A stretch of DNA of 64,000 nucleotides from Nitrospirota bacterium (GCA_963737155.1 CAVTRN010000001.1:352001-416000); one strand, 5' to 3'; shown: positions 1 to 64,000, numbered from the stretch's first letter. Made by a program: numbers and translations. The notes: generated from the letters alone by a model not told the origin.

Positions 1-897
1 GTTCGTGACCTCGGCGGCGATGATGATCTGCTCCTTGGTGACCACGGCCTGGCTGTTGTAGCCCTGAACATATCCGCTTCGGGTTTTCATGATCCTGCTG
101 TCCGGATCAGTCATATTGGCCTTCGCTTCCGACGATGGCGTCGGATCAGGCTCCTGAGGTTTGCGGCCCCGTTTCTTGCTGCCGGTTTCAGCCTCTTGGG
201 CCTGTCGTTCTTCGATCTTTGACTGTTGCTCGGCTGCTGCCTCTGCAGCCTGTTCTTCCAACCGCTTTTTGCACGCGGCAAGGCGGGCTCTGCGGCTGGT
301 TCGGTCGGCAAGTTCATCAGGAAGTTCGTCGCCCCGTTTGTTTTGGCCGTACTGCCGGTCTTCCTCGGTGTCCTTGGCCTCCGCTTCATCGAGCATCCTC
401 TTCACTTCCTGCTCGATATGTTCGTACGTGCGGTTGGCTTCCAGGGCTGCGTTAGCCTTTATCTTGCTCCCGTCAAGGGCCACGATGCCGACTTTGACGA
501 GCCCGGCTTCCTTGCAGAGCTTGAGCATCTGTTTGAACAGCCCCTCCAGTGCCTGGCCGTTGTCCTTCCGAAATCGGCTGATGGTGCAGTGGTCCGGAAC
601 TTGGTTGGCGGCAATTACCTTGAATCCGATGTCCCGTTCGCAAAGCTTCTCGATCTCACGGGATGATCGGATACCGAGGCTGTAGGCATATAACAGCAGG
701 GAGACCATCATTGACGGCTCAAAAGCTGCCTGGCCTTTTCCGTCCTGACGGTATTTTCGGTAGAATGCCGTAAGATCCATTTCTGCCACGACGTCAAGGA
801 CCATCCAAACAAGGTCCTTGGATGGCAGCCACTCCTGCAAGGTGGGCGGCATGAGATATACTTGATCTCGGTTACAGTCTTTGAAATTGTAGGCCAT
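1..897 (-). CDS. IS1182-family DDE transposase (3' part runs off the window start)
   Basis: Hand translation from ATG 897: MAYNFKDCNRDQVYLMPPTLQEWLP...LLLYAYSLGIRSSREIEKLC...PDHCTISRFR...LDGSKIKANA...NMTDPDSRIMKTRSGYVQGYNSQ, the DUF772/IS1182 motifs. Absent from the ORF track because it has no stop inside the window. Confidence 0.9.
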   Translation of the reverse strand, partial: MAYNFKDCNRDQVYLMPPTLQEWLPSKDLVWMVLDVVAEMDLTAFYRKYRQDGKGQAAFEPSMMVSLLLYAYSLGIRSSREIEKLCERDIGFKVIAANQVPDHCTISRFRKDNGQALEGLFKQMLKLCKEAGLVKVGIVALDGSKIKANAALEANRTYEHIEQEVKRMLDEAEAKDTEEDRQYGQNKRGDELPDELADRTSRRARLAACKKRLEEQAAEAAAEQQSKIEERQAQEAETGSKKRGRKPQEPDPTPSSEAKANMTDPDSRIMKTRSGYVQGYNSQAVVTKEQIIIAAEVTN

Positions 898-975
898 CCA
901 GCGTCTCCTTATATGCGTGATGACCAATACTATACTATTCGTATATTAATGTCAAATGATTTATGCAACAGGCTC
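1..975 (-). mobile_element. IS1182-family insertion sequence; outer end near 975
   Basis: Transposase plus GAGCCTGTTGCATAA (minus strand, 975-961) upstream of it, resembling IS1182 terminal IRs. The other IR is outside the window. Confidence 0.75.
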
Positions 976-1275
976 TTGACCCTCTTTATTTTTCACGCCG
1001 TACTTCTTCCTGACTACTTCGATCTTGCCGCAGGCCATCTTTCCTTAGGGACAGGCGGCATTGAGTCGATCTGATCCGGACTTGGCGAAGATCATCCGCG
1101 CTACCTTCTTTACGTGCTCGACGAACGCCGCCTGATCCTTTGCCTCGAGCTTTTTTTCAATTCCTCAACGCTTAAGCTTGAAGGGCCGTAGCACAGCTTG
1201 GCAGCCATGGCCACAACTTCTTCAGGGTCCCGGTAAACGCCGGAGAAGAACAGCGTTCAAAAAAGCTGCTGGCAT
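976..1275 (-). pseudogene. thyX: Decayed thyX (FAD-dependent thymidylate synthase) remnant
   Basis: Frameshifted pieces MPAAFLNAVLLRR / RDPEEVVAMAAKLCYG / KLEAKDQAAFVEH resemble the ThyX N-terminus. VKKVARMIFAKSG...CP*GKMACGKIEVVRKKYG resembles the C-terminus. The central RHRxxSxxxxS motif is missing. Confidence 0.65.
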
Positions 1276-1508
1276 CAAACCCCATCCTCTCAGATTACCC
1301 CTCAGCAACCGAGAAGCGAGAAAGAGGGGTATAAAACAGATGATAAGGGACTATTATTATATCGAGTCCTTGACGCATGAGTCAAGAAAAAATCGGAAAT
1401 TACCAACAATTTTTTTTTATCAACGTATAAATTTCATTGATAAAAATGTCGTATGCTACAAAAATGAGCCCGTAGTATGTGACTAAAGTCATCCTGTTTT
1501 ATACGGAA

Positions 1509-2309
1509 TTATTTAAAACTTTGATCTGCGGAGGGGAATTTGCCGCTTTCGACATCCTGCTTGTATTCGTTTACTGCCGAGAGTGCCAGCTGTTTGAGAT
1601 TAGCGTATTTCTTGACAAATTTAGGCGTAAACCGGTCGAACAAACCTAAAAGATCGTGGATAACGAGAACCTGGCCGTCGCAGTCCGGCCCTGCGCCGAT
1701 CCCTATAGTGGGTATGTGAAGCATTGCCTGAATCTCTTTCGCCAGTGAGGACGGCATAGCCTCGAGCACAACAGAAAATGCCCCCGCATCCTGAACCGCC
1801 CTGGCGTCTGCAAGTATCTTTTCCCGGGCTGCCTCGCCTTTTCCCTGGACTTTGAACCCGCCAAGCATATGGACATACTGGGGTGTCAGGCCTATATGCG
1901 CCATGACCGGAATGCCGGCTTGCACAATCGCACGGATGGCATCGGCCATTTGCGTCCCGCCTTCAAGTTTCACCGCCTCGGCGCCGGCCTCTTTCAAAAA
2001 CCGTCCCGCATTATTCACCGCATTGGCCATGCTCAACTGGTAAGAGAGAAAGGGCATGTCACCGACGACCATGGCGGAAGCAGCGGCACGGGACACCATT
2101 TTTGTATGATAGAGCATTTCCTCCATAGTGACTGGAAGCGTACTCGTCATCCCCTGCACAACCATGCCGAGCGAATCCCCAACCAGAATCATGTCGATTG
2201 CGGCTTGGTCCACGATCTGGGCTGTGGGAAAATCGTATGCCGTGAGCATAGTGATTTTCTTGCCTTCGGCTTTCTTTTTATAAATATCGAGGATGGTTGT
2301 TTTCGGCAT
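1509..2309 (-). CDS. panB: 3-methyl-2-oxobutanoate hydroxymethyltransferase
   Basis: [41 protein letters not shown] motifs. Confidence 0.97.
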
Positions 2310-2408
2310 AAAAACCTCTGGCTTCTTTACGCAGGCTGCAGCCTGCGGGCTGCCCGTTTACCATGCACCGTAATATTCTCTATATCGTTGGAATCCTGAC
2401 CCGGTCTT

Positions 2409-3380
2409 TTACACCTGTGGTCGTGGATACAGCCCAGCGGCTTTCACAATCCCTTCGATGGCGCTCTCCCACTCGATGGCCTGGATATGAACACCCTTAA
2501 CGCCCGGAGTTTCCAATGCCTGGTGAATAAGCTCTATGGCGATTTTGATGCCTTCCTGCTCCTGCAGTTCGCGCATCTTCTTCTTATCCTCGCCGGCTGC
2601 CGCTTTGGCCTTGTTCATACGGTCGATCAGCTCTTTGGGGACCGACACCCCGGCAACCGAGGAATCCATATACTTGAGCATCATGGCGCTTTTCGGCACA
2701 ATGATGCCTGCAAGGATCGAGGTCCGCTCATGGAGGCCCATGTTCCGGATTTTCGCCATCTGCTCGCGGAAGAGAGTCATATCGTAGATGCCCTGTGTCT
2801 GGATGAAATCAGCTCCGGCATTCACTTTTTTAAGAAGATTGATCGGCCGGAAATCAATGGGGTCGGCCATGGGCGTCCAGGACGCTCCTACAAAAAATTT
2901 CGGGGCTACTTCCAGAGGGTCGCCGCCCTCCTGCTTGCCCTCATCACGCATCTTCTTGAGAATGCCGACGAGCTGGCACGTATCGACATCATAGACATTC
3001 TTCGCCCCGGGATGGCCTTTCAGTCTACCGGCCGAGCTGAACTTCTGGTGGTCGCCGGCGAGGCAAAGACAATTCTTGAGCCCGAGCGCAGCAGCGCCGA
3101 GGAGGTCTGCCTGCATGGCGATGCGGTTCCGGTCACGGCAGGTCATCTGGATCACCGGCTCCAGCCCCTGCTGGAACGCGATGGCGCCGGCAGCGATGCT
3201 CGAAATTCGTACAACCGCAGTCTGGCAGTCCGTAATATTCGCCGCGTCGCAAAAACCCTTGAGCATCTGAGCTTTTTTCACCACTTCATGAGGATCGGCG
3301 CTCATGGGAGGCCCAAGCTCAGCAGTGACCGCGGGTTTGCCGCTGGCGATTACTTTTTCAAGATTGCTTCCGCTTTTCAT
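2409..3380 (-). CDS. metF: Methylenetetrahydrofolate reductase
   Basis: AELGPP, NITD, QMTCRDRNRIAMQADLLGA, KVNAGADFIQTQ motifs; adjacent to metV. Confidence 0.92.
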   Translation of the reverse strand: MKSGSNLEKVIASGKPAVTAELGPPMSADPHEVVKKAQMLKGFCDAANITDCQTAVVRISSIAAGAIAFQQGLEPVIQMTCRDRNRIAMQADLLGAAALGLKNCLCLAGDHQKFSSAGRLKGHPGAKNVYDVDTCQLVGILKKMRDEGKQEGGDPLEVAPKFFVGASWTPMADPIDFRPINLLKKVNAGADFIQTQGIYDMTLFREQMAKIRNMGLHERTSILAGIIVPKSAMMLKYMDSSVAGVSVPKELIDRMNKAKAAAGEDKKKMRELQEQEGIKIAIELIHQALETPGVKGVHIQAIEWESAIEGIVKAAGLYPRPQV

Positions 3381-3526
3381 TCTTTCTTCCCTCCAAAAGG
3401 TCTATCCTAAGAGGACTATGGACCGCTTCTTCATTCACGCTAACGCCGGAAGTCGGCGTCTCGAGGCAGACCCGGAATGACGGGCTGGATAGACATATGG
3501 ACATCCTCTGCCGAACAATTTCTTCA

Positions 3527-4228
3527 CTACTTCCCGGACTTGTCCGCTTCCTTCTCTTCGAACTCCCGTATATGCTCCATGGATATGCGGCGCGGTCCGC
3601 CGTCGCGCGACGTGGACCAGTTCCTTGGCGGCTGGATTTCGGTGAGTCTCTCAAGAGTACCGAGCATCTTCATGCGCTCGACGATCAGGTACCAAACGCA
3701 GTCGATCTCGTTGCTGACTTCGCACTTCCCCTTGTTCGTGCCACCGCAGGGACCGTTCATAAGTGTCTTCGAGCAACGCGCAATGGGGCAGAGGCCGCCG
3801 GTAAGATGCAGGATGCAGTTGCCGCAGCCGGCACAGAGTTCTTTGAAGACGCCGGGCGCTTCTACCGCTCCGTAGAACGAGGTATTGATGCCCGGATAGA
3901 CCGGAATCGTTCCGGTTCGGTCGGACAGAAAATTCACCCCGACCCCGCAGGCCGTTGAGAGAATGAGGTCGTACTTCCTGACCTCATCCATGACTGGCTC
4001 GAAGTACTCGGGCTCGCAGTGGCGCATCACGCCGAGGTGGTTCACCTCCATAGCCTTCCCCTCCTGCGATGCCTTGATTCTGATGAGGGAAGCGATGGTC
4101 TCGGCCTCCTTCTCGCCGCCTGCATGGCAGATGGCCACGCAGGTGTTGCACCCGAATACGAGAACCTTTTTAAAGTCCTTGACCATGGTCCAGATTTCGT
4201 CAATCGGTTTCTGTGATCCTACGATCAT
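3527..4228 (-). CDS. metV: MTHFR small Fe-S/Zn subunit (MetV)
   Basis: GCNTCVAIC, CAGCGNC..CPIARCSKTLMNGPCGG..GKCEV..CVW Cys pattern; directly upstream of metF. Confidence 0.88.
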   Translation of the reverse strand: MIVGSQKPIDEIWTMVKDFKKVLVFGCNTCVAICHAGGEKEAETIASLIRIKASQEGKAMEVNHLGVMRHCEPEYFEPVMDEVRKYDLILSTACGVGVNFLSDRTGTIPVYPGINTSFYGAVEAPGVFKELCAGCGNCILHLTGGLCPIARCSKTLMNGPCGGTNKGKCEVSNEIDCVWYLIVERMKMLGTLERLTEIQPPRNWSTSRDGGPRRISMEHIREFEEKEADKSGK

Positions 4229-4288
4229 AATTCATTACTCCTTCTATAGCGAACTCAAAAATATTATCGCCCTGAAACCGTCCCCGTC

Positions 4289-6382
4289 TTACTTCGTCCT
4301 TAACCCGATTTTCTTCACACGTTCGGAAAAATCTGCGCAAACCGCTGCATAGGAATTCCCGCCATTGTTAGATGCGGAAAGGATCTCGAGACGGCCCGGT
4401 TCGATCGACAGCATGCCGAGCAGTCCCTGAACTCTTTTCACCCTGGCATTCACACGCGGAGCAATGTCCCGATACTTGCATGTTCCGTCATTACAGCGCA
4501 CAATTACCACGCCATCGGCACCGGCTTCAAAGGCTTTCAGCATATCCAGAATATCAATTCTGCTGGTGCAATGCACCGGCACAATCTTCATGTTCGTCGG
4601 CAAATCGAAGCCGAGGATACCGGCGTGATTTGTGCACAGGAGCGCGACAATAACCGGCTCCCGGCGGCTCTCGTCAACCTTTCCGATGCTTGCCGAAAGC
4701 GAGTTCCTGATCTCGCGAACATCATAGCTCACCATGCTGATCGCTTGGGCAGGGCATTCCGGAGCGCAGAGACCGCAGGCCTGGCAGTACTCGGGACGGA
4801 TTTCGGAGTAGGCCTGCACCACCGGCGCGCCGTAGGGGCAAACACGCATACAAGTAAGACAAGCCATACATTTGTTCTTGTCCACGACTGCTCCGCCGCC
4901 GCAGCCGCGGCACCGGCCGGCTTCCTCGAGGGCCTCTTGCTCGGTAAAGCCCTCTTCAAAATGGTCCATGGTTTTAACGCGGACTTCGGGAGCGAGATGT
5001 TTGATCTTGAGCCGTGGCAGCTTGTCGATCTTTTCAACGACGTCGGCCGGCATTGGGGCGATCTTTTCCTTTTCCTGCGTCGGAAGCTTGCCCTCAATTG
5101 ACTCTCCCTGAAGATGGAGATGAATGGCAAGGGCCGAGCGGTGGCCGTTCGCGACAGCTGCAATGGCCGATCCCGGACCGGTAACGACTTCGCCAGCTAC
5201 GAACACGTTCCTGGCGCTGCTCATCTGGGTCGCGGGATTCCACTCAATGCGGCCCCGTTCGTCGACCTTCACGGCGCTGTTTTTCAAGAACGAGAGGTTC
5301 GACATCTGGCCGATCGTGATGATGATTGTATCAGCTTCGAGCAGCATCGTAATATTCGTATCAAAGGTCGGTGCGAACCGCTTGTTCGCATCAAAGACCG
5401 ACACGACCTTCGTGACTTCAAGGCCCTTTACCCGGTCGCCTTCGCGAATAACCGCCTTGGGCCCCCAGCGATAATTGATCTTGATAGCCTCTTCAACAGC
5501 CTCGTCAACTTCCCATTTCCAGGCCGGAATCTCCTGCTCGTTTTCGAGGCAGACCATCTCGACGTTCTGCACGCCGAGCCTGCGGGCCGATCGGGCAACG
5601 TCCATGGCAACGTTTCCGCCGCCAATGACAAGCACTCTCCCACCCAGGGTCGGCTTGCGGTTGAACGCTACGTCTTCGAGGAAAGGAATCGCGAGCAGCA
5701 CTCCGGGTCCCTGCTCTCCGGGAATATTCAAGGCCCGGCTCTGGGACAGACCGATGGCGATCAGCACGGCATCATGTTTTTTCGTAAGGTCGTCAAGCTT
5801 TGCATCCCTGCCGACCTCGAAGTTTGTTTTTACTTCGACGCCTTTTGAAACAACATCGTTGATGTCTTCATTCAAAACTTCCCTCGGAAGCCGGTAGGGC
5901 GGGATCGCGGAAGCGAGCATGCCGCCGAGCATGGGATGACGCTCATAGATCGTGACGCTGTAGCCGAAATCGGCGAGGTCCCGGGCCGCGGTCAGGCCCG
6001 AAGGCCCTGAACCGATGATTCCGATACTTTTGCCCTTCGTTTTCGCGATGAGTCTGCGCTTGGCGCGGCGATAGTCCCTAGATTTCTCTATGGCGAACCG
6101 CTTCAGATGGCGGACCGCCAGGGGCTCGTCGATGCCGCAACGCCTGCAGGACTGCTCGCAGGGATGGTGGCAGATCATGGAGCAGACCGAAGCAATGGGG
6201 TTTACTGACGTGATGACTTCGAACGCTTCAGTATATTTGCCCTTGGCGATCAGTGCCACATAAGCCTGCACATCCGTATGCGCCGGACATGCGGCCCGGC
6301 ACGGCGAATAAGGCCTTGTTTCCTTGATATCGGCGCCATAAGGACGATAGGGTTCAAGAGTGCATATAGTTTCCAATGCCAT
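4289..6382 (-). CDS. Fe-S flavoprotein: GltD/NfnA-like FAD/NAD(P)H oxidoreductase + 2x[4Fe-4S] ferredoxin + C-terminal MvhD/FlpD domain
   Basis: PCRAACP, CSMICHHPCEQSC, IIGSGPSGL, IGGGNVAMD; CMACLTCMRVCP and CQACGLCAPECP; HCTSRID..GADGVVIVRCNDGTCKY. Start placed at ATG 6382 (AGGAG RBS). Confidence 0.85.
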   Translation of the reverse strand: MALETICTLEPYRPYGADIKETRPYSPCRAACPAHTDVQAYVALIAKGKYTEAFEVITSVNPIASVCSMICHHPCEQSCRRCGIDEPLAVRHLKRFAIEKSRDYRRAKRRLIAKTKGKSIGIIGSGPSGLTAARDLADFGYSVTIYERHPMLGGMLASAIPPYRLPREVLNEDINDVVSKGVEVKTNFEVGRDAKLDDLTKKHDAVLIAIGLSQSRALNIPGEQGPGVLLAIPFLEDVAFNRKPTLGGRVLVIGGGNVAMDVARSARRLGVQNVEMVCLENEQEIPAWKWEVDEAVEEAIKINYRWGPKAVIREGDRVKGLEVTKVVSVFDANKRFAPTFDTNITMLLEADTIIITIGQMSNLSFLKNSAVKVDERGRIEWNPATQMSSARNVFVAGEVVTGPGSAIAAVANGHRSALAIHLHLQGESIEGKLPTQEKEKIAPMPADVVEKIDKLPRLKIKHLAPEVRVKTMDHFEEGFTEQEALEEAGRCRGCGGGAVVDKNKCMACLTCMRVCPYGAPVVQAYSEIRPEYCQACGLCAPECPAQAISMVSYDVREIRNSLSASIGKVDESRREPVIVALLCTNHAGILGFDLPTNMKIVPVHCTSRIDILDMLKAFEAGADGVVIVRCNDGTCKYRDIAPRVNARVKRVQGLLGMLSIEPGRLEILSASNNGGNSYAAVCADFSERVKKIGLRTK

Positions 6383-6522
6383 AACATACTCCTGCTTTAA
6401 AAGGACGGGATTTCTCTCGCGCGTAGACGTCAGGAACGTAAAACGGATAAACCGGCGGGCTTGCATCGGTTTTCACCGGCCCTTCTCTGCATTCCATGCG
6501 CCCGTGCGGGAGAATACTCTTT

Positions 6523-7086
6523 TTATTCTTTTTTCGTTAAAAGTTCCAGCATCTCCATGCGCGTCGATTCCTTGGTGCGGAAGCTGCCGCGCACAGCGGA
6601 AGTGACCACCCGAGAGCCGGGCTTTTTAACGCCGCGCATGCTCATGCAAAGGTGCTCGGCGTCGATTACCACCATGGCGCCTTTCGGCTTGAGGTGTTCA
6701 ACAATCAGGTCGATGAACTGGGTCGTTAGTCGTTCCTGTACCTGCGGTCTCTTGGCAAAAACCTCCAGGGCTTTTGCCAGAGAACTGATGCCGACGATCT
6801 TCCCGGCGCCCGGGATGTAAGCGATATGTGCCCTGCCAAAAAACGGCAGTAGATGGTGTTCGCACACGGAATAAAAAGGGATATCGCGAATCATCACCAT
6901 CTCATCGTGGGTCTCCCCAGCCATGGGTGCGAGAAGCTTTTCCGTATCCATCGAAATCCCGGAGAAAATCTCCCCGTACATCTCGGCCACACGCTGGGGC
7001 GTGCTCATAAGCCCCGGCCTGTCAGGATTTTCACCGATTCCTTCTATGATGAGACGGACGCCTTTTTCGATTTTCTTAATATCCAT
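6523..7086 (-). CDS. folE: GTP cyclohydrolase I
   Basis: [29 protein letters not shown]. Confidence 0.97.
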
Positions 7087-7141
7087 CGAGTGTGATAACG
7101 GCAGAGGGTGCGTGGGTCTCTGCTGCTCCCCTGCCCTTGTG

Positions 7142-7699
7142 TTATTTTCCTTGAGCTCTGATGACCCGTTTTTCGGTTATTATTTTTTGCATTGGAACAT
7201 CGTGGCTATCAACGGGTATTTCATCCACGATCTGCGCTTCGAAGGCCAGCGCCACAGTAGCTTTCCCAAAAGCAGGAAGAAGCTTGTCGTAATACCCTGC
7301 GCCGTAGCCAAGCCGGTTGCCCCTCTTGTCGAAAGCAGCTCCGGGTATAATCATGAGATCGATATCTGTCAGCGAGGCGGGCATGATAGACTTTGGCTCC
7401 GGAATTCCCCACGTACCGGACTCCACATCGTTGTCGAAATCGCGTATCTCATAGAGGGCAAGCTCACTACCCTGAACTTTCGGGAGGACCACGCGCTTAC
7501 CCGATTGCAAAACCCGGCGGATCATCGGGCCGGTTTCTACTTCGCTCCGGAATGATGCAAAAAACATGACGACCCGCGCTGACAGGAATTCAGGAAGGGA
7601 AAAAAGCCGCTCTGCGATCTCCCGGCTTTTCGCCGTTCTGTCTATCGGTGAGAGACAGTCGCGAGCCGATAAAACCTGTTTACGAAGGATCTTTTTCAA
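7142..7699 (-). CDS. 5-formyltetrahydrofolate cyclo-ligase
   Basis: [32 protein letters not shown]. Confidence 0.95.
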
Positions 7700-7808
7700 T
7701 AGGGAGCCGCAAATGCCGGATGAAGGCGCTTACAAGACGACATCAGTGAATAGGGAACAAGAATTTTCATGAACGATTTTCCTCCCTGTAGTCCCTATTC
7801 ATCCATGG

Positions 7809-8600
7809 TTAATGCTTCACTGTATTTGCGAGCATTTGATCAAGGTCAGCCTTGATTTTCTTTGCCTCTTCCACGGCGAGAGGCGAGGCATCGTATGGCG
7901 ACCTGCCATCCAGATCGGCCCTAACCGTATCATCGGCATAACTCATGAACCCGAGGACCTTCATGCCTGCAAGGTGTTCCGTTATGAACTCTTTGTCCGA
8001 TTCCTGTTTGATCTTGTTACCGACGACAAAAACATCCTTGATGCCTAACCCTCTGGCCAGGTTTTCAACGTGCCGCGCGGTCTGGAGGCTCCGCTGGCCT
8101 GGCTCGACTACGACAATGAAGGCATTCACGCCGCTCGCCGTGCCTCGCGTCAGATGCTCGATGCCGGCCTCCATGTCGAGGATGACCAGTTCATCGCGCC
8201 GCAGAATCAAATGGCTCACGAGACGTCGCAACAAAACATGTTCGGGGCAATAACAGCCAGCGGCGGCCTCTTTGGATTTTCCCATGATAAGAAGCCGCAC
8301 ACCTTCGTGCTGTACTCCATACGCCTCGGGAATATCATCCACTTTCGGATTGATCGTGAACAGGCCCCCGGGAGCTCCGGGGCGTGAGCCCGTACGCTCC
8401 TCGATCATGTCCGACTGCTCAGCGAGCGGCAGAACCCGCGCCGCAACCTCGGGTGATATGCCGAGCGCCGATGCAAGATTCGCGTCCGGATCGGCATCTA
8501 CAGCAAGAACCTTTTTGCCTTCCGATGCATAAATTCTCGCTAAGAGGCCGGAAAGAGTAGTTTTACCCACCCCGCCCTTGCCCGTAATCGCAATTTTCAA
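7809..8600 (-). CDS. cooC: CooC/AcsF nickel-insertion ATPase for CODH/ACS
   Basis: GKGGVGKTT, DADPDANL, GCYCPE, DMEAGIEHLTRG; probable TTG start at 8600. Confidence 0.93.
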   Translation of the reverse strand: MKIAITGKGGVGKTTLSGLLARIYASEGKKVLAVDADPDANLASALGISPEVAARVLPLAEQSDMIEERTGSRPGAPGGLFTINPKVDDIPEAYGVQHEGVRLLIMGKSKEAAAGCYCPEHVLLRRLVSHLILRRDELVILDMEAGIEHLTRGTASGVNAFIVVVEPGQRSLQTARHVENLARGLGIKDVFVVGNKIKQESDKEFITEHLAGMKVLGFMSYADDTVRADLDGRSPYDASPLAVEEAKKIKADLDQMLANTVKH

Positions 8601-8806
8601 GCAACTCTCCCAAAAAATCTTTATGCAAAATAACATCTCTTAAGCGAGAGTGTCAAGGCTTTTTTGTTTGGAACAGACTGCAGCTGATGTACTTTATCGA
8701 ACGCCGGCAAAAAAATCCGGAATAACCTTGGTCAGGGTCGCCTTATTTTGCAATTTTATGATTTTATTAAAGATATTGGCGAAATGTCCGATAAATAATA
8801 TACCAT

Positions 8807-10435
8807 ATGCTTACGATGTCATCGAAAAAAACAAAATATATCCTGCTCCTTTCGTCCGCCCTGCTGGTATGCATCATTTTTGCTGCACTGATCATACGCA
8901 GGTCTGTCATGAATAGGACAGAAGAAGGGCAACAAGTATCGAAATATTCAAGTATCCCGCTATCCACTCCGGCAGTGAGCATCCCGATATCGACCACCAG
9001 CGAGGCGGCTACGCCTTTTTTCCCCCTTCCGCCGGAAACAGCGGTATTCCCCGATTCCGCTGACAAGGGAAGCGATATTGTGCTGCTAATCGATAGTTCA
9101 AACAGCATGAAAGTTTCCGATCCGGACGGCTACTATAAAGCCGCCGCAAAACTTTTCATATCCCTCCTCGATACGGGCGACCGAGTCGCAGTCGTGAGTT
9201 TCGGTGATGCGGCCACCCTGTTAAGCCCCCTGACGCAAAATACCGAGCAGAATCGTCCGGCCCTCTTTAACGCGGTTGAGAGAATATCGCCGCAAGAACA
9301 GTCTGCTAATATATATGAGGCGCTTCTGAAAGGCTTTGATGAACTCGGTACCTCTTCCCGCAGGAACCGCATACTCATTATGATATCGGACGGAAAGATT
9401 TCTCTGGGTTCAAAAGAAAAAAATGAAGCGGCGCTCGCCGGCCTACAGGCCCTTTTACCCCAACTGGCCAAAGCTCACATCAAACTGAACACAATCGCTT
9501 TCACTGATTCATCAGACCGTGTTTTCCTCGAACAGCTGGCGCTGGTGACCGGCGGAGTCTTTGCGTTTTCGAAATCAGGAAACGACCTACACCTCATTTT
9601 CTCTACAATTTTCGAGAAGATCAAGTCCTCTGATTCCGTTGCCGCCGAGGGTGACGCGTTTTCCATCGACAACGACGTCCGGGATGCCATTGTGCTGGTC
9701 TCCAAGAAGGTCGGAGCCGCTCCCGCCCTTATCAATCCGTCTGGAAACTCAGAGACCGCCAATAGGCATCCTAGTCAAACAGAGTGGTACGTATCCACGG
9801 TTTTCGACATGGTCATGATACGGGACCCCGCTCCCGGTATATGGCACATCGAGCCCAGTCTCGGAGAAGGGAACAAGATCTATGTCCTCACCGACTTGAG
9901 CCTGAAAAGCTCCTTCAACAGATACTTCATCTCCCAGGGGGAGACGGTGATCGTGGATGCGTGGATGGAAAAAACAGGTGGGGTCATCACCGGGCAGGGT
10001 GCGCTCGATGCTTTCAACTTAACAGCCGAGGTAACCGGCCCTAACGGAAAAATAGTCAACTTGCCTCTTCTCTCCGTTCCAAAACCAGAAGAACCTCAGA
10101 CGGCGAGCGGTAGATTTTCCGTTGCCATAACGGCGCGTGACCTAGGCGACTATACGGTAAAAATCTTCGCACAAGGCAAAACGTTCAGGAGAGAAAAGAC
10201 ACTGCTCTTCAAAGCGATTGAGCCGTCGGCAATGGGCCCGGCTACCTCCAAAACGGAACCCGCTCCCAAACATGTACTCCTTCAGACCCAAGCTGCCGCA
10301 CCTGATGAGATATCCTGGGCGTCCGTACTTATCAGATTCGGAATTGTAAATCTTGGTGCAGCCTTATTGACGGCTGCGGCCGTTTTCATAAGGATATTGG
10401 CGCTCAAATTGACAGTAAAAAGGACGAGGCAATGA
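8807..10435 (+). CDS. Membrane-anchored VWA-domain protein
   Basis: N-terminal TM, DIVLLIDSSNS (MIDAS DxSxS), ILIMISDG, C-terminal TM. Confidence 0.8.
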   Translation: MLTMSSKKTKYILLLSSALLVCIIFAALIIRRSVMNRTEEGQQVSKYSSIPLSTPAVSIPISTTSEAATPFFPLPPETAVFPDSADKGSDIVLLIDSSNSMKVSDPDGYYKAAAKLFISLLDTGDRVAVVSFGDAATLLSPLTQNTEQNRPALFNAVERISPQEQSANIYEALLKGFDELGTSSRRNRILIMISDGKISLGSKEKNEAALAGLQALLPQLAKAHIKLNTIAFTDSSDRVFLEQLALVTGGVFAFSKSGNDLHLIFSTIFEKIKSSDSVAAEGDAFSIDNDVRDAIVLVSKKVGAAPALINPSGNSETANRHPSQTEWYVSTVFDMVMIRDPAPGIWHIEPSLGEGNKIYVLTDLSLKSSFNRYFISQGETVIVDAWMEKTGGVITGQGALDAFNLTAEVTGPNGKIVNLPLLSVPKPEEPQTASGRFSVAITARDLGDYTVKIFAQGKTFRREKTLLFKAIEPSAMGPATSKTEPAPKHVLLQTQAAAPDEISWASVLIRFGIVNLGAALLTAAAVFIRILALKLTVKRTRQ

Positions 10436-10836
10436 TTAAAATCGACCCGCTTTATCTGCTTCTGCTCATGGAACTTTCCTGCATCCTGACGGGCGGGGTT
10501 TTTTTTCTTCTTTTCCGAATCAGGAAATGTCGGAGTCAGTACCGGGACAGTCTCAAGGCCCTCAGCGTATCTCGGCAGGCCCAGGAAAACCTTCGCAAAC
10601 AGCTTGCCACGCTAAGCAATACAACGCCAGCATCACAGCCAGTAACCGCTGTTCAAGGATCCGGGAAAACGGAAGGCAAACCGGAGAATCTTGATGAGCT
10701 CCTGCCTCAAATTAATGCTCTGCGGGAACAATTGAAGGAGAAGACAGGAGCGTACGAGCAAATGCAGGCAAAGTTCACCGATCTGGAGAAGGAGTATATG
10801 ATTCTTTATCATCAGCAGCAGAAGAAACCTGTTTGA
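10432..10836 (+). CDS. Hypothetical membrane-anchored coiled-coil protein
   Basis: ATGA overlap with the VWA gene, GAGG RBS, N-terminal hydrophobic segment, heptad-rich C-terminus. Confidence 0.7.
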   Translation: MIKIDPLYLLLLMELSCILTGGVFFLLFRIRKCRSQYRDSLKALSVSRQAQENLRKQLATLSNTTPASQPVTAVQGSGKTEGKPENLDELLPQINALREQLKEKTGAYEQMQAKFTDLEKEYMILYHQQQKKPV

Positions 10837-11278
10837 ATAACATCGTTCAAAATAGTTGACATCCTCTCCAGCATTTTGCCCGCCTCGTCGCGGATGTAAC
10901 TAATTAGGCAACCTATGCCACCGCCAACGAGTATTTTGGATCATTCACTATGGATCAGCCCCTCGATATTCCAAAGCTGCCAAAAGACTGCAAGCACATT
11001 ACCTAAAACATCGTATTCTTTCATGTTCCTCTTCTTTGGTGCTCAAGTCTCCGTCAATATCTCTTAAAAACCAAGCAAATACGACTCAGGATTAATCCAA
11101 AGAGTAATTCTTCAAGCAATCAATAAAATGCGACTGAACAATGTTGTGAGCAATAGTCCTGTGCGAGCGATGTCCTGAACTTTATGACGTCAGTATTTAC
11201 GCAAGCCTTGACACGCAAGCCTGGAACAACTTGCTTTTCAGGGATGAAGGTGTTACATTCCGTCAGGAAACGGAAATC

Positions 11279-12346
11279 ATGGGTTTTTCACGGTTAAATA
11301 TCAAGACATTGGCGCCCGAAGAACTCTGGGAAATTCTGAACCGACAGGGACTCAAGAAGTATCGCGCCGACCAGATATATAAGTGGCTGTATACCCATCA
11401 TGCCCAGTCCTTCGAGGAAATGACCAACATTGCAAAATCGGAACGAGAAATGCTGTCGCATATTTTCGATATCTCTGCTCCGTGCATTATCAGGACAGAA
11501 ACTTCGTCAGACGGCACGCGAAAGTTTCTCTTTAAACTTGATGATGGACACACTATCGAAAGCGTTCTGATTCCCGATGAAGACAGGCAAACACTTTGCA
11601 TCTCTTCCCAGGTGGGATGTCAGCAGGCATGCCGGTTCTGCCTGACCGGAAGCGGTGTCTTCACCCGTAATCTCAAAGCCTTCGAAATCGCCGATCAAGT
11701 GCTCGAAATCTCGCGTCTTCTGAAACAAAGAGCAACGCGAAGAATAACGAACATCGTGCTCATGGGCATGGGTGAGCCGCTCGCGAATTTAGAGGAAGTA
11801 GTCAAAGCACTCAAGATCATAACTTCGGAAAACGGGATGGGTTTCTCTCCCCGCCGCGTAACCGTATCGACCGCTGGCATTGCGCCGAAAATCGCAGAAT
11901 TCGGAAAGTGCGGAGTAAAGGCAAACCTCGCCGTGTCTCTGAATGCGACGACAGATGAGGTTCGTGATGAGATTATGCCCGTGAACCGGCGCTATCCGAT
12001 TCAAGCGCTTCTCGATGCCTGTAAGCGGTTTCCCTTGGAGCCGAGGCGGAGGATTACCTTCGAATATGTGCTGTTATTGGGGCTGAACGATTCTCCCGAC
12101 AATGCGCAACGGCTTGCTAAGCTGCTGGCCGGCATCAAGTGCAAAGTAAACCTCATTCCCTTTAATCCATTTCCGGGATGCGAGTTCAAAAGACCCGATG
12201 ATAGGGCGGTAAGGCGATTCCAGAAAATCCTGTTGGACCATCACTATACCGCGCCGGTGCGGGAGTCGAGAGGAAGGGATATCTCGGCCGCCTGCGGACA
12301 ATTGCGCCAGAAGGATTCGGCGGCAAAAACAGCAGAGAACAAGTAA
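11279..12346 (+). CDS. rlmN: 23S rRNA m2A2503 / tRNA dual-specificity radical SAM methyltransferase
   Basis: TLCISSQVGCQQACRFC, MGMGEPL, DISAACGQL; ATG 11279 preferred over TTG 11231. Confidence 0.96.
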   Translation: MGFSRLNIKTLAPEELWEILNRQGLKKYRADQIYKWLYTHHAQSFEEMTNIAKSEREMLSHIFDISAPCIIRTETSSDGTRKFLFKLDDGHTIESVLIPDEDRQTLCISSQVGCQQACRFCLTGSGVFTRNLKAFEIADQVLEISRLLKQRATRRITNIVLMGMGEPLANLEEVVKALKIITSENGMGFSPRRVTVSTAGIAPKIAEFGKCGVKANLAVSLNATTDEVRDEIMPVNRRYPIQALLDACKRFPLEPRRRITFEYVLLLGLNDSPDNAQRLAKLLAGIKCKVNLIPFNPFPGCEFKRPDDRAVRRFQKILLDHHYTAPVRESRGRDISAACGQLRQKDSAAKTAENK

Positions 12347-12818
12347 AGCTCAGGTTCAATCGCAGGAAATATCTCCGCGTGATTGACCACACGGCGTGAC
12401 TCTGAACCCGGCAAAGGGTCGATATGCGTCCCTATGCAAGAGCCGATATGTGCCCCCTGGTCAGGTGGCCATTTTCAGTTATTCGAGAACTTCCCTCATC
12501 GAGACTCCGTCCTCCTTCATCTCATTTCTAGAGTTCTTCCTCAGTCCCGATGAGATCAAGCCCCTGGGTCCCGGGGCCGCAGTCTTCTCCAGAACAGTGA
12601 CGCGCGAATAGTGCTCTATCATGTCCGGGTTGATTATCTTTCTCGCGCTTTTAAATTGTATATTTTACCTCAAGGGTATAGGAAACAATAAGCGCCGGAT
12701 AAACAGTGTCAGCCCAAAGCAGTACGGACAAGACAGATGGTACCGCTGAAAGCTAAAACCATACACAGCATCGACATGCCATTCCATCCTCGTTAGCAGT
12801 CATGGGAACATTGTGCAG

Positions 12819-13508
12819 ATCGGGTAGGAGGCGGGGTCGCCCCCGCCGTCCTCCCACACCACCGTACGTACGGTTCCGTATACGGCGGTTCATGGTAGAC
12901 TAATCAAGTCCAAGTTTTACGACTTGCGGTTTAGTGTTCTCCTCTGTCGCCGCGAACGCTTGGCGCTCCCTCTCCGTACTCTGACGGGTTCCGCCCGCTA
13001 CCATCCGGGAGTCCTCCGGCATCTCAGCCTTCTTGTGTGCGTCTCCTTCGTTCGTCGGGGCTTCGGCACCTTCCCGGCCTACCATGTTCGGCGCTTCATC
13101 CAGTTGGTTGCTGGACTACTACCGCCTCTGCTGACTTCTGTCGATTCATCTCAACACCTTACGGCATCGATAGCACAAGGCAAATCGATAGATCTCCCAG
13201 GGTAAGACGCATGACCTTCATCCCATATACCCGCCGCATCTACTTCCACACCTTCTGGATGGTTATCGGGCTTTGAGTATTATCGCCCTCTCGCCCAGAT
13301 GTGGCTGCCTCATATGCGGTTTCTGTTCGTCAGGCCGGGACTTTGCTTACAGCTTCCTTCAGATTCCGGGTCGCCCCGGACACCCTTGCTGTTCGGCTAA
13401 CGGTTCCTTCCATCAAGGCCCGTAGAGGACTTGCACCTCCGAGTCACCGTTCAGACACCATATCTGATCGGCCCGTACTAAAAATACAATGCGTCATGCC
13501 TGGCATAC
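12819..13508 (-). mobile_element. Group IIC intron RNA, ORF-less (IEP deleted), ~690 nt
   Basis: Minus strand starts GTATGCCAGGCATGACGC. It ends with domain V GAACCGCCGTATACGGAACCGTACGTACGGTGGTGT and domain VI ...CCTCCTACCCGAT. It lies 7 nt downstream of a terminator stem. Confidence 0.9.
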
Positions 13509-13511
13509 AAC

Positions 13512-13547
13512 AAAAAAGGACGAAAGATTGTACCGTCTTTCGTCCTT
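13512..13547 (-). terminator. Rho-independent terminator of the chemosensory operon (intron target hairpin)
   Basis: Perfect 12-bp stem AAGGACGAAAGA/TCTTTCGTCCTT followed by a T-tract, ~30 nt after the cheY stop. Confidence 0.85.
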
Positions 13548-13575
13548 CTCTCTATTTGTAATTAATTCTTTACGA

Positions 13576-13953
13576 TCACTTTTTCCCCAGTATCCCGTTC
13601 ACGACACCTAGGAGGTCTGCTGTTTGTATCGGCTTGGGGATATAGGCGTTGGCTCCCAGGGCCATGCCGCGCTTGCGGTCTTCCTCTGCGCCTTCAGTCG
13701 TTATAATGATGATAGGTATGGCCCTGTGCACCGGATCGTTCCGCACCATGGAGACGAGCTTCAGGCCGTCCATGATGGGCATGTTGATATCAGTCAGGAT
13801 GATGTCGAACTTGTGTGTCGAAAGCTTCTTAAGAGCATCGAGGCCGTCATTCGCCTCGATGATTTTGCATCCAGAAATGCGCCTTAACGCAAAGGAGATT
13901 AACTGACGCATCGTCGGAGAGTCTTCAACCACCAGAAAAGTATATTCGGGCAT
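13576..13953 (-). CDS. cheY: CheY-like single-domain response regulator
   Basis: VVEDS, LTDINMPIMDG, ITTE, KP. Confidence 0.9.
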   Translation of the reverse strand: MPEYTFLVVEDSPTMRQLISFALRRISGCKIIEANDGLDALKKLSTHKFDIILTDINMPIMDGLKLVSMVRNDPVHRAIPIIIITTEGAEEDRKRGMALGANAYIPKPIQTADLLGVVNGILGKK

Positions 13954-13966
13954 GAGTTAACCTCCG

Positions 13967-14794
13967 TTATTTTTCCTTGAGCAGGTCCAGAAAGCTTTGA
14001 ATCGTGGTGAGTTTACGCTCCGACTGCGAATAGAGCTTCGAGGAAAAGAGCGCCGTCGCCGCATGTCCCGCCAGCATGGAAAATAGTTCATAATCAACGT
14101 TCGTGAACGACTGCTTCTGAACTAGGAGCTTGTAGATGACAATGACGCCGATGACATGCTCCTTGATCTTGAGCGGGATGACAACAAGGGGGTGGAGATA
14201 GTCCACACCTGAAAGATTCGTGGGGTCTCCGTCTCGGTAAAAGGCCTCGCCGACTTTCGAGGCGGCGCCGATAATACCCTCACCCAACTTTATGCTGGCC
14301 CGCGCCTTGGGGCCCATGCCTTCCTGGGCGACGATCATCAGCTCATTGGTCTTCTCGTCGAGCATCATGATCGAGAACTCCTCGGCGCCGATCAGATTCA
14401 TGATAATCTCGAGAATGATCTTGAGAGACTCGTTGAAATCCAGCGTGGAGTGCAACTGGTAGCTTGCCACGTACAGGTTCGCGAGGTTGTTGTTCTCGGC
14501 TTCGACTTCAACATACCGGTGCGCGAAGTCCTTGTTCTCTTCTTCTACCAGCCGGTAGCGCTCGATAAGGCTCCGGTTTTCATCCTCCAAAAACTTAATG
14601 CGGTCTTCGAGGGAATGGACCTTGTAACTGCTTTCCCGGTCCGAAAACTTAGCCAAATCTTCAAGCTGGGCAAGACGGTACCTGAGCTTTTCGTTTTCTT
14701 TCAGAAGTTCCTGCGTGAACTCTTCGCCTTTTTTGAAAACCTGCAGAAACTCTTCGACTTTTTTCGAGATCGAAGCCGGTTCCTTCTCCATCAT
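13967..14794 (-). CDS. Coiled-coil + GAF domain protein
   Basis: N-terminal coiled coil; LGEGIIG..VVIPLK..VIGVI..FT..DYELFSMLAGHAATAL GAF signature. Confidence 0.85.
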   Translation of the reverse strand: MMEKEPASISKKVEEFLQVFKKGEEFTQELLKENEKLRYRLAQLEDLAKFSDRESSYKVHSLEDRIKFLEDENRSLIERYRLVEEENKDFAHRYVEVEAENNNLANLYVASYQLHSTLDFNESLKIILEIIMNLIGAEEFSIMMLDEKTNELMIVAQEGMGPKARASIKLGEGIIGAASKVGEAFYRDGDPTNLSGVDYLHPLVVIPLKIKEHVIGVIVIYKLLVQKQSFTNVDYELFSMLAGHAATALFSSKLYSQSERKLTTIQSFLDLLKEK

Positions 14795-14957
14795 ACCCTC
14801 CAGCTGCTGCTGTTCGTGAGGCCCCTGTTCCGATTGCTTCCCGTTGCCCGAAGCGGGCTGAATATTTTACGGAGAAACCATGGATCGACGTGATAAAATC
14901 CTTCAAGCGCAATCAATTATAATCGAGTCCGCAATAATTATCAAGCGAGATTTCCCC

Positions 14958-16034
14958 TCAGCTCTCCACGTTTTTCGGGTTACAGCGCGACTGTATCTCC
15001 GCCGCCATTTTGCCGAGTGGAAGCGCCTTGTCGACGGCTCCCGTCCGCATGGCCTCTTGTGGCATTCCGAAGATCACCGCGCTTTCCTCACTCTCGGCAA
15101 GGCATTGACCTCCTCTCCGCTTCATGGCCACGACACCCTCGGCTCCATCCCTGCCCATTCCCGTCAACACGATTCCGAGTGCCATTGGGCCGCAGGCTTC
15201 GGCAACGGATATCATCATGCGGTCGGCCGATGGCGTATAGATGTCCTCGGCGGTGGGGGAAAGGATTCTGGCGACAAGGCCCTTCTGGTCCCGCCTGATC
15301 TCAAGATGCAATCCGCCCGGGGCGATCAGCGCCGTTCCCGCCTCCACGCGGTCGCCTTCGGCTGCTTCGCGCACCATGAGTGCCGAAAGCTTGTTCAAGC
15401 GCTCGGCAAAACTCCGCGTAAACCCCGCCGGCATGTGCTGGGCTATAACAATGCCCGCGCTGAGGTCCGCGGGAATGCGGGTCAGAATCGCTTGGAGAGC
15501 GGGCGGTCCGCCCGTAGAAGAAGCTATGGCGACAATCTCTATCGGCCCCTGATCCCGTCTTACCTCGTCTTCTTTGCGGGCGACGGGCACCGCATGCTCC
15601 TGGGACAGCAGGTCGATCGTCGACTTGACTTTCGACATTTTAAGATTGAGTACCAGATGGACCTTATGCAACAGGCCGTCTCTGACGGTTTCAATGCTCC
15701 GGGAGATGCGCGATTCGGGTTTGGCCAGAAACTCCACGGCCCCGAGCTCAAGGGCACGGAAGACGCTTCGGCTATCGGACCGCGAGGAAAGGACGATAAC
15801 TGGAGTTGGACGCTCCCTCATGAGCCAACGCAAAAAGGTGAAGCCGTCCATATTTGGCATCTCAAGGTCAAGTGTGATCACCTGCGGCGAAAGCCGAAGT
15901 GTCTGGGCAATGGCGTCGAGACCATCAGTGGCGTTGCCCACGACCTCGATCGCTTTATCGCTCTCCAGCATATGGGTGATCACTGAGCGGTTGTAGGCGG
16001 AGTCGTCAACCACCAGCGCTTTTATCTTATCCAT
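14958..16034 (-). CDS. cheB: Chemotaxis methylesterase (REC + CheB)
   Basis: REC domain, ASSTGGP, AQHMP, LTGMGRDG, IFGMP. Confidence 0.96.
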   Translation of the reverse strand: MDKIKALVVDDSAYNRSVITHMLESDKAIEVVGNATDGLDAIAQTLRLSPQVITLDLEMPNMDGFTFLRWLMRERPTPVIVLSSRSDSRSVFRALELGAVEFLAKPESRISRSIETVRDGLLHKVHLVLNLKMSKVKSTIDLLSQEHAVPVARKEDEVRRDQGPIEIVAIASSTGGPPALQAILTRIPADLSAGIVIAQHMPAGFTRSFAERLNKLSALMVREAAEGDRVEAGTALIAPGGLHLEIRRDQKGLVARILSPTAEDIYTPSADRMMISVAEACGPMALGIVLTGMGRDGAEGVVAMKRRGGQCLAESEESAVIFGMPQEAMRTGAVDKALPLGKMAAEIQSRCNPKNVES

Positions 16035-16063
16035 AAGTCCTCTGCGCCCCGTGCGGGCCGCCG

Positions 16064-16927
16064 CTAGCTGATTTTGCTCCGGAACGGTTTCTGGTAGACC
16101 ATGTCGTTCTTTAGCGTACGCAACACAAATGCGTTCGATATGTTGATCAGGGATTCGGAATGTCCCAAGAGCAGGTAGCCGCCCTCCCGTAGCTTGTGGT
16201 AAAAGCTCTCGATCACCTTTTTCTTTGCTTCATGGTCGAAATAGATGATCACGTTCCGGCAGAAAACCGTGTCCATGTTGCTGATCAGACTCGTTTTGAA
16301 TGGGTCGAGCAGGTTCAGGCAGCTGAACGATACCAGCTCCTTGACCTTGTCGATGATCCGGTAGTCTCCCTTCTCGTCGCACGCGAAATACTTTGACAGC
16401 ATTTCGGGGCTGGTTGCGCGAAAGGCGCTCTTTTTGTACACACCTTTGCGCGCTGTGTGCAGCACCCGCTGGTTGATGTCGCTGCCGAGAATCTCGACCT
16501 GCCATTCGCGCCACCAGTCTCCGGATTCAAGCAGCAGCATGGCGATGGTGTACGGCTCTTCACCGGTGGAACAGCCGGCGCTCCAGATCCGGAGCACTTT
16601 TCGGTCAGCAAGCGCGTGGCGCAGCTCGGGAAGGATTTCTGAAGAGAAGGCCTTGAGTTGGGGGCTCTCGCGGAAGAAATACGTTTCGTTCGTGGTGAGA
16701 TTGTCGATAAGGATAACAAGCTCTTCTTCGCGTTTTCGATCATACTTCAGGAAGTGATAATACTCCTCGAAAGTTTTCAGTCGGTGCTGATCAAGTCGGC
16801 GAGAAAGCCTGCGCTCCAGAAGGTATTTTGATCCCTCATCAAAATAGATCCCGCAGTAGTCGTGAATGAAGTCCCGGAGAAGTCTGAAGACGTCATCGGG
16901 CAGCGGAATAATCTGCTCTTCGAACAT
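16064..16927 (-). CDS. cheR: Chemotaxis methyltransferase
   Basis: TTNETYFFRE, IWSAGCSTGEEPY, CRNVIIYF, LGHSE. Confidence 0.96.
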   Translation of the reverse strand: MFEEQIIPLPDDVFRLLRDFIHDYCGIYFDEGSKYLLERRLSRRLDQHRLKTFEEYYHFLKYDRKREEELVILIDNLTTNETYFFRESPQLKAFSSEILPELRHALADRKVLRIWSAGCSTGEEPYTIAMLLLESGDWWREWQVEILGSDINQRVLHTARKGVYKKSAFRATSPEMLSKYFACDEKGDYRIIDKVKELVSFSCLNLLDPFKTSLISNMDTVFCRNVIIYFDHEAKKKVIESFYHKLREGGYLLLGHSESLINISNAFVLRTLKNDMVYQKPFRSKIS

Positions 16928-18916
16928 TTATCTCCCCAGGACCTCTCTGGATGCCTGACGCACGGTCATGTCCGGGTCTTCATCGGCCATCTTTGCCAGA
17001 ACCGCATCGGCCGCAGCCGATCGCTGCCGCCTCAGCGCTTCAACAGCCGTTTTGCGCACGCTCCAGTGGGGGTCCGACAAACGCGCAATAACAGCCTCCT
17101 GAACAGACTCGCCATATCCAGCCAGTGCCATGAGTACCATCTTCCGTACTTCTGGATCAGGATGATCAGCGAGCTTCAGGAGCGGCTCCCGAGCCTTCGA
17201 AGGACTGAGTCTGCCCAGCACATCCACAATTGCCAGGAGAAATATATCGGTTGCAGTCTCAAGATGTGCGACCAGTGTGTCGACCGCCTGTTCTCCTCCT
17301 ATTTCACCGAGCCCCCGGGTTGCTGCGGCTCGGACCCAGATATCTCTGTCATTGAGAAGCGGAAGCAGTGCGGTCCAGGCCCCGGCAGTCCTGCTTCTGC
17401 CCAGTGCCTCTGCCGCGAGCATTCTCACCTCGGGGTCGTCGTCGGTAATCGCGAGCAGCAGCGGGCGCAATGCTTTTTCTCCAGCCACGTCGGCCAAGGC
17501 CTGAACAACGGCTTTTCTCACGGAAGATTCCTCGTCTTTGAGTGCAAAGGCCAGCGCATCAATCGACCGTTCGTTCGAAAAAGCTCCAAGCAGGAGCGCT
17601 ATGTTCCTTCTAATAAATGTATCGCGCGTCGAAAAATCATGGACAAGACGGTCCAGCACTGACTCGTCTCCAATAGCGGCCAGAGCCTGGATGGCTGATT
17701 TCTGAACGCTTTCATATTCATCAGCCAGGAGCGCGAGCAGTGGTACTGATGCTTTTCTGCTTCGCAGGCGGCCGAGAGCGAGCGCGGCTGTGCTCCGCAC
17801 GTGACCGTTTTCATCATTCAACAAAGTGATCAGCGGTTCTTCCGCAGCCCGTGCGCCAAGATCTCCAAGAACCTGTGCAACCGTTCGGCGGACAAGTGCA
17901 TTTTCATCGGGGATATATTTTAGCAGGAGCGCGGTTCCTGCGCGGTCGAGATATTGTAACGATTGAACAACGGGCTCCTCAAGCTCCTCCTCCGTCAGAA
18001 ATGCAAGAAGCTTTCGGATGGAACTTTCCCTGCTGGTCCAACCAAGGAGTGTGATCGTAGACTTCAGCAATTCACCGCTGCTCATGAGGAGGATTTCCTC
18101 CAGGAAATCCACGGCACGCTCCGTCATCCCGGCACGCACCGCGTCGACGATTTTCCGCCGATCAGTCGCTGTGCTCTTTCGGTAAATCGCGTCAATAGCA
18201 ACGATCGATACTTCTCGCACAATCCTGAGCGGATCAGCAAGGCCGCTGACCATCGGTCCGATCGTTTCGACGTTACCGATCCTGCCGAGCGATTCAAGAA
18301 CCGGCTCCCGGAGACTGCTCCGCGACAGAGCCATGAGGAGCGGTCCCAGCGCCCGTCTATCGCCGATGGCGCCCAGCGCCTCCGCCGCCGCATAATCAAG
18401 CCAGTTCTGGTGAGAACGGACAAGGCAGGCAAGCAGGGCATCGACGGCCCGCGGGTCCCGGATTTTGCCAAGGGCCTCTGCTGACGCCACCCGGACGTTC
18501 TCGTCATCATCGGCTAGCATGTTGATGAGCACAGGAACGGCGCGGGAATCCATGATAACGCCCAGAATATCGACTACAAACTTTCGTACATCGGGATCGG
18601 GTGTTTCCACGGACCGAAGCAGGCTATCGACAGCTGGCCCTCCGATGTGAATGAGAGCCTCAATGGCTGAGTTGCGCATACCAGCATTTTCGGGAGCGTT
18701 GAGCGCGTGCAGTAGCCCATCAATAACGTGCAATCCCCCGAACGACACCAGCGCCTCAACAGCAGTCTTCCGCACCCGCCAATCGGCATCTTCCATGGCG
18801 CGGAAGAGCAGGGGCACTGCTTCGGCCCCTAGACGACCCAAATCGACCGCCGCTTCTCGACGCTCTTCGGCATCGCTGCTTCCGAGTTTGTTCCCTAGCT
18901 GCTCAATATTCGGCAT
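16928..18916 (-). CDS. HEAT/PBS-lyase repeat protein
   Basis: Many ~31-aa repeats of the form L.D.D..VR..AA.ALG.I. Confidence 0.9.
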   Translation of the reverse strand: MPNIEQLGNKLGSSDAEERREAAVDLGRLGAEAVPLLFRAMEDADWRVRKTAVEALVSFGGLHVIDGLLHALNAPENAGMRNSAIEALIHIGGPAVDSLLRSVETPDPDVRKFVVDILGVIMDSRAVPVLINMLADDDENVRVASAEALGKIRDPRAVDALLACLVRSHQNWLDYAAAEALGAIGDRRALGPLLMALSRSSLREPVLESLGRIGNVETIGPMVSGLADPLRIVREVSIVAIDAIYRKSTATDRRKIVDAVRAGMTERAVDFLEEILLMSSGELLKSTITLLGWTSRESSIRKLLAFLTEEELEEPVVQSLQYLDRAGTALLLKYIPDENALVRRTVAQVLGDLGARAAEEPLITLLNDENGHVRSTAALALGRLRSRKASVPLLALLADEYESVQKSAIQALAAIGDESVLDRLVHDFSTRDTFIRRNIALLLGAFSNERSIDALAFALKDEESSVRKAVVQALADVAGEKALRPLLLAITDDDPEVRMLAAEALGRSRTAGAWTALLPLLNDRDIWVRAAATRGLGEIGGEQAVDTLVAHLETATDIFLLAIVDVLGRLSPSKAREPLLKLADHPDPEVRKMVLMALAGYGESVQEAVIARLSDPHWSVRKTAVEALRRQRSAAADAVLAKMADEDPDMTVRQASREVLGR

Positions 18917-19442
18917 GTCCTGCCTCCTCCAGTGCCGAACGTTCCTGCTGGTTCAGAATTTTGGCGATATCCACGATAATAATGAGCCGTTCGCCCATCT
19001 TGCCCATGCCGCTGATGAAATCGACCTGTTCGCCGGTGGCCGCCCCCGGAGGTGGTGCGATCTCTTTCCGGGGTATATGCAGTACTTCCTGAGCGCCGTC
19101 CACGACAAGGCCCAGCAGTTCCCTCTCGCGTAGTCCTGCGGCTGGAATGGCACCTTTCGTAATCAGCATGCGCATTTTCCGCGGCTCATTGCGGATCTCC
19201 TCGAGGGCAAAGCGCTTCCGAAGATCAACAATGGGAATAATGACACCGCGAAGATTGACCACGCCCTCGATGAACTTAGGCATCCGGGGAAGGGGTGTTA
19301 TCTTTTGTGGACGAACAACCTCGGTAATTGCATGGATATCCAGTCCGTATTCCACGGATCCGACGTGGAAGGTCACGATCTGTACAATGTCTTCAATGAC
19401 CGCTGCAGCTTTTTTTTCTCTTTTTTGCAATGCGCTTCCCAT
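18903..19442 (-). CDS. cheW: CheW coupling protein
   Basis: ITPLP..GVVNLRGVIIPIVDL, GLVVD. Confidence 0.93.
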   Translation of the reverse strand: MGSALQKREKKAAAVIEDIVQIVTFHVGSVEYGLDIHAITEVVRPQKITPLPRMPKFIEGVVNLRGVIIPIVDLRKRFALEEIRNEPRKMRMLITKGAIPAAGLRERELLGLVVDGAQEVLHIPRKEIAPPPGAATGEQVDFISGMGKMGERLIIIVDIAKILNQQERSALEEAGHAEY

Positions 19443-19467
19443 GAGCCTTGCCCCGAACCCCAGTCTT

Positions 19468-21594
19468 TCATGTTCTGAATTTTTCGATTTCCTTCTTGAG
19501 CTTCTCCGATTGAATGGCCATCACATCCATCGCCATATGCAGACCTGAGGCCAAGTCCGCGTTCGCTCGTGCGATATTCTTGATACGCTCGATAGCCTTC
19601 ACGATCATGTCGCTTCCCGCTTGTACTTCGCCGGTAGCCCGGCTTACCATGCTGATCTTGCCGTTCATGTTTTCCGCGGCAACGGTGATGTTTTTGCTCT
19701 CCTTGGTCTGCTCCTCCGTCGAGCCGACGACAAGACGTGTCAATTCACGCATTCGATGCGCCGCGCGCGTGATTTGTTCACTGCCGGACTTCTGCTCCTG
19801 CGCGGCTTTCGCGATCTGGTGGGTCATCTCATTAATTTTGTCCACGGCATCGCTCACTTTCCTGATGCCCCTGGCCTGCTCACTCGCCGCCTTGTTAATG
19901 TTCTTGCTCATATCGCGGGAGACATTGGCGCGCTCCCTGATTTTTTCGAGTGCTTTCCGGGTGTCGCGCGCGAGCCGCACACCCTCTTCGACCATGGACA
20001 CCTCTTCCCGCATGACCCCAACTGCATCCCGCGTCTCTTCCTGGACGGAGCCGATCAACGCGGTGATTTCCTTCGTTGACGCAGCTGTCCGGTTTGCCAA
20101 CTCGCGGACCTCCGCGGCAACAACGGCGAATCCCCTGCCGTGCTCCCCTGCCTGCGCCGCGAGGATCGCTGCATTAAGCGCCAGAAGTCCGGTCTGGTCC
20201 GTGATGTCCTCGATCACGGTCAGGATGGTACCAATGCTTTCGGCACGCTCGCCCAGGCGGTTTATTACGTCCGCCGTGCGCCGCACCGTGGACTCGATCC
20301 GGTTCATTCCGTCGATGGTCTTTTCGATGGAACGCATGCCGAGCTGCTGAGCATCGGCCGCAACAGCTTCCGCCAAGGAAGCCGACTCATTCGCGTGGCT
20401 TTCCACTTCCTTCACCGATGCGCTAATCTCTGATGCCGAAGCCGCGGTTTCCTCCGCAGCGGTGGAAAGGACCTCAACATTCTCGGCAATCTGGCGCATG
20501 GCTGCGGACATCTGCGTGATTGCCGCCGAGGTCTCCTCGATGGACGACGACAACTCGGACATGGTCCGCGCAACTTCGTGGATCGAGGTCACCATCTCAA
20601 CGATGGCGGAGGATGTCTGCTCGGAGGTCATGGAGAGATCGTTGACACTCCCCACTATCTCCTTGAGGGAAAAATGCATCTCATTAACCGACGATGCCGC
20701 CTCCTCCACGGATTCCGCCTGCACTTTGCTGCCCGACGATATTTCCCCGGCAATCTCCTTGACCCCTTTCCAGACCTCGTCGGTTTTTCCAGAGGCTTCC
20801 CTCACGTTCGCGATCATCCCCTTAAGCCCGATGATCATGCGGTTCAATCCTCTCCCGAGCATGCCGATCTCGTCCACGGAGGACACATGGAAGCTCTGCG
20901 ATAGATCGCCGGATGCAACATTCGACGCCACAGCCACCGCTTCCGTCGTCGGAATGACGATCTTTTTCCGCACCATCAGGTAGATCATGGCTGCGATTAC
21001 GAGAATGATCAGCAGGCTGGTCGCCGCCAGAATTAGGACGATCCCGATCGTTTCCCTTCGGACGGCCATCCGCGAGAAACCCATGGTGACCGAGCCAAGC
21101 CGGGTGTTCCCCATTTTAACGTCGACCAGCACCTCGATTGGGTCCAGTTTGACTCGCGCATGCGCCACAAGGACGGACATATCATCTGATGGCTCCTGCT
21201 TCAGGAAGCTTTTTACTTCCGGGCGGGTCATGTTGAAGCTCGTATAGGCACTGTTCAGGATCGTGTTCCCGGAATCCTCGACATAGGTGTAGAGCACGTC
21301 CTTGGCTTTGCCCGCTTCGGCCACGAGACTGTCGAGCGCCGTAAGGTCCCGGTGAAGCAATGGATCGGTGCTGGCATGCCCCAGGAACTGCCCCATCTCC
21401 TTGCCGCGTGTTTCCAGCGCCGCGTACTGTACTCTCATCATGATACGGGCAACGAAAATAGTTCCTATCAACATGATGACAGAAACAACGATAGTCATGG
21501 TGATCACCAGCTTGTACGCCACGCTGGCATCGATGGGGTCCCAGATAGCTCGTCTGAGCCTCTCACGGAAAAGCATTTTGCTTTTCTCCGTCAT
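19468..21594 (-). CDS. Methyl-accepting chemotaxis protein (long signalling domain)
   Basis: 2 TM, HAMP (DEIGML), [27 protein letters not shown] hairpin tip. Confidence 0.95.
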
Positions 21595-24404
21595 GTCGGG
21601 GCTCCTGTCCAGTTCATTTTCTTCGCTGCTTTCCTAATCACGTCGTAATCACCATCCGTTGCTGTGGCAAACCCTGTATAGTCAGGGTCAATCAGCGCAA
21701 GGAGTTCGCCTTGCTCTCGGTTCGTCCGGCTCAGGGCAAGAAGCGCCTTTTTAAGCGCTGCCGCCGACGACCGGTCCATGGTCCGGGACACGCAAATATT
21801 GAACTCCGGAATCTCGATGGATGTCTTCAAGATCGACAGGCCGCGGTCGGTGAAGTCCTTTGCCGTTGATTCTCGGAGCCCACCTGCCTCATACTCTCCC
21901 GCTAGAACAGCCTTCGCCACATCGTCGTGATGCCCGAGGAAGGCGTACGTCTTTAAATCATCGAGACCGATACCTGCCTCGGAAAGCATTACGCAGGGAA
22001 AGAGGAAACTGGTGCTCGAAAGCCTGTCGCCGAAGGCGAATCGCTTGCCCCTGAGCTCATCAATCAGTGAAAATCGGCTGTCTGAACGAGCAACGATGAC
22101 GGAATGCATTGAAGGCAAGCCGTTCCGAAGCGCCTTAACGAGAAGCTCGACTCCACACCGCTGCTGGGCCTCGATATAGGTTGTGGGCGTCAGGAAGGCA
22201 AGGTCCGTTTTACCCTCTTCGAGATCCCTGATCGTCCCGGCAAAGTCGACGGCAATCGACAGTTCGACCCGCCTGCCGGTTGCCTTCCCGAGGTACTCAG
22301 CCAGCGGCGAGAAGCGGCGATACATCTCCGCCGGCGATTCCAGGGGAATCACGCCCATCCGCAGGGTACCGCCCGGGGTCACCCTGTGTCTCTTCCCGAC
22401 CGTCATCGTGGCGATTTCCCGGCCGAGCAATTCCGATTGTTCGCCGAGGGTCTTGATTGCGGCGATCATCCCCTCCATCCTCTTCATATTCTGGCGCGGG
22501 ATGTCCTGAATCCGTTCCACCGAACCGAGAATCTGCCTGATTGCTTGCTGTTGCTCCCGGGTCCCGACCGCAATACTGCCGGACCGAACGGTGACATTGT
22601 CTGCGGCGATGACAATCTGCTTGCCGCCCCGTCCCTGCTCTGTCATGGCGATCTTCACTCTTCGAGAAATGTCTCGCATTGCCTCGGCTGCGTGAAGAAT
22701 CATTTCGGTCCCTTTGATCTGCTCATGGGTCGCCTCGCTGATCTGAAGCGTCATCTGTTTCACGTTCGAGATAGCTTCCGTTACCTGCTTGATACCACGG
22801 GCTTGCTCGGTCATCGCCCGTTCAATCTTGGTGGCCATTTCCGCTGAACGGGTGGAACTCCCAAGTATCTTATCAAGGGCGGCATTGGCCTCGCGGGAGC
22901 GCTTGACCCCCTCATCCACGGCGTTAAGACTGTCGGACATTGCCGCCACGGCCTCCTTAGCCTCCTTCTGGACTGACGAGACCAGTTTCGAAATATCCTG
23001 CGCAGAACCCGCAGTGCGGTCGGCAAGGGCTTTGATTTCCTCGGCCACCACTGCGAACCCCCGCCCGTGCTCGCCAGCTTGGGCGGCGAGGATCGAAGCA
23101 TTGAGCGCCAGCAGGTTTGTCCGCTCCGTCACTTCGACGATCACGCCGAGGATTTTGCCTATTTCCTCGGATCGTTTGCCCAGACGCGTTATTAGGCCCG
23201 AGTAGCGCTCCACGGCGTCCTTGATCGTATTGATTGCATTCACGGTCTCCTCGATCGTGCGTACGCCCATGTCCTGCGCCTCCGCCGAAACCTGCTGCGA
23301 CAGTTTAGTCGATTCCATCGCAGCCCGCTCCACTTCGCGCACCGTCGCCTCGATTTCAATTGCAGAAGCCGAGGTTTCTTCGGAAGCGGATGAAAGGCTG
23401 TCGACATGCTCGGCCACCTCACGGATCGAAGCTGTCAACTGCGTTACCGACGACGTCACGTCCTCAACGGCGGATGTGAGTTCCACAGTGTGGAGTGCAA
23501 CCTCCTGGTTGGACGCATTCATCTCGAGAATGGCTGACGAAGTCTCCTCCGCGGAGGCCGTCAGGCTTTCCGCGCTCTGGGCAATGGCTTGGATGGACGA
23601 CGACATCTGGGTGACGGAAGCAGAGACATTCGAAACGGCTTTTGCTTCTACTTCAGCGCTCTTCCGGATTTCGCGGGAATCCGTCGCGATGACGGGGCTC
23701 AACTCATTGATGCGCGAAGCAAAGACGCCCGTCTCTATGATGAACTGTTCCAGGCGTTCGATGAGGTAGTTTACGCCTTCCGCGAGTTGGCCGATTTCGT
23801 CTCCGCGCACCACGGTCACCCGCCGCGTAAAATCCTTCTTGTCTATCACGTCCTTAAGGACGCTCGCGACCTGCTTGAGCGGAGAGGTGATCGTCCGCGT
23901 CACCGAAAGAAGCAGAAGTCCTGCCAAGAGAAGGAAAGTGAAGAGATGCTCGATGATCATACCGGCGGCATAGGATTTGAGCTTGCTGCCCAGGTCCACC
24001 GGATATACAGAGATTGTAATTTCTCCGAGCTTCGAATCGCCCGACATGATCGGCATCGGTCCGATCACGATTCGCTGTTCCTGCACGTCCGGCCTGGCGC
24101 TGTGCACGAACTGATGTTTCTCGTGGTCTACGATAATAATTTCCTGTCCGTCGGGAGTATGTATGAAATTCTGGACCATGTAGTGGAGACCGCTGTAATC
24201 GTCCGTTATCAGATAGGGCGCCGAGAGGTCCGCCATAAGCTTACAGGACTGTTCGCCGTAACTGCGGGCAACGTTCAGGATCTCACGCCTCTCCACGGAA
24301 TAGCGGTAGACGCCGATCGCGCTCATGATCACAAAGAGCCCTGTAAAGATCAGGATGATGAGTCTCTGTCTTACACCTATTCGCACCGCTGCCTCCCGAG
24401 ACAA
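21591..24404 (-). CDS. MCP with C-terminal phosphate/phosphonate-binding (PhnD-like) domain
   Basis: 2 TM, HAMP and MCP tip, then [55 protein letters not shown]. Confidence 0.88.
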
Positions 24405-24478
24405 GAGAATATTGGATTCCGGGCCAAAGCTTTTTCTTCAGGCCCGGATCTGAGCCTCTGTGTTCCAACTCCCGATTT

Positions 24479-26569
24479 CTAAAACTTGAAGCCCTGCAAC
24501 TCCGCGCGAAGCGCATCCGCTTTTGCCTTCAGCGTATCCACGGCCATGTTCATCTCAACGGATACGTCGACTGTATCCTGAGTGGTTTTCTGAATGCGGG
24601 CGATGGCCTCGCTGATCTGCTGCGCACCGAGATTCTGTTCCGAGGTGGAACGCGATACCTGTGCCGCCTGCAAGGTGACGGACTCAACAGCATTGGCGAT
24701 TTGCCTGCTGCCCGTGGTCTGCTCCTGTGTTGCCGTTTTCACCTGCCGCGTGATTTCGCGCATTTGTTCGGCAGCCAGCACGATTCGATCGCTTCCCCGT
24801 TGCTGCTCCTTCAGCGCAGTGGCAATCTGTTCCACTTGATCGGCGATATAGACTGACGTCTCGGTGATCTGCGAAACGCCCTTGGCCTGCTCCGCCGTCG
24901 TTTTCTCGATAGCCCGAGCCGTCTCCGCGGCCTGCAGGGAGCTGTCTGCAACCTGCTGAAGCACTTCACTAGTCACATTCACCAGGGAGACTCCGGCATC
25001 CACGGCCTTAAGCCCCTTCCCCATGGCCTGAACACTTTCCGTGGTCTCCCCATGCACCGATGCGATGAGATCGGCGATTTCCTGGGTCGAAGCCGCAGTA
25101 CGTTCCGCAAGGTCTTTGATTTCCTCAGCCACAATGGCAAATCCCTTGCCATGCTCCCCGGCTTGCGCCGCAAGAATGGCCGCATTGAGGGCAAGCAGGC
25201 TAGTCTGGTCCGTGACTTCATCAATGACTTTCAGTATTTGATCGATTTCCTGCGACCGCTTGCCGAGGTGGTTCACGGCGGCGGCCGTGGCTTCAACGGC
25301 GGTCTTGATGTTTTGCATGCCCCGGATGGCCTCATTGGCGGCGGTCATGCCGCGCTCCGATGCTTCGCGGGACACCTTTTCCGCCAGTCGGGCCGATTCG
25401 ATGGCGCGCTGCTCGACTTCCTTGACCGAAGCACTCATCTCAGTAATGGAGGAGGAAGTTTGCTCCACCGATGCGGAGAGCGCGTCGGTATTCGCCGATA
25501 CCTGCTTGATCGATGCAATCATCTGTTCAATTGACGAGGCAGTGTCTTCTACGGACGAAGACAGCGTTCCGGCATTCTTGGCGACCTCCTCGACTGACGA
25601 TGCCATTTGCGATGCGGACGATGACGCATCCGTTGCGGCGCGAGACATGTCCCGCGCGTTCTCATCGACACCCCTGATCGATGCTGCCATTTCATTGACA
25701 ACCATTGCAGTCTGCTCCGTGGCTTCTTGCTGTTCTTTCGCGCCCTGGCTCATTTTGGATGCGGCCCCGCTCATGAGCGTCATTGCATCAGACAATCCGC
25801 TTCCGGAGGCGCTGATCTTACGTAACGTCTCGCGAAGATTGGCCGACATGGTATTGATTGCGCCCCCCAGCTCGGCGATCTCGTTCTGCCCTGGTACCGG
25901 GACTTCCCGGGACAGATCCCCCGTGGCTATCAGACCCGCGGATTGCGAAATCTCAGTGATAGGCCTGATGATAGCGCGGTCCATGAAAACAGAGATAAGG
26001 CCTATGGCGACCAGAAAACTGCAAAGACCAACGAGAAGAGACCACAGGAGAAGACCCCTCACCTGCCGGTTCATTATTTCTTCCCGGAGCGCGATCCGGA
26101 ACACCCCAATTTTCTCACCCCCGGCGTTCATCAGCGGGACGTCCATTTCATAATGTCCGCCCGAGTTGTCGTGATAGGACTGGAACGGGGGTGCCTCCGC
26201 CAATGCATGCTTGGTCGCTTCATCGCTCAGCAGGGTGTTTTCTCGGGCCCGATCTCCGGCGTATAGTACCCTCCCCTGCATATCCATGATCATCGCGCCG
26301 GAAAGCTCCTTGTCCGCCTCCATCATACCGTGCAGACGATCTTCCATGCCCTCGAGCGAGTTCAGGGACTGGCCCGATCCCAATGCCCTGCTGATCTCCT
26401 GCTGGATTCCATCGGCAAACGCCGTTGTCCGGGCAAGAAGCGATTCTTTGTACCGATTCGTGGCCGCGTATGTGTTGACGAGGGTATTCACCAGCAGCAC
26501 CAGCAGGAGAATGCCTCCGATAACGAGGACAGACTGCGTCTTCAGTTTTTTCGCCAATAGTAACATCAT
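24479..26569 (-). CDS. Methyl-accepting chemotaxis protein (long signalling domain)
   Basis: 2 TM, HAMP (NEIAEL), [27 protein letters not shown]. Confidence 0.95.
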
Positions 26570-26892
26570 CTTATCAACCTCGTCGAAGTGGAAACCACGT
26601 CAGGGGGAAACATGATTTCCATAGTCTCGGCCTCTTTGAGATCCAGAACCAGCCGCATAAGCTTCAGCACTTCAAGGGGAATCTTGACGGGGTTTTCTCC
26701 CCGGAGTAGCCGCGCCTTCATTCTTGCCACCGCTTCAACCTCTCCGCTAAACTCGGCAGCAAGATTCAGGATAACCCTTCTTCCTCCGTTCCGCCGATCA
26801 GAACTGATCGAGGAATTTTTGCGATATGCATATAACGTGCAGAGTTGCCAAGTTCCATCGGGCAGCACCGCTGAAGGGAAGAGTGCTGCCAC
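26566..26892 (-). CDS. Hypothetical or degenerate ORF between cheW and the MCPs
   Basis: Fills the operon gap and its stop overlaps the MCP start; no recognisable motif; in frame with the upstream cheW. Confidence 0.3.
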
Positions 26893-26958
26893 AACAGCGA
26901 TAAGACGGTTTTCGCCGTTTCTCTCATACTGCGGTGTCTCCTTATGTCCTGTGCAAAT

Positions 26959-27624
26959 TCATGCATCGTGGTGCCCCACGGCCTTCACCAAGTCCAGAAC
27001 AATGAACAATTTGTCGTCCTTGCGGACGATGCCACGAAGAAACTCTCCGCCATGCTCGATATTTTCCGGCGGCGGCTTGATTGCATCCTCCTTGATTCTG
27101 TGCACTCCAGACACCCGGTCAACAATGAGCCCTACATCCTCCTCATCGGAGCTGACGACGATGATCCTCGACTTTCCATCTCGAACGCCGGGAGTGATGC
27201 CGAGGCGTTTGCAAAGATCAATAATCGGGAGCATAGAGCCCCTGAGCGAGATCACACCAGGGATAAAATCGGGCGTGTTCGGCACCATCGTCAAATCCCG
27301 GCGCTTGAGCACCTCCCGAACGTTTTCCACCATGACAGCATATTCCTCGCCGCCGAGCCGGAAGGAGAGTATCTCGATCTCCTGTGCCGGCGCATCAACC
27401 AGCTCGTTGGCTCTTTCCGCAGGCATCGGGTCAGCCGCTTGCCGTCCGGATGAAAGGGCTTCTGCGGCATGCGGCGTTTGCACGACCGCAGTTACGGGCT
27501 GGCAGGCCTCACGATCCTGGGAAGTTTCACCAGTCATACTTTTTTGTGGCTCAACAGGCCGCTCCGGCTTCTGCTGAGAGCGCGCTTTTTCGGCCGCCTT
27601 TTTTCGAGCTGCAAGAATATCCAT
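26959..27624 (-). CDS. cheW: CheW with N-terminal low-complexity extension
   Basis: LSFRLGGEEYAV, VPNTPDFIPGVISLRGSMLPIIDL, GLIVD. Confidence 0.92.
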   Translation of the reverse strand: MDILAARKKAAEKARSQQKPERPVEPQKSMTGETSQDREACQPVTAVVQTPHAAEALSSGRQAADPMPAERANELVDAPAQEIEILSFRLGGEEYAVMVENVREVLKRRDLTMVPNTPDFIPGVISLRGSMLPIIDLCKRLGITPGVRDGKSRIIVVSSDEEDVGLIVDRVSGVHRIKEDAIKPPPENIEHGGEFLRGIVRKDDKLFIVLDLVKAVGHHDA

Positions 27625-27692
27625 TCCGACAATGCTCCTCTCTCGAACCTCTAAGAGCTCGTGTCAATCCGAAAACTTCTGCTTACCCTGTC

Positions 27693-28490
27693 CTATTCCC
27701 CGTCACGGACGACGCTCTCTATGATCTCGGGCCCGATGGATTGCGCTTCCCGTCCGAAGCCCTCGATAAGCGCGTTGCCGGCGATAATATTGATGCGGCG
27801 GGGAACCCCGCCGGAATATCGGTACAGAAGCTCGATCGCCCCCCCCTCGAAGAGAGGCGCTTCCCTTCCGGCGACCCTAAGCCGGTGCAGCACGTATGCT
27901 TCCGCCTCTTCGCGGTCAAGAGGGCCGAGATGATACTGCATGCTGATGCGCTGCCGCAAAGCCTTATACGGTTTGCGATCCAGGCGCGCCCGGAGTTCGG
28001 TTTGCCCGATTAGCGCGATTGCGAGGAGGTTCCGGTCATCAAGCTGAAAATTGGTAAGCAACCGCAGTTCCTCGAATGTAGCCTTGCTCGGAATGAGCTG
28101 TGCTTCGTCAATGATGATGATCGGCCGCCTGCCCGCTTCATAAATCTCATAGAGCTTCGCGTTGATCCCTTCAAGAAGCCCGTGCCGCTGCCGCTTCACG
28201 CTGTCTATACCCAGCCTCAGGGCAACCATGTGTAAAAGCTGCGATGGCGTAAGCCTCGGGTTTATAATCAATATAGGTTGAAAACTCCCATCCAGGCCAT
28301 CGATGAAGGCCCGGGAGAGCGTAGTCTTGCCTGCTCCTATCTCGCCGGTCAGAAGAACAATGTCTTGCTCCTCGACGGCATAATGGAGCCGCGCCAGCGC
28401 CTCAGCGTGCTTGCGGCTCTGGAAGAGAAACCGTGGGTCCGGTGTTTTATTGAACGGCTTTTCGGCAAATCCGTAAAAGTCTTCGTACAC
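27693..28490 (-). CDS. ExeA/GspA-family AAA ATPase
   Basis: MYEDFYGFAEKPFNKTPDP, GEIGAGKTT, IIIDEAQ, GGVPRRIN. Confidence 0.9.
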   Translation of the reverse strand: MYEDFYGFAEKPFNKTPDPRFLFQSRKHAEALARLHYAVEEQDIVLLTGEIGAGKTTLSRAFIDGLDGSFQPILIINPRLTPSQLLHMVALRLGIDSVKRQRHGLLEGINAKLYEIYEAGRRPIIIIDEAQLIPSKATFEELRLLTNFQLDDRNLLAIALIGQTELRARLDRKPYKALRQRISMQYHLGPLDREEAEAYVLHRLRVAGREAPLFEGGAIELLYRYSGGVPRRINIIAGNALIEGFGREAQSIGPEIIESVVRDGE

Positions 28491-28574
28491 GGCAAAATCA
28501 AAATACAGAAGACAGATGCAGGCTTCCTGCCTTGTCTGACAGCTGGCTTCCGTCTCCTTTCTCCCGCCCGCTGT

Positions 28575-30572
28575 TTACTGACTGGCAGCCGCGGTTTTTT
28601 TCAGCGTCCCGTCGACGAGCGATTCGACATCCAGAACGAGCACCACGCCCCGGAAATTGCCCAGTTCCGTAGCGCCGGCAATGCCGGGAATATCGGCCAG
28701 ACGCTTCCCCAGAGGTTTGATCACGATCTCCTGCTGGTCGCGAAGTCTGTCGACGATGATGCCGAGCCGCCTTTCAGCAAGTCCGACGAGAATAACATAA
28801 AAAGACTCGCATTCGCTTTGATCTGCGAGGTTGAAAACACGCGAGACGCGAATAAGGGGAATCGTCTCGTCTCGAACAGCCATGACTTCCCGTCCTTCGA
28901 CCGTCTCCACCTGTCCGATGGTTGCCTGCTGAATCTCAAGCACCGAGCTGAGGGGGATGGCAAAGATCCTGCCGCCCGACTCGACGACCAGCGCCTTGAT
29001 GATAGCCAGGGTGATGGGAAGCATAAGGGCGAACGTAGTTCCCTCTCCGATTTCCGATCGAATATCGATCATGCCGGACAATTTTAACACGTTTCGCTTT
29101 ACCACATCCATGCCCACTCCCCGTCCCGAAATTTCCGTGACCCGGTCACGAGTCGTGAAACCGGGAAGAAAGATGAAATCAAAAATCTCCCGGCTGTCAT
29201 GCTGGGGATCGAGGCCATGGTCCGGCGCCAGGATCCCCTTTTCCACGGCCTTGGCGGCAATCACGGCCGCATCCATGCCAGCCCCATCATCTTCGACAGT
29301 TATCTCGACATGGTTGCCTTTCGGAAATGCCGAAAGCCGCACCCTTCCCTGGTCCGGCTTGCCTAGCCGTCTCCGGACGTCCGGCGACTCGATGCCGTGG
29401 TCAATGGCGTTCCGGATCAGGTGCATAAGGGGATCGGCAAGATCCTCAATCATCAGTTTGTCCAGTTCCGTTTCGGCGCCGTGCACTTCAAGCTCGATCT
29501 CCTTTTGGGCCTCTTTGGCGTACTTGCCGACAAGCTGGGCAAGCCGCGTGAAAATCTGGCCAAGGGGAACCATCCTTACTTCAAGAATGCCTTCCTGGAG
29601 TTCGGTGAGTTTTCGCTCGAGACCCCGTTGGGCCCTATGAAGATCGATGGACAACCCGGTGAATCCCTGCATCATTCTGAGTTCTTTGGAAATCCGGCTG
29701 ATGACGTTTTTTATCATGTGCATCTCACCTACGACGTTCATCAGACCGTCGAGCTTGTGGATATCGACCCGGACCGTACGACTGACGGACCTTAGCATGC
29801 CGCTTTCCGTTTTGGGTCCTTCGTTTTTCCGGCTTTCAGCATAGGAAATCTTTTCGATGTTCACGTTCGGCATGGCGATCGTCGATGCCAGTCCCGCCTG
29901 GTCCTCCTCTGTCCCGAAGACAATGGAAAATCCGATGCCGGCTCCGCCTGCAGTCGGAAGCGTACAGATAATTTCACCGTGTTTTTTAAGTGTTGTGTTG
30001 AGGTCCTTAATTCCCGCTTCGAAATTCGACAAATCGAATTCCATCTTCAGCATATAAAGATTTCTCTTCTCACGGATGCATTCGCGGAGACGGTGTTCCT
30101 CATACTCGGTAAGCACCTGAAGAATGCCGCGGTCAAGGTTAATCAGATCTGTAATCGAGCAGCCGGCCGGGGAGGATGACGGTTTCTCCGTAAGAATGGC
30201 ATCAATGCAGCTCAGGGCCGACGAAATATTTTCGAGCGGCTGATTTTTTCCGGCCTCTTGAACCAGCCTGCCGAGTAAAGCCGCTGTATTAGTAAGCACG
30301 TCGGCCGTTTCGTGGTTCAGGACCCTCTTTCCGAGACGGAGTTCATCGAGAAAAAATTCAAGCTTGTGTGTAAGTTCCGTCAGTTCCTTGAACCCGAACA
30401 TGCCTGCGAGACCTTTGAAGGAATGGATCGCGCGGAAAAGGGCATTCACCTGATCGGGGTCACTCCGGCCCGTGGCCTCAGCGGACTCGAGCGCAAATAA
30501 AGACGCGTTTACTGCTTCGAGGATGTCTTCGGCTTCGGCAAGAAACTCTTTTATGGGCCGATCAGATTTCAC
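28575..30572 (-). CDS. cheA: Chemotaxis histidine kinase
   Basis: Hpt LFRAIHSFKG, HLIRNAIDHGIE, DDGAG, GRGVGMDVV, CheW domain; start probably GTG 30572 (ORF open to 30623). Confidence 0.96.
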   Translation of the reverse strand: MKSDRPIKEFLAEAEDILEAVNASLFALESAEATGRSDPDQVNALFRAIHSFKGLAGMFGFKELTELTHKLEFFLDELRLGKRVLNHETADVLTNTAALLGRLVQEAGKNQPLENISSALSCIDAILTEKPSSSPAGCSITDLINLDRGILQVLTEYEEHRLRECIREKRNLYMLKMEFDLSNFEAGIKDLNTTLKKHGEIICTLPTAGGAGIGFSIVFGTEEDQAGLASTIAMPNVNIEKISYAESRKNEGPKTESGMLRSVSRTVRVDIHKLDGLMNVVGEMHMIKNVISRISKELRMMQGFTGLSIDLHRAQRGLERKLTELQEGILEVRMVPLGQIFTRLAQLVGKYAKEAQKEIELEVHGAETELDKLMIEDLADPLMHLIRNAIDHGIESPDVRRRLGKPDQGRVRLSAFPKGNHVEITVEDDGAGMDAAVIAAKAVEKGILAPDHGLDPQHDSREIFDFIFLPGFTTRDRVTEISGRGVGMDVVKRNVLKLSGMIDIRSEIGEGTTFALMLPITLAIIKALVVESGGRIFAIPLSSVLEIQQATIGQVETVEGREVMAVRDETIPLIRVSRVFNLADQSECESFYVILVGLAERRLGIIVDRLRDQQEIVIKPLGKRLADIPGIAGATELGNFRGVVLVLDVESLVDGTLKKTAAASQ

Positions 30573-30692
30573 GTCAATCGCTTCGCTCCATAGGGGAATC
30601 GGGAATGTTGCATTTTCCGCCAACAGTCAGCTTTGCCGCTTATAGATGTCAATGCAGCGGTTTCGATTCTCAATGCGTGAATTGCGCGGAGT

Positions 30693-31064
30693 CTACTTCG
30701 CAGCCAGTACCTGCGAGACCACCGTTACCAACTCTTCCTTCTTGAACGGTTTGACGACATACCCGGCGGCGCCGAGCGCCATGCCGCGTTTTTTGTCTTC
30801 AGTGGACTTTTCGGTGCTCACGATGATGAGGGGGATGTCACGGTAGGTCGGATTCGACTTAACGTAGCCGATGAGCTCCAGGCCATTGATGTCCGGCATG
30901 TTGATATCGGTGATGATTAGATCGAACCGCTGAGTGGGCAGTGTCTTGAGCGCCTCAAAACCGTTGCTTGCCTCGATTGCGAAGAACCCACCGGCTTCCT
31001 CAAGAGCAACCCGGATCATGGAACGAATGGCTTTGGAGTCTTCAACCACAAGGACATTCTTCAT
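30693..31064 (-). CDS. cheY: CheY-like response regulator
   Basis: VVEDS, ITDINMPDING, VSTE, KPF. Confidence 0.9.
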   Translation of the reverse strand: MKNVLVVEDSKAIRSMIRVALEEAGGFFAIEASNGFEALKTLPTQRFDLIITDINMPDINGLELIGYVKSNPTYRDIPLIIVSTEKSTEDKKRGMALGAAGYVVKPFKKEELVTVVSQVLAAK

Positions 31065-32239
31065 TTTCTTCCCTTTTGAAGTTCGGCTAGACGCTTTTCA
31101 AGCAGTGCTTTCTCGAGGGCCATCCCCGCCTGGTTCATGAAGATCTCAAGCGCGTCGATTTCCTGGATGGGTTTTCGCTCGGGCAGATTGTCTCCATACA
31201 CGATCAGGGCGACCTTATCGTCCACAATGATCGGTATCGCGAGGACCATCTCAGGCATGGCTTCGCCGAGTTCGGCGGCAAAATGGGAATTGCATTCGTT
31301 CTGCTCAAGACGGCCGGTGTAACTGCGCCGGGTCTCAATGACGGAGAAAAATAAGGAAGGCTTGTTCAGGGGAATCTTGATTTTTCTGACGACCTCATCC
31401 GCAGAACGGTCTTTGAATTCGATGCCAAACTGGCCGAGACCGCGCACTTCATCCTTCTTGACCATGAACAGGACCGCGCGATTCACCACCTCGCTTGCAT
31501 ACCGGAGAATAAGAAGCGTCACTTCGGCCGTAGCGGTCGGAAAACGGAGTTCATCAAACATGGATTTAAGTGCACGGATCTCCCGCCGGGGCTCTTCGTT
31601 TTCGATGCGGGTGCGGAACTCCTCCTTGGTCGGTTTATAGCTGACGGAGTGAGGGGGGACTGCGGGTTTCGGCGCCAGCGTTGCCGCGGCAGGGCGAGAG
31701 ACGGCGGGAACCACGTGCGTTTTCCCATCCTTCCGTCTCTCATCGAGAATCCGCGTTCCCTCCATGAGAAGATACTCGGCGCTGATGCCGGAGTTGAGAA
31801 GGAACTCTTGGGTATCGATCTCGATCTTGTCCTTGGGCGCGATTTCGCCAAGTTCAAAATTAAAGAAGCCCTCTTCCAAAGCAAGCAAATCGTATATGAT
31901 CTCCTCGATCTGCTTGCGAACAACGGTTTCGAGCGTTTGCGCGGAGACTGCTCCCATTTCGACGAGGATCATGCCCAGCGGAGTGTCCGCCTTCCGTTTC
32001 TGAAGGGCCAGCGCTTTCGCCAGGGCTGTCTCATCGAGCATACCCTGCGAAACGAGGATATTACCGAGGGAGTCGCGGATGCCGTCGCTCGCAGCTTGGA
32101 TCACCTGACCGTTCTTGAAAACGACCATGCCCGTGCCCTTGCGGCTTCGCACGACCAGTGTGCCTGTTTTCTTGCTCAAGCTGATAATCTGCAAGATATC
32201 GGGTAAGGCGAGATCTTCCAGTCTGCCGACGAGGCTCAT
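31061..32239 (-). CDS. DUF4388 (PatA-N-like) + GAF-like domain protein
   Basis: MSLVGRLEDLALPDILQIISLSKKTGTL..G.F.F..LLMEG.RILDE (DUF4388); C-terminal GAF-like region. Confidence 0.8.
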   Translation of the reverse strand: MSLVGRLEDLALPDILQIISLSKKTGTLVVRSRKGTGMVVFKNGQVIQAASDGIRDSLGNILVSQGMLDETALAKALALQKRKADTPLGMILVEMGAVSAQTLETVVRKQIEEIIYDLLALEEGFFNFELGEIAPKDKIEIDTQEFLLNSGISAEYLLMEGTRILDERRKDGKTHVVPAVSRPAAATLAPKPAVPPHSVSYKPTKEEFRTRIENEEPRREIRALKSMFDELRFPTATAEVTLLILRYASEVVNRAVLFMVKKDEVRGLGQFGIEFKDRSADEVVRKIKIPLNKPSLFFSVIETRRSYTGRLEQNECNSHFAAELGEAMPEMVLAIPIIVDDKVALIVYGDNLPERKPIQEIDALEIFMNQAGMALEKALLEKRLAELQKGRK

Positions 32240-32505
32240 GCAATCTCCCGAATAAGCATAATCGCTGAAATTATATCAGTTTAGGTAAAAAATGTAAAAG
32301 ATTAATTCATCAGTTAGGCCGAGTATGGGAGGAGCGGGTCGCCGCAAATCGGGCGGTGGAGACGCCACACACCGCATCGGGGGGGCTATTCGCAAAGCCG
32401 GAAAATAAAGTGAGAGAAACCTGCCGCTAGTTGCGGAAACCGATGTTCCTGGTGTGTCGGCCCGGTCCCAACAATTCTCTCCGTGACCAGTTTAGGAGAG
32501 GGATA

Positions 32506-33003
32506 TTATGCATTCCGGTAGTTGTCAAACTGAAGTTCGATGCTGAATTCCCGTCCTTTTAAAAGCTGGATCACGGCCTGAAGGTCGTCTCTGCTTTTTC
32601 CCGACACACGGACCTGGTCTGCCTGAATGGATGCCTGAACCTTGATCTTGGAGTCTTTGATCGCTTTCACGATCTCCTTGGCCTTGTCGGTCGGGATCCC
32701 CTGTTGCAGCGTGAGGCGCTGCCGCACTGTTCCGGCAAGGGCTGTTTCCACTTTGCCGTAGGATACGTTTTTGATCGGCACACCGCGTTTTACCAGCTTG
32801 CTTTGGAGAATGTCGATAACACTCTTGAGCTTGAACTCGTCGTCGGACACGACTATGAGTGCGTCCTTCTCCTGAGTGATATTCGACTTGCTTCCCTTGA
32901 AGTCGAACCGCTGGCCGATCTCCTTCATGGATTGAGCGACCGCATTCGTTACCTCAGCCATATCGATTTTTGAAACGATATCAAACGAATTTTCCGCAGC
33001 CAT
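32506..33003 (-). CDS. yajQ: YajQ nucleotide-binding protein
   Basis: [31 protein letters not shown]; start 33003 with AGGAGG RBS. Confidence 0.95.
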
Positions 33004-33113
33004 AGATACCTCCTGGATAATCGGCATACATGGGACAGCATATACAAACGGGGAGTCGAAAACACTTTCTCATGCTTCCTTCTATTCCGGTATTCCGACT
33101 CCTGTCCTCTGTT

Positions 33114-33782
33114 TTACTGCTCTATCACTTCTGTCCCCTTCGGAGCTTTGAAGTTGAAGAGCTTGTCATCTATCGAAGCGCCGTCTTCTTCCTGTGCAAA
33201 TGCAATTTCAGTTATGTTCCCTGATTTGTCAAAGATCTTGAGACTCGTTATTCGGCCCTCCGCGTCGGAGACCATGCTCAGCTTCTTCATGGCTACTCCC
33301 GGTTTCTTTGGGAGGAGTTCAAGCGACCGGGGTGTTTTCGGGTCAGACTGGAGCACATCGAAATCATCATGTATATGCGCTGCACCAAGAAGAAATGCGA
33401 CAGGAATATTCATAAGCTGAAAATCCGTAAAGGTCTTTTTGATCACCTCTTCGCTCTTTTTTGAATAAAATAGGGCTTCTTTACCGTCGAGCAGGAGCAC
33501 CTGTCCGTTCGTATAATCGAGCCGGAGCTTCCCCGGTTTTTTGATCCAGAGCGTACCGTCATATTTCTGCGTCATACCCACGGCCTTGAGCCGGTTTGTC
33601 TGCAAAACCCTCGCGGTCAGCGTCTTTAGCTCGCCGTAGTGGTTCTCGACGGAGGTGACGACTTCCTGAACTGACTGGGCCTGTGCCGGCATCGCTACCG
33701 CGAATGCAGAAAAGGCTAGGGGAATAATGATCAGCAGCAAGTGGGCTCTTTTATTATCTATGAAAATAGACTTCAAGGGCAT
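33114..33782 (-). CDS. lolA: Outer-membrane lipoprotein carrier LolA family
   Basis: Signal peptide, GTLWIKKPGKLRLDY, FNFKAPKGTEVI; start set at ATG 33782 (AAGGA RBS). Confidence 0.82.
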   Translation of the reverse strand: MPLKSIFIDNKRAHLLLIIIPLAFSAFAVAMPAQAQSVQEVVTSVENHYGELKTLTARVLQTNRLKAVGMTQKYDGTLWIKKPGKLRLDYTNGQVLLLDGKEALFYSKKSEEVIKKTFTDFQLMNIPVAFLLGAAHIHDDFDVLQSDPKTPRSLELLPKKPGVAMKKLSMVSDAEGRITSLKIFDKSGNITEIAFAQEEDGASIDDKLFNFKAPKGTEVIEQ

Positions 33783-33844
33783 ATCCTTTCTTGTTTTGAA
33801 CTGCACCCGACAGGGGCTCTTTGCCATCCTAATCATGGTCTTTC

Positions 33845-33873
33845 TTGACATTATCGATAGCTCAGATTATCAT
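33845..33873 (+). promoter_or_regulatory. Sigma70 promoter for recQ
   Basis: TTGACA-17 nt-TATCAT. Confidence 0.6.
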
Positions 33874-33897
33874 GGACCAGTCTCGGAGTCAACTTGA

Positions 33898-35793
33898 ATG
33901 AGGGACCGCCCTCTCGGAATTAACAACCTATCAGCAAACGTTGTTCAACTGTCACTCATGAAACTGCGCTTCCCGATTACTGATCCCGAGATTCACCAGA
34001 GCCTACGCAAGGTCTTCGGTTTCGAATCATTCCGTCCAAATCAGGAAGCAATCATAAAAAACATCCTGGCAGGGAGAGATATCTTTGCAGTCATGCCCAC
34101 AGGCGGCGGGAAATCCCTCTGCTACCAGCTTCCCGCGCTTCTGAGAGAAGGCACAGCGGTCGTAATAAGCCCCCTGATATCCCTGATGAAAGACCAGGTC
34201 GACGCGGCCAGGGAAAACGGCGTTGCGGCCCTGTTCATGAACAGCTCGCTCGACCAACGAGAGATGGTGGATGCCTATCGCAAGCTTACGGCCGGATTGA
34301 TCAAGCTCCTCTATATCGCTCCGGAACGATTTGCCCTGCCTCAATTTCTTGATACCTTGAAGAGCATCCCCCTTTCACTTTTTGCCATCGACGAGGCGCA
34401 CTGCATATCAGAGTGGGGCCATGATTTTCGTCCTGATTACCTCGCCCTTTCGGCAATTCCCTCCCTGTTTCCTGAGATTCCCATTGCCGCATTCACGGCC
34501 ACGGCCACTGAAAAAGTCCAGATAGATATCATCGGGAAAATCGGCCTGAGGGATCCTCACATCGTGCGCGCTTCCTTCAACCGTCCGAACCTCTTCTATC
34601 AAGTTGATCCCAAGTCTGAAATCTATCAGCAGCTTCTGGAATTTCTCAAGGACCATGAGGAGGAGTCAGGAATCATTTACCGGACGACCCGGGACGCGGT
34701 CGACGCAACAGCGGCATTTCTCGAATCTCACGGCATAAAAGCGCTCCCCTATCACGCAGGCCTGTCTGCGAAAGAACGCGAGAAAAACCAGGAGGCATTC
34801 AACAAAGATGAAGCCCCCGTGATCGTGGCAACCATTGCCTTCGGTATGGGCATCGACAAATCGAACGTGCGGTTCGTGGTTCATGCCGACCTTCCCAAGC
34901 ACATCGAAGCCTATTACCAGGAAACCGGCAGGGCGGGACGAGACAACGAACCGGCGCATTGCCGACTTTACTTCAGCAGGGGTGATATCCCGAAGATCCG
35001 GTATTTCATCGACCGCATGCAGGATGATCATGAGCGCACCATAGCCCTTGAGAAGCTGAATCAGACGGTTCGATTCGCGTCTCACAACGTCTGCAGGAGA
35101 AAACAACTTCTTTTCTTTTTTGGAGAAGACTATGCAGCGGACAATTGCGGCTCGTGCGATGTATGCTCAGGCAACCGCGAGCAGGTCGATATCAGCACGG
35201 ATGCTCAAATTGTGATGTCGGCAATGGCGCGGACCGACGAACGGTTCGGCATCGGCCACATCATCGACATCGTTATCGGTGCGGACACCAAACGAATAAA
35301 AAAACTCGGTCATGACGGCATCAAGACCTACGGCGCCGGAAAACATCGGAACATGAACCACTGGCGTTTCATCGTCGATGAGTTGCTTGCGCAGGACCTC
35401 ATCAGGCATGACGGGGACCGGTATCCGGTCTTGAAATTCACCGCGAAGAGCGCTGCCGTGCTTACGGGATCTAGGCAAGTATTCGGGCTCAAGCGGGAAG
35501 AAAGAAAAACCGATGCGCGGAGAAAAAAGATTGCCGAATCCGGTAAATTCGACGTGGCGCTATTTGATAGGCTCCGCGCTGTCCGGAGAAGAATGGCCGG
35601 CGAGCATGGCGTGCCGCCTTACATCATTTTTTCTGACAAGACTCTTCACGAAATGAGCAGGCTCTTTCCCGCAACAGCTTCGGAAATGAGGAAGATTTCA
35701 GGAGTGGGAGACGTCAAACTGGAGCGGTACGGCGAGGCTTTTATGAATGAGATACGGTCCTACAAGAGCGCGGCCTCAGAGAACCGTAAATGA
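33898..35793 (+). CDS. recQ: ATP-dependent DNA helicase RecQ
   Basis: MPTGGGKSLCYQ, DEAHC, QETGRAGRD, Zn-binding CRR..CGSCDVC, HRDC domain; true start may be 33958. Confidence 0.97.
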   Translation: MRDRPLGINNLSANVVQLSLMKLRFPITDPEIHQSLRKVFGFESFRPNQEAIIKNILAGRDIFAVMPTGGGKSLCYQLPALLREGTAVVISPLISLMKDQVDAARENGVAALFMNSSLDQREMVDAYRKLTAGLIKLLYIAPERFALPQFLDTLKSIPLSLFAIDEAHCISEWGHDFRPDYLALSAIPSLFPEIPIAAFTATATEKVQIDIIGKIGLRDPHIVRASFNRPNLFYQVDPKSEIYQQLLEFLKDHEEESGIIYRTTRDAVDATAAFLESHGIKALPYHAGLSAKEREKNQEAFNKDEAPVIVATIAFGMGIDKSNVRFVVHADLPKHIEAYYQETGRAGRDNEPAHCRLYFSRGDIPKIRYFIDRMQDDHERTIALEKLNQTVRFASHNVCRRKQLLFFFGEDYAADNCGSCDVCSGNREQVDISTDAQIVMSAMARTDERFGIGHIIDIVIGADTKRIKKLGHDGIKTYGAGKHRNMNHWRFIVDELLAQDLIRHDGDRYPVLKFTAKSAAVLTGSRQVFGLKREERKTDARRKKIAESGKFDVALFDRLRAVRRRMAGEHGVPPYIIFSDKTLHEMSRLFPATASEMRKISGVGDVKLERYGEAFMNEIRSYKSAASENRK

Positions 35794-35823
35794 GAGTCCA
35801 ACTTGCGAATTGGCTGCTGCAAC

Positions 35824-36519
35824 TTACTTACATTGCCACAAAGTATATAACTTTTCCGGACTTCCCGCTTCGACCAGCACCAGAAAATCACCGTTTCCCT
35901 GCCTCGCAACAAGAACCCCATAATCCTTGAGATGCATTGCCAGCGCTTTTTTCGCGGCCGCGCGCCAGACCTCGTCCAGGAACTGCACCCGCACAATCCT
36001 CTCCTCGTCGAAGCGTCGCCGAATATCGCTTTGCAGCCGCACGATGTGCACATGAAGTTGATCCTGGGTTCGCAATCTTGCGGGATTAACGACAAGCGCA
36101 ATCGCGGCTTCATCGCCGATATGCTTCACCGCTTCGTTCCATCCGATACGCCATATTCCGTCAGGCCTTCGCGGGTCTTCAACCCCGGTGACTCGTGAAC
36201 GGGGAATCACGAGGCCGTGCACAAAGCCTTGAGGGCATCCGCACATTTTTCTGTCGCGGATTACGGCATACGCGGCTGTTTCTTCCCAGACTTCAATTGT
36301 TTCTTTGCATCCGCGGCCCTGCGCACAGGCACTCTCGAGTCGCGGCGAGGGGCACTTCCTGCAGTAATTCGGTGCGTTTATGTCGAGACAGTCCGTAACG
36401 ACGTTCAGGAGCGCGTCACGTGATTCCGCACATCCGGTATGTACTGAAACAAAGGTGCAGGCAACGAGCAGCAAGCACAGAAAAGCGGCGCGGGAGGAAC
36501 GTGGTCTAAGGTAGTGCAA
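35824..36519 (-). CDS. cdh: CDP-diacylglycerol pyrophosphatase-family (HIT-like) exported protein
   Basis: Signal-like N-terminus, IP..VTGVEDP, VN..RTQDQLHVHI motif. Confidence 0.7.
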   Translation of the reverse strand: MHYLRPRSSRAAFLCLLLVACTFVSVHTGCAESRDALLNVVTDCLDINAPNYCRKCPSPRLESACAQGRGCKETIEVWEETAAYAVIRDRKMCGCPQGFVHGLVIPRSRVTGVEDPRRPDGIWRIGWNEAVKHIGDEAAIALVVNPARLRTQDQLHVHIVRLQSDIRRRFDEERIVRVQFLDEVWRAAAKKALAMHLKDYGVLVARQGNGDFLVLVEAGSPEKLYTLWQCK

Positions 36520-36740
36520 AGCGAAGCCTCATCACAGCCGCAGCCCAGCCTCGGGCTATTTCGGACGTTCTTAGTCAGGCCGTACGACTGTGTTACCACC
36601 AGTCTTGATTTCTTTAAATCAGCCGGCAGGTTCTCCGGAGATAAATACGAGAAACCAGTGCGTCTCTGCCCGATAATTTTATTTTATGTGTTAAACCGCA
36701 TTCATCCGAAAATACAATTGCGTTGTCAGGATTGCAGGAT

Positions 36741-38948
36741 TTATTCATCCAGTCCCCTTGCAGTCCCATCCAAGTTTTTCCTGACAAGGACTTCCCGTGG
36801 CTTTGCTCCGTCCGCTGGCCCGACAATACCGTCTTCCTGCATCATCTCGATCATGCGTGCCGCGCGGTTATAGCCGACACGCAGCCTGCGTTGCAAGAAC
36901 GATGTGGAAGCCTGGCCGTTCAGCTGAACCAGTTCGACGGCGCGTGCGTAAAGCTCGTCTCTCTCGCTGTCCTCGACTTCTGCGACCTGCGCCTCGACCA
37001 CTTCCTTCACCCGCTGCTGCAGAAGCTCGTAGTTCGGCTTGCCCTGCTTTTTGATAAACTCGACAACGCGCTTGATTTCGGCCTCGGACACTAAACAGCC
37101 GTGTACGCGGACAAGGTGGGCCGACCCCGGGGGCAGAAAGAGCATGTCGCCCATGCCGAGAAGGTTCTCAGCGCCGTTCGCATCGAGAATTGTGCGCGAA
37201 TCAGTCTTGGATGAAACTTGGAAGGAGATCCTCGCTGGAAGGTTGGCTTTTATAAGGCCGGTGATCACATCCACGCTCGGCCGCTGCGTAGCGACTATGA
37301 GGTGAATCCCCGCCGCGCGCGCCATCTGGGCGAGGCGCATGATCGAATCCTCGACCTCGCGCTGCACCGTCATCATGAGGTCTGCGAGCTCGTCGATAAT
37401 AACGACGATGAAGGGGAGGCGCTCCGCCTCGGGCACGGTCTTATTGAAGGACTCAATGTTCTTCGACCCCTTTTCCGCAAGCTGGCGATACCTGCGCTCC
37501 ATCTCTGCGACCAGCGCCCGGAGAGTCTCGGCCGCCTTTTTGGGCTGGGTAACCACGGGCGAAAGAAGATGGGGAATGTCGTTATAGAGGGAAAGCTCGA
37601 GCATCTTGGGGTCCACCATTACAAACTTGACATCGTTCGGCCGCGCATTGTACAGGAGCGCAAGGATGATGGAGTTGATGGCAACGCTCTTGCCCGACCC
37701 TGTAGCACCCGCCACAAGGAGATGGGGCATCTTGTCTATGCTGTTCACCACTGATGCACCAAAAATGTCCTTACCGAGCGGAACTTTTAGCTTGGACTTA
37801 TGAGCTTGATACTCGGGCGATTCGATGATCTGGCGGAAATACACGGTCTCACGCGTGTTGTTCGGCACCTCGATGCCCACTGCTGCTTTCCCTGGCAGCG
37901 GCGCGACGATGCGAACGCTTCCAGCCTTCATAGCAAGGGCCAGGTCGTCTGCGAGATTCACGATCTTGCTCACCTTCACTCCTGGTGCGGGTTCGAATTC
38001 GAACATGGTTACCACCGGACCGGGATAGACCTGTGTGATGCGTCCCTCGATATCAAAGTCCTGAAGCTTACGCGCAAGCAGTTCGGACTGGGCGAGCATG
38101 TCTTCTTTCGATATTTTCTTAATCGTTGGCGGAACCGGGTCGAGGAGGTCAGGCGTTGGGAGCTGGTAGGCATTATTGCCACCTTTCCCGTCACCGGCGC
38201 CCACGAATTCGAAGCTCGACTGAATCGACTTGGCCGACTTTTCCGTTTTTATGTTTTTTGGTTCCAGCGCGACAGGCGGTTTCTGCTCCTCCACGATTTT
38301 TGGCGGCTCCTTGGATACGACCGGCCGCTGCTTAGCCTCCCGCGCCTTTTCCCGTCGTCCCTGGTAGATAGTGACGAGAATATCCAGATGTTCCGACAAC
38401 CGCGTGTACATCATCCGGAGCCATGCGAGCGCCTTGAGAGGAGAGAACGGTGTGAGCATCATGAGCGAAACAGTCATAGCAGTAATTGTGATAATATACG
38501 AGCCTGTGGCGGAAAAGCCCCGTATCAGCAGGTATGCGATGAGGCCGCCGAGCATGCCGCCCGAGGGAATGTTTTCTCCAAAAAGGCGGACCGTTTCTCC
38601 CTGGAGGCCGAAAAAGGACGCTGTTGAAAAGAAGAGAACGAGGCCACCGATCTTTTTCAGATAGGGATGGCGCGCTTCTCCACCGAGAATATAGAACAGC
38701 GCAAAACCCAGGAAGTAGAAAGCTATTAGATAGGTCGTCACACCAAAGAGACGGAGCAGTGCGTCCGAAAGGTAGGCACCGATAATGCCGATATAATTCT
38801 TAATTACTCTGTTGGCGCCAGTCACGCTGAAGCAGGGATCCGTCGCGTTGTAGGAAATCAGGCTCAGGATTATTAAAAGGCCTGCCGCTAGCAGGAGCAA
38901 CCCTACCATCTCGTTCCAGCGCTTATGTTTTGTTGCTGATACGGCCAT
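36741..38948 (-). CDS. ftsK: DNA translocase FtsK
   Basis: 4TM N-terminus, PHLLVAGATGSGKS, IDELADLM, ATQRPS, gamma domain LQRRLRVGYNRAAR. Confidence 0.97.
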   Translation of the reverse strand: MAVSATKHKRWNEMVGLLLLAAGLLIILSLISYNATDPCFSVTGANRVIKNYIGIIGAYLSDALLRLFGVTTYLIAFYFLGFALFYILGGEARHPYLKKIGGLVLFFSTASFFGLQGETVRLFGENIPSGGMLGGLIAYLLIRGFSATGSYIITITAMTVSLMMLTPFSPLKALAWLRMMYTRLSEHLDILVTIYQGRREKAREAKQRPVVSKEPPKIVEEQKPPVALEPKNIKTEKSAKSIQSSFEFVGAGDGKGGNNAYQLPTPDLLDPVPPTIKKISKEDMLAQSELLARKLQDFDIEGRITQVYPGPVVTMFEFEPAPGVKVSKIVNLADDLALAMKAGSVRIVAPLPGKAAVGIEVPNNTRETVYFRQIIESPEYQAHKSKLKVPLGKDIFGASVVNSIDKMPHLLVAGATGSGKSVAINSIILALLYNARPNDVKFVMVDPKMLELSLYNDIPHLLSPVVTQPKKAAETLRALVAEMERRYRQLAEKGSKNIESFNKTVPEAERLPFIVVIIDELADLMMTVQREVEDSIMRLAQMARAAGIHLIVATQRPSVDVITGLIKANLPARISFQVSSKTDSRTILDANGAENLLGMGDMLFLPPGSAHLVRVHGCLVSEAEIKRVVEFIKKQGKPNYELLQQRVKEVVEAQVAEVEDSERDELYARAVELVQLNGQASTSFLQRRLRVGYNRAARMIEMMQEDGIVGPADGAKPREVLVRKNLDGTARGLDE

Positions 38949-39340
38949 AGTCTCCTGAACAGATCAAACCATCAGCTATATGAATCGTCTTCTTCGTTGC
39001 CCTTTGTTTCGCTCCGTCTTGCTACCGGATAAATCAGGGCAGTGCAAAAATCGCGGCGAGTCCCCGGCGATGCCTTGCAAAAAGGTTCAGCTAATGCCAG
39101 TTGGAATAAGTAGGCAATTTTTGTCCGCAGGATCTGGCCACCGCTGAAAACGCCACGCCATGATGAACTGGAGCGCCTCTCCCAGGGCTAAAATCGAATT
39201 TTGCCAGTTTTGCACCGGCTCCTCAATGGCGAGAGTGGACTTTAGGAAGGAGCGTCCAGCATCCTCGCGCAAAGGGAATCAATGTTCACCTCCAGTCTTG
39301 AATTTAAAACCGGGATGTTGAACATTTTTCTTAGCCGTAA

Positions 39341-39802
39341 TCACGCGCCGTACCCGAACCACACACCCGCGGCAACAGCGGTAAAACTTGCCGTCAGCAG
39401 CACCCAATGCATCGCGTTGACCGTCCTCAGCGCTTTGGTCATGTCTATCTTCTCCGGATCTGTGAAAATGCGGGCAAAGACCTTTTTCTCCGATAACAGC
39501 ACTGTGATGTAAAGCGCCCAAGCAAAGATCATGATCGCGATGCCGATACCTTTCATCTGGGCAAGAAAGGCGAAGCCGTATTTTGCATGCAGTAGTTAGA
39601 AGCCGGTGACACCCACGATTCCAAGAATCCACTTCACCATTGCCGAGAACTGGTGCTCCACGCCCTGGAACAGGAGCGCTCTTTCAAGCGACCCTTCGGT
39701 CCGGTACATCATCGGGAAAACGACTGTTGTCACGAAGGTAACGCCGCCGATCCAGATGATGATGCAGATGACATGGATAAAGAGAAGAATCGTCAGGAAC
39801 AC
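39341..39802 (-). pseudogene. CopD/DUF4149-like 4-TM membrane protein split by an in-frame TAA
   Basis: ORFs 39596-39802 and 39341-39556 are in one frame: ..GVTGF*LLHAKYGFAFLAQMKGIG..; H..WIGG..F motif. Confidence 0.75.
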
Positions 39803-39925
39803 CGCGTCTCCTTAGATAGGCGGAAGCGCTATGTAAATCGTGTGCATTATTTCACAAAGAATGGAGGAATTCAAGATGTTTTAAGATCTTCGTAACGGGA
39901 GGCTGCGCCGCAGGCGCATACGATC

Positions 39926-40951
39926 CTACACTCGCACCACAATTTTCCCGAAGAACTGTCTGCTCAGGAGCTTTTCATAGGCTTTTTGGACTTCCTCAAA
40001 GGCAAAGACCGCGTCGACAACAGGCCTGTGCCGCAGGGGCATAAGCTTGAGGTACTGAAGAATGGCGGCTTTCGGCCCCACATAGACACCGTGGATTCTG
40101 AGGTTCTTGCCAAAAACGTAGCGAAGACTCAGGGGGACCTCGTCTCCCGATGTTGCGCCGAAGGTCACCAGCGTTCCGCCCCGTTTCAGGCAAGAGAGAG
40201 ATTTGTTGAACGTGTCCACACCCACATGATCCACGGCGATATCGGCCAGTTCCCCGCCGGTGATACGCTTGACTGCCTCCACAAAATCCTCTTTCCGATG
40301 ATTGATGACGTAATCGGCACCGATCGCTTTTGCCTTTTCAATCTTCCAGTCGTCTCCCACCGTTGTTATGACATTCGCTTGAAACAGCTTCGCGACCTGG
40401 ATGAGCGCTGTGCCCACACCGCTTCCCGCCGCATGAATCAGCACCGTATCACCCTGGCTAATCTGCGCCCTCAGCACCAGGGAATTCCACGCCGTGGTGT
40501 GGGTAATGCCTAGGGTTGCTGCTTCCTCGAACGAGAGGCTGGCCGGCTTTTGAACGATATTCCTTGCCGGAACCTTCACGTATTCGGCGGACACCCCGTT
40601 CTCTATGACACCGAGAATGGAAAAGCCGCTGCACTCATTATCACGCCCACTGAGGCAACGTGCGCAGCGCCCACATGAAAGGCCGGGAAAAACGATGACA
40701 TTATCCCCTGGTTTGATATGGTCTACGCACGAACCGGTTCTTTCAACGACGCCCGCCGCATCGGAGCCGAAAATGTGCGGTAGTGATATCTCGACTGGAT
40801 ATTTTCCGTCCATGATCCAAAGGTCCAGATGGTTCAGGGAGAATGCCTCCACCCGGACAAGCACTTCGTTATCCTTTATCACGGGAACGGGCAGTTCACC
40901 CGCCGTAATTCCCCGGTAACCATGCAGTTCATTATAATAAAGTGCTTTCAT
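39926..40951 (-). CDS. Zn-binding medium-chain alcohol dehydrogenase / quinone oxidoreductase
   Basis: NHLD, PHIFGSDAAG, CGRCARCLSG..C, AAGSGVG, GKIV. Confidence 0.9.
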   Translation of the reverse strand: MKALYYNELHGYRGITAGELPVPVIKDNEVLVRVEAFSLNHLDLWIMDGKYPVEISLPHIFGSDAAGVVERTGSCVDHIKPGDNVIVFPGLSCGRCARCLSGRDNECSGFSILGVIENGVSAEYVKVPARNIVQKPASLSFEEAATLGITHTTAWNSLVLRAQISQGDTVLIHAAGSGVGTALIQVAKLFQANVITTVGDDWKIEKAKAIGADYVINHRKEDFVEAVKRITGGELADIAVDHVGVDTFNKSLSCLKRGGTLVTFGATSGDEVPLSLRYVFGKNLRIHGVYVGPKAAILQYLKLMPLRHRPVVDAVFAFEEVQKAYEKLLSRQFFGKIVVRV

Positions 40952-41222
40952 GTTTTGGCCTCTTTATTTCAGTATATCCTCTTGAGGAAGGGATTGTCAA
41001 TGCAGGCTGAAAGCATTAGATTGGTTTAAACGGCTAGACAGGAGAATGGTGAAAAGGACTCATGTTTTTATGAACTCTTCCGCCTTTAAATCGCGCGCGA
41101 TTATCGTGGGGGTTCAAGGTTCTTGGCGGCTGCGGTCCGAAGGCATTCACCCCCCGCTCGGCTTACTAGCCCCTGTGCGTTACTTCGACCGGTTCCCTGA
41201 CAAGTTGTTTCTTGTTCTTTAA

Positions 41223-41333
41223 CAGATCGCAAAGAAAACGCAGACATCGACTCAAAATCTGAAAACCATAATCGAAGACCTGAAAGGCTTGCCGAAAAAG
41301 CTGAAAACGACGCTCGATGAATTCAAGATGTAA
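41223..41333 (+). pseudogene. Possible 3' remnant of an MCP gene
   Basis: Start-less frame QIAKKTQTSTQNLKTIIEDLKGLPKKLKTTLDEFKM* resembles MCP C-terminal helices ending in F-K. Confidence 0.35.
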
Positions 41334-41457
41334 TAGGATGCTTTAAGTGACCCTTTTTCGTCAATGACAGATCGTACCCGAAGAACGCTGCCAGAAAAAA
41401 CAACAGCGCTGCGGCATGAAATCATTTGTTCCATGATCCCAACCCCCTGCTGCCCAA

Positions 41458-43962
41458 TCAGTGCGACACCGCCTTCACTTTCCACACATTCTCGGCATAT
41501 TCCATGATAGCGCGGTCGCTCGAGAAGCGACCCATGCCAGCAACGTTCAGGATGGCACGTTTGGTCCACTCCTCGGAGTCGCGGTAAAGAGCGTCCACCC
41601 GATCCTGGCACGCGATATAAGAAGCATAATCTGCGAGCAGCAGAAAATGATCGCTGCTGGTGAGCGCGTCGAAGATGGGCAGGAACCGCCCCGGAGCATC
41701 AGGCGAGAAATACCCGCTGGCAATCATGTCCAGCGCATGCTTCAGCTCCGCATTCACAGAATAAATGTCATGCGGTGTGTAACCCTTTGCCCGTATTGCG
41801 GCCACTTCAGCGGCGGTCAGACCGAACATGAAAATGTTGTCGCCCCCCACCTCTTCCTCGATCTCGATATTCGCTCCATCGAGCGTTCCGATGGTCAATG
41901 CTCCATTCAGAGCAAGTTTCATGTTGCCCGTGCCCGAGGCCTCAGTTCCAGCGGTTGAAATCTGTTCGGACAGGTCGCAGGCAGGAATGATCTTCCCTGC
42001 ATTCGAGACGTTGTAGTCCGGAATAAAGACGATCTTCAGAAGATTATCGACAGCCGGGTCATGGTTCACAACATCGCCGACGCTGTGTATCAGCTTGATA
42101 ATGAGCTTGGCCATGGTATACCCTGGCGCGGCCTTCCCGCTGAAAATCACGGTGCGGGGCACCGCATCAACGGCAACACTTTCTCGGATACGGTTATAAC
42201 GCGTGATAACATGAAGCACGTTCAGAAGCTGCCGCTTGTATTCGTGGATGCGCTTGATCTGAACATCGAACATCGAAGCAGGATCGACCTTGATATTGAG
42301 CCGCATCCGAATGATTTCGGCAAGCCGCTCCTTGTTTGCCCGTTTCACCTGTCGGAATTGCTGCCGGAACCGGGCGTCGGCAGCAAATGGAATAAGTTTC
42401 TTAAGCTCCCGCAGATCACGGAGCCAGTCGTCGCCGATGAACAGGGAAATGAGGGAAGCCAGACCGGGGTTTGCCTGGTTGAGCCATCTTCGCGGCGTCA
42501 CTCCGTTCGTGATATTGATGATCCTCCCGGGAAAAATTCGCTCGAAATCCGTGAAGATTGTCTGTTTCATGAGGGCCGTATGGATCCGCGAGACCCCGTT
42601 CACACAGTGGCTTCCGACAATAGCAAGGTGGGCCATGCGCAGCCTGCGCCCGCCTTGCTCGTCCACGATCGACATCCGCCTGAGAAGGTCGACATCCCCC
42701 GGAAATCTGTGCCGCACGTCCTCGAGGAACCGGTAGTTGATCTCGTAAATGATCTGCAAGTGACGCGGCAGAATCACCTCGAAAAGGCCAACAGGCCACG
42801 TTTCAAGCGCTTCGGGCATAAGCGTATGGTTGGTATAGGAGAAAATCCTGCGCGAGATGTCCCAAGCACGGTCCCATTCCAGATGATGCAGATCGAGGAG
42901 GATACGCATGAGCTCCGGTATGGCGATCGATGGGTGTGTATCGTTCAGTTGGATCGCCACCTTGTCTGGCAATTCCTCAAGATTCGAGTGATACTTGGTG
43001 AATCGGAGTAGAATGTCCTGGAGCGAAGCGCAGACGAGGAAGTACTGTTGCTTGAGCCGCAGCTCGCGGCCCATCTGCGTGGTATCGTCTGGATAGAGCA
43101 CGTTGGACAGGTTTTCTGACTCGTTTTTCTCCTGCACCGCTTTGATGTAGTTTCCCTCATTGAAGTACTTGAGGTTAAAATCGCGCGATGCCTTGGCTGC
43201 CCAGAGCCGCATGTTGTTCGCCGTGCTGGTGTCGTAGCCGGGGACAGGCGTATCATATGCCATGGCCATCACATCCTCGGTCTCAACCCAGTGAAACCGC
43301 GCGTCGCCCTGGTCGTCAATGAAATGCACCACTCGTCCACCGAATTTTACGGGAAACAGCACCTCGGGCCGGGGAAACTCCCAGGGGTTACCGTATCGTA
43401 GCCAGTTGTCGGGGTGCTCCACCTGCCATCCGTCTTCGATGCCTTGGCTAAACATGCCGTACTCATAACGGATGCCGCAGCCGTAACCCGGTAGCTGTAG
43501 CGTTGCCAGGGAGTCGAGAAAACAGGCCGCGAGCCTGCCCAGCCCACCGTTGCCGAGTGCCGCGTCCCCTTCGAGTTCACGAATCCGTTCAAGTTCCAGC
43601 TCGAGATCGGACAATGCTTCGCGGCATTCCTCGTAGAAGCCCATGTTCAGGAGGCTGTTCGACAGCAGGCGGCCGGTCAGGAATTCCATGGACAGGTAAT
43701 AAACTCGCTTGGCATCGGTCTCGTAGTAGCTGCGCATGGTTTCCATCCAGTGCTCGATCAGCCGCTCTCGGACTGCGTGGGCCGTGGTATGGAACCAGTC
43801 GCGGTGAGTCGCGGTTATGGGATCCTTTCCCAGCGAGTAAATGAGGCGGTTTGAAAGCGAACGCTTGAGGGACTGCCGGTCGTTGTCGAGCTTGTCATAA
43901 TGGAAAGAGCTGAGTTTTTTATAGTTGAAGACCATGGAGCCTCCGGGTAGGTTTTGTTTCAT
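41458..43962 (-). CDS. glgP: Glycogen/starch phosphorylase
   Basis: LGNGGLGRLAACF, QLNDTHP, KRIHEYKRQ, EASGTGNMK PLP motif. Confidence 0.97.
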   Translation of the reverse strand: MKQNLPGGSMVFNYKKLSSFHYDKLDNDRQSLKRSLSNRLIYSLGKDPITATHRDWFHTTAHAVRERLIEHWMETMRSYYETDAKRVYYLSMEFLTGRLLSNSLLNMGFYEECREALSDLELELERIRELEGDAALGNGGLGRLAACFLDSLATLQLPGYGCGIRYEYGMFSQGIEDGWQVEHPDNWLRYGNPWEFPRPEVLFPVKFGGRVVHFIDDQGDARFHWVETEDVMAMAYDTPVPGYDTSTANNMRLWAAKASRDFNLKYFNEGNYIKAVQEKNESENLSNVLYPDDTTQMGRELRLKQQYFLVCASLQDILLRFTKYHSNLEELPDKVAIQLNDTHPSIAIPELMRILLDLHHLEWDRAWDISRRIFSYTNHTLMPEALETWPVGLFEVILPRHLQIIYEINYRFLEDVRHRFPGDVDLLRRMSIVDEQGGRRLRMAHLAIVGSHCVNGVSRIHTALMKQTIFTDFERIFPGRIINITNGVTPRRWLNQANPGLASLISLFIGDDWLRDLRELKKLIPFAADARFRQQFRQVKRANKERLAEIIRMRLNIKVDPASMFDVQIKRIHEYKRQLLNVLHVITRYNRIRESVAVDAVPRTVIFSGKAAPGYTMAKLIIKLIHSVGDVVNHDPAVDNLLKIVFIPDYNVSNAGKIIPACDLSEQISTAGTEASGTGNMKLALNGALTIGTLDGANIEIEEEVGGDNIFMFGLTAAEVAAIRAKGYTPHDIYSVNAELKHALDMIASGYFSPDAPGRFLPIFDALTSSDHFLLLADYASYIACQDRVDALYRDSEEWTKRAILNVAGMGRFSSDRAIMEYAENVWKVKAVSH

Positions 43963-44064
43963 TGTACCTGAAAAGCCTGAAGAAGGGGACTTATTTTTAG
44001 GTATGCGGGCCTCAAAAAGCGCCCTCCAAAGGGGTTCAGAAAGCGGAATGCAGCGCGAACGGAA

Positions 44065-44658
44065 TTATGCAGAGCGGACAACCTTCCGGAATACGTCGAG
44101 AGGCTGCGCGCCGATAACGGATTTTTTCTCATTGATAAAAAACGAGGGAACGCCGGTCACGCCGTGGTAGGCTGCGTCTTCCTTTGTCTCTTCGAGCTTT
44201 GATAAGTACTTTCCGCTTGCGACGGCTTTTTGCATCGCCCCCGCATCGAGACCGCAATCCCGTCCGATCTGTTCAAGTACGTCGGGATTTCCGATGTCGA
44301 GGCCATGTGAAAAATAGGCAACGAACACGGCTTCGTGAAAAGCATCGAACCTGCCCTGCTCCCGGCTGAATTCCGCCGCCTGGAGGGCAAGGCGTGAATT
44401 GGAGAGGAAGGGACGGTCCACAAAGGTGATGCCGAACGGAGCGCCCGTGGTGCGGAGATGATTCATCATTCTGTTGATGTCTTCGATGCGGAAGAGCTCG
44501 GCCAGAGGCCTTCCTCCCGGAGGGGTATCCGGATGAATCTCAATGCCGCGCCATTCGACTGTAAGGTCGAATTCCTGCTTCAGCTTTTCGACGATGCCCT
44601 CGCCAATGTAATAGAAGGGTCAGATGTAGTCGGAAAAAACTTTAATGCTGATAGTCAT
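44065..44658 (-). CDS. DsbA/FrnE-family thioredoxin-fold protein with in-frame UGA (probable selenocysteine)
   Basis: ATG 44658: MTISIKVFSDYI-TGA-PFYYIG.. continues in frame into the 134-aa ORF (GVTGVPSF, GAQP). The TGA at 44620-44622 occupies the catalytic Cys position. Confidence 0.82.
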
Positions 44659-44969
44659 TAAAATTTCCTGATTTGAAGGGATCGTGGGATACTTTACTGC
44701 TTCTAATCAAAAATGCAAGTCTGAACACTGTTGCAGATTACGGTAAGCATGTATTGTTCTGATAGTAGCAAGATATGTGCGCTCTGTCAACGACCGTTCA
44801 TCTCATTCTCTGCCGAGAATGAGTGAGCTTTCAGAATGATCGGCCTGCTTTTGCTGCTCCTCCGTTCGCTCTTTTTTCGGATTCCAGGAATTCTAGTATG
44901 CAGATGATATAATAAATTTCTTGCCAATGCTGTTCGTTGCCGTAGCCCGGGAGATGATTATAAGATGGG

Positions 44970-46682
44970 TCAGATCTCCATGATAATCGGCAAAATCATG
45001 GGCCTGCGCTCGAGACGTTTGTTGATGAACTTCTTGAGGCTGGTCCGAACACGTGCGGAAACGAGCGACCAGTCGCCCTTGGCTTCGGGGATCATGAGGG
45101 CGAGCGTATCCATGACCACGTCCCTCACTTCGGCCAGCAGTTCCTGGGATGCATCCTCGAACACGAATCCGCGCGAAACGATGTCCGGCCCCGAGACCAC
45201 CTTGCCCGAGGTTTTTTCGATGCCCAGAATTACGATGACAACGCCGTCGTGGGCAAGCTTCATGCGGTCCCGAAGCACCACCGTATCGACGCCCGAATCA
45301 ACAACCGATCCCGCAGTCTTGCCGTCGATATAAACCCTGCCTACATTCACGATGCCAGCGCGCTTCGCACTGTTTTCCGTAAATTCCATTACCACGCCGT
45401 TTTCTATGATAAAAATGTTTTCCTCGGGGATGTTCACTTTACGGGCGAGTTGGGCATGATAGACGAGGTGCCGGTATTCGCCGTGCACGGGGATGAAATA
45501 CTTCGGCTTGATCAGGTTCAGCATGAGTTTGAGCTCTTCCTTAGACGCGTGGCCCGAGACGTGGATTTCGGAGACTTTTTCGTAAAATACTTCTGCCCCT
45601 CGTTTGAACAGGTGGTTGATGATGCTTGAGATTGCCCGTTCATTCCCAGGGATCATCTTGGACGACAGTACGATGGTGTCGCCTTTTTTGATCTGAAAAT
45701 GCTTATGTTCGTTGGCGGCCATGCGCGAAAGAGCGCTCATGGGTTCACCCTGGCTGCCCGTCGTAATCATGACAACCTCATCGTCTGGCAGATTTCTAAG
45801 CTCGCCGATTTTAAGCCATGTGTCCGGAGGCATCCGGAGATAGCCCAGGTCAAGGGCAATCTGGGCGTTGGCAATCATGCTCTTGCCGTTCAGAATCACC
45901 TTTCTGCCGTACATGACGGCAACATCGATGATCTGCTGGACGCGGTGGATGTTCGAAGCAAACGTCGCGACCACAATTCTCCCCTTGGCCCGGGAGAAAA
46001 TATCCTCGAACCCGCGACGGACCTCCTTCTCGGAGAAGGTGTAGCCTCCCTGTGAGGCGTTCGTACTGTCGGACAGAAGCACGAGCGTGCCTTTGTCCCC
46101 GTACTCCGCGAAGGTGCGGAGGTCCATAATCTCGCCGTCCACAGGCGTGGGGTCGATCTTGAAGTCTCCAGTATGGACCAAACGGCCCACGGGTGTCGTG
46201 ATACCCAGCCCTACGCCGTCGACGATGCTATGGGTCACACGGATGAATTCAACGCGGAAACACCCCAGATGCACCACGTCGCGGGGACGAACGGAAACGA
46301 GGTTTATCTCACCGTCGAGCTCGTGCTCCCGAAGCTTTTCCGTCACAAACCCGAGCGTCAGCCTGGTGCCGTAGACCGGCAGCTTGATCGCCCGGAGCAG
46401 GAAGGGCAACGCGCCGATATGGTCCTCGTGACCATGGGTAAGCACCACGCCTCGGATGCGATCCTTATTATCGGTAAGGTAGCTGAAGTCGGGGATGACA
46501 ATGTCGACGCCGAGCATTTCAGCGTCGGGAAACATGAGACCCGCATCGATTACCAGGATGTCGTTGCCACATTCGAGAACGGTCATATTAAGACCGATCT
46601 CGCCAACCCCGCCGAGGGGAATGATCGAGAGGGTAGTTTCGTCCGCAGTAGCCTGTGAGGGATGATTGGGGGTGTCTGTCAC
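44970..46682 (-). CDS. rnj: Ribonuclease J
   Basis: PLGGVGEIGLN, THGHEDHIG, HSI, HVSGHA, PVHGE. Confidence 0.97.
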   Translation of the reverse strand: MTDTPNHPSQATADETTLSIIPLGGVGEIGLNMTVLECGNDILVIDAGLMFPDAEMLGVDIVIPDFSYLTDNKDRIRGVVLTHGHEDHIGALPFLLRAIKLPVYGTRLTLGFVTEKLREHELDGEINLVSVRPRDVVHLGCFRVEFIRVTHSIVDGVGLGITTPVGRLVHTGDFKIDPTPVDGEIMDLRTFAEYGDKGTLVLLSDSTNASQGGYTFSEKEVRRGFEDIFSRAKGRIVVATFASNIHRVQQIIDVAVMYGRKVILNGKSMIANAQIALDLGYLRMPPDTWLKIGELRNLPDDEVVMITTGSQGEPMSALSRMAANEHKHFQIKKGDTIVLSSKMIPGNERAISSIINHLFKRGAEVFYEKVSEIHVSGHASKEELKLMLNLIKPKYFIPVHGEYRHLVYHAQLARKVNIPEENIFIIENGVVMEFTENSAKRAGIVNVGRVYIDGKTAGSVVDSGVDTVVLRDRMKLAHDGVVIVILGIEKTSGKVVSGPDIVSRGFVFEDASQELLAEVRDVVMDTLALMIPEAKGDWSLVSARVRTSLKKFINKRLERRPMILPIIMEI

Positions 46683-46952
46683 GCGGTGTGCGCTCCTGAG
46701 GGAAGATTTCTTGTAAATCCGGTCGCTTTATAATCTACTATATTCCTTTTGGCGGGGCCCGTCAACCCTGTCTGGGTTTTAAGATAAAGGACGGGAAGGA
46801 CAAATACCGTAAGACAGGTGTGCAGCCAATCGAAGTCTGTCACCTATCCCTCTAGCGCAGAGCCAACCTGCAGTTCGCGCATTGGACTTAACTAAAATTC
46901 GTATTGTTATATAAGTGAATGGAGGTAGTCAAGCTGAAAAACAATGGTTGGA

Positions 46953-48560
46953 TTACTGTTCGAAGCGTGTCACGAAGGCCCCGATGAATTTCATGTGGCG
47001 AACATAGTCCTCGAAAGGGACTTCTTTTACAATACCGCCGCCCGGCCGGCCCGCGTGATCCTTGTCACCGGAGGCATGAATCAGGTATGGTTTATCCGTT
47101 TTTATGTGGACGATTGACAGATGGGCAACGATTTCCTCGCCTGAGCGTTTTTCCGGGTCCTTAACCCAGTACAGGATATCACCGTCCAGGAGCTGCTTCT
47201 GGACGGATCTGCTGAGAAGCACTTTTTTTGGCAAAATATCTACTGTAGCCCTGCCGCGCGAACCGGGAATCGTTTCAACCGTTCCGAGCGTGGCAGTGAT
47301 GTTTTTCCCCCACTTCCCGCTGAACACCATGTCTTCGCCATACTGGTAACGTGTATCATAGTTGGTCACAAGGCCGTCCGCAAGCATGCCCTTCGTGGTA
47401 AACCGGAGCGCCAGCGCCTGATCGATTGCCTGACCAGGCGTGCTGCTCCGCGCCAGCTCGACGGAACGGAACGTATGGTACATGCAGTCGATCTTCTCAT
47501 CGGCCACAATACGATTGGTGCGAACATAGAGGCCAAGGGGGTCGGGGTCGTAGGGTGTGCCGATGAAACGGCCCGCCCAGTAGACGATGCGCCTGTTGAA
47601 GGGAAGTTGGGCAACCCGCGCCTGTGCCATAAGGATCTCATCGGCGGTCATCTGGGAGGGTTGTTTGCCTTCATCGGGATCGGCGCCGATGATCCGGACC
47701 CCGTACTGAAACGTCTTGGCATAGCGACGCTCCCGGATGCCGACGATTTGAACTTTTCCCTTGCGCGCAGCCTGCATGAATCGCCCGTCGCCGAGATACA
47801 GCCCCTCTTGACCGCCGGAAAAGACCAGGATATCTCCGGGCACAAGGTCCTTCTTCGATACGTGCTCTCCGGCTTCTTTCAGTTCGCTACGATCTTTTAC
47901 CGCGGGAAATCCGTGAATTCGATAGACAATGGAGATCAGCCCACTGATGTCGATGCCCTGGGCAGTCATGCCGCCAGCAAGGTACTGAACGCCCCGAAAG
48001 CGTAGCGCAGTGTTCGCTATCTCATCGGGCCTGGTGTCGTTCACAATAGGATCTGAGGACTTCACCGGCATTGTGTCGGTCCTGTTGATGATGGCCACGG
48101 AGCGGTCTGGAAACTGGACCTTCAAGCCGTTCTGCGTTTGTTCGAGTACAGGGAGATGCGTTCCGGCAAAGAGAGGGATTTTTTGATTGCCGGTTTTGTC
48201 CAAGATCAGCGCCTCGGTCTTCGTCGCGGAAATGACGATCCATTGGCGTTCGGAGCTCAGATAATGTTTGCCCTTATTTCGGGGAATCGAAACCGCTTCC
48301 TGCTGTATCCACCCCTCCAGGTTCCCCTGGTCCGAGATCGATATCCGGTAATGGTTGTCCTGCTTGCCCAGAATGAGTACCTCGTCTCCCATGAGCACCT
48401 GCGTTTCAAGCCGGGACTTGGGCAGCGGTTCCTCATGGACATTGGCGAGGGGAGCGGATACGATGCCGACGCTACCGTTCAGCGGCAGCTCGGCCTGAAC
48501 GGCAGAAGAAAAAAGCAGGACCGCAAACCAGGAAAGCGCTATGGCGAGATGTTTTTTCAT
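46953..48560 (-). CDS. Exported SH3-like + NlpC/P60-like + DUF1460 (amidase-like) cell-wall protein
   Basis: Signal peptide, ETQVLMG SH3-like segment, Y.AGG...GIDISGL (NlpC/P60-like), FIGTPY..IDCMY..HLSIV..LIHAS (DUF1460). Confidence 0.75.
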   Translation of the reverse strand: MKKHLAIALSWFAVLLFSSAVQAELPLNGSVGIVSAPLANVHEEPLPKSRLETQVLMGDEVLILGKQDNHYRISISDQGNLEGWIQQEAVSIPRNKGKHYLSSERQWIVISATKTEALILDKTGNQKIPLFAGTHLPVLEQTQNGLKVQFPDRSVAIINRTDTMPVKSSDPIVNDTRPDEIANTALRFRGVQYLAGGMTAQGIDISGLISIVYRIHGFPAVKDRSELKEAGEHVSKKDLVPGDILVFSGGQEGLYLGDGRFMQAARKGKVQIVGIRERRYAKTFQYGVRIIGADPDEGKQPSQMTADEILMAQARVAQLPFNRRIVYWAGRFIGTPYDPDPLGLYVRTNRIVADEKIDCMYHTFRSVELARSSTPGQAIDQALALRFTTKGMLADGLVTNYDTRYQYGEDMVFSGKWGKNITATLGTVETIPGSRGRATVDILPKKVLLSRSVQKQLLDGDILYWVKDPEKRSGEEIVAHLSIVHIKTDKPYLIHASGDKDHAGRPGGGIVKEVPFEDYVRHMKFIGAFVTRFEQ

Positions 48561-48622
48561 CGGGTAAATCAGGAAAACGGAGTGAACTGCAATGTGAACG
48601 CGTATTGTTCAATGGAAAAAGA

Positions 48623-48651
48623 TGGTGCCGAAGGGGGGACTCGAACCCCCA
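48623..48651 (-). repeat. Duplicated tRNA (Leu-type) 3' end = att site of an integrated element
   Basis: Minus strand GGGGGTTCGAGTCCCCCCTTCGGCACCA (T-arm + acceptor + CCA) with no 5' half of a tRNA; coincides with a sharp drop in GC. Confidence 0.85.
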
Positions 48652-48833
48652 TTGCCCACCCTCGCGTTTTCAATTTAATTCAATAGTTACTCGTGTTTTG
48701 GGGGTAATAAAAAGCCCTTTTTTTGGTGCATAAGTGGTACACAAGCGTCATTTATACCATATTAAACCTTCACACTTCAACTATAAAATTTCCCACTGTC
48801 CTATACTTCCTCAAAATTAATTATTCGATGGCC

Positions 48834-48861
48834 TTGACAATAACTGCAATATCCCTATAAT
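48834..48861 (+). promoter_or_regulatory. Consensus sigma70 promoter
   Basis: TTGACA (48834-39), 16 nt, TATAAT (48856-61). Confidence 0.75.
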
Positions 48862-48944
48862 CGGCCTAATCAGTCCTAAATAATTCCAGCCAGCTTGGGA
48901 TTTTAGAAATAGTTTGACTTCCCTCTTTCAGGGGACAACCCAAC

Positions 48945-49073
48945 ATGGCTTTGCAATCAACGCTTCGACTCGATAAGCATCGAGTAAGTGCGATTTGCCC
49001 CAACCATAATTATGTCAGAAAAAGAAACAGGTACGAGTCTTCGTTTTCGTACTCTAATGAGAAACGGACATAA
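48945..49073 (+). CDS. Candidate 42-aa small ORF upstream of the radical SAM gene
   Basis: GGGGA RBS; MALQSTLRLDKHRVSAICPNHNYVRKRNRYESSFSYSNEKRT*; below the ORF-track cutoff. Confidence 0.35.
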   Translation: MALQSTLRLDKHRVSAICPNHNYVRKRNRYESSFSYSNEKRT

Positions 49074-49113
49074 CCTTCCGACGTTTTAGTAAACAGCACA
49101 GTCAGCCTACCCT

Positions 49114-50469
49114 ATGAAACGAATTATGCTCATTAACTCCCCGTTATTTGAGGAGAAGCATGATTTAAACAAGGAGGATTATCTCCCACCCTTGGGCTTG
49201 GGTATTATTGCCACAGAATTAATGAAACATGACAATATTCAAGTTAAACTGATAGATGCCATAGCTGAAAATAAAACCGTTACGGAAATAATAGCTGCAA
49301 TATCCGAGTCTCAATCAGATTTCGTTGGAATAAATATTTTTACTACAAATTTCCGACACGTAAAAGAAATTATTGAGAAAACGAAAATAAAAACACACTT
49401 CATCATAGGTGGCATATCTACCCGGTCGCTTTATCATGAAATATTTAAATGGAAGACGCAGAATGACATAGACATTGTATACGGAGATGGCGAACTCGTA
49501 ACTCGTGATATCGTATATTCTTGCGTTAAAGAGAAACCGTCTAAGCAAAGTGGTACGATGAGATTCTTCGTCATTTCTAAAGAATCTTCCTACCATGTGC
49601 AGGATATTTCGCAAAAGGAAATTGAAAGAAAGCTTTTTCAAAATGAACCGTATTTAAATTGCTATGGTCGCCCAGAAGTAAGTATTTATACGAGCAGAGG
49701 TTGCATATATAATTGTGCCTACTGCGTGGCGGCACATGATATTAATCATCAACTAGGCGTTCGCATAAAAAAGGTTCCCCACGTAATTTCAGAGTTGACC
49801 GGAATTAAAGCACTCTACCCCAGGCTCGAATATATCCGAGTGTTGGATGATTTATTTTTACGAAGCGGCCAAAGCTTCAGTGATGCAAATACCATTTTTA
49901 GTCAATTTAATTTCTTATGGCGTGCAATGTGCCATATAAAGCCATTATATGCTGTTGACATAAATAATCTACTCAAGCTTCATTCTAATGGCTGCAAGGA
50001 ATTGTTTGTAGGAATTGAATCTGGCTCAAGGCGTATTCTCAGTAAGATTCATAAAGAGACCGATATTAATGTGATTTTAGAGGCGACTGAAAAAGTCTTT
50101 CAATCAAGGATTAATTTAAAAGGTTATTTTATATGTGGCTTCCCTTCCGAAACTCTTCAAGATTTAGAAGATACTATTGGGTTAGCAGAAAAAATAAAGC
50201 AACAGGCTGATAAGTACCAGGTCAATTTTAGAACCAGCACATTTCAGTTTAGGCCATATTATGGGACTGAATTGTACAATGAGATACTCGATAAATCCCC
50301 CTACAAAGAAGCTGCATCTATTCTTTTCGAGACGAAACAATCAGACTTGCTGAATGGAGACACTTCACGAAAATCGTTTGACTTTGAAAGCGGTAATTAC
50401 TCATCAGTCAGTGACTCTGTATTACAAAATTGCATAGGGAGGATGAATGCTTTAAATGGTACTGTTTAG
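49114..50469 (+). CDS. Cobalamin-binding radical SAM protein
   Basis: PPLGL..A, DFVGIN, IIGG (B12-binding domain); TSRGCIYNCAYC (CxxxCxxC); DDLF, GIESGS, GFPSET. Confidence 0.9.
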   Translation: MKRIMLINSPLFEEKHDLNKEDYLPPLGLGIIATELMKHDNIQVKLIDAIAENKTVTEIIAAISESQSDFVGINIFTTNFRHVKEIIEKTKIKTHFIIGGISTRSLYHEIFKWKTQNDIDIVYGDGELVTRDIVYSCVKEKPSKQSGTMRFFVISKESSYHVQDISQKEIERKLFQNEPYLNCYGRPEVSIYTSRGCIYNCAYCVAAHDINHQLGVRIKKVPHVISELTGIKALYPRLEYIRVLDDLFLRSGQSFSDANTIFSQFNFLWRAMCHIKPLYAVDINNLLKLHSNGCKELFVGIESGSRRILSKIHKETDINVILEATEKVFQSRINLKGYFICGFPSETLQDLEDTIGLAEKIKQQADKYQVNFRTSTFQFRPYYGTELYNEILDKSPYKEAASILFETKQSDLLNGDTSRKSFDFESGNYSSVSDSVLQNCIGRMNALNGTV

Positions 50470-51028
50470 TACAATAAAAAAATGTAGGACGTGTGATTTG
50501 TGTCGCAACCAGCGACCGTTACTACAATTGAAAACAAAAGCCGATGTCTTTTGGGTAGGTTTATCTGCTGTGAGGACGGATGTCTCAAAGGATGTGCCAT
50601 TATCTGCAAATACGAGAACTGGCAAATTAGTCGATGATATCGAAACCCTGCTTAACGACATATCTTTTTACAGAACAAATATAGTTAAATGTCTTCCATT
50701 AAAAAATACAAAGATACGGTATCCGTCAATAGAGGAAATGGAAAGGTGCTATAAACATTTATCAAAGGAAATTGACTATATGACACCCAAAATTATATTG
50801 CTCTTAGGAAAGCAAGTTGCATCTTTTATTTTAAAATCGAAGGGAATAAAAGAATTTGAGCTTGATGAAGGGTTTAATTATAAGCCAATTTTTATTGATG
50901 GAATTTATTATTTGCCTGTACATCACCCATCCTACGTACTCATTTATAAGAGAAAGTATTTACAAAATTATACAGCCAAGATAAAAAACTTTTTGACGCA
51001 TTATCATTGTCAAGAAGCTATAGCCTAA
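50456..51028 (+). CDS. Uracil-DNA glycosylase superfamily protein (family 4/5-like, Fe-S Cys set)
   Basis: CRTCDLC, TNIVKCLP, R.PS.EEM..C, PKIILLLG, HHPSY; overlaps the rSAM stop. Confidence 0.85.
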   Translation: MVLFSTIKKCRTCDLCRNQRPLLQLKTKADVFWVGLSAVRTDVSKDVPLSANTRTGKLVDDIETLLNDISFYRTNIVKCLPLKNTKIRYPSIEEMERCYKHLSKEIDYMTPKIILLLGKQVASFILKSKGIKEFELDEGFNYKPIFIDGIYYLPVHHPSYVLIYKRKYLQNYTAKIKNFLTHYHCQEAIA

Positions 51029-51096
51029 TAGGCCATTGCGAATGTCCGTAATTAATCTGAATAGACAGAGTATTGAGACAAACAAAAAGTATCATA

Positions 51097-51137
51097 TTGT
51101 ATCTCCTGAATTACAAGGTGTATAATTATTTCAGGAG
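51097..51137 (+). promoter_or_regulatory. Promoter with inverted-repeat operator for the TA pair
   Basis: TTGTAT-18-TATAAT; CTCCTGAA (51103-10) and TTCAGGAG (51130-37) form an inverted repeat bracketing the -10 and covering the RBS. Confidence 0.55.
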
Positions 51138-51146
51138 TTTTGAATT

Positions 51147-51839
51147 ATGAATACATCCATATTTGAACTTATTCGATTTATCGTTTGGCGTGCGACAGAG
51201 GCAAGAGGCGGTCTTTCGACCATTGCTCTTGTTAAATATTTATATCTCGCAGACTTATTCTACGCTGAGGAAACAGGTGGAAAAACGCTGACGGGGTTAC
51301 CCTGGATTTTCTACCAGTATGGCCCTTATTGTACAGAAGGTTTTCGAGTGATTGATGATGCCGTAACGCATGGTTTTATCAATGCTAAAAATTATCAAAG
51401 CAAATATGAAGTGGACAAGGAATATAAGTGGTATTCGTCATTAGATGAAAATGAGCCTCAGTTAGATGTGCCGGTCCACGTTTGGGCATCGTTGTCCAGT
51501 GCTATCGGTAGGTTTGAAGATATACGGGATTTAATGAGTTACGTTTATTTCGAAACTGCTCCAATGCAACAAGCTAAGGAGAGGGCTCCTCTCGATTTTT
51601 CGAATGCCAGAAAAATCAAACCTGAAAATCCCATTGTAATGAATAAGCTTTCTGCAAAAAAGATAAGAAAGGCTCAAGAAATACTGAACAAAATACGTGA
51701 AACTCGCACAAGGAATAGTGTTGTATCGTATGCCGGACCATCACCCGTTTATGACGATAGTTATTATGAATTTGCAAAAACTCTTGATGATGAATGCGAA
51801 GCTCCAAAATTGACTGGCAAACTAATCTTCTTTGATTAA
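51147..51839 (+). CDS. Panacea-domain (DUF4065/SocA-like) antitoxin
   Basis: LVKYLYLADL..GKTLTG..W..YQYGPY Panacea signature, VY.T.PM. Confidence 0.78.
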   Translation: MNTSIFELIRFIVWRATEARGGLSTIALVKYLYLADLFYAEETGGKTLTGLPWIFYQYGPYCTEGFRVIDDAVTHGFINAKNYQSKYEVDKEYKWYSSLDENEPQLDVPVHVWASLSSAIGRFEDIRDLMSYVYFETAPMQQAKERAPLDFSNARKIKPENPIVMNKLSAKKIRKAQEILNKIRETRTRNSVVSYAGPSPVYDDSYYEFAKTLDDECEAPKLTGKLIFFD

Positions 51840-51862
51840 ATAATAGCTAAAAGCGAGACTTC

Positions 51863-52627
51863 ATGGGGCTAAGTCAAATCATCCAACCGTTTTACAGAAC
51901 GCTCACAGAAGAAGAAAGTGCTACTCCCCCCGTACAAGGTCAAATATGTTTAATTCCAAGCATATTCCCTGACACGATTCCACAAGTAATCGAGGCTCAT
52001 AGGCACGACAAGAGGGACCACTCCGAGGCTGATTTTACGATTCGTAATCTTAAAGAAACTGATTATGGGCCGAAAGATACCCTGCCTATCAAACACCTGA
52101 AAATAAAATCTGGGGAGGAATTAATAGCAGTTGGAAGCAAGCGAAGACCTGCTATTATTATACGTCCCGATACATATATATCAGCAGCGGTAGAGAAAAT
52201 GCTTCCAAGCATGGGGAAAAGACATTTGCAACAAGCAGACACGTTTGTTGCCTTGCCAATGTTTTCAGCCCAAGTTGATGGCTTTGGAACTGGTTTCCCC
52301 GCTAAAATGATTTGCCGCATTAAGGTTTTAATGTATCCGCAATATTATTACATGCCACCTTCCACAGACAGAGCTATTCCGATTAAGGAAGGAGTTATTC
52401 GGCTCGATAGAATTCAAGTTATAGTCTCTCGAAATCCAGCAGTGCTTTTGCCCAAGAAGTATGCAATCTCAGAAAATGCATTAGAAATTTTACTATGCCA
52501 ATTAATGCGATGGCTCAACCTGCCGATGAACCCGGATATAAAGAAAGATTACGACACTATTCTTGAATTGCTGGGCGAAACCTTACCTGCTGATGTATGT
52601 GCAGAAGATAAAGCTGAAAACAAATAG
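51863..52627 (+). CDS. Putative toxin with PemK/MazF-like motifs
   Basis: GQIC.IP, KRRPAIII, VALPMFS, VIRLDRIQVI; directly downstream of the Panacea gene. Confidence 0.55.
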   Translation: MGLSQIIQPFYRTLTEEESATPPVQGQICLIPSIFPDTIPQVIEAHRHDKRDHSEADFTIRNLKETDYGPKDTLPIKHLKIKSGEELIAVGSKRRPAIIIRPDTYISAAVEKMLPSMGKRHLQQADTFVALPMFSAQVDGFGTGFPAKMICRIKVLMYPQYYYMPPSTDRAIPIKEGVIRLDRIQVIVSRNPAVLLPKKYAISENALEILLCQLMRWLNLPMNPDIKKDYDTILELLGETLPADVCAEDKAENK

Positions 52628-52818
52628 GGGATATGAGTGGGTTTCTGGTGAAATGATAAACAGTCAATATGATGTTTTTTGGAGAATACGAGCGGAAGGG
52701 GCTATTATCAAGAGAAGAGGTAATGCAGAATATTCTTGAACTGAAAAAAAAATCGAGGAAATGATTTTGTCGGCACTCGTATCGTGGTATCATTCGGGAA
52801 ACGCAAGGCTATTATTGT

Positions 52819-53532
52819 TTGCAGTCACTGATATCCATCAGCTCAAATGAAAAAATTCGGAGTGAGCATATGATATGTACTTTTGACTATGATGGTGGAC
52901 TAATGCATTTTAAGAACCTTGATGCTCTTTACAATTTTCATGTATTTTCTCTTGCGTGGCGATTTAAAGACCTTGCGACAACGGACCCTTGGACAATGAG
53001 ATTGAATGCATTTAAGGAAAAAGACCCAAAAGCTGTAAATGCCGCGTGCTCCGTAATGCCTTACGCTGTTTCCAAACGTAACTGGCCTCAAAGAACATTT
53101 ACTATGGTATCGGCAATTCCATCTACAGAGGAAGTTCTTCCAAAAGCCAGCGGCCTGTTTCGATTGGGTAAGGCAATTTCATCAGCCGTCTCTTGGGAGT
53201 GGAAACCTGAAGCAGTCAATAAAAAACCACATAGACCCTTACACACTATCTACAACGCCCCTGAAAGAGCCGCAGAGATAGCGGGAAAGTATTCTATTGT
53301 TCATTCGATTACTACCGATTATGTCTGTATCCTCGATGACTTAATCACACGTGGCGACACTATGGCGGACATTGTACGAGCAATTAAGGAACATAATCAC
53401 AGAGTCATGGTTTTTGGCCTTGTCCTTGGCAAATCAGAAACTTACTCGTACGCAATAGACAATGGACATGAAATAAGTAATGACCATGTGCCAAGTGAAT
53501 ATGCAACCATGTGGGATAAAAATTATAAATGA
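52819..53532 (+). CDS. Phosphoribosyltransferase (ComF-like)
   Basis: AIPST, VCILDDLITRGDT PRPP-binding loop; true start may be ATG 52870 or 52903. Confidence 0.85.
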   Translation: MQSLISISSNEKIRSEHMICTFDYDGGLMHFKNLDALYNFHVFSLAWRFKDLATTDPWTMRLNAFKEKDPKAVNAACSVMPYAVSKRNWPQRTFTMVSAIPSTEEVLPKASGLFRLGKAISSAVSWEWKPEAVNKKPHRPLHTIYNAPERAAEIAGKYSIVHSITTDYVCILDDLITRGDTMADIVRAIKEHNHRVMVFGLVLGKSETYSYAIDNGHEISNDHVPSEYATMWDKNYK

Positions 53533-54476
53533 TTATGCAAAATCTGAGTCAAGATACTTATAGACTTTTAACATGGTTATGCCTCCCAAAAGTGGGAGTT
53601 GTGACCATCAGAAACATCGCTATGACTAGTAAGGTTCATTCATGGGACATAAATTTACTTAAAGAAAATAAAGTTTTGCCCAATTTTGACGATGGTCTAC
53701 TTAATGAAGCAAGAACAAAAGCTGATAATATATTAGATTCGTGCCGTGAGCACGAAATAGCAGTTATCTCTATTCTTGATGAGAGTTATCCTCCACTTCT
53801 AAAAAATATAAAGGATGCTCCCCCTCTCTTGTACGTTAAAGGCTCAATGAAATCACTTCACTCAAAATGTGCTGCTGTAGTGGGTACACGAAAGGCAAGT
53901 GAAGCAGGGCTAAAAATTGCGGGCAAGGTTGCTCATTCACTAGCTGAAAATGGTTATTCTATTGTAAGTGGACTTGCGCTTGGTATTGATACTGCTTCTC
54001 ATAAGGGGGTTCTCGAAATCTCTGGTATTACCATAGCCATACTTGCTCATGGTTTACACACAATTGCACCTTCATCAAATAAGGCCTTAGCGCAAGAAAT
54101 CCTCGACAAAAATGGGGCATTAATTTCTGAGCATCCACCAGGAACTCCTGCTCGTCCACCTGAGTTTGTTAGACGCAATAGAATTCAGAGCGGAATGTCG
54201 CTTTTCTCTGTGATTATTGAAACAGGTGAGGTTGGAGGCACAATTTATCAAGCTCAATTTACTAAGACCCAAGGGAAAGAAGTGTATGTCATTATTCCAC
54301 CAAATGACAATCCCATATATAATCAATTCAATTATTCTGGTGGCTGTATGATAATCGATAAAATGGGCGGGATAAAAGTTACTTCTACGATGGACTTACT
54401 AAACAAATTAAACGTGACAACTAATCAAGATAATTCTAATAACAATACACAAGACCAATTAGGATTTAATCTATGA
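53529..54476 (+). CDS. dprA: DprA/Smf-family protein (ShosA-like)
   Basis: YPPLLKNIKDAPPLLYVKG, AVVGTR, VSGLALGID, FVRRNRIQSG; no C-terminal winged helix apparent. Confidence 0.92.
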   Translation: MIMQNLSQDTYRLLTWLCLPKVGVVTIRNIAMTSKVHSWDINLLKENKVLPNFDDGLLNEARTKADNILDSCREHEIAVISILDESYPPLLKNIKDAPPLLYVKGSMKSLHSKCAAVVGTRKASEAGLKIAGKVAHSLAENGYSIVSGLALGIDTASHKGVLEISGITIAILAHGLHTIAPSSNKALAQEILDKNGALISEHPPGTPARPPEFVRRNRIQSGMSLFSVIIETGEVGGTIYQAQFTKTQGKEVYVIIPPNDNPIYNQFNYSGGCMIIDKMGGIKVTSTMDLLNKLNVTTNQDNSNNNTQDQLGFNL

Positions 54477-54955
54477 AAGTCGCAGGCATTCTGTTAGACT
54501 TAGATGGGACTCTTGTTGATACGAATGAGCTTGATGCATTGCGCCATAAGAAGGACTGGAGAGGATGTGTTGCTGGACTAAACAAGACCGTGGTATATGA
54601 TGGAATAAGTGATTTACTACAAAGAGCTTCTGAAAAAGGAGTCTGTATTGGAATAGTCACTACAAGTGTCTCATATTACGCTCAAGCTGTACTACGTCAT
54701 CATAATCTCAAATATGATGTCCTTGTTGCATATCATGACGCTAAACCAAAGCCAGCTCCAGACCCATACCTTCTTGCTATAAAAAAACTGAGCCTTACTA
54801 CGAACACTGTAATTGGAATTGGAGATACGACTGAAGATGCATTATCGCTCAATGCTGCCAAAATTATCGCAATAGGTGCTGGTTGGAGCAGCGTCCTTCA
54901 GAAGAATGCATCATGGGATAAGATTGCCGCTCATCCATCCGAAATTACTTTGTAA
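54473..54955 (+). CDS. HAD-family hydrolase
   Basis: LLDLDGTLVDT, IVTT, KPAPDP, GIGDT..D; ATGA overlap with dprA. Confidence 0.92.
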   Translation: MKVAGILLDLDGTLVDTNELDALRHKKDWRGCVAGLNKTVVYDGISDLLQRASEKGVCIGIVTTSVSYYAQAVLRHHNLKYDVLVAYHDAKPKPAPDPYLLAIKKLSLTTNTVIGIGDTTEDALSLNAAKIIAIGAGWSSVLQKNASWDKIAAHPSEITL

Positions 54956-55049
54956 TCCTGAGAAGGTTGAAACGCGGCACAATCCACCATCAACTTTTCC
55001 GAGTTTATCGACATTATAGACCTAGTGGAAATGAGTATTAAAGAACTGA

Positions 55050-55307
55050 ATGAAGATTGAGCTTGAACAAACCGATATTGATAGAATCGCCTCAGAAATA
55101 ACACAACGTGTTTTGGAGGGTTTAAAGTCCAGCATTGCAACAACCCTCCCTCATGAGGATACCATTTTAACCGTGAAAACATTAGCAGCATACTTGATGA
55201 CAACACCAAAATGGGTATACAGTCACGTCTATGAACTTCCGCATTTTAAAGTACATGGTCTGCTGAGATTTAATAAATCCGAAATAAATAAGTATTTAAC
55301 AAAATGA
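55050..55307 (+). CDS. Excisionase-like helix-turn-helix protein
   Basis: ILTVKTLAAYL..WVY..LPHFKV..LLRF.KSEI (HTH_17/AlpA-like). Confidence 0.8.
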   Translation: MKIELEQTDIDRIASEITQRVLEGLKSSIATTLPHEDTILTVKTLAAYLMTTPKWVYSHVYELPHFKVHGLLRFNKSEINKYLTK

Positions 55308-55721
55308 GCCGCTTCAGGATTCAGTGTCGGTAACCACAATGGGTAGAATCGCCGACTTTCGGCCCCTTATGGGGAAACCCATTGAGACTCCTGGCCATTT
55401 CTCCTTAAGGGCAAGTTTTTATGTATTACCGTGGGTGCTATATTTTGGGGCTACCTACACTCGTTCCGGAAGGACCAACAATGAATAATAAGTAAGAAAA
55501 ATCGTTTACACTCACGCCGTTGCTTTGAAAACCGCTAGGAGGTCAGATACCTAATGCCCCTCTCTTTAATCTCATTCGCGAACCTACTCGGCATCCCCGT
55601 TGCGATTTCACACACCGCACGTTCTCACTCTCCCCTGTTCCTGAGAAGCCAACATGGGAAAAGGCTGTGGGCGAGAAGGGGAAAGATGAGAAAGTTATAA
55701 ATAAAAGGAGGGCAAATTAGC

Positions 55722-56558
55722 ATGGCAAAAGGCGATGAGCGATGCTACTCCGACTATGTTCCTGATAAATTACCTTCTCAACGGCTTCTGCTGGATAAGT
55801 TGGAAGAATTAGGGAAGGAGAAAGGAAATTCTCGTATTCTGACAACTGCAAGTGTAGGGGTTCCCGTTACTATCTTTTTACTTGTTATTAGAGAAGCGAT
55901 TGAAGCTTTATGCAAGGAACAGAGTGAACTAATAGCGTCTCATTATGTTATTGTGGGATATTCTTCATCTCAGGTACAAGAAAAATTTAACCTTAACATA
56001 AACGGAATGTTCCCAGACATTCCTCAAAATACACGGTGGGAACTCAGCACTCCTTGGACAACTGCTAAAACTCCTGCCGTATCTGGGTGTCACATGATTG
56101 AAACGGTTTATCTTTTAAAACCAAATCCATCGCCTGACTTCCCATTAAACGTTGCTCTCAGTTCACCCCTTTCTGGCGTAACAGCATACAAGAATGTCTT
56201 GCGAATTGAAAACCCTGCCAGTGAAAAACGCCCTCTGATTAACGTATTCAAACCAACTTTTATCTGTTTGGAATCTTTTTATGCATTGAATGAACGACTC
56301 GAAGCGGAAATCAATGCCTTTTGCAAAGTCACGAAAGTCACAATGGCAAGACTTTCAGTGCCATCGACCTTTGATGCGATGTGCAGACGCAGAGGCAATT
56401 TAACACATGACGGGAATCTCGCAATATTTATCGAGCCAGAAACCTCAATTATCTACTTAGGAGATGATAATTTAGTTGATTCGATGAAAGCTGCATTGGA
56501 GGAGGCTTGTGTATTTTCGGAAAGCATATACTCCTCAATGTTGAATTTTTATAGATGA
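55722..56558 (+). CDS. Hypothetical protein
   Basis: 278-aa ORF with AAGGAGG RBS; no recognised motif. Confidence 0.7.
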   Translation: MAKGDERCYSDYVPDKLPSQRLLLDKLEELGKEKGNSRILTTASVGVPVTIFLLVIREAIEALCKEQSELIASHYVIVGYSSSQVQEKFNLNINGMFPDIPQNTRWELSTPWTTAKTPAVSGCHMIETVYLLKPNPSPDFPLNVALSSPLSGVTAYKNVLRIENPASEKRPLINVFKPTFICLESFYALNERLEAEINAFCKVTKVTMARLSVPSTFDAMCRRRGNLTHDGNLAIFIEPETSIIYLGDDNLVDSMKAALEEACVFSESIYSSMLNFYR

Positions 56559-56559
56559 T

Positions 56560-56679
56560 ATAAAAGACATTGATGAGGGTGAAGAGCTAACTGCTAATTA
56601 CAATACATATAACGAATGGGCAGATGGAGAAAAACCCCCGTACCTCATAAAAGGAGAACCCGATGCCATTAAAAGATGA
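56560..56679 (+). pseudogene. SET-domain C-terminal remnant
   Basis: Start-less frame IKDIDEGEELTANYNTY.. matches the SET motif (R/K)DIxxGEELTxxY. Confidence 0.55.
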
Positions 56680-57115
56680 TATAAAGAAAGAGTTGCGAAG
56701 TCTGCATTTGGCAAATATTCACGGAAAAGACGAACGATATAAATCAGACTCGATAGTAACTATCCTTTTATCTGAGGAATATCAAGCACAACGTTTGGGT
56801 AAACAGAATAAAATAATCTTAGGCATAAATATATTTGGGTGGAATCCTGAGTTTGACGATATTATCGTTAAAGATGATTTTGATACGATATTCATCGAAG
56901 TTAAATATCTAAGGAATAATAAAGAAGGATACAGATATACCGAAGCCTTGTCTCAATCAATGAATTTGAAGAATTATATTCGTAGTAATAATATTAACGG
57001 ACATGTGTTAATATTACTTTTATGCTCTATAGACAAAACATCATTAAACAGTGCTGAGTTATTGTTAGCTCAGCAATGTTCAATGTCTCGTCATGATATT
57101 ATAATTGTTCGGTAG
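56663..57115 (+). CDS. PD-(D/E)xK nuclease-like protein
   Basis: EFDDIIV..IFIEVK..ALSQ pattern; AAGGAG RBS. Confidence 0.6.
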   Translation: MPLKDDIKKELRSLHLANIHGKDERYKSDSIVTILLSEEYQAQRLGKQNKIILGINIFGWNPEFDDIIVKDDFDTIFIEVKYLRNNKEGYRYTEALSQSMNLKNYIRSNNINGHVLILLLCSIDKTSLNSAELLLAQQCSMSRHDIIIVR

Positions 57116-57183
57116 GATAGTCAAAATATGGGGAACTCGAGTTCCCGAACAAGTCACAGATACCCAATGGAGTTCAGCTTAAT

Positions 57184-57573
57184 ATGCTAAACAAAGTTCT
57201 CATTGTCGATGATTCCGAGCCGCTCCACCAGAATTACAAGGTTTCTCTGAAGCGGTACAAGTGCGAGGTAATCACTGCATTAAGCCGAGAGGATGGGCTG
57301 AAAATGCTGACCGAGAACTCCGGAGTGAGTTTAATTTTTGTCGATATGAACATGTCACTGTCTCGAATTAGCGGGATTGAATTTATTAAGAAGGTTAAGG
57401 AACAGGAAGCCTATGCCAACATCCCGGTTGTTATCGTAACTACGAGAGGTAAGAGCTATACAGAGGATGCCCGTAATTGGGCAGATGGGAATTTAGTAAA
57501 AGCGTTTACGTCAATTGAACTTCATTCAGTAGTCGAGAAGCTGTTTCCTGAAGCTGTGTCTGCTTTAATCTGA
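57184..57573 (+). CDS. Orphan CheY-like response regulator
   Basis: VLIVDDS, FVDMNM, VTT, VKAF. Confidence 0.85.
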   Translation: MLNKVLIVDDSEPLHQNYKVSLKRYKCEVITALSREDGLKMLTENSGVSLIFVDMNMSLSRISGIEFIKKVKEQEAYANIPVVIVTTRGKSYTEDARNWADGNLVKAFTSIELHSVVEKLFPEAVSALI

Positions 57574-58020
57574 AAAGGTCGGGGCAAAATTTATTTTCCG
57601 GATTTTTTGAACGGGTCTGCTAAATTGTTTGGCTACGTTTTGGGAATAATCGGCTCTTACCCTACCCAAAAATCATTCTTAAAAGTGAGAAAGCATCATG
57701 TACCGCATGGGTACCCAAAGCACTTTATGGCTTTCGTGAACGGTTCCATCTAGCCCCTTTCCTATATCTGAAACAAGCCGCCGTTACCTTCTCCTTACCT
57801 CTGTACCCTTCTTCAACTAGGCTGCTGTAAACAACAACACGGCAACACGGCTAACCTACTGATTCTCCGCTCAAGACAATTTGCGAGGGATTATATTGGG
57901 AATTGAGAAGGGCACAACGGGGATAGCGAGGGCTATAGATGGAGGATATATTCTGCTGCTCAAAACCGAACATATCATTAATTATGAGCATGTACTAATG
58001 GAGTGTTAGAGTCCTTATTT

Positions 58021-59766
58021 TCAAAAGAGTCTACCAGACTCTACCATGAATGCTTGTCTTTGTTTTTCTGATAATGCTTCATTTAATGCTATAAGCTGTT
58101 GGCGAAAATGTACTGCATCTTGAGGGCTCTTTCTTATAATAACGAATTTGGCAATTTCAATCTTCTCCATTTTATGCCTATCCACAGATAATGGGAATGA
58201 TGCGTCTACTGGTTTTCTGAGGATTAAAAATCCTTTTTTGCTTGCCTCAGTAATTACCTCTGTCGATAAGTATCGCTCAATTCCCGTAAAACTTACATCA
58301 AGCTCTGTATTTACATATGATGTTGACCACTGTAAGACATCTGATGTAGGGTGTGAACTTAATAATTGCCTGATTTCGTTTATCACTTTAGATGCCGATT
58401 CATTCCAATCAATTAAAACAAAAACTGGTGCCTTTAATGAACGACTCTTCAAAATATCATTGTTTATTCTTAAATATTTTTTTAGCCCCTCGACACCTTC
58501 GAGAGTACCACATGATATGGTTTTAATATCTTGTATTTCCCAAGGACAAGCAATTTTTAATAAAGAATAGGCAAAACTTACGAGCAGCTTGTCTGATAGA
58601 CCTTCAACGATTAACAATGGTTTAGGTGCCCCAAATAATAGTGGAGGAACATAAGCCGATACACCAAGTTGAACTGACTCGTCAAGCAATTTTCTTGCTT
58701 CTTTTTCTTCAACGGCTGTTTTTCCGCTCCTTAATTGGCAAAGCATTCCATGCTGCGCATACCTAACGAATACATCGCTATGTGTTGTGCAAAAGGTCTG
58801 AAATCTAGATATGGTTGATTTACCCGTATCAGACAGAAGATTTGCAACGCTATATTCTAAATCCTTATGCAAAAAAGATTCTGGTTCTTCGATTGCCCAA
58901 ATAGTAGCTTGGTGCCATCCAAACTTCGATGAAAATCTGGAGTCAAGATATTTCAAAACCAATAAAGTCAACAAGCTCTGTATGCCTGAACCGTGAAATA
59001 AGGCGTTAATATTTTCGCTCCCATGGACCTGCAACCTCGGAGCAAAACTAAATAGCAACTCTCCCAAATCAGACGGTATTGATAAATCAGCATTGTCAAT
59101 ATCAGGCACAGCTTTTTTTAGCTCAGACATGATAGGATTAACAAATTCTTTTGACAATTTTCTAAGCTCAGAAAATATTTGTTCTTGCTGTTGTTTGGCT
59201 ACACTTTTTGACCTATGCAATTTAGATAGTAGTTCTGTCTGAATCGCACGTTGTTCGTCTTGCAAAATGGTTGATGGATGAATGTGATTCGGTATGTATC
59301 TAAATTTTATTAATGCCAGAAACTGTCTTATGCGGTCTTCATCACCTGCAATTGCTATCATTTCATCATCATTGCCTTTTTTATATTGAATCGCCAACTT
59401 ATAATTCTTCTCTAAAGGTTCTGACGGCAAAGTCCAAGTCTTCGTAATGGAAAAATCTGTTCCCAACAAATCTTCTAGACCCTTTTTAACAGTTCTTGGA
59501 AAACTGAAGTTATCTGGTAATTTAAAGTGAATTGTCACGCTTATTCGTTTCTTCTTACTTCGTGATGGATTATGAAAATCCTCGTACATATTAAGGGGCT
59601 TGTTAGGTTCTGTTTCATTATTAAAAAACAAGTTGAGTGCTCTCAGAATGTTGGACTTGCCACTGTTATTCTGCCCAATGATTGGAAGATAACCTGACGA
59701 TACTGGGATATTTGCCGATGAAATCGACCTAAAGTCCTTTATTACTATTTTTTCAATAATTTTCAT
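58021..59766 (-). CDS. OLD-family ABC-ATPase + TOPRIM nuclease
   Basis: FRSI, GQNNSGKS (Walker A), HGSG, IEEPESFLH (Walker B), TTHS, TOPRIM IVEGLSD..LIDWN. Confidence 0.85.
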   Translation of the reverse strand: MKIIEKIVIKDFRSISSANIPVSSGYLPIIGQNNSGKSNILRALNLFFNNETEPNKPLNMYEDFHNPSRSKKKRISVTIHFKLPDNFSFPRTVKKGLEDLLGTDFSITKTWTLPSEPLEKNYKLAIQYKKGNDDEMIAIAGDEDRIRQFLALIKFRYIPNHIHPSTILQDEQRAIQTELLSKLHRSKSVAKQQQEQIFSELRKLSKEFVNPIMSELKKAVPDIDNADLSIPSDLGELLFSFAPRLQVHGSENINALFHGSGIQSLLTLLVLKYLDSRFSSKFGWHQATIWAIEEPESFLHKDLEYSVANLLSDTGKSTISRFQTFCTTHSDVFVRYAQHGMLCQLRSGKTAVEEKEARKLLDESVQLGVSAYVPPLLFGAPKPLLIVEGLSDKLLVSFAYSLLKIACPWEIQDIKTISCGTLEGVEGLKKYLRINNDILKSRSLKAPVFVLIDWNESASKVINEIRQLLSSHPTSDVLQWSTSYVNTELDVSFTGIERYLSTEVITEASKKGFLILRKPVDASFPLSVDRHKMEKIEIAKFVIIRKSPQDAVHFRQQLIALNEALSEKQRQAFMVESGRLF

Positions 59767-60094
59767 TTTTTAGTACCCCATTACAAGCAAGTGGCGTTGA
59801 TGGTTCATCATAAAAAAAGGAACCCCATGTACGGAGTCCCTTCCCATTTTCAGTTCAAAACAGAAATTATTTCTTTACTTAATTCCCAAAGGCTTTTTAT
59901 AATAGTAACCATAAGCAAAGCTCTATTCAGCCTTCTTTCTGTTCTGTCCTCATTTAACGATTCAAAACTTGTTTTTTGTGATTTACATTTCCTTGTCCTT
60001 TTCAAGAAATTGAAGCCTTCCTGTCACATAGCAGTAGAATACTGAAGAGATAACCAGATGTCAAGAATAGAAATAATCATGATATAATTTGTTC

Positions 60095-60196
60095 ATGTGT
60101 GGACGCTTTGACATACACAGTTCAATCGAAATAATCGTGCAGATATTCCAAATCGACTCCATGACCTTCAACATTGTTCCAATTGACAATGACTGA
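60095..60196 (+). pseudogene. Truncated SRAP (YedK/HMCES) 5' end, 33 codons
   Basis: MCGRFDIHSSIEIIVQIFQIDSMTFNIVPIDND*; MCGR(F/Y) is the SRAP N-terminal signature; extended -10 TGATATAAT 6 nt upstream. Confidence 0.7.
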
Positions 60197-60860
60197 CAAT
60201 CAGACAAATACAAAGCAACGTGCTATGTTAGTAGGAGCTACAGGACTTGTAGGGCAGAATATCCTTCACCTACTTGTTCAGGATAGCACAATAGGTGAGA
60301 TTCGTGCTCTGACAAGACGTTCATTGCCGCCTGATGACAAATCCCCTGTGGTCAAGGAACTAATCGCTGATTTTGAACGGCTACAGGACCACCCCGAATG
60401 GTTTGACGTTGATATGGTCTTCTGCGCTCTTGGTACCACAATAGCTAAGGCAAAGACACAGGCGGCATTCAAACATGTTGATTACGATTATCCCCTTACA
60501 GTTGCCAAACTTGCTCGCTCACAGGGTGCCCGTCAATTCCTTCTGGTGAGTGCCATTGGTGCAAATCCCCGCTCCAGGTTCTTTTATAATAGAATCAAGG
60601 GTGAGTTGGAAGACGTCATCCTGACACTTGGGTATCCTTCTGTTACGATAGCTCGTCCGTCCATGCTACTGGGCAACCGACAGGAATACCGGCTTGGGGA
60701 ACATATCGCCAAGAAGATAACCTGGCTCTTTCCATCATTTTTGGCAGGTGTACAGGCTTCTCAGGTAGCATCTGCATTGGTACAGGCTTCACATCAGTCT
60801 ACGGTGGGCTTGACTATTCTTGACAATAGAACGATGCGTTCAATTAAAATGGAGGGATAA
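60189..60860 (+). CDS. NAD(P)H-binding oxidoreductase (TIP30/YraR-like atypical SDR)
   Basis: VGATGLVG, FCALGTT, VDYDYP, VSAIGA, YNRIKGELE, RPSMLLG; start ATG 60189. Confidence 0.88.
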   Translation: MTDNQTNTKQRAMLVGATGLVGQNILHLLVQDSTIGEIRALTRRSLPPDDKSPVVKELIADFERLQDHPEWFDVDMVFCALGTTIAKAKTQAAFKHVDYDYPLTVAKLARSQGARQFLLVSAIGANPRSRFFYNRIKGELEDVILTLGYPSVTIARPSMLLGNRQEYRLGEHIAKKITWLFPSFLAGVQASQVASALVQASHQSTVGLTILDNRTMRSIKMEG

Positions 60861-61148
60861 ATGACGAAGGCAATGACCAAATCGCAGTTGGTAGCAAAGG
60901 TAGCGGAGAAAGCATCTCTTTCAAAGAAGGCAGCGGGTGAGATACTCGATTTCATCGCAGAAACCGCTTATAAAGAAGCAAAGAACACCTTCGCGCTTCC
61001 TGGCCTCGGCAAGCTCGTACTTGTTCATCGTAAAGCCCGTGTGGGCAGGAACCCCGCAACAGGTGAGACCATACAGATAAAGGCAAAGAAGGTTGTCAAA
61101 TTCAGGGTTGCCAAAGCTGCCAAGGATGCCATCCTCGGCAAGAAGTAA
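60861..61148 (+). CDS. hup: HU DNA-binding protein
   Basis: MTKSQLV..VAEKA, PGLGK, ARVGRNPATGETIQIKAKKVVKF. Confidence 0.93.
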   Translation: MTKAMTKSQLVAKVAEKASLSKKAAGEILDFIAETAYKEAKNTFALPGLGKLVLVHRKARVGRNPATGETIQIKAKKVVKFRVAKAAKDAILGKK

Positions 61149-61174
61149 TCATACCCACTTTGTTCTGTTATCCC

Positions 61175-61205
61175 AAGCCCATTCCCAACCGAGTGGGCTT
61201 TTTTC
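61175..61205 (+). terminator. Rho-independent terminator after hup
   Basis: AAGCCCATTC-loop-GAGTGGGCTT followed by a T-tract. Confidence 0.75.
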
Positions 61206-61351
61206 AGGCGCGACCATAGCTGCCTCATCCGGTAATTTACAATAGGTGTCATCAGGCATTCTGCGCACCCGCATCCTACAAATCAAATTCCGATGAATTG
61301 GTAAGAGAGGTAAGTAAAATTGCTTTTAAAACGAATAATGAAGAACTTAGC

Positions 61352-61849
61352 TTATTGTATTGAATAAACGGTGGCTAAAAAGAATACAGTACCTGCAAAA
61401 CTGTCTGCTGTGTTGGTATATATATCTTTCAGGTACAATAAACCATTATTAACTGAATCTTCAAATTTATTAATATCTGCTTGAACTCCGGCATATTTTA
61501 ACTCAAATGACTTTCCATCAGCCGATAAAGCAAATTGTGCAACAAAAACAATTTCATTTATACCAAATTTCTTATTAAAATCTGATACAACCTCGGCTGT
61601 TGCAAATCCGGAACCAATCAGCTTATCTATTGGAATGGTGCCTTTGAACTCAACAATCTTTCTCTTTTGAGAGTCCTCAAAATTTCCCCATTCTTTCTTG
61701 GTGAAATACTTGTAACCATCAAATGCATTACCCACGGTAACGGTTTCGTCCATTTGAATCGTACCATTTTTTACAAGGGCAATTGGATTTTTCGTGCATC
61801 CTGTCATTACCGCTGAAACTAATACCGCCATAACAAATATTCTTCTCAT
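61352..61849 (-). CDS. Hypothetical lipoprotein
   Basis: MRRIFVMAVLVSAVMTGC lipobox; GGAGG RBS before ATG 61849. Confidence 0.8.
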   Translation of the reverse strand: MRRIFVMAVLVSAVMTGCTKNPIALVKNGTIQMDETVTVGNAFDGYKYFTKKEWGNFEDSQKRKIVEFKGTIPIDKLIGSGFATAEVVSDFNKKFGINEIVFVAQFALSADGKSFELKYAGVQADINKFEDSVNNGLLYLKDIYTNTADSFAGTVFFLATVYSIQ

Positions 61850-62259
61850 GGGCAATTCCTCCATACGAGATAAAAGGCACTTGTGTAGCCAAATGTTAGT
61901 TGCCAAATAACGATTCATATGTACGCATAACGAATTATAGCAAATATTAAACAACGGAGGCGAGATAACATCAATGATACTATATTACAGCTACTATAGA
62001 AAACCGCAAAAGTAATGCAACGGCATTTCATCGTTCTATGCCGTGTTTACGAGCTTTTCGCAGTAGCAATGTGTTGCATTACTTATGTTGCTTTCTATAA
62101 TTAGTCAACTTCGCAAGCATTATACTTTTGGTTGCAATTTACTTAATGATTAATAGGATAGCTTAACTCTCATTTGATGTACATTTCTTTATATAACTAA
62201 ATACAACCTCCCCAAAACTACTCCACTTCTGCTATCATTATCAGCATCAGGTGCACTCC

Positions 62260-62331
62260 ATGTGCGGACGCTTCGACATACATTCAGCAACTATTGATTG
62301 GTGGTTCGATACTAAGGAGGTATTGAAATGA
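62260..62331 (+). pseudogene. Second truncated SRAP 5' end, 23 codons
   Basis: MCGRFDIHSATIDWWFDTKEVLK*; its stop overlaps the next gene's start (ATGA). Confidence 0.6.
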
Positions 62332-62978
62332 TAAAGAAATCAATTATTAGTTTATTTGGTTTGATGATGGTCTTAATAATTGGATGTAGCTCATCCATAC
62401 CAGAACCAGTTAAACAAGAACTTTTTGAGAAAAGACCGATAAATGAAGTGCTATATAAGTCATTGCGTGTTAATCAATTACCTAATAATATACCAATCAT
62501 CGATAAATGGCTTGTCAAGAATGGATATATAACTTATCAGACTATCGATGTAAAGCTTAATCCTGAATGTGTTAGAGCCTACAGGGGCTATAGATATAAT
62601 AATAATGAACTCTCGAAAATATGTAATGACCCTGCTCAAATAAATATTAAAGAAACCTCAAAAGCCATACCTTATTTAAATATGAATGGTCCTGATATAC
62701 TTGGGATAACTTATGCTACTTTTCATGCAGATAAAATTGTAAGTGTACAAAAACTTGATGGGAAAGATGAACAAAATGCTCCATATGTAATATATAGATT
62801 AATTGTACAAATTAAAGTAAATCCAAGTTTACCTGAATTACCTTCATTAATTTACACCACTCCATGGACCTTGGAAATAGCTTATGACCCTTTTACTAAA
62901 CAAATTCTGCAACACTTTAATCCATCTCCAATTACATCCGATATTGAAAATGAGTATATAAAATTTTTGAGTAACTAA
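62328..62978 (+). CDS. Hypothetical lipoprotein
   Basis: MIKKSIISLFGLMMVLIIGC lipobox; AAGGAGG RBS. Confidence 0.8.
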   Translation: MIKKSIISLFGLMMVLIIGCSSSIPEPVKQELFEKRPINEVLYKSLRVNQLPNNIPIIDKWLVKNGYITYQTIDVKLNPECVRAYRGYRYNNNELSKICNDPAQINIKETSKAIPYLNMNGPDILGITYATFHADKIVSVQKLDGKDEQNAPYVIYRLIVQIKVNPSLPELPSLIYTTPWTLEIAYDPFTKQILQHFNPSPITSDIENEYIKFLSN

Positions 62979-63267
62979 AATAATTAATGAGGAATAAGAC
63001 ACGCTTCGAATACTGATGAATTGACAATAAGGCATTATCTTAATGAAACGGACATCGGACAAAAAGAATAATAATGGAATTGAGATAACCAACTGGACGG
63101 TTGGTGATGCATCAAATTATTAGAGTCTGGAACGGGTTAATGAGAAGGATGAAAATTATTATTCATCGAATATTTACACCATTCACCCAAATTGGCAGGA
63201 ACATAAGGGACATAGTGAGAGGTATCAGGGCAAGTAGAAATGATTTATTTTATTGGAGGTAGTTATC

Positions 63268-63783
63268 ATGAATATACAAATTGAACTTATTGAAATTGAA
63301 TGGTCGGGGCCCTTTTCAATGGAAGAAATTCAAAAGTTAGATAATGGCTGGGATTGTGGGATTTACGCAATCTATGGAACCCACGCAGTATTCGGCCCAG
63401 ACAGCTTGCTTTATATCGGTAAAACTGCCGATAATACCTTTGCGGATAGAATATGTTGGCACAAAGAAGAGTGGATTCCCTGGGAGCCAAGCACAACGAT
63501 GGTGTATGTTGGAAGGCTTGGCGGGATTGAGAAAATGTGTGAATCTAAGTGGTCGCAGTGGGACGACATGATAGATAAAGCAGAACGTCTTCTTATCTTC
63601 TACACAACTCCACCATATAATTCAATGGGGAAAAAGAACCCTAATATAGGCAATACAGTTCTTTTAATAAACCACAAAAAACGACACAGAATACCTATGT
63701 CACTAACCAATTATGAGTGGCAGAGTTCAATATCGGGAGCTAATTGGACTGTATTTGGAAAGGAGGCGGGAAACCAGGGCTAA
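63268..63783 (+). CDS. GIY-YIG-family nuclease
   Basis: GIYAIYG..LYIGKT..RI..AERLLI..PPYN; GGAGG RBS favours ATG 63268. Confidence 0.78.
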   Translation: MNIQIELIEIEWSGPFSMEEIQKLDNGWDCGIYAIYGTHAVFGPDSLLYIGKTADNTFADRICWHKEEWIPWEPSTTMVYVGRLGGIEKMCESKWSQWDDMIDKAERLLIFYTTPPYNSMGKKNPNIGNTVLLINHKKRHRIPMSLTNYEWQSSISGANWTVFGKEAGNQG

Positions 63784-63864
63784 CCTTGCCACCATAAAAT
63801 CACAATAGGTACAAAAACCCTCAACTGTTGCTGCTTCTCAATAGGATAACGATTCATACTTTCT

Positions 63865-64000
63865 TTAAACCTTCGTGCTGAATAGTTCTGACCACTTGAG
63901 TTTAGCTACAGCAAAGAGGTATATGATTTCTATGATTCCAACCGTGTTCACAACAAACAGAATCACGAACCACCATACCTGTCCTCTTCTTCCTGAGTGC
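63865..64000 (-). CDS. DUF5652-like small membrane protein (5' end outside the window)
   Basis: ..RRGQVWWFVILFVVNTVGIIEIIYLFAVAKLKWSELFSTKV*. Confidence 0.65.
   Translation of the reverse strand, partial: HSGRRGQVWWFVILFVVNTVGIIEIIYLFAVAKLKWSELFSTKV

Follow-up and report, generated by a model that had tools for sequence, protein, structure and literature searches.

Described relatives of the gene pair

Two-gene operons that couple a radical SAM protein to a Fe-S UDG-like protein of the family-4 branch are already known. The available text of PMC8565304 presents the UDG and radical SAM operon (COG1573-COG4277) as a putative SOS-regulated base-excision system found in Bacteroidetes and other groups. 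Its components are UdgX (COG1573/TIGR03914) and a COG4277/TIGR03915-16 radical SAM protein. The pair described here lies in a stretch of 64,000 nucleotides from a Nitrospirota bacterium (the window) and is likewise a two-gene operon of this composition. The window radical SAM protein has a B12-binding-type N-terminal domain, whereas the TIGR03915/16 partner of UdgX does not. PMC8565304 describes the UdgX cassette as a broadly distributed SOS-regulated repair system, whereas the window pair is rare mobile-element cargo. The UDG-like protein scores only 25.4 bits against TIGR03914 (cut-off 189.95), and the 22 NCBIfam models matched by the radical SAM protein include neither TIGR03915 nor TIGR03916. 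The pair is thus distinct from the UdgX cassette, as the original prediction had held.

Family-4 UDGs (UDGa) are represented by the structures from Sulfolobus tokodaii (PDB ID: 4zbx), Thermotoga maritima (PDB ID: 1l9g) and Thermus thermophilus (PDB ID: 1ui0). Their motif A, GE(A/G)PG, carries the catalytic Glu. UdgX has a KRRIH loop with the crosslinking His.

C-methylation is the commonest reaction of the B12 radical SAM class. MgmA, TsrM, CysS and TokK are C-methylases of this class (class B), and OxsB contracts the ring of a deoxyadenosine nucleotide. The substrates of OxsB are given as dAMP, dADP and dATP in the accessible part of PMC7074753, which also names OxsB and AlbB as B12 radical SAM enzymes that convert deoxyadenosine nucleotides into nucleoside antibiotics. 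None of MgmA, TsrM, CysS, TokK and OxsB is paired with a UDG, unlike the radical SAM protein of the window.

Several defense systems would share a logic with the pair, namely nucleotide chemistry or base excision directed against phage DNA synthesis and encoded on islands or mobile elements. These are the prokaryotic viperins and Ophion (both radical SAM), Brig1/Brig3 and the thymidylate-synthase/dNMP-kinase systems, as they appear in excerpts of 10.1101/2025.09.30.679545, PMC13160076 and PMC13092281. Brig1 and Brig3 are UDG-superfamily defense glycosylases that act against modified-base phages (PMC13160076, excerpt). Systems combining a thymidylate synthase with a dNMP kinase have been validated in E. 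coli with DefensePredictor (PMC13092281, excerpt). None of these joins a B12-type radical SAM protein to a glycosylase-fold protein; Brig and Ophion are set apart here by description only. Our literature searches returned no paper on a B12 radical SAM and UDG pair, on PDC-M51, or on UdgX with a radical SAM protein. The pair's terms are absent from the main text of Payne et al. 2024 (10.1101/2024.01.29.577857).

PADLOC gave no match for the UDG-like protein. For the radical SAM protein it returned only PDC-M51A, a weak match (E 2.8e-10) over nearly the full length, and none of the viperin-type (pVip) models was matched. PDC-M51A also matches the radical SAM protein of another locus, L047 (E 1.4e-13). 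PDC-M51B recognizes two sets of dTMP kinases, one linked to the pair (E 9e-14) and one adjacent to the radical SAM relatives on Streptomyces plasmids (E 1e-12); for the Streptomyces radical SAM protein, PADLOC gave no match. The PDC-M51 candidate, with a radical SAM protein (A) and a dTMP-kinase-like protein (B), has no UDG component, and the window operon has no kinase. From the weakness of the matches, the PDC-M51 proteins are distant relatives. As PADLOC has no model for the UDG-like protein and only this weak match for its partner, the pair is not a named system, which agrees with the first impression of the locus.

The locus and its two proteins

A consensus promoter, a gene for a B12-binding radical SAM protein and an overlapping UDG-superfamily gene had been predicted at this position. 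All three were confirmed from the open reading frames, the Pfam matches and a full promoter match (Table 1). The two genes overlap by 14 nt.

Table 1. Coordinates of the pair and of associated features in the window.
Feature	Position	Strand	Basis or product
Direct repeat (36 bp) at island border, copy of tRNA-Leu(GAG) 3' end	48617..48652		identity over 36 bp
Sigma-70-type promoter-like site, TTGACA-16-TATAAT	48834..48861	+	12/12 consensus match
Leader (about 250 nt), promoter to start codon	48862..49113	+	alignment with L008
Radical SAM gene, N-terminal B12-binding-type domain, class-B architecture	49114-50469	+	451 aa
Fe-S UDG-superfamily gene, family-4/UdgX branch	50456-51028	+	190 aa
AAA_15/DUF2813 ATPase gene, OLD type	58024-59766		

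The TTGACA-16-TATAAT site is the sole 12/12 promoter match within 48500-51300. The total of promoter-like sites in this interval, 9 seen against 9.5 expected, is not above chance. In an alignment with the closest relative, L008, both the site and the leader are kept, and we take the site as a predicted promoter. A riboswitch or other RNA in the leader was considered and rejected. A scan of 40000-64000 gave no Rfam match in the leader at E ≤ 0.1, and its fold z-score (-1.81) is unremarkable. Among the sequencing runs listed for 48800-51100, five are metagenome DNA runs that share part of this interval, and none is an RNA run.

Residues 23-131 of the radical SAM protein match the Pfam B12-binding domain PF02310 (46.8 bits, cut-off 32.1), and residues 191-357 match Radical_SAM (37.5 bits, cut-off 29.5). 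The cysteines of the CxxxCxxC motif (C197, C201 and C204) are invariant in 30/30 aligned homologues. Both this motif and the domain order, a Rossmann-type B12 domain followed by the radical SAM barrel, are common to the class B enzymes. The nearest solved folds to the AlphaFold model (pLDDT 91.0) are MgmA, OxsB, AprD4, TsrM, MiaB, CysS and TokK, with TM scores of 0.56-0.65; identity to solved structures is 13-18%. None of the 22 NCBIfam matches reaches its cut-off, the best being HpnJ (95 bits against 578). On the strength of the CxxxCxxC motif and the N-terminal domain, the protein is predicted to be of the cobalamin-dependent class B type. AprD4 has a B12-binding-type domain and is cobalamin-free. 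Since AprD4 is among the nearest folds, this domain alone is no proof of cobalamin use.

The UDG-like protein matches PF03167 with 50.8 bits (cut-off 24.3). Its model (pLDDT 93.9) is closest in Foldseek to the family-4 UDGs 4zbx/4zby, 1l9g, 1vk2 and 1ui0/1ui1 (TM 0.74-0.77), followed by UdgX (TM 0.71-0.73). Family-4 UDGs are also its best PDB sequence matches (E 2e-17). It nevertheless stays below both family-4 models (TIGR00758, 60.8 bits against a cut-off of 125.3; NF040953, 63.6 against 250). Residues C10, C13, C79, C98, N75 and H156-H157-P158-S159 are invariant in 30/30 homologues, and L162 is at least 90% conserved. The four cysteines align with the family-4 cysteines of 4zbx and 1l9g, and are putative ligands of a 4Fe-4S cluster. 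The HPS residues and L162 align to the HPSYLL motif of 1l9g. The protein therefore has in common with family 4 the alpha/beta fold, the four Fe-S cysteines, the base-contacting Asn of N-x-V-K-C and the HPS followed by the intercalating Leu.

The protein also differs from family 4. Motif A reads VGLSA in the window protein and GLS(A/S) in 110/110 relatives, and in the alignment to 4zbx the family-4 G-E-A-P-G stands opposite G-L-S-A-V. The original reading of the locus, with the four cysteines and HPS kept and motif A changed, is therefore correct. Leu49 stands where family-4 enzymes have an aligned Phe. One loop is three residues longer than in family 4 and carries an invariant I-R-Y-P. A radical SAM partner and the sub-cut-off scores further separate the protein from this family. 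The Glu to Leu and Phe to Leu changes suggest a substrate other than uracil, and with the motif-A Glu lost, the protein could bind without cutting. In the window protein the loop reads K-I-R-Y-P and sits at the place of the UdgX KRRIH loop, a placing that has no residue-level alignment behind it. The predicted complex of the radical SAM and UDG-like proteins received a score of 0.00 and a mark of 0.32, values that count neither for nor against an interaction.

Linkage, mobility and genomic context

Co-occurrence of the two homologues was examined from both sides. The UDG gene led to 80 genome loci; the radical SAM gene is present in 74 of them and lies directly upstream on the same strand in 71. 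In the metagenome loci found through the radical SAM gene, a UDG gene is present wherever at least 500 nt lie downstream (71/71). It is the same-strand neighbor in 68 of these loci and is convergent in the other 3. The two proteins also diverge in step (Mantel r 0.70; 0/999 permutations as high). The pairing is almost obligate, and the expected co-occurrence was borne out.

Five loci with room upstream of the UDG gene (L009, L026, L032, L056 and L068) have no radical SAM gene. The UDG may therefore work alone. Its neighbors there are HEPN/RES or HATPase+STAS-like genes. These loci lend some weight to an alternative in which the UDG-like protein is itself the effector. It would take a modified base (such as hmU, U or hmC) out of phage DNA in the manner of Brig1/Brig3, for which the excerpt of PMC13160076 supplies the precedent against modified-base phages, and the radical SAM protein would be auxiliary (providing a cofactor or a signal, or disarming a phage inhibitor). 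The Leu residues in place of Glu and Phe, which suggest a non-uracil substrate, agree with it. However, the radical SAM gene never occurs without the UDG gene in the 71 loci, and the two proteins co-diverge. Both are hard to explain if the larger and costlier enzyme is dispensable. This alternative also leaves the link to dTMP kinase (see below) unexplained, and we consider it improbable.

There are 189 confirmed stretches in a collection of 185,579 species genomes. Among 41 relatives, the radical SAM family was found in G000 only; the matches in G005 are partial and concern other radical SAM proteins. When 401 genomes were sampled from the phylum of L047, the center genome itself was the single one to have the family. 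Recurrent neighbors are a tyrosine integrase (16 loci), an HTH_17 protein (12), TraG (7), a relaxase (6) and a serine recombinase (6). The pair is rare and patchy, and is often carried on integrative or conjugative elements. Versions with three to five genes occur in cultured bacteria, namely Roseburia inulinivorans DSM 16841 (L069), Blautia sp. HCP3S3_C4 (L067), Chryseolinea sp. H1M3-3 (L010), Croceitalea sp. MTPC5 (L040) and Flavitalea sp. BT771 (L075). A phage origin was rejected, as the 2.9 million contigs of IMG/VR hold one confirmed relative and the 32 matching GenBank phage records are all below 60% identity (best 32.9%).

In the window, GC content falls from about 0.49-0.56 to 0.32-0.45 at about 48.7-49 kb, at the point of the 36-bp repeat. 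The full tRNA-Leu(GAG) lies about 48 kb downstream of this repeat, outside the window. The exact 28-nt core of the repeat has one copy in the window and three in the genome, and the copy at G000:C1:448667 falls inside tRNA-Leu(GAG). The pair is the first cargo of a low-GC island of about 48 kb in tRNA-Leu. The tRNA-like stretch in the window is not itself a tRNA; it is the 36-bp repeat only, and ARAGORN finds no tRNA within the window. Toxin-antitoxin, ShosTA-like and OLD genes had been noted nearby, and the neighbors proved to be of these kinds. They match SocA/Panacea (E 3e-7), ShosA (E 4e-71) and, weakly, a ShosT-like PRTase (E 4.5e-4). The OLD-type gene encodes an AAA_15/DUF2813 ATPase, with Toprim not among its listed matches.

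Upstream of the pair, an HTH_3+Peptidase_M78 gene is present in 90/160 related loci and matches RmrA in PADLOC (E 4e-57). Its partner in 81 loci is PIN/DUF3368-like (atlas score 0.96), which we treat as a lead. The RmrA-type HTH and M78 peptidase gene, as in RosmerTA (RmrT/RmrA), is absent from the window operon. KwaA and KwaB (Kiwa) adjoin the pair in four loci. Together with ShosTA in the window, these genes make the context of the pair defense-like.

HTH-Peptidase_M78 regulators of the ImmA/IrrE type often respond to DNA damage. Their presence upstream is one argument for a mobile DNA-repair cassette, in which the pair would act on a particular pyrimidine lesion by base excision or direct reversal, comparable to the COG1573-COG4277 operon and spore photoproduct lyase. 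Repair enzymes likewise have the UDG fold and an Fe-S cluster, and a UDG and radical SAM operon has been described as a putative SOS-regulated base-excision system (PMC8565304, available text). Against this, the pair is very rare, patchy and found on mobile elements, unlike housekeeping repair genes, and its Kiwa, toxin-antitoxin and ShosTA neighbors fit conflict better. The proteins also fall below the cut-offs of the known cassette, and the radical SAM protein is of a different, B12-type class. A repair cassette is rather unlikely on balance. If the pair is one, it is still a new lesion-specific pathway on mobile elements.

For the flanks, 134 ORFs were drawn at random from a dereplicated set of 419 and scanned with PADLOC and Pfam. 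In this sample, housekeeping genes (Hsp70, urocanase, trehalase and fatty-acid synthesis) occur beside mobile and conflict genes (integrases, HipA, HEPN/RES, ArdC and restriction-modification). The 25 commonest families listed are mostly redundant GajB/UvrD models from 2 ORFs. The flanks consist of mobile-element, toxin-antitoxin, restriction-modification or ordinary genes. No biosynthetic-cluster genes recur in them, so a natural-product cluster was rejected; the check proposed for such clusters came out in favor of the original prediction.

A membrane protein is encoded beside the pair in 57/160 loci. With OxsB among the nearest folds, and with OxsB and AlbB as makers of nucleoside antibiotics from deoxyadenosine nucleotides (PMC7074753, accessible part), it could be taken to indicate small-molecule biosynthesis. 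The product, either a cofactor or an antibiotic of the nucleoside-analogue type, would then be exported or used in metabolism and would play no part in genetic conflict inside the cell. The membrane protein seemingly has three TM helices and a PLD-like-fold domain and is not a transporter (leads only). Such a pathway would have no use for a partner with a DNA-glycosylase fold and a conserved DNA wedge, and recurrent biosynthetic genes are missing around the pair. We regard this explanation as very improbable.

A dTMP kinase gene accompanies the pair in 25/160 loci and on the single viral contig (TIGR00041, 111 bits against a cut-off of 83). In the two genomes tested, G042 and G043, no strong dTMP-kinase match was found besides the linked kinase, which might therefore be the housekeeping copy. 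Its upstream neighbors are variable, which counts against this. Plasmid relatives of the radical SAM protein in Streptomyces (25-28% identity) show a related arrangement, with a hypothetical gene, the radical SAM gene, tmk, and NUDIX or MazG in 3/3 loci inspected. The hypothetical gene is not related to the membrane protein of the pair (best E 0.04, no TM segments).

Proposed function

From the gene content, motifs, linkage, mobility and context observed above, we infer that the two genes are the invariant core of a small operon that moves horizontally and most likely acts as a conflict module, against phages or mobile elements, on thymine- or uracil-type deoxynucleotides. We assign this reading a probability of about 0.5. 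The original interpretation as a defense system is supported in part; the linkage of the genes, the lack of a natural-product context and the unnamed status all speak for it, and the defense role, the substrate, the chemistry and the glycosylase activity are put forward here as proposals. The dTMP-kinase linkage points to a thymine- or uracil-type nucleotide as the substrate, which sharpens the original idea and does not contradict it.

In the proposed mechanism, the radical SAM enzyme would chemically alter a dUMP- or dTMP-type pyrimidine deoxynucleotide, or would act on the base after its entry into DNA. Being the commonest reaction of the enzyme class, C-methylation is the likeliest candidate. 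The operon's own dTMP kinase, where present, would push the product to the triphosphate, and elsewhere a host kinase would do so. The altered nucleotide would be taken up by replicating DNA, mainly that of the invader. The UDG-like protein, which keeps the base-recognizing Asn, the motif-B His and the wedge Leu and has lost the catalytic Glu of family 4 and the stacking Phe, would then recognize and excise the altered base. The resulting abasic sites could stall replication of the invader, or the excision could keep the host DNA clean.

A more specific version is offered quite tentatively. The radical SAM protein may make a C-alkylated thymine- or uracil-type deoxynucleotide (for example, with the 5-methyl group or C6 methylated), which would enter DNA through the pool or through base exchange by the UDG-like protein (by a UdgX-like covalent intermediate at the I-R-Y-P loop). 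The UDG-like protein would be its dedicated reader or eraser. In this version the pair would represent a new DNA-base chemistry and the first defense or DNA-marking system to work by a write-then-excise cycle of a radical-made base.

The same residues can be read differently. The lost Glu and the retained wedge Leu, Asn and His fit a protein that binds or flips bases, and the overlap of 14 nt together with the near-obligate pairing suggests that the two proteins are made in a one-to-one ratio. The pair could thus form a DNA-level modification complex, in which the UDG-like protein flips or exchanges a pyrimidine for the radical SAM enzyme to alter in place, marking or protecting the element's own DNA (an epigenetic or anti-restriction role). 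Its carriage on integrative and conjugative elements and the constitutive-looking expression in the window fit this as well. The dTMP-kinase link and the NUDIX/MazG genes of the sister clade, however, point to free nucleotides rather than DNA. Neither protein has a sequence-specificity domain, and a gate of the RmrA type, as most relatives have, is more typically found with toxic effectors that are inducible. Such a complex is therefore unlikely.

Should the conflict-module reading be true, at least eight bacterial phyla, with cultured gut and soil bacteria among them, carry an immune or conflict module that has not been described before. Cobalamin-dependent radical chemistry would join the known ways of attacking or marking DNA, and the UDG superfamily would gain a new class of substrate. 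The pair would link altered-nucleotide defense and base-excision defense, which have lately become known separately. A function would also be provided for a large orphan clade of B12 radical SAM proteins and for their dTMP-kinase/NUDIX/MazG-linked cousins on Streptomyces plasmids. The UDG-like protein could yield a glycosylase for detecting a new modified base.

In most relatives, the upstream RmrA-type HTH-metallopeptidase and its PIN-like partner probably gate expression of the pair. The window copy has a consensus promoter and no RmrA-type regulator. Constant expression must therefore be tolerated, and this is a poor fit with indiscriminate self-poisoning.

Conservation of the gene pair

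Both the B12-type radical SAM protein and the UDG-like protein have hundreds of homologues at about 50% identity. Alignment of the UDG-like protein against the genome collection gave 189 confirmed stretches, and linkage was counted in the best 80 of these 189. A radical SAM match was present in 74 of the 80, directly upstream and on the same strand in 71, divergent in two, and a mere remnant in one. Six loci lacked a match altogether, among them L045 at a contig edge. In the reverse direction, the radical SAM alignment yielded 80 metagenome loci, of which 71 extend downstream by 500 nt or more and nine by less. The UDG gene was found in all 71 (68 adjacent on the same strand, three convergent), and its start was visible in four of the nine shorter ones. 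The co-occurrence check proposed with the original prediction, which saw the pair as a base-modification and excision defence module, thus came out positive in both directions. Over 110 loci, pairwise identities of the radical SAM protein track those of the UDG-like protein (r=0.70, reached by none of 999 permutations), a correlation to which host relatedness contributes. Beside this linkage, a stand-alone Brig-like glycosylase with the radical SAM enzyme as an auxiliary is improbable.

The UDG-like gene occurs without the radical SAM gene in five loci (L009, L026, L032, L056, and L068). The L009 protein has 307 residues, with an N-terminal extension of approximately 170 residues. The gene is preceded by a HEPN/RES gene in L026 and by a HATPase and STAS-like (DUF4325) pair in L032.

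Architecture of the two proteins

The UDG-like protein scores above the cut-off for the UDG superfamily (PF03167, 50.8 bits vs 24.3) and below the curated ones for family 4 (TIGR00758, 60.8 vs 125.3; NF040953, 63.6 vs 250) and UdgX (TIGR03914, 25.4 vs 189.95). Its structure model (pLDDT 93.9) is nearest to family-4 UDGs (TM 0.74–0.77), followed by UdgX (0.71–0.73). In a profile alignment with the family-4 structures 4zbx and 1l9g, the four Fe-S cysteines, the Asn of the N-x-V-K-C motif, and the HPS motif with its following Leu are kept. In contrast, G-L-S-A-V stands in place of G-E-A-P-G and Leu49 in place of the Phe of P-F-V, and the loop preceding the third helix has three additional residues and an invariant I-R-Y-P. 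The GLS(A/S) motif is present in 110 of 110 relatives; the earlier description of kept Fe-S cysteines and HPS with an altered motif A was exact. The protein is a clade of its own within the family-4/UdgX branch, and by the curated models it belongs to neither family. Family-5 UDG enzymes likewise lack an acidic residue in motif A, yet are active. A flipper-modifier pair that modifies DNA in place is unlikely.

The UDG-like gene of L008, a Nitrospirota MAG and the closest genome relative, appears as two ORFs of 98 and 96 aa; a frameshift, a pseudogene, or an assembly error may account for this.

The radical SAM protein contains a Pfam B12-binding domain (residues 23–131, 46.8 bits; cut-off 32.1) and a Radical_SAM domain (residues 191–357, 37.5 bits; cut-off 29.5). 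All 30 aligned homologues keep the C197-x3-C201-x2-C204 motif. No NCBIfam model reached its cut-off, the best being HpnJ (95 bits vs 578). The structure model (pLDDT 91.0) has a class-B layout, and the nearest folds are MgmA, OxsB, AprD4, TsrM, MiaB, CysS, and TokK (TM 0.56–0.65, 13–18% identity). A PDB sequence search agrees (9ccb, E 4e-17; AprD4, 5e-11; OxsB, 6e-6). The majority of these enzymes are C-methylases. OxsB is described as rearranging deoxyadenosine nucleotides (PMC7074753).

Island setting and distribution

The GC content drops from about 0.5–0.56 to 0.32–0.45 at about 48.7–49 kb of the window. A 36-bp direct repeat of the tRNA-Leu(GAG) 3′ end lies there, with its second copy 48 kb downstream inside that gene, and bounds an island of about 48 kb. 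A tyrosine integrase and an N6/N4 DNA methylase adjoin the tRNA gene at the far end. Because of the GC fall, the repeat copy inside the tRNA gene, and the integrase beside it, we place the pair at the outer end of the cargo of an island integrated at a tRNA gene, which bears out its predicted position as first cargo unit. The integrase consists of two abutting ORFs, an arm-binding/SAM-like N-terminal part and then the catalytic domain, and may therefore be frameshifted.

Features of the window and of compared loci (window coordinates unless a locus is named)
Feature	Position	Strand	Remarks
Direct repeat, 36 bp	48617-48652		tRNA-Leu(GAG) 3′ end
Promoter-like site, TTGACA-16-TATAAT	48834-48861	+	sole 12/12 match in 48500-51300
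Leader	48862-49113		about 250 nt, to radical SAM start codon
Radical SAM ORF	49114-50469	+	451 aa
UDG-like ORF	50456-51028	+	190 aa; 14-nt overlap with radical SAM ORF
SocA/Panacea-domain gene and 254-aa gene	51147-52627		254-aa gene of no assigned family
ShosTA-like unit	52819-54955		PRTase-like gene, ShosA/DprA gene, HAD-family hydrolase
Response-regulator receiver protein	57184-57573		stand-alone; strand opposite to ATPase gene
AAA_15/AAA_21/DUF2813 ATPase	58024-59766		581 aa; OLD, Gabija-A or AbiEii type; strand opposite to receiver gene
Integrase and methylase, L172 (G000:C1:443500-449200)	2478-5147		island far end
SocA/Panacea and 254-aa genes, L001	1268-2769		
Split UDG-like gene, L008	10001-10568		
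UDG-like gene, L009	7883-8806		
Streptomyces plasmid operon, L082	5136-8413		hypothetical (~275 aa), B12-type radical SAM, dTMP kinase, NUDIX or MazG-like
Same operon, L086	4121-7509		
Same operon, L087	4083-7530		

The SocA/Panacea gene and the 254-aa gene accompany the pair in its two closest relatives (L001 and L008), which suggests that the four genes form a conserved block within this sub-lineage. In the ShosTA-like unit, the PRTase-like gene matches weakly (ShosT, E 4.5e-4; PsyrT, E 1.9e-4) and the ShosA/DprA gene strongly (ShosA, E 4e-71); the hydrolase start overlaps the DprA gene end. The ATPase showed no Toprim domain among the matches listed (E≤0.001).

Promoter-like sites in 48500-51300 are as many as expected by chance; the tabulated one and the leader are both kept in L008. 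The leader contains a small hairpin (CTCGA-TAAGCA-TCGAG), gave no match in an Rfam search, and has an unremarkable fold z-score of −1.81. The bare pair behind a consensus promoter in the window implies that steady expression is tolerated, and this favours a substrate or trigger that depends on phage, or a role of the UDG as the host's safeguard.

By record titles, carriers include Bacteroidota (the majority), Bacillota, several proteobacterial classes, Campylobacterota, Desulfobacterota, Nitrospirota, and Ignavibacteriota. Despite this broad range, the pair is rare. Forty relatives of the window's genome gave no comparable match, and of 401 genomes sampled from the phylum of one carrier, only the centre genome had it. 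The pair is almost absent from viral collections (one IMG/VR contig carries all three of the kinase, radical SAM, and UDG genes), and GenBank phages gave distant UDGs only.

ORFs were clustered from 160 loci and the window. Recurrent accessory genes encode an HTH_3 and Peptidase_M78 protein (90 of 160 loci; PADLOC RmrA, the RosmerTA regulator component, E 4e-57), a 172-aa partner (81) that is putatively PIN/DUF3368-like (a lead from language-model features, score 0.96), a membrane protein of about 260 aa (57) with three predicted N-terminal TM segments and a predicted PLD-like-fold domain (both leads), and a dTMP kinase (25; TIGR00041, 111 bits, cut-off 83). Upstream of the pair, 107 loci with at least 2.5 kb showed regulator, PIN-like, and membrane protein genes (39), regulator and PIN-like genes (25), a kinase only (14), the bare pair as in the window (12), or other mixes (17). 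KwaA and KwaB adjoin the pair in four loci.

Among the outer neighbours, mobile-element genes recur (tyrosine integrase, 16 loci; HTH_17, 12; TraG, 7; relaxase, 6; serine recombinase, 6), at least one of which occurs in 25 of 82 loci of at least 12 kb. Other flanking ORFs, sampled at random, mixed conflict and housekeeping genes. In this setting, small-molecule biosynthesis is very improbable, and a mobile repair cassette resembling the SOS-regulated COG1573-COG4277 operon described in PMC8565304 is rather unlikely.

A possible nucleotide link

Twelve Streptomyces or Kitasatospora plasmids carry radical SAM relatives (25–28% identity). In all three loci inspected the order is a hypothetical gene, radical SAM, tmk, and NUDIX or MazG. 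Pyrophosphatase, nucleotide-modifying enzyme, and dNMP kinase are the standard route to a modified dNTP in phage hypermodification, and this operon looks like a modified-nucleotide pathway. It is probably captured in part by the PADLOC candidate PDC-M51, whose model A weakly matches the pair's radical SAM protein and model B the linked kinases. In the UDG-like protein, the residues that read a uracil-type ring are kept. Taken together, the kinase, NUDIX, MazG, and PDC-M51 links and these residues suggest that the system acts on a thymine/uracil-type deoxynucleotide.

We give a probability of about 0.5 to the pair being a mobile conflict module, in which the radical SAM enzyme would alter a pyrimidine nucleotide or base, the UDG-like protein would excise or read it, and an RmrA-type regulator would gate the module in most versions. 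The specific write-then-excise mechanism is our inference. Related kinds are already known, namely radical SAM and UDG cassettes, nucleotide-chemistry defences, and glycosylase defences. The DefensePredictor paper reports validated defence systems that contain thymidylate-synthase and dNMP-kinase domains, and names UDG as one domain of systems that are predicted but unvalidated (PMC13092281). No description of a B12-type radical SAM and UDG pair was found in the literature outside paper supplements, and the pair has a real chance of representing new chemistry.

As a caveat, two carriers have no strong dTMP-kinase match in their genomes other than the linked kinase. G041, the 3.4-Mb Chitinophagaceae genome that carries locus L047 and has no linked kinase, gave no strong TIGR00041 or PF02223 match (best E 0.001). 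The models may simply miss some housekeeping kinases, and the thymidylate kinases of this group may escape them.
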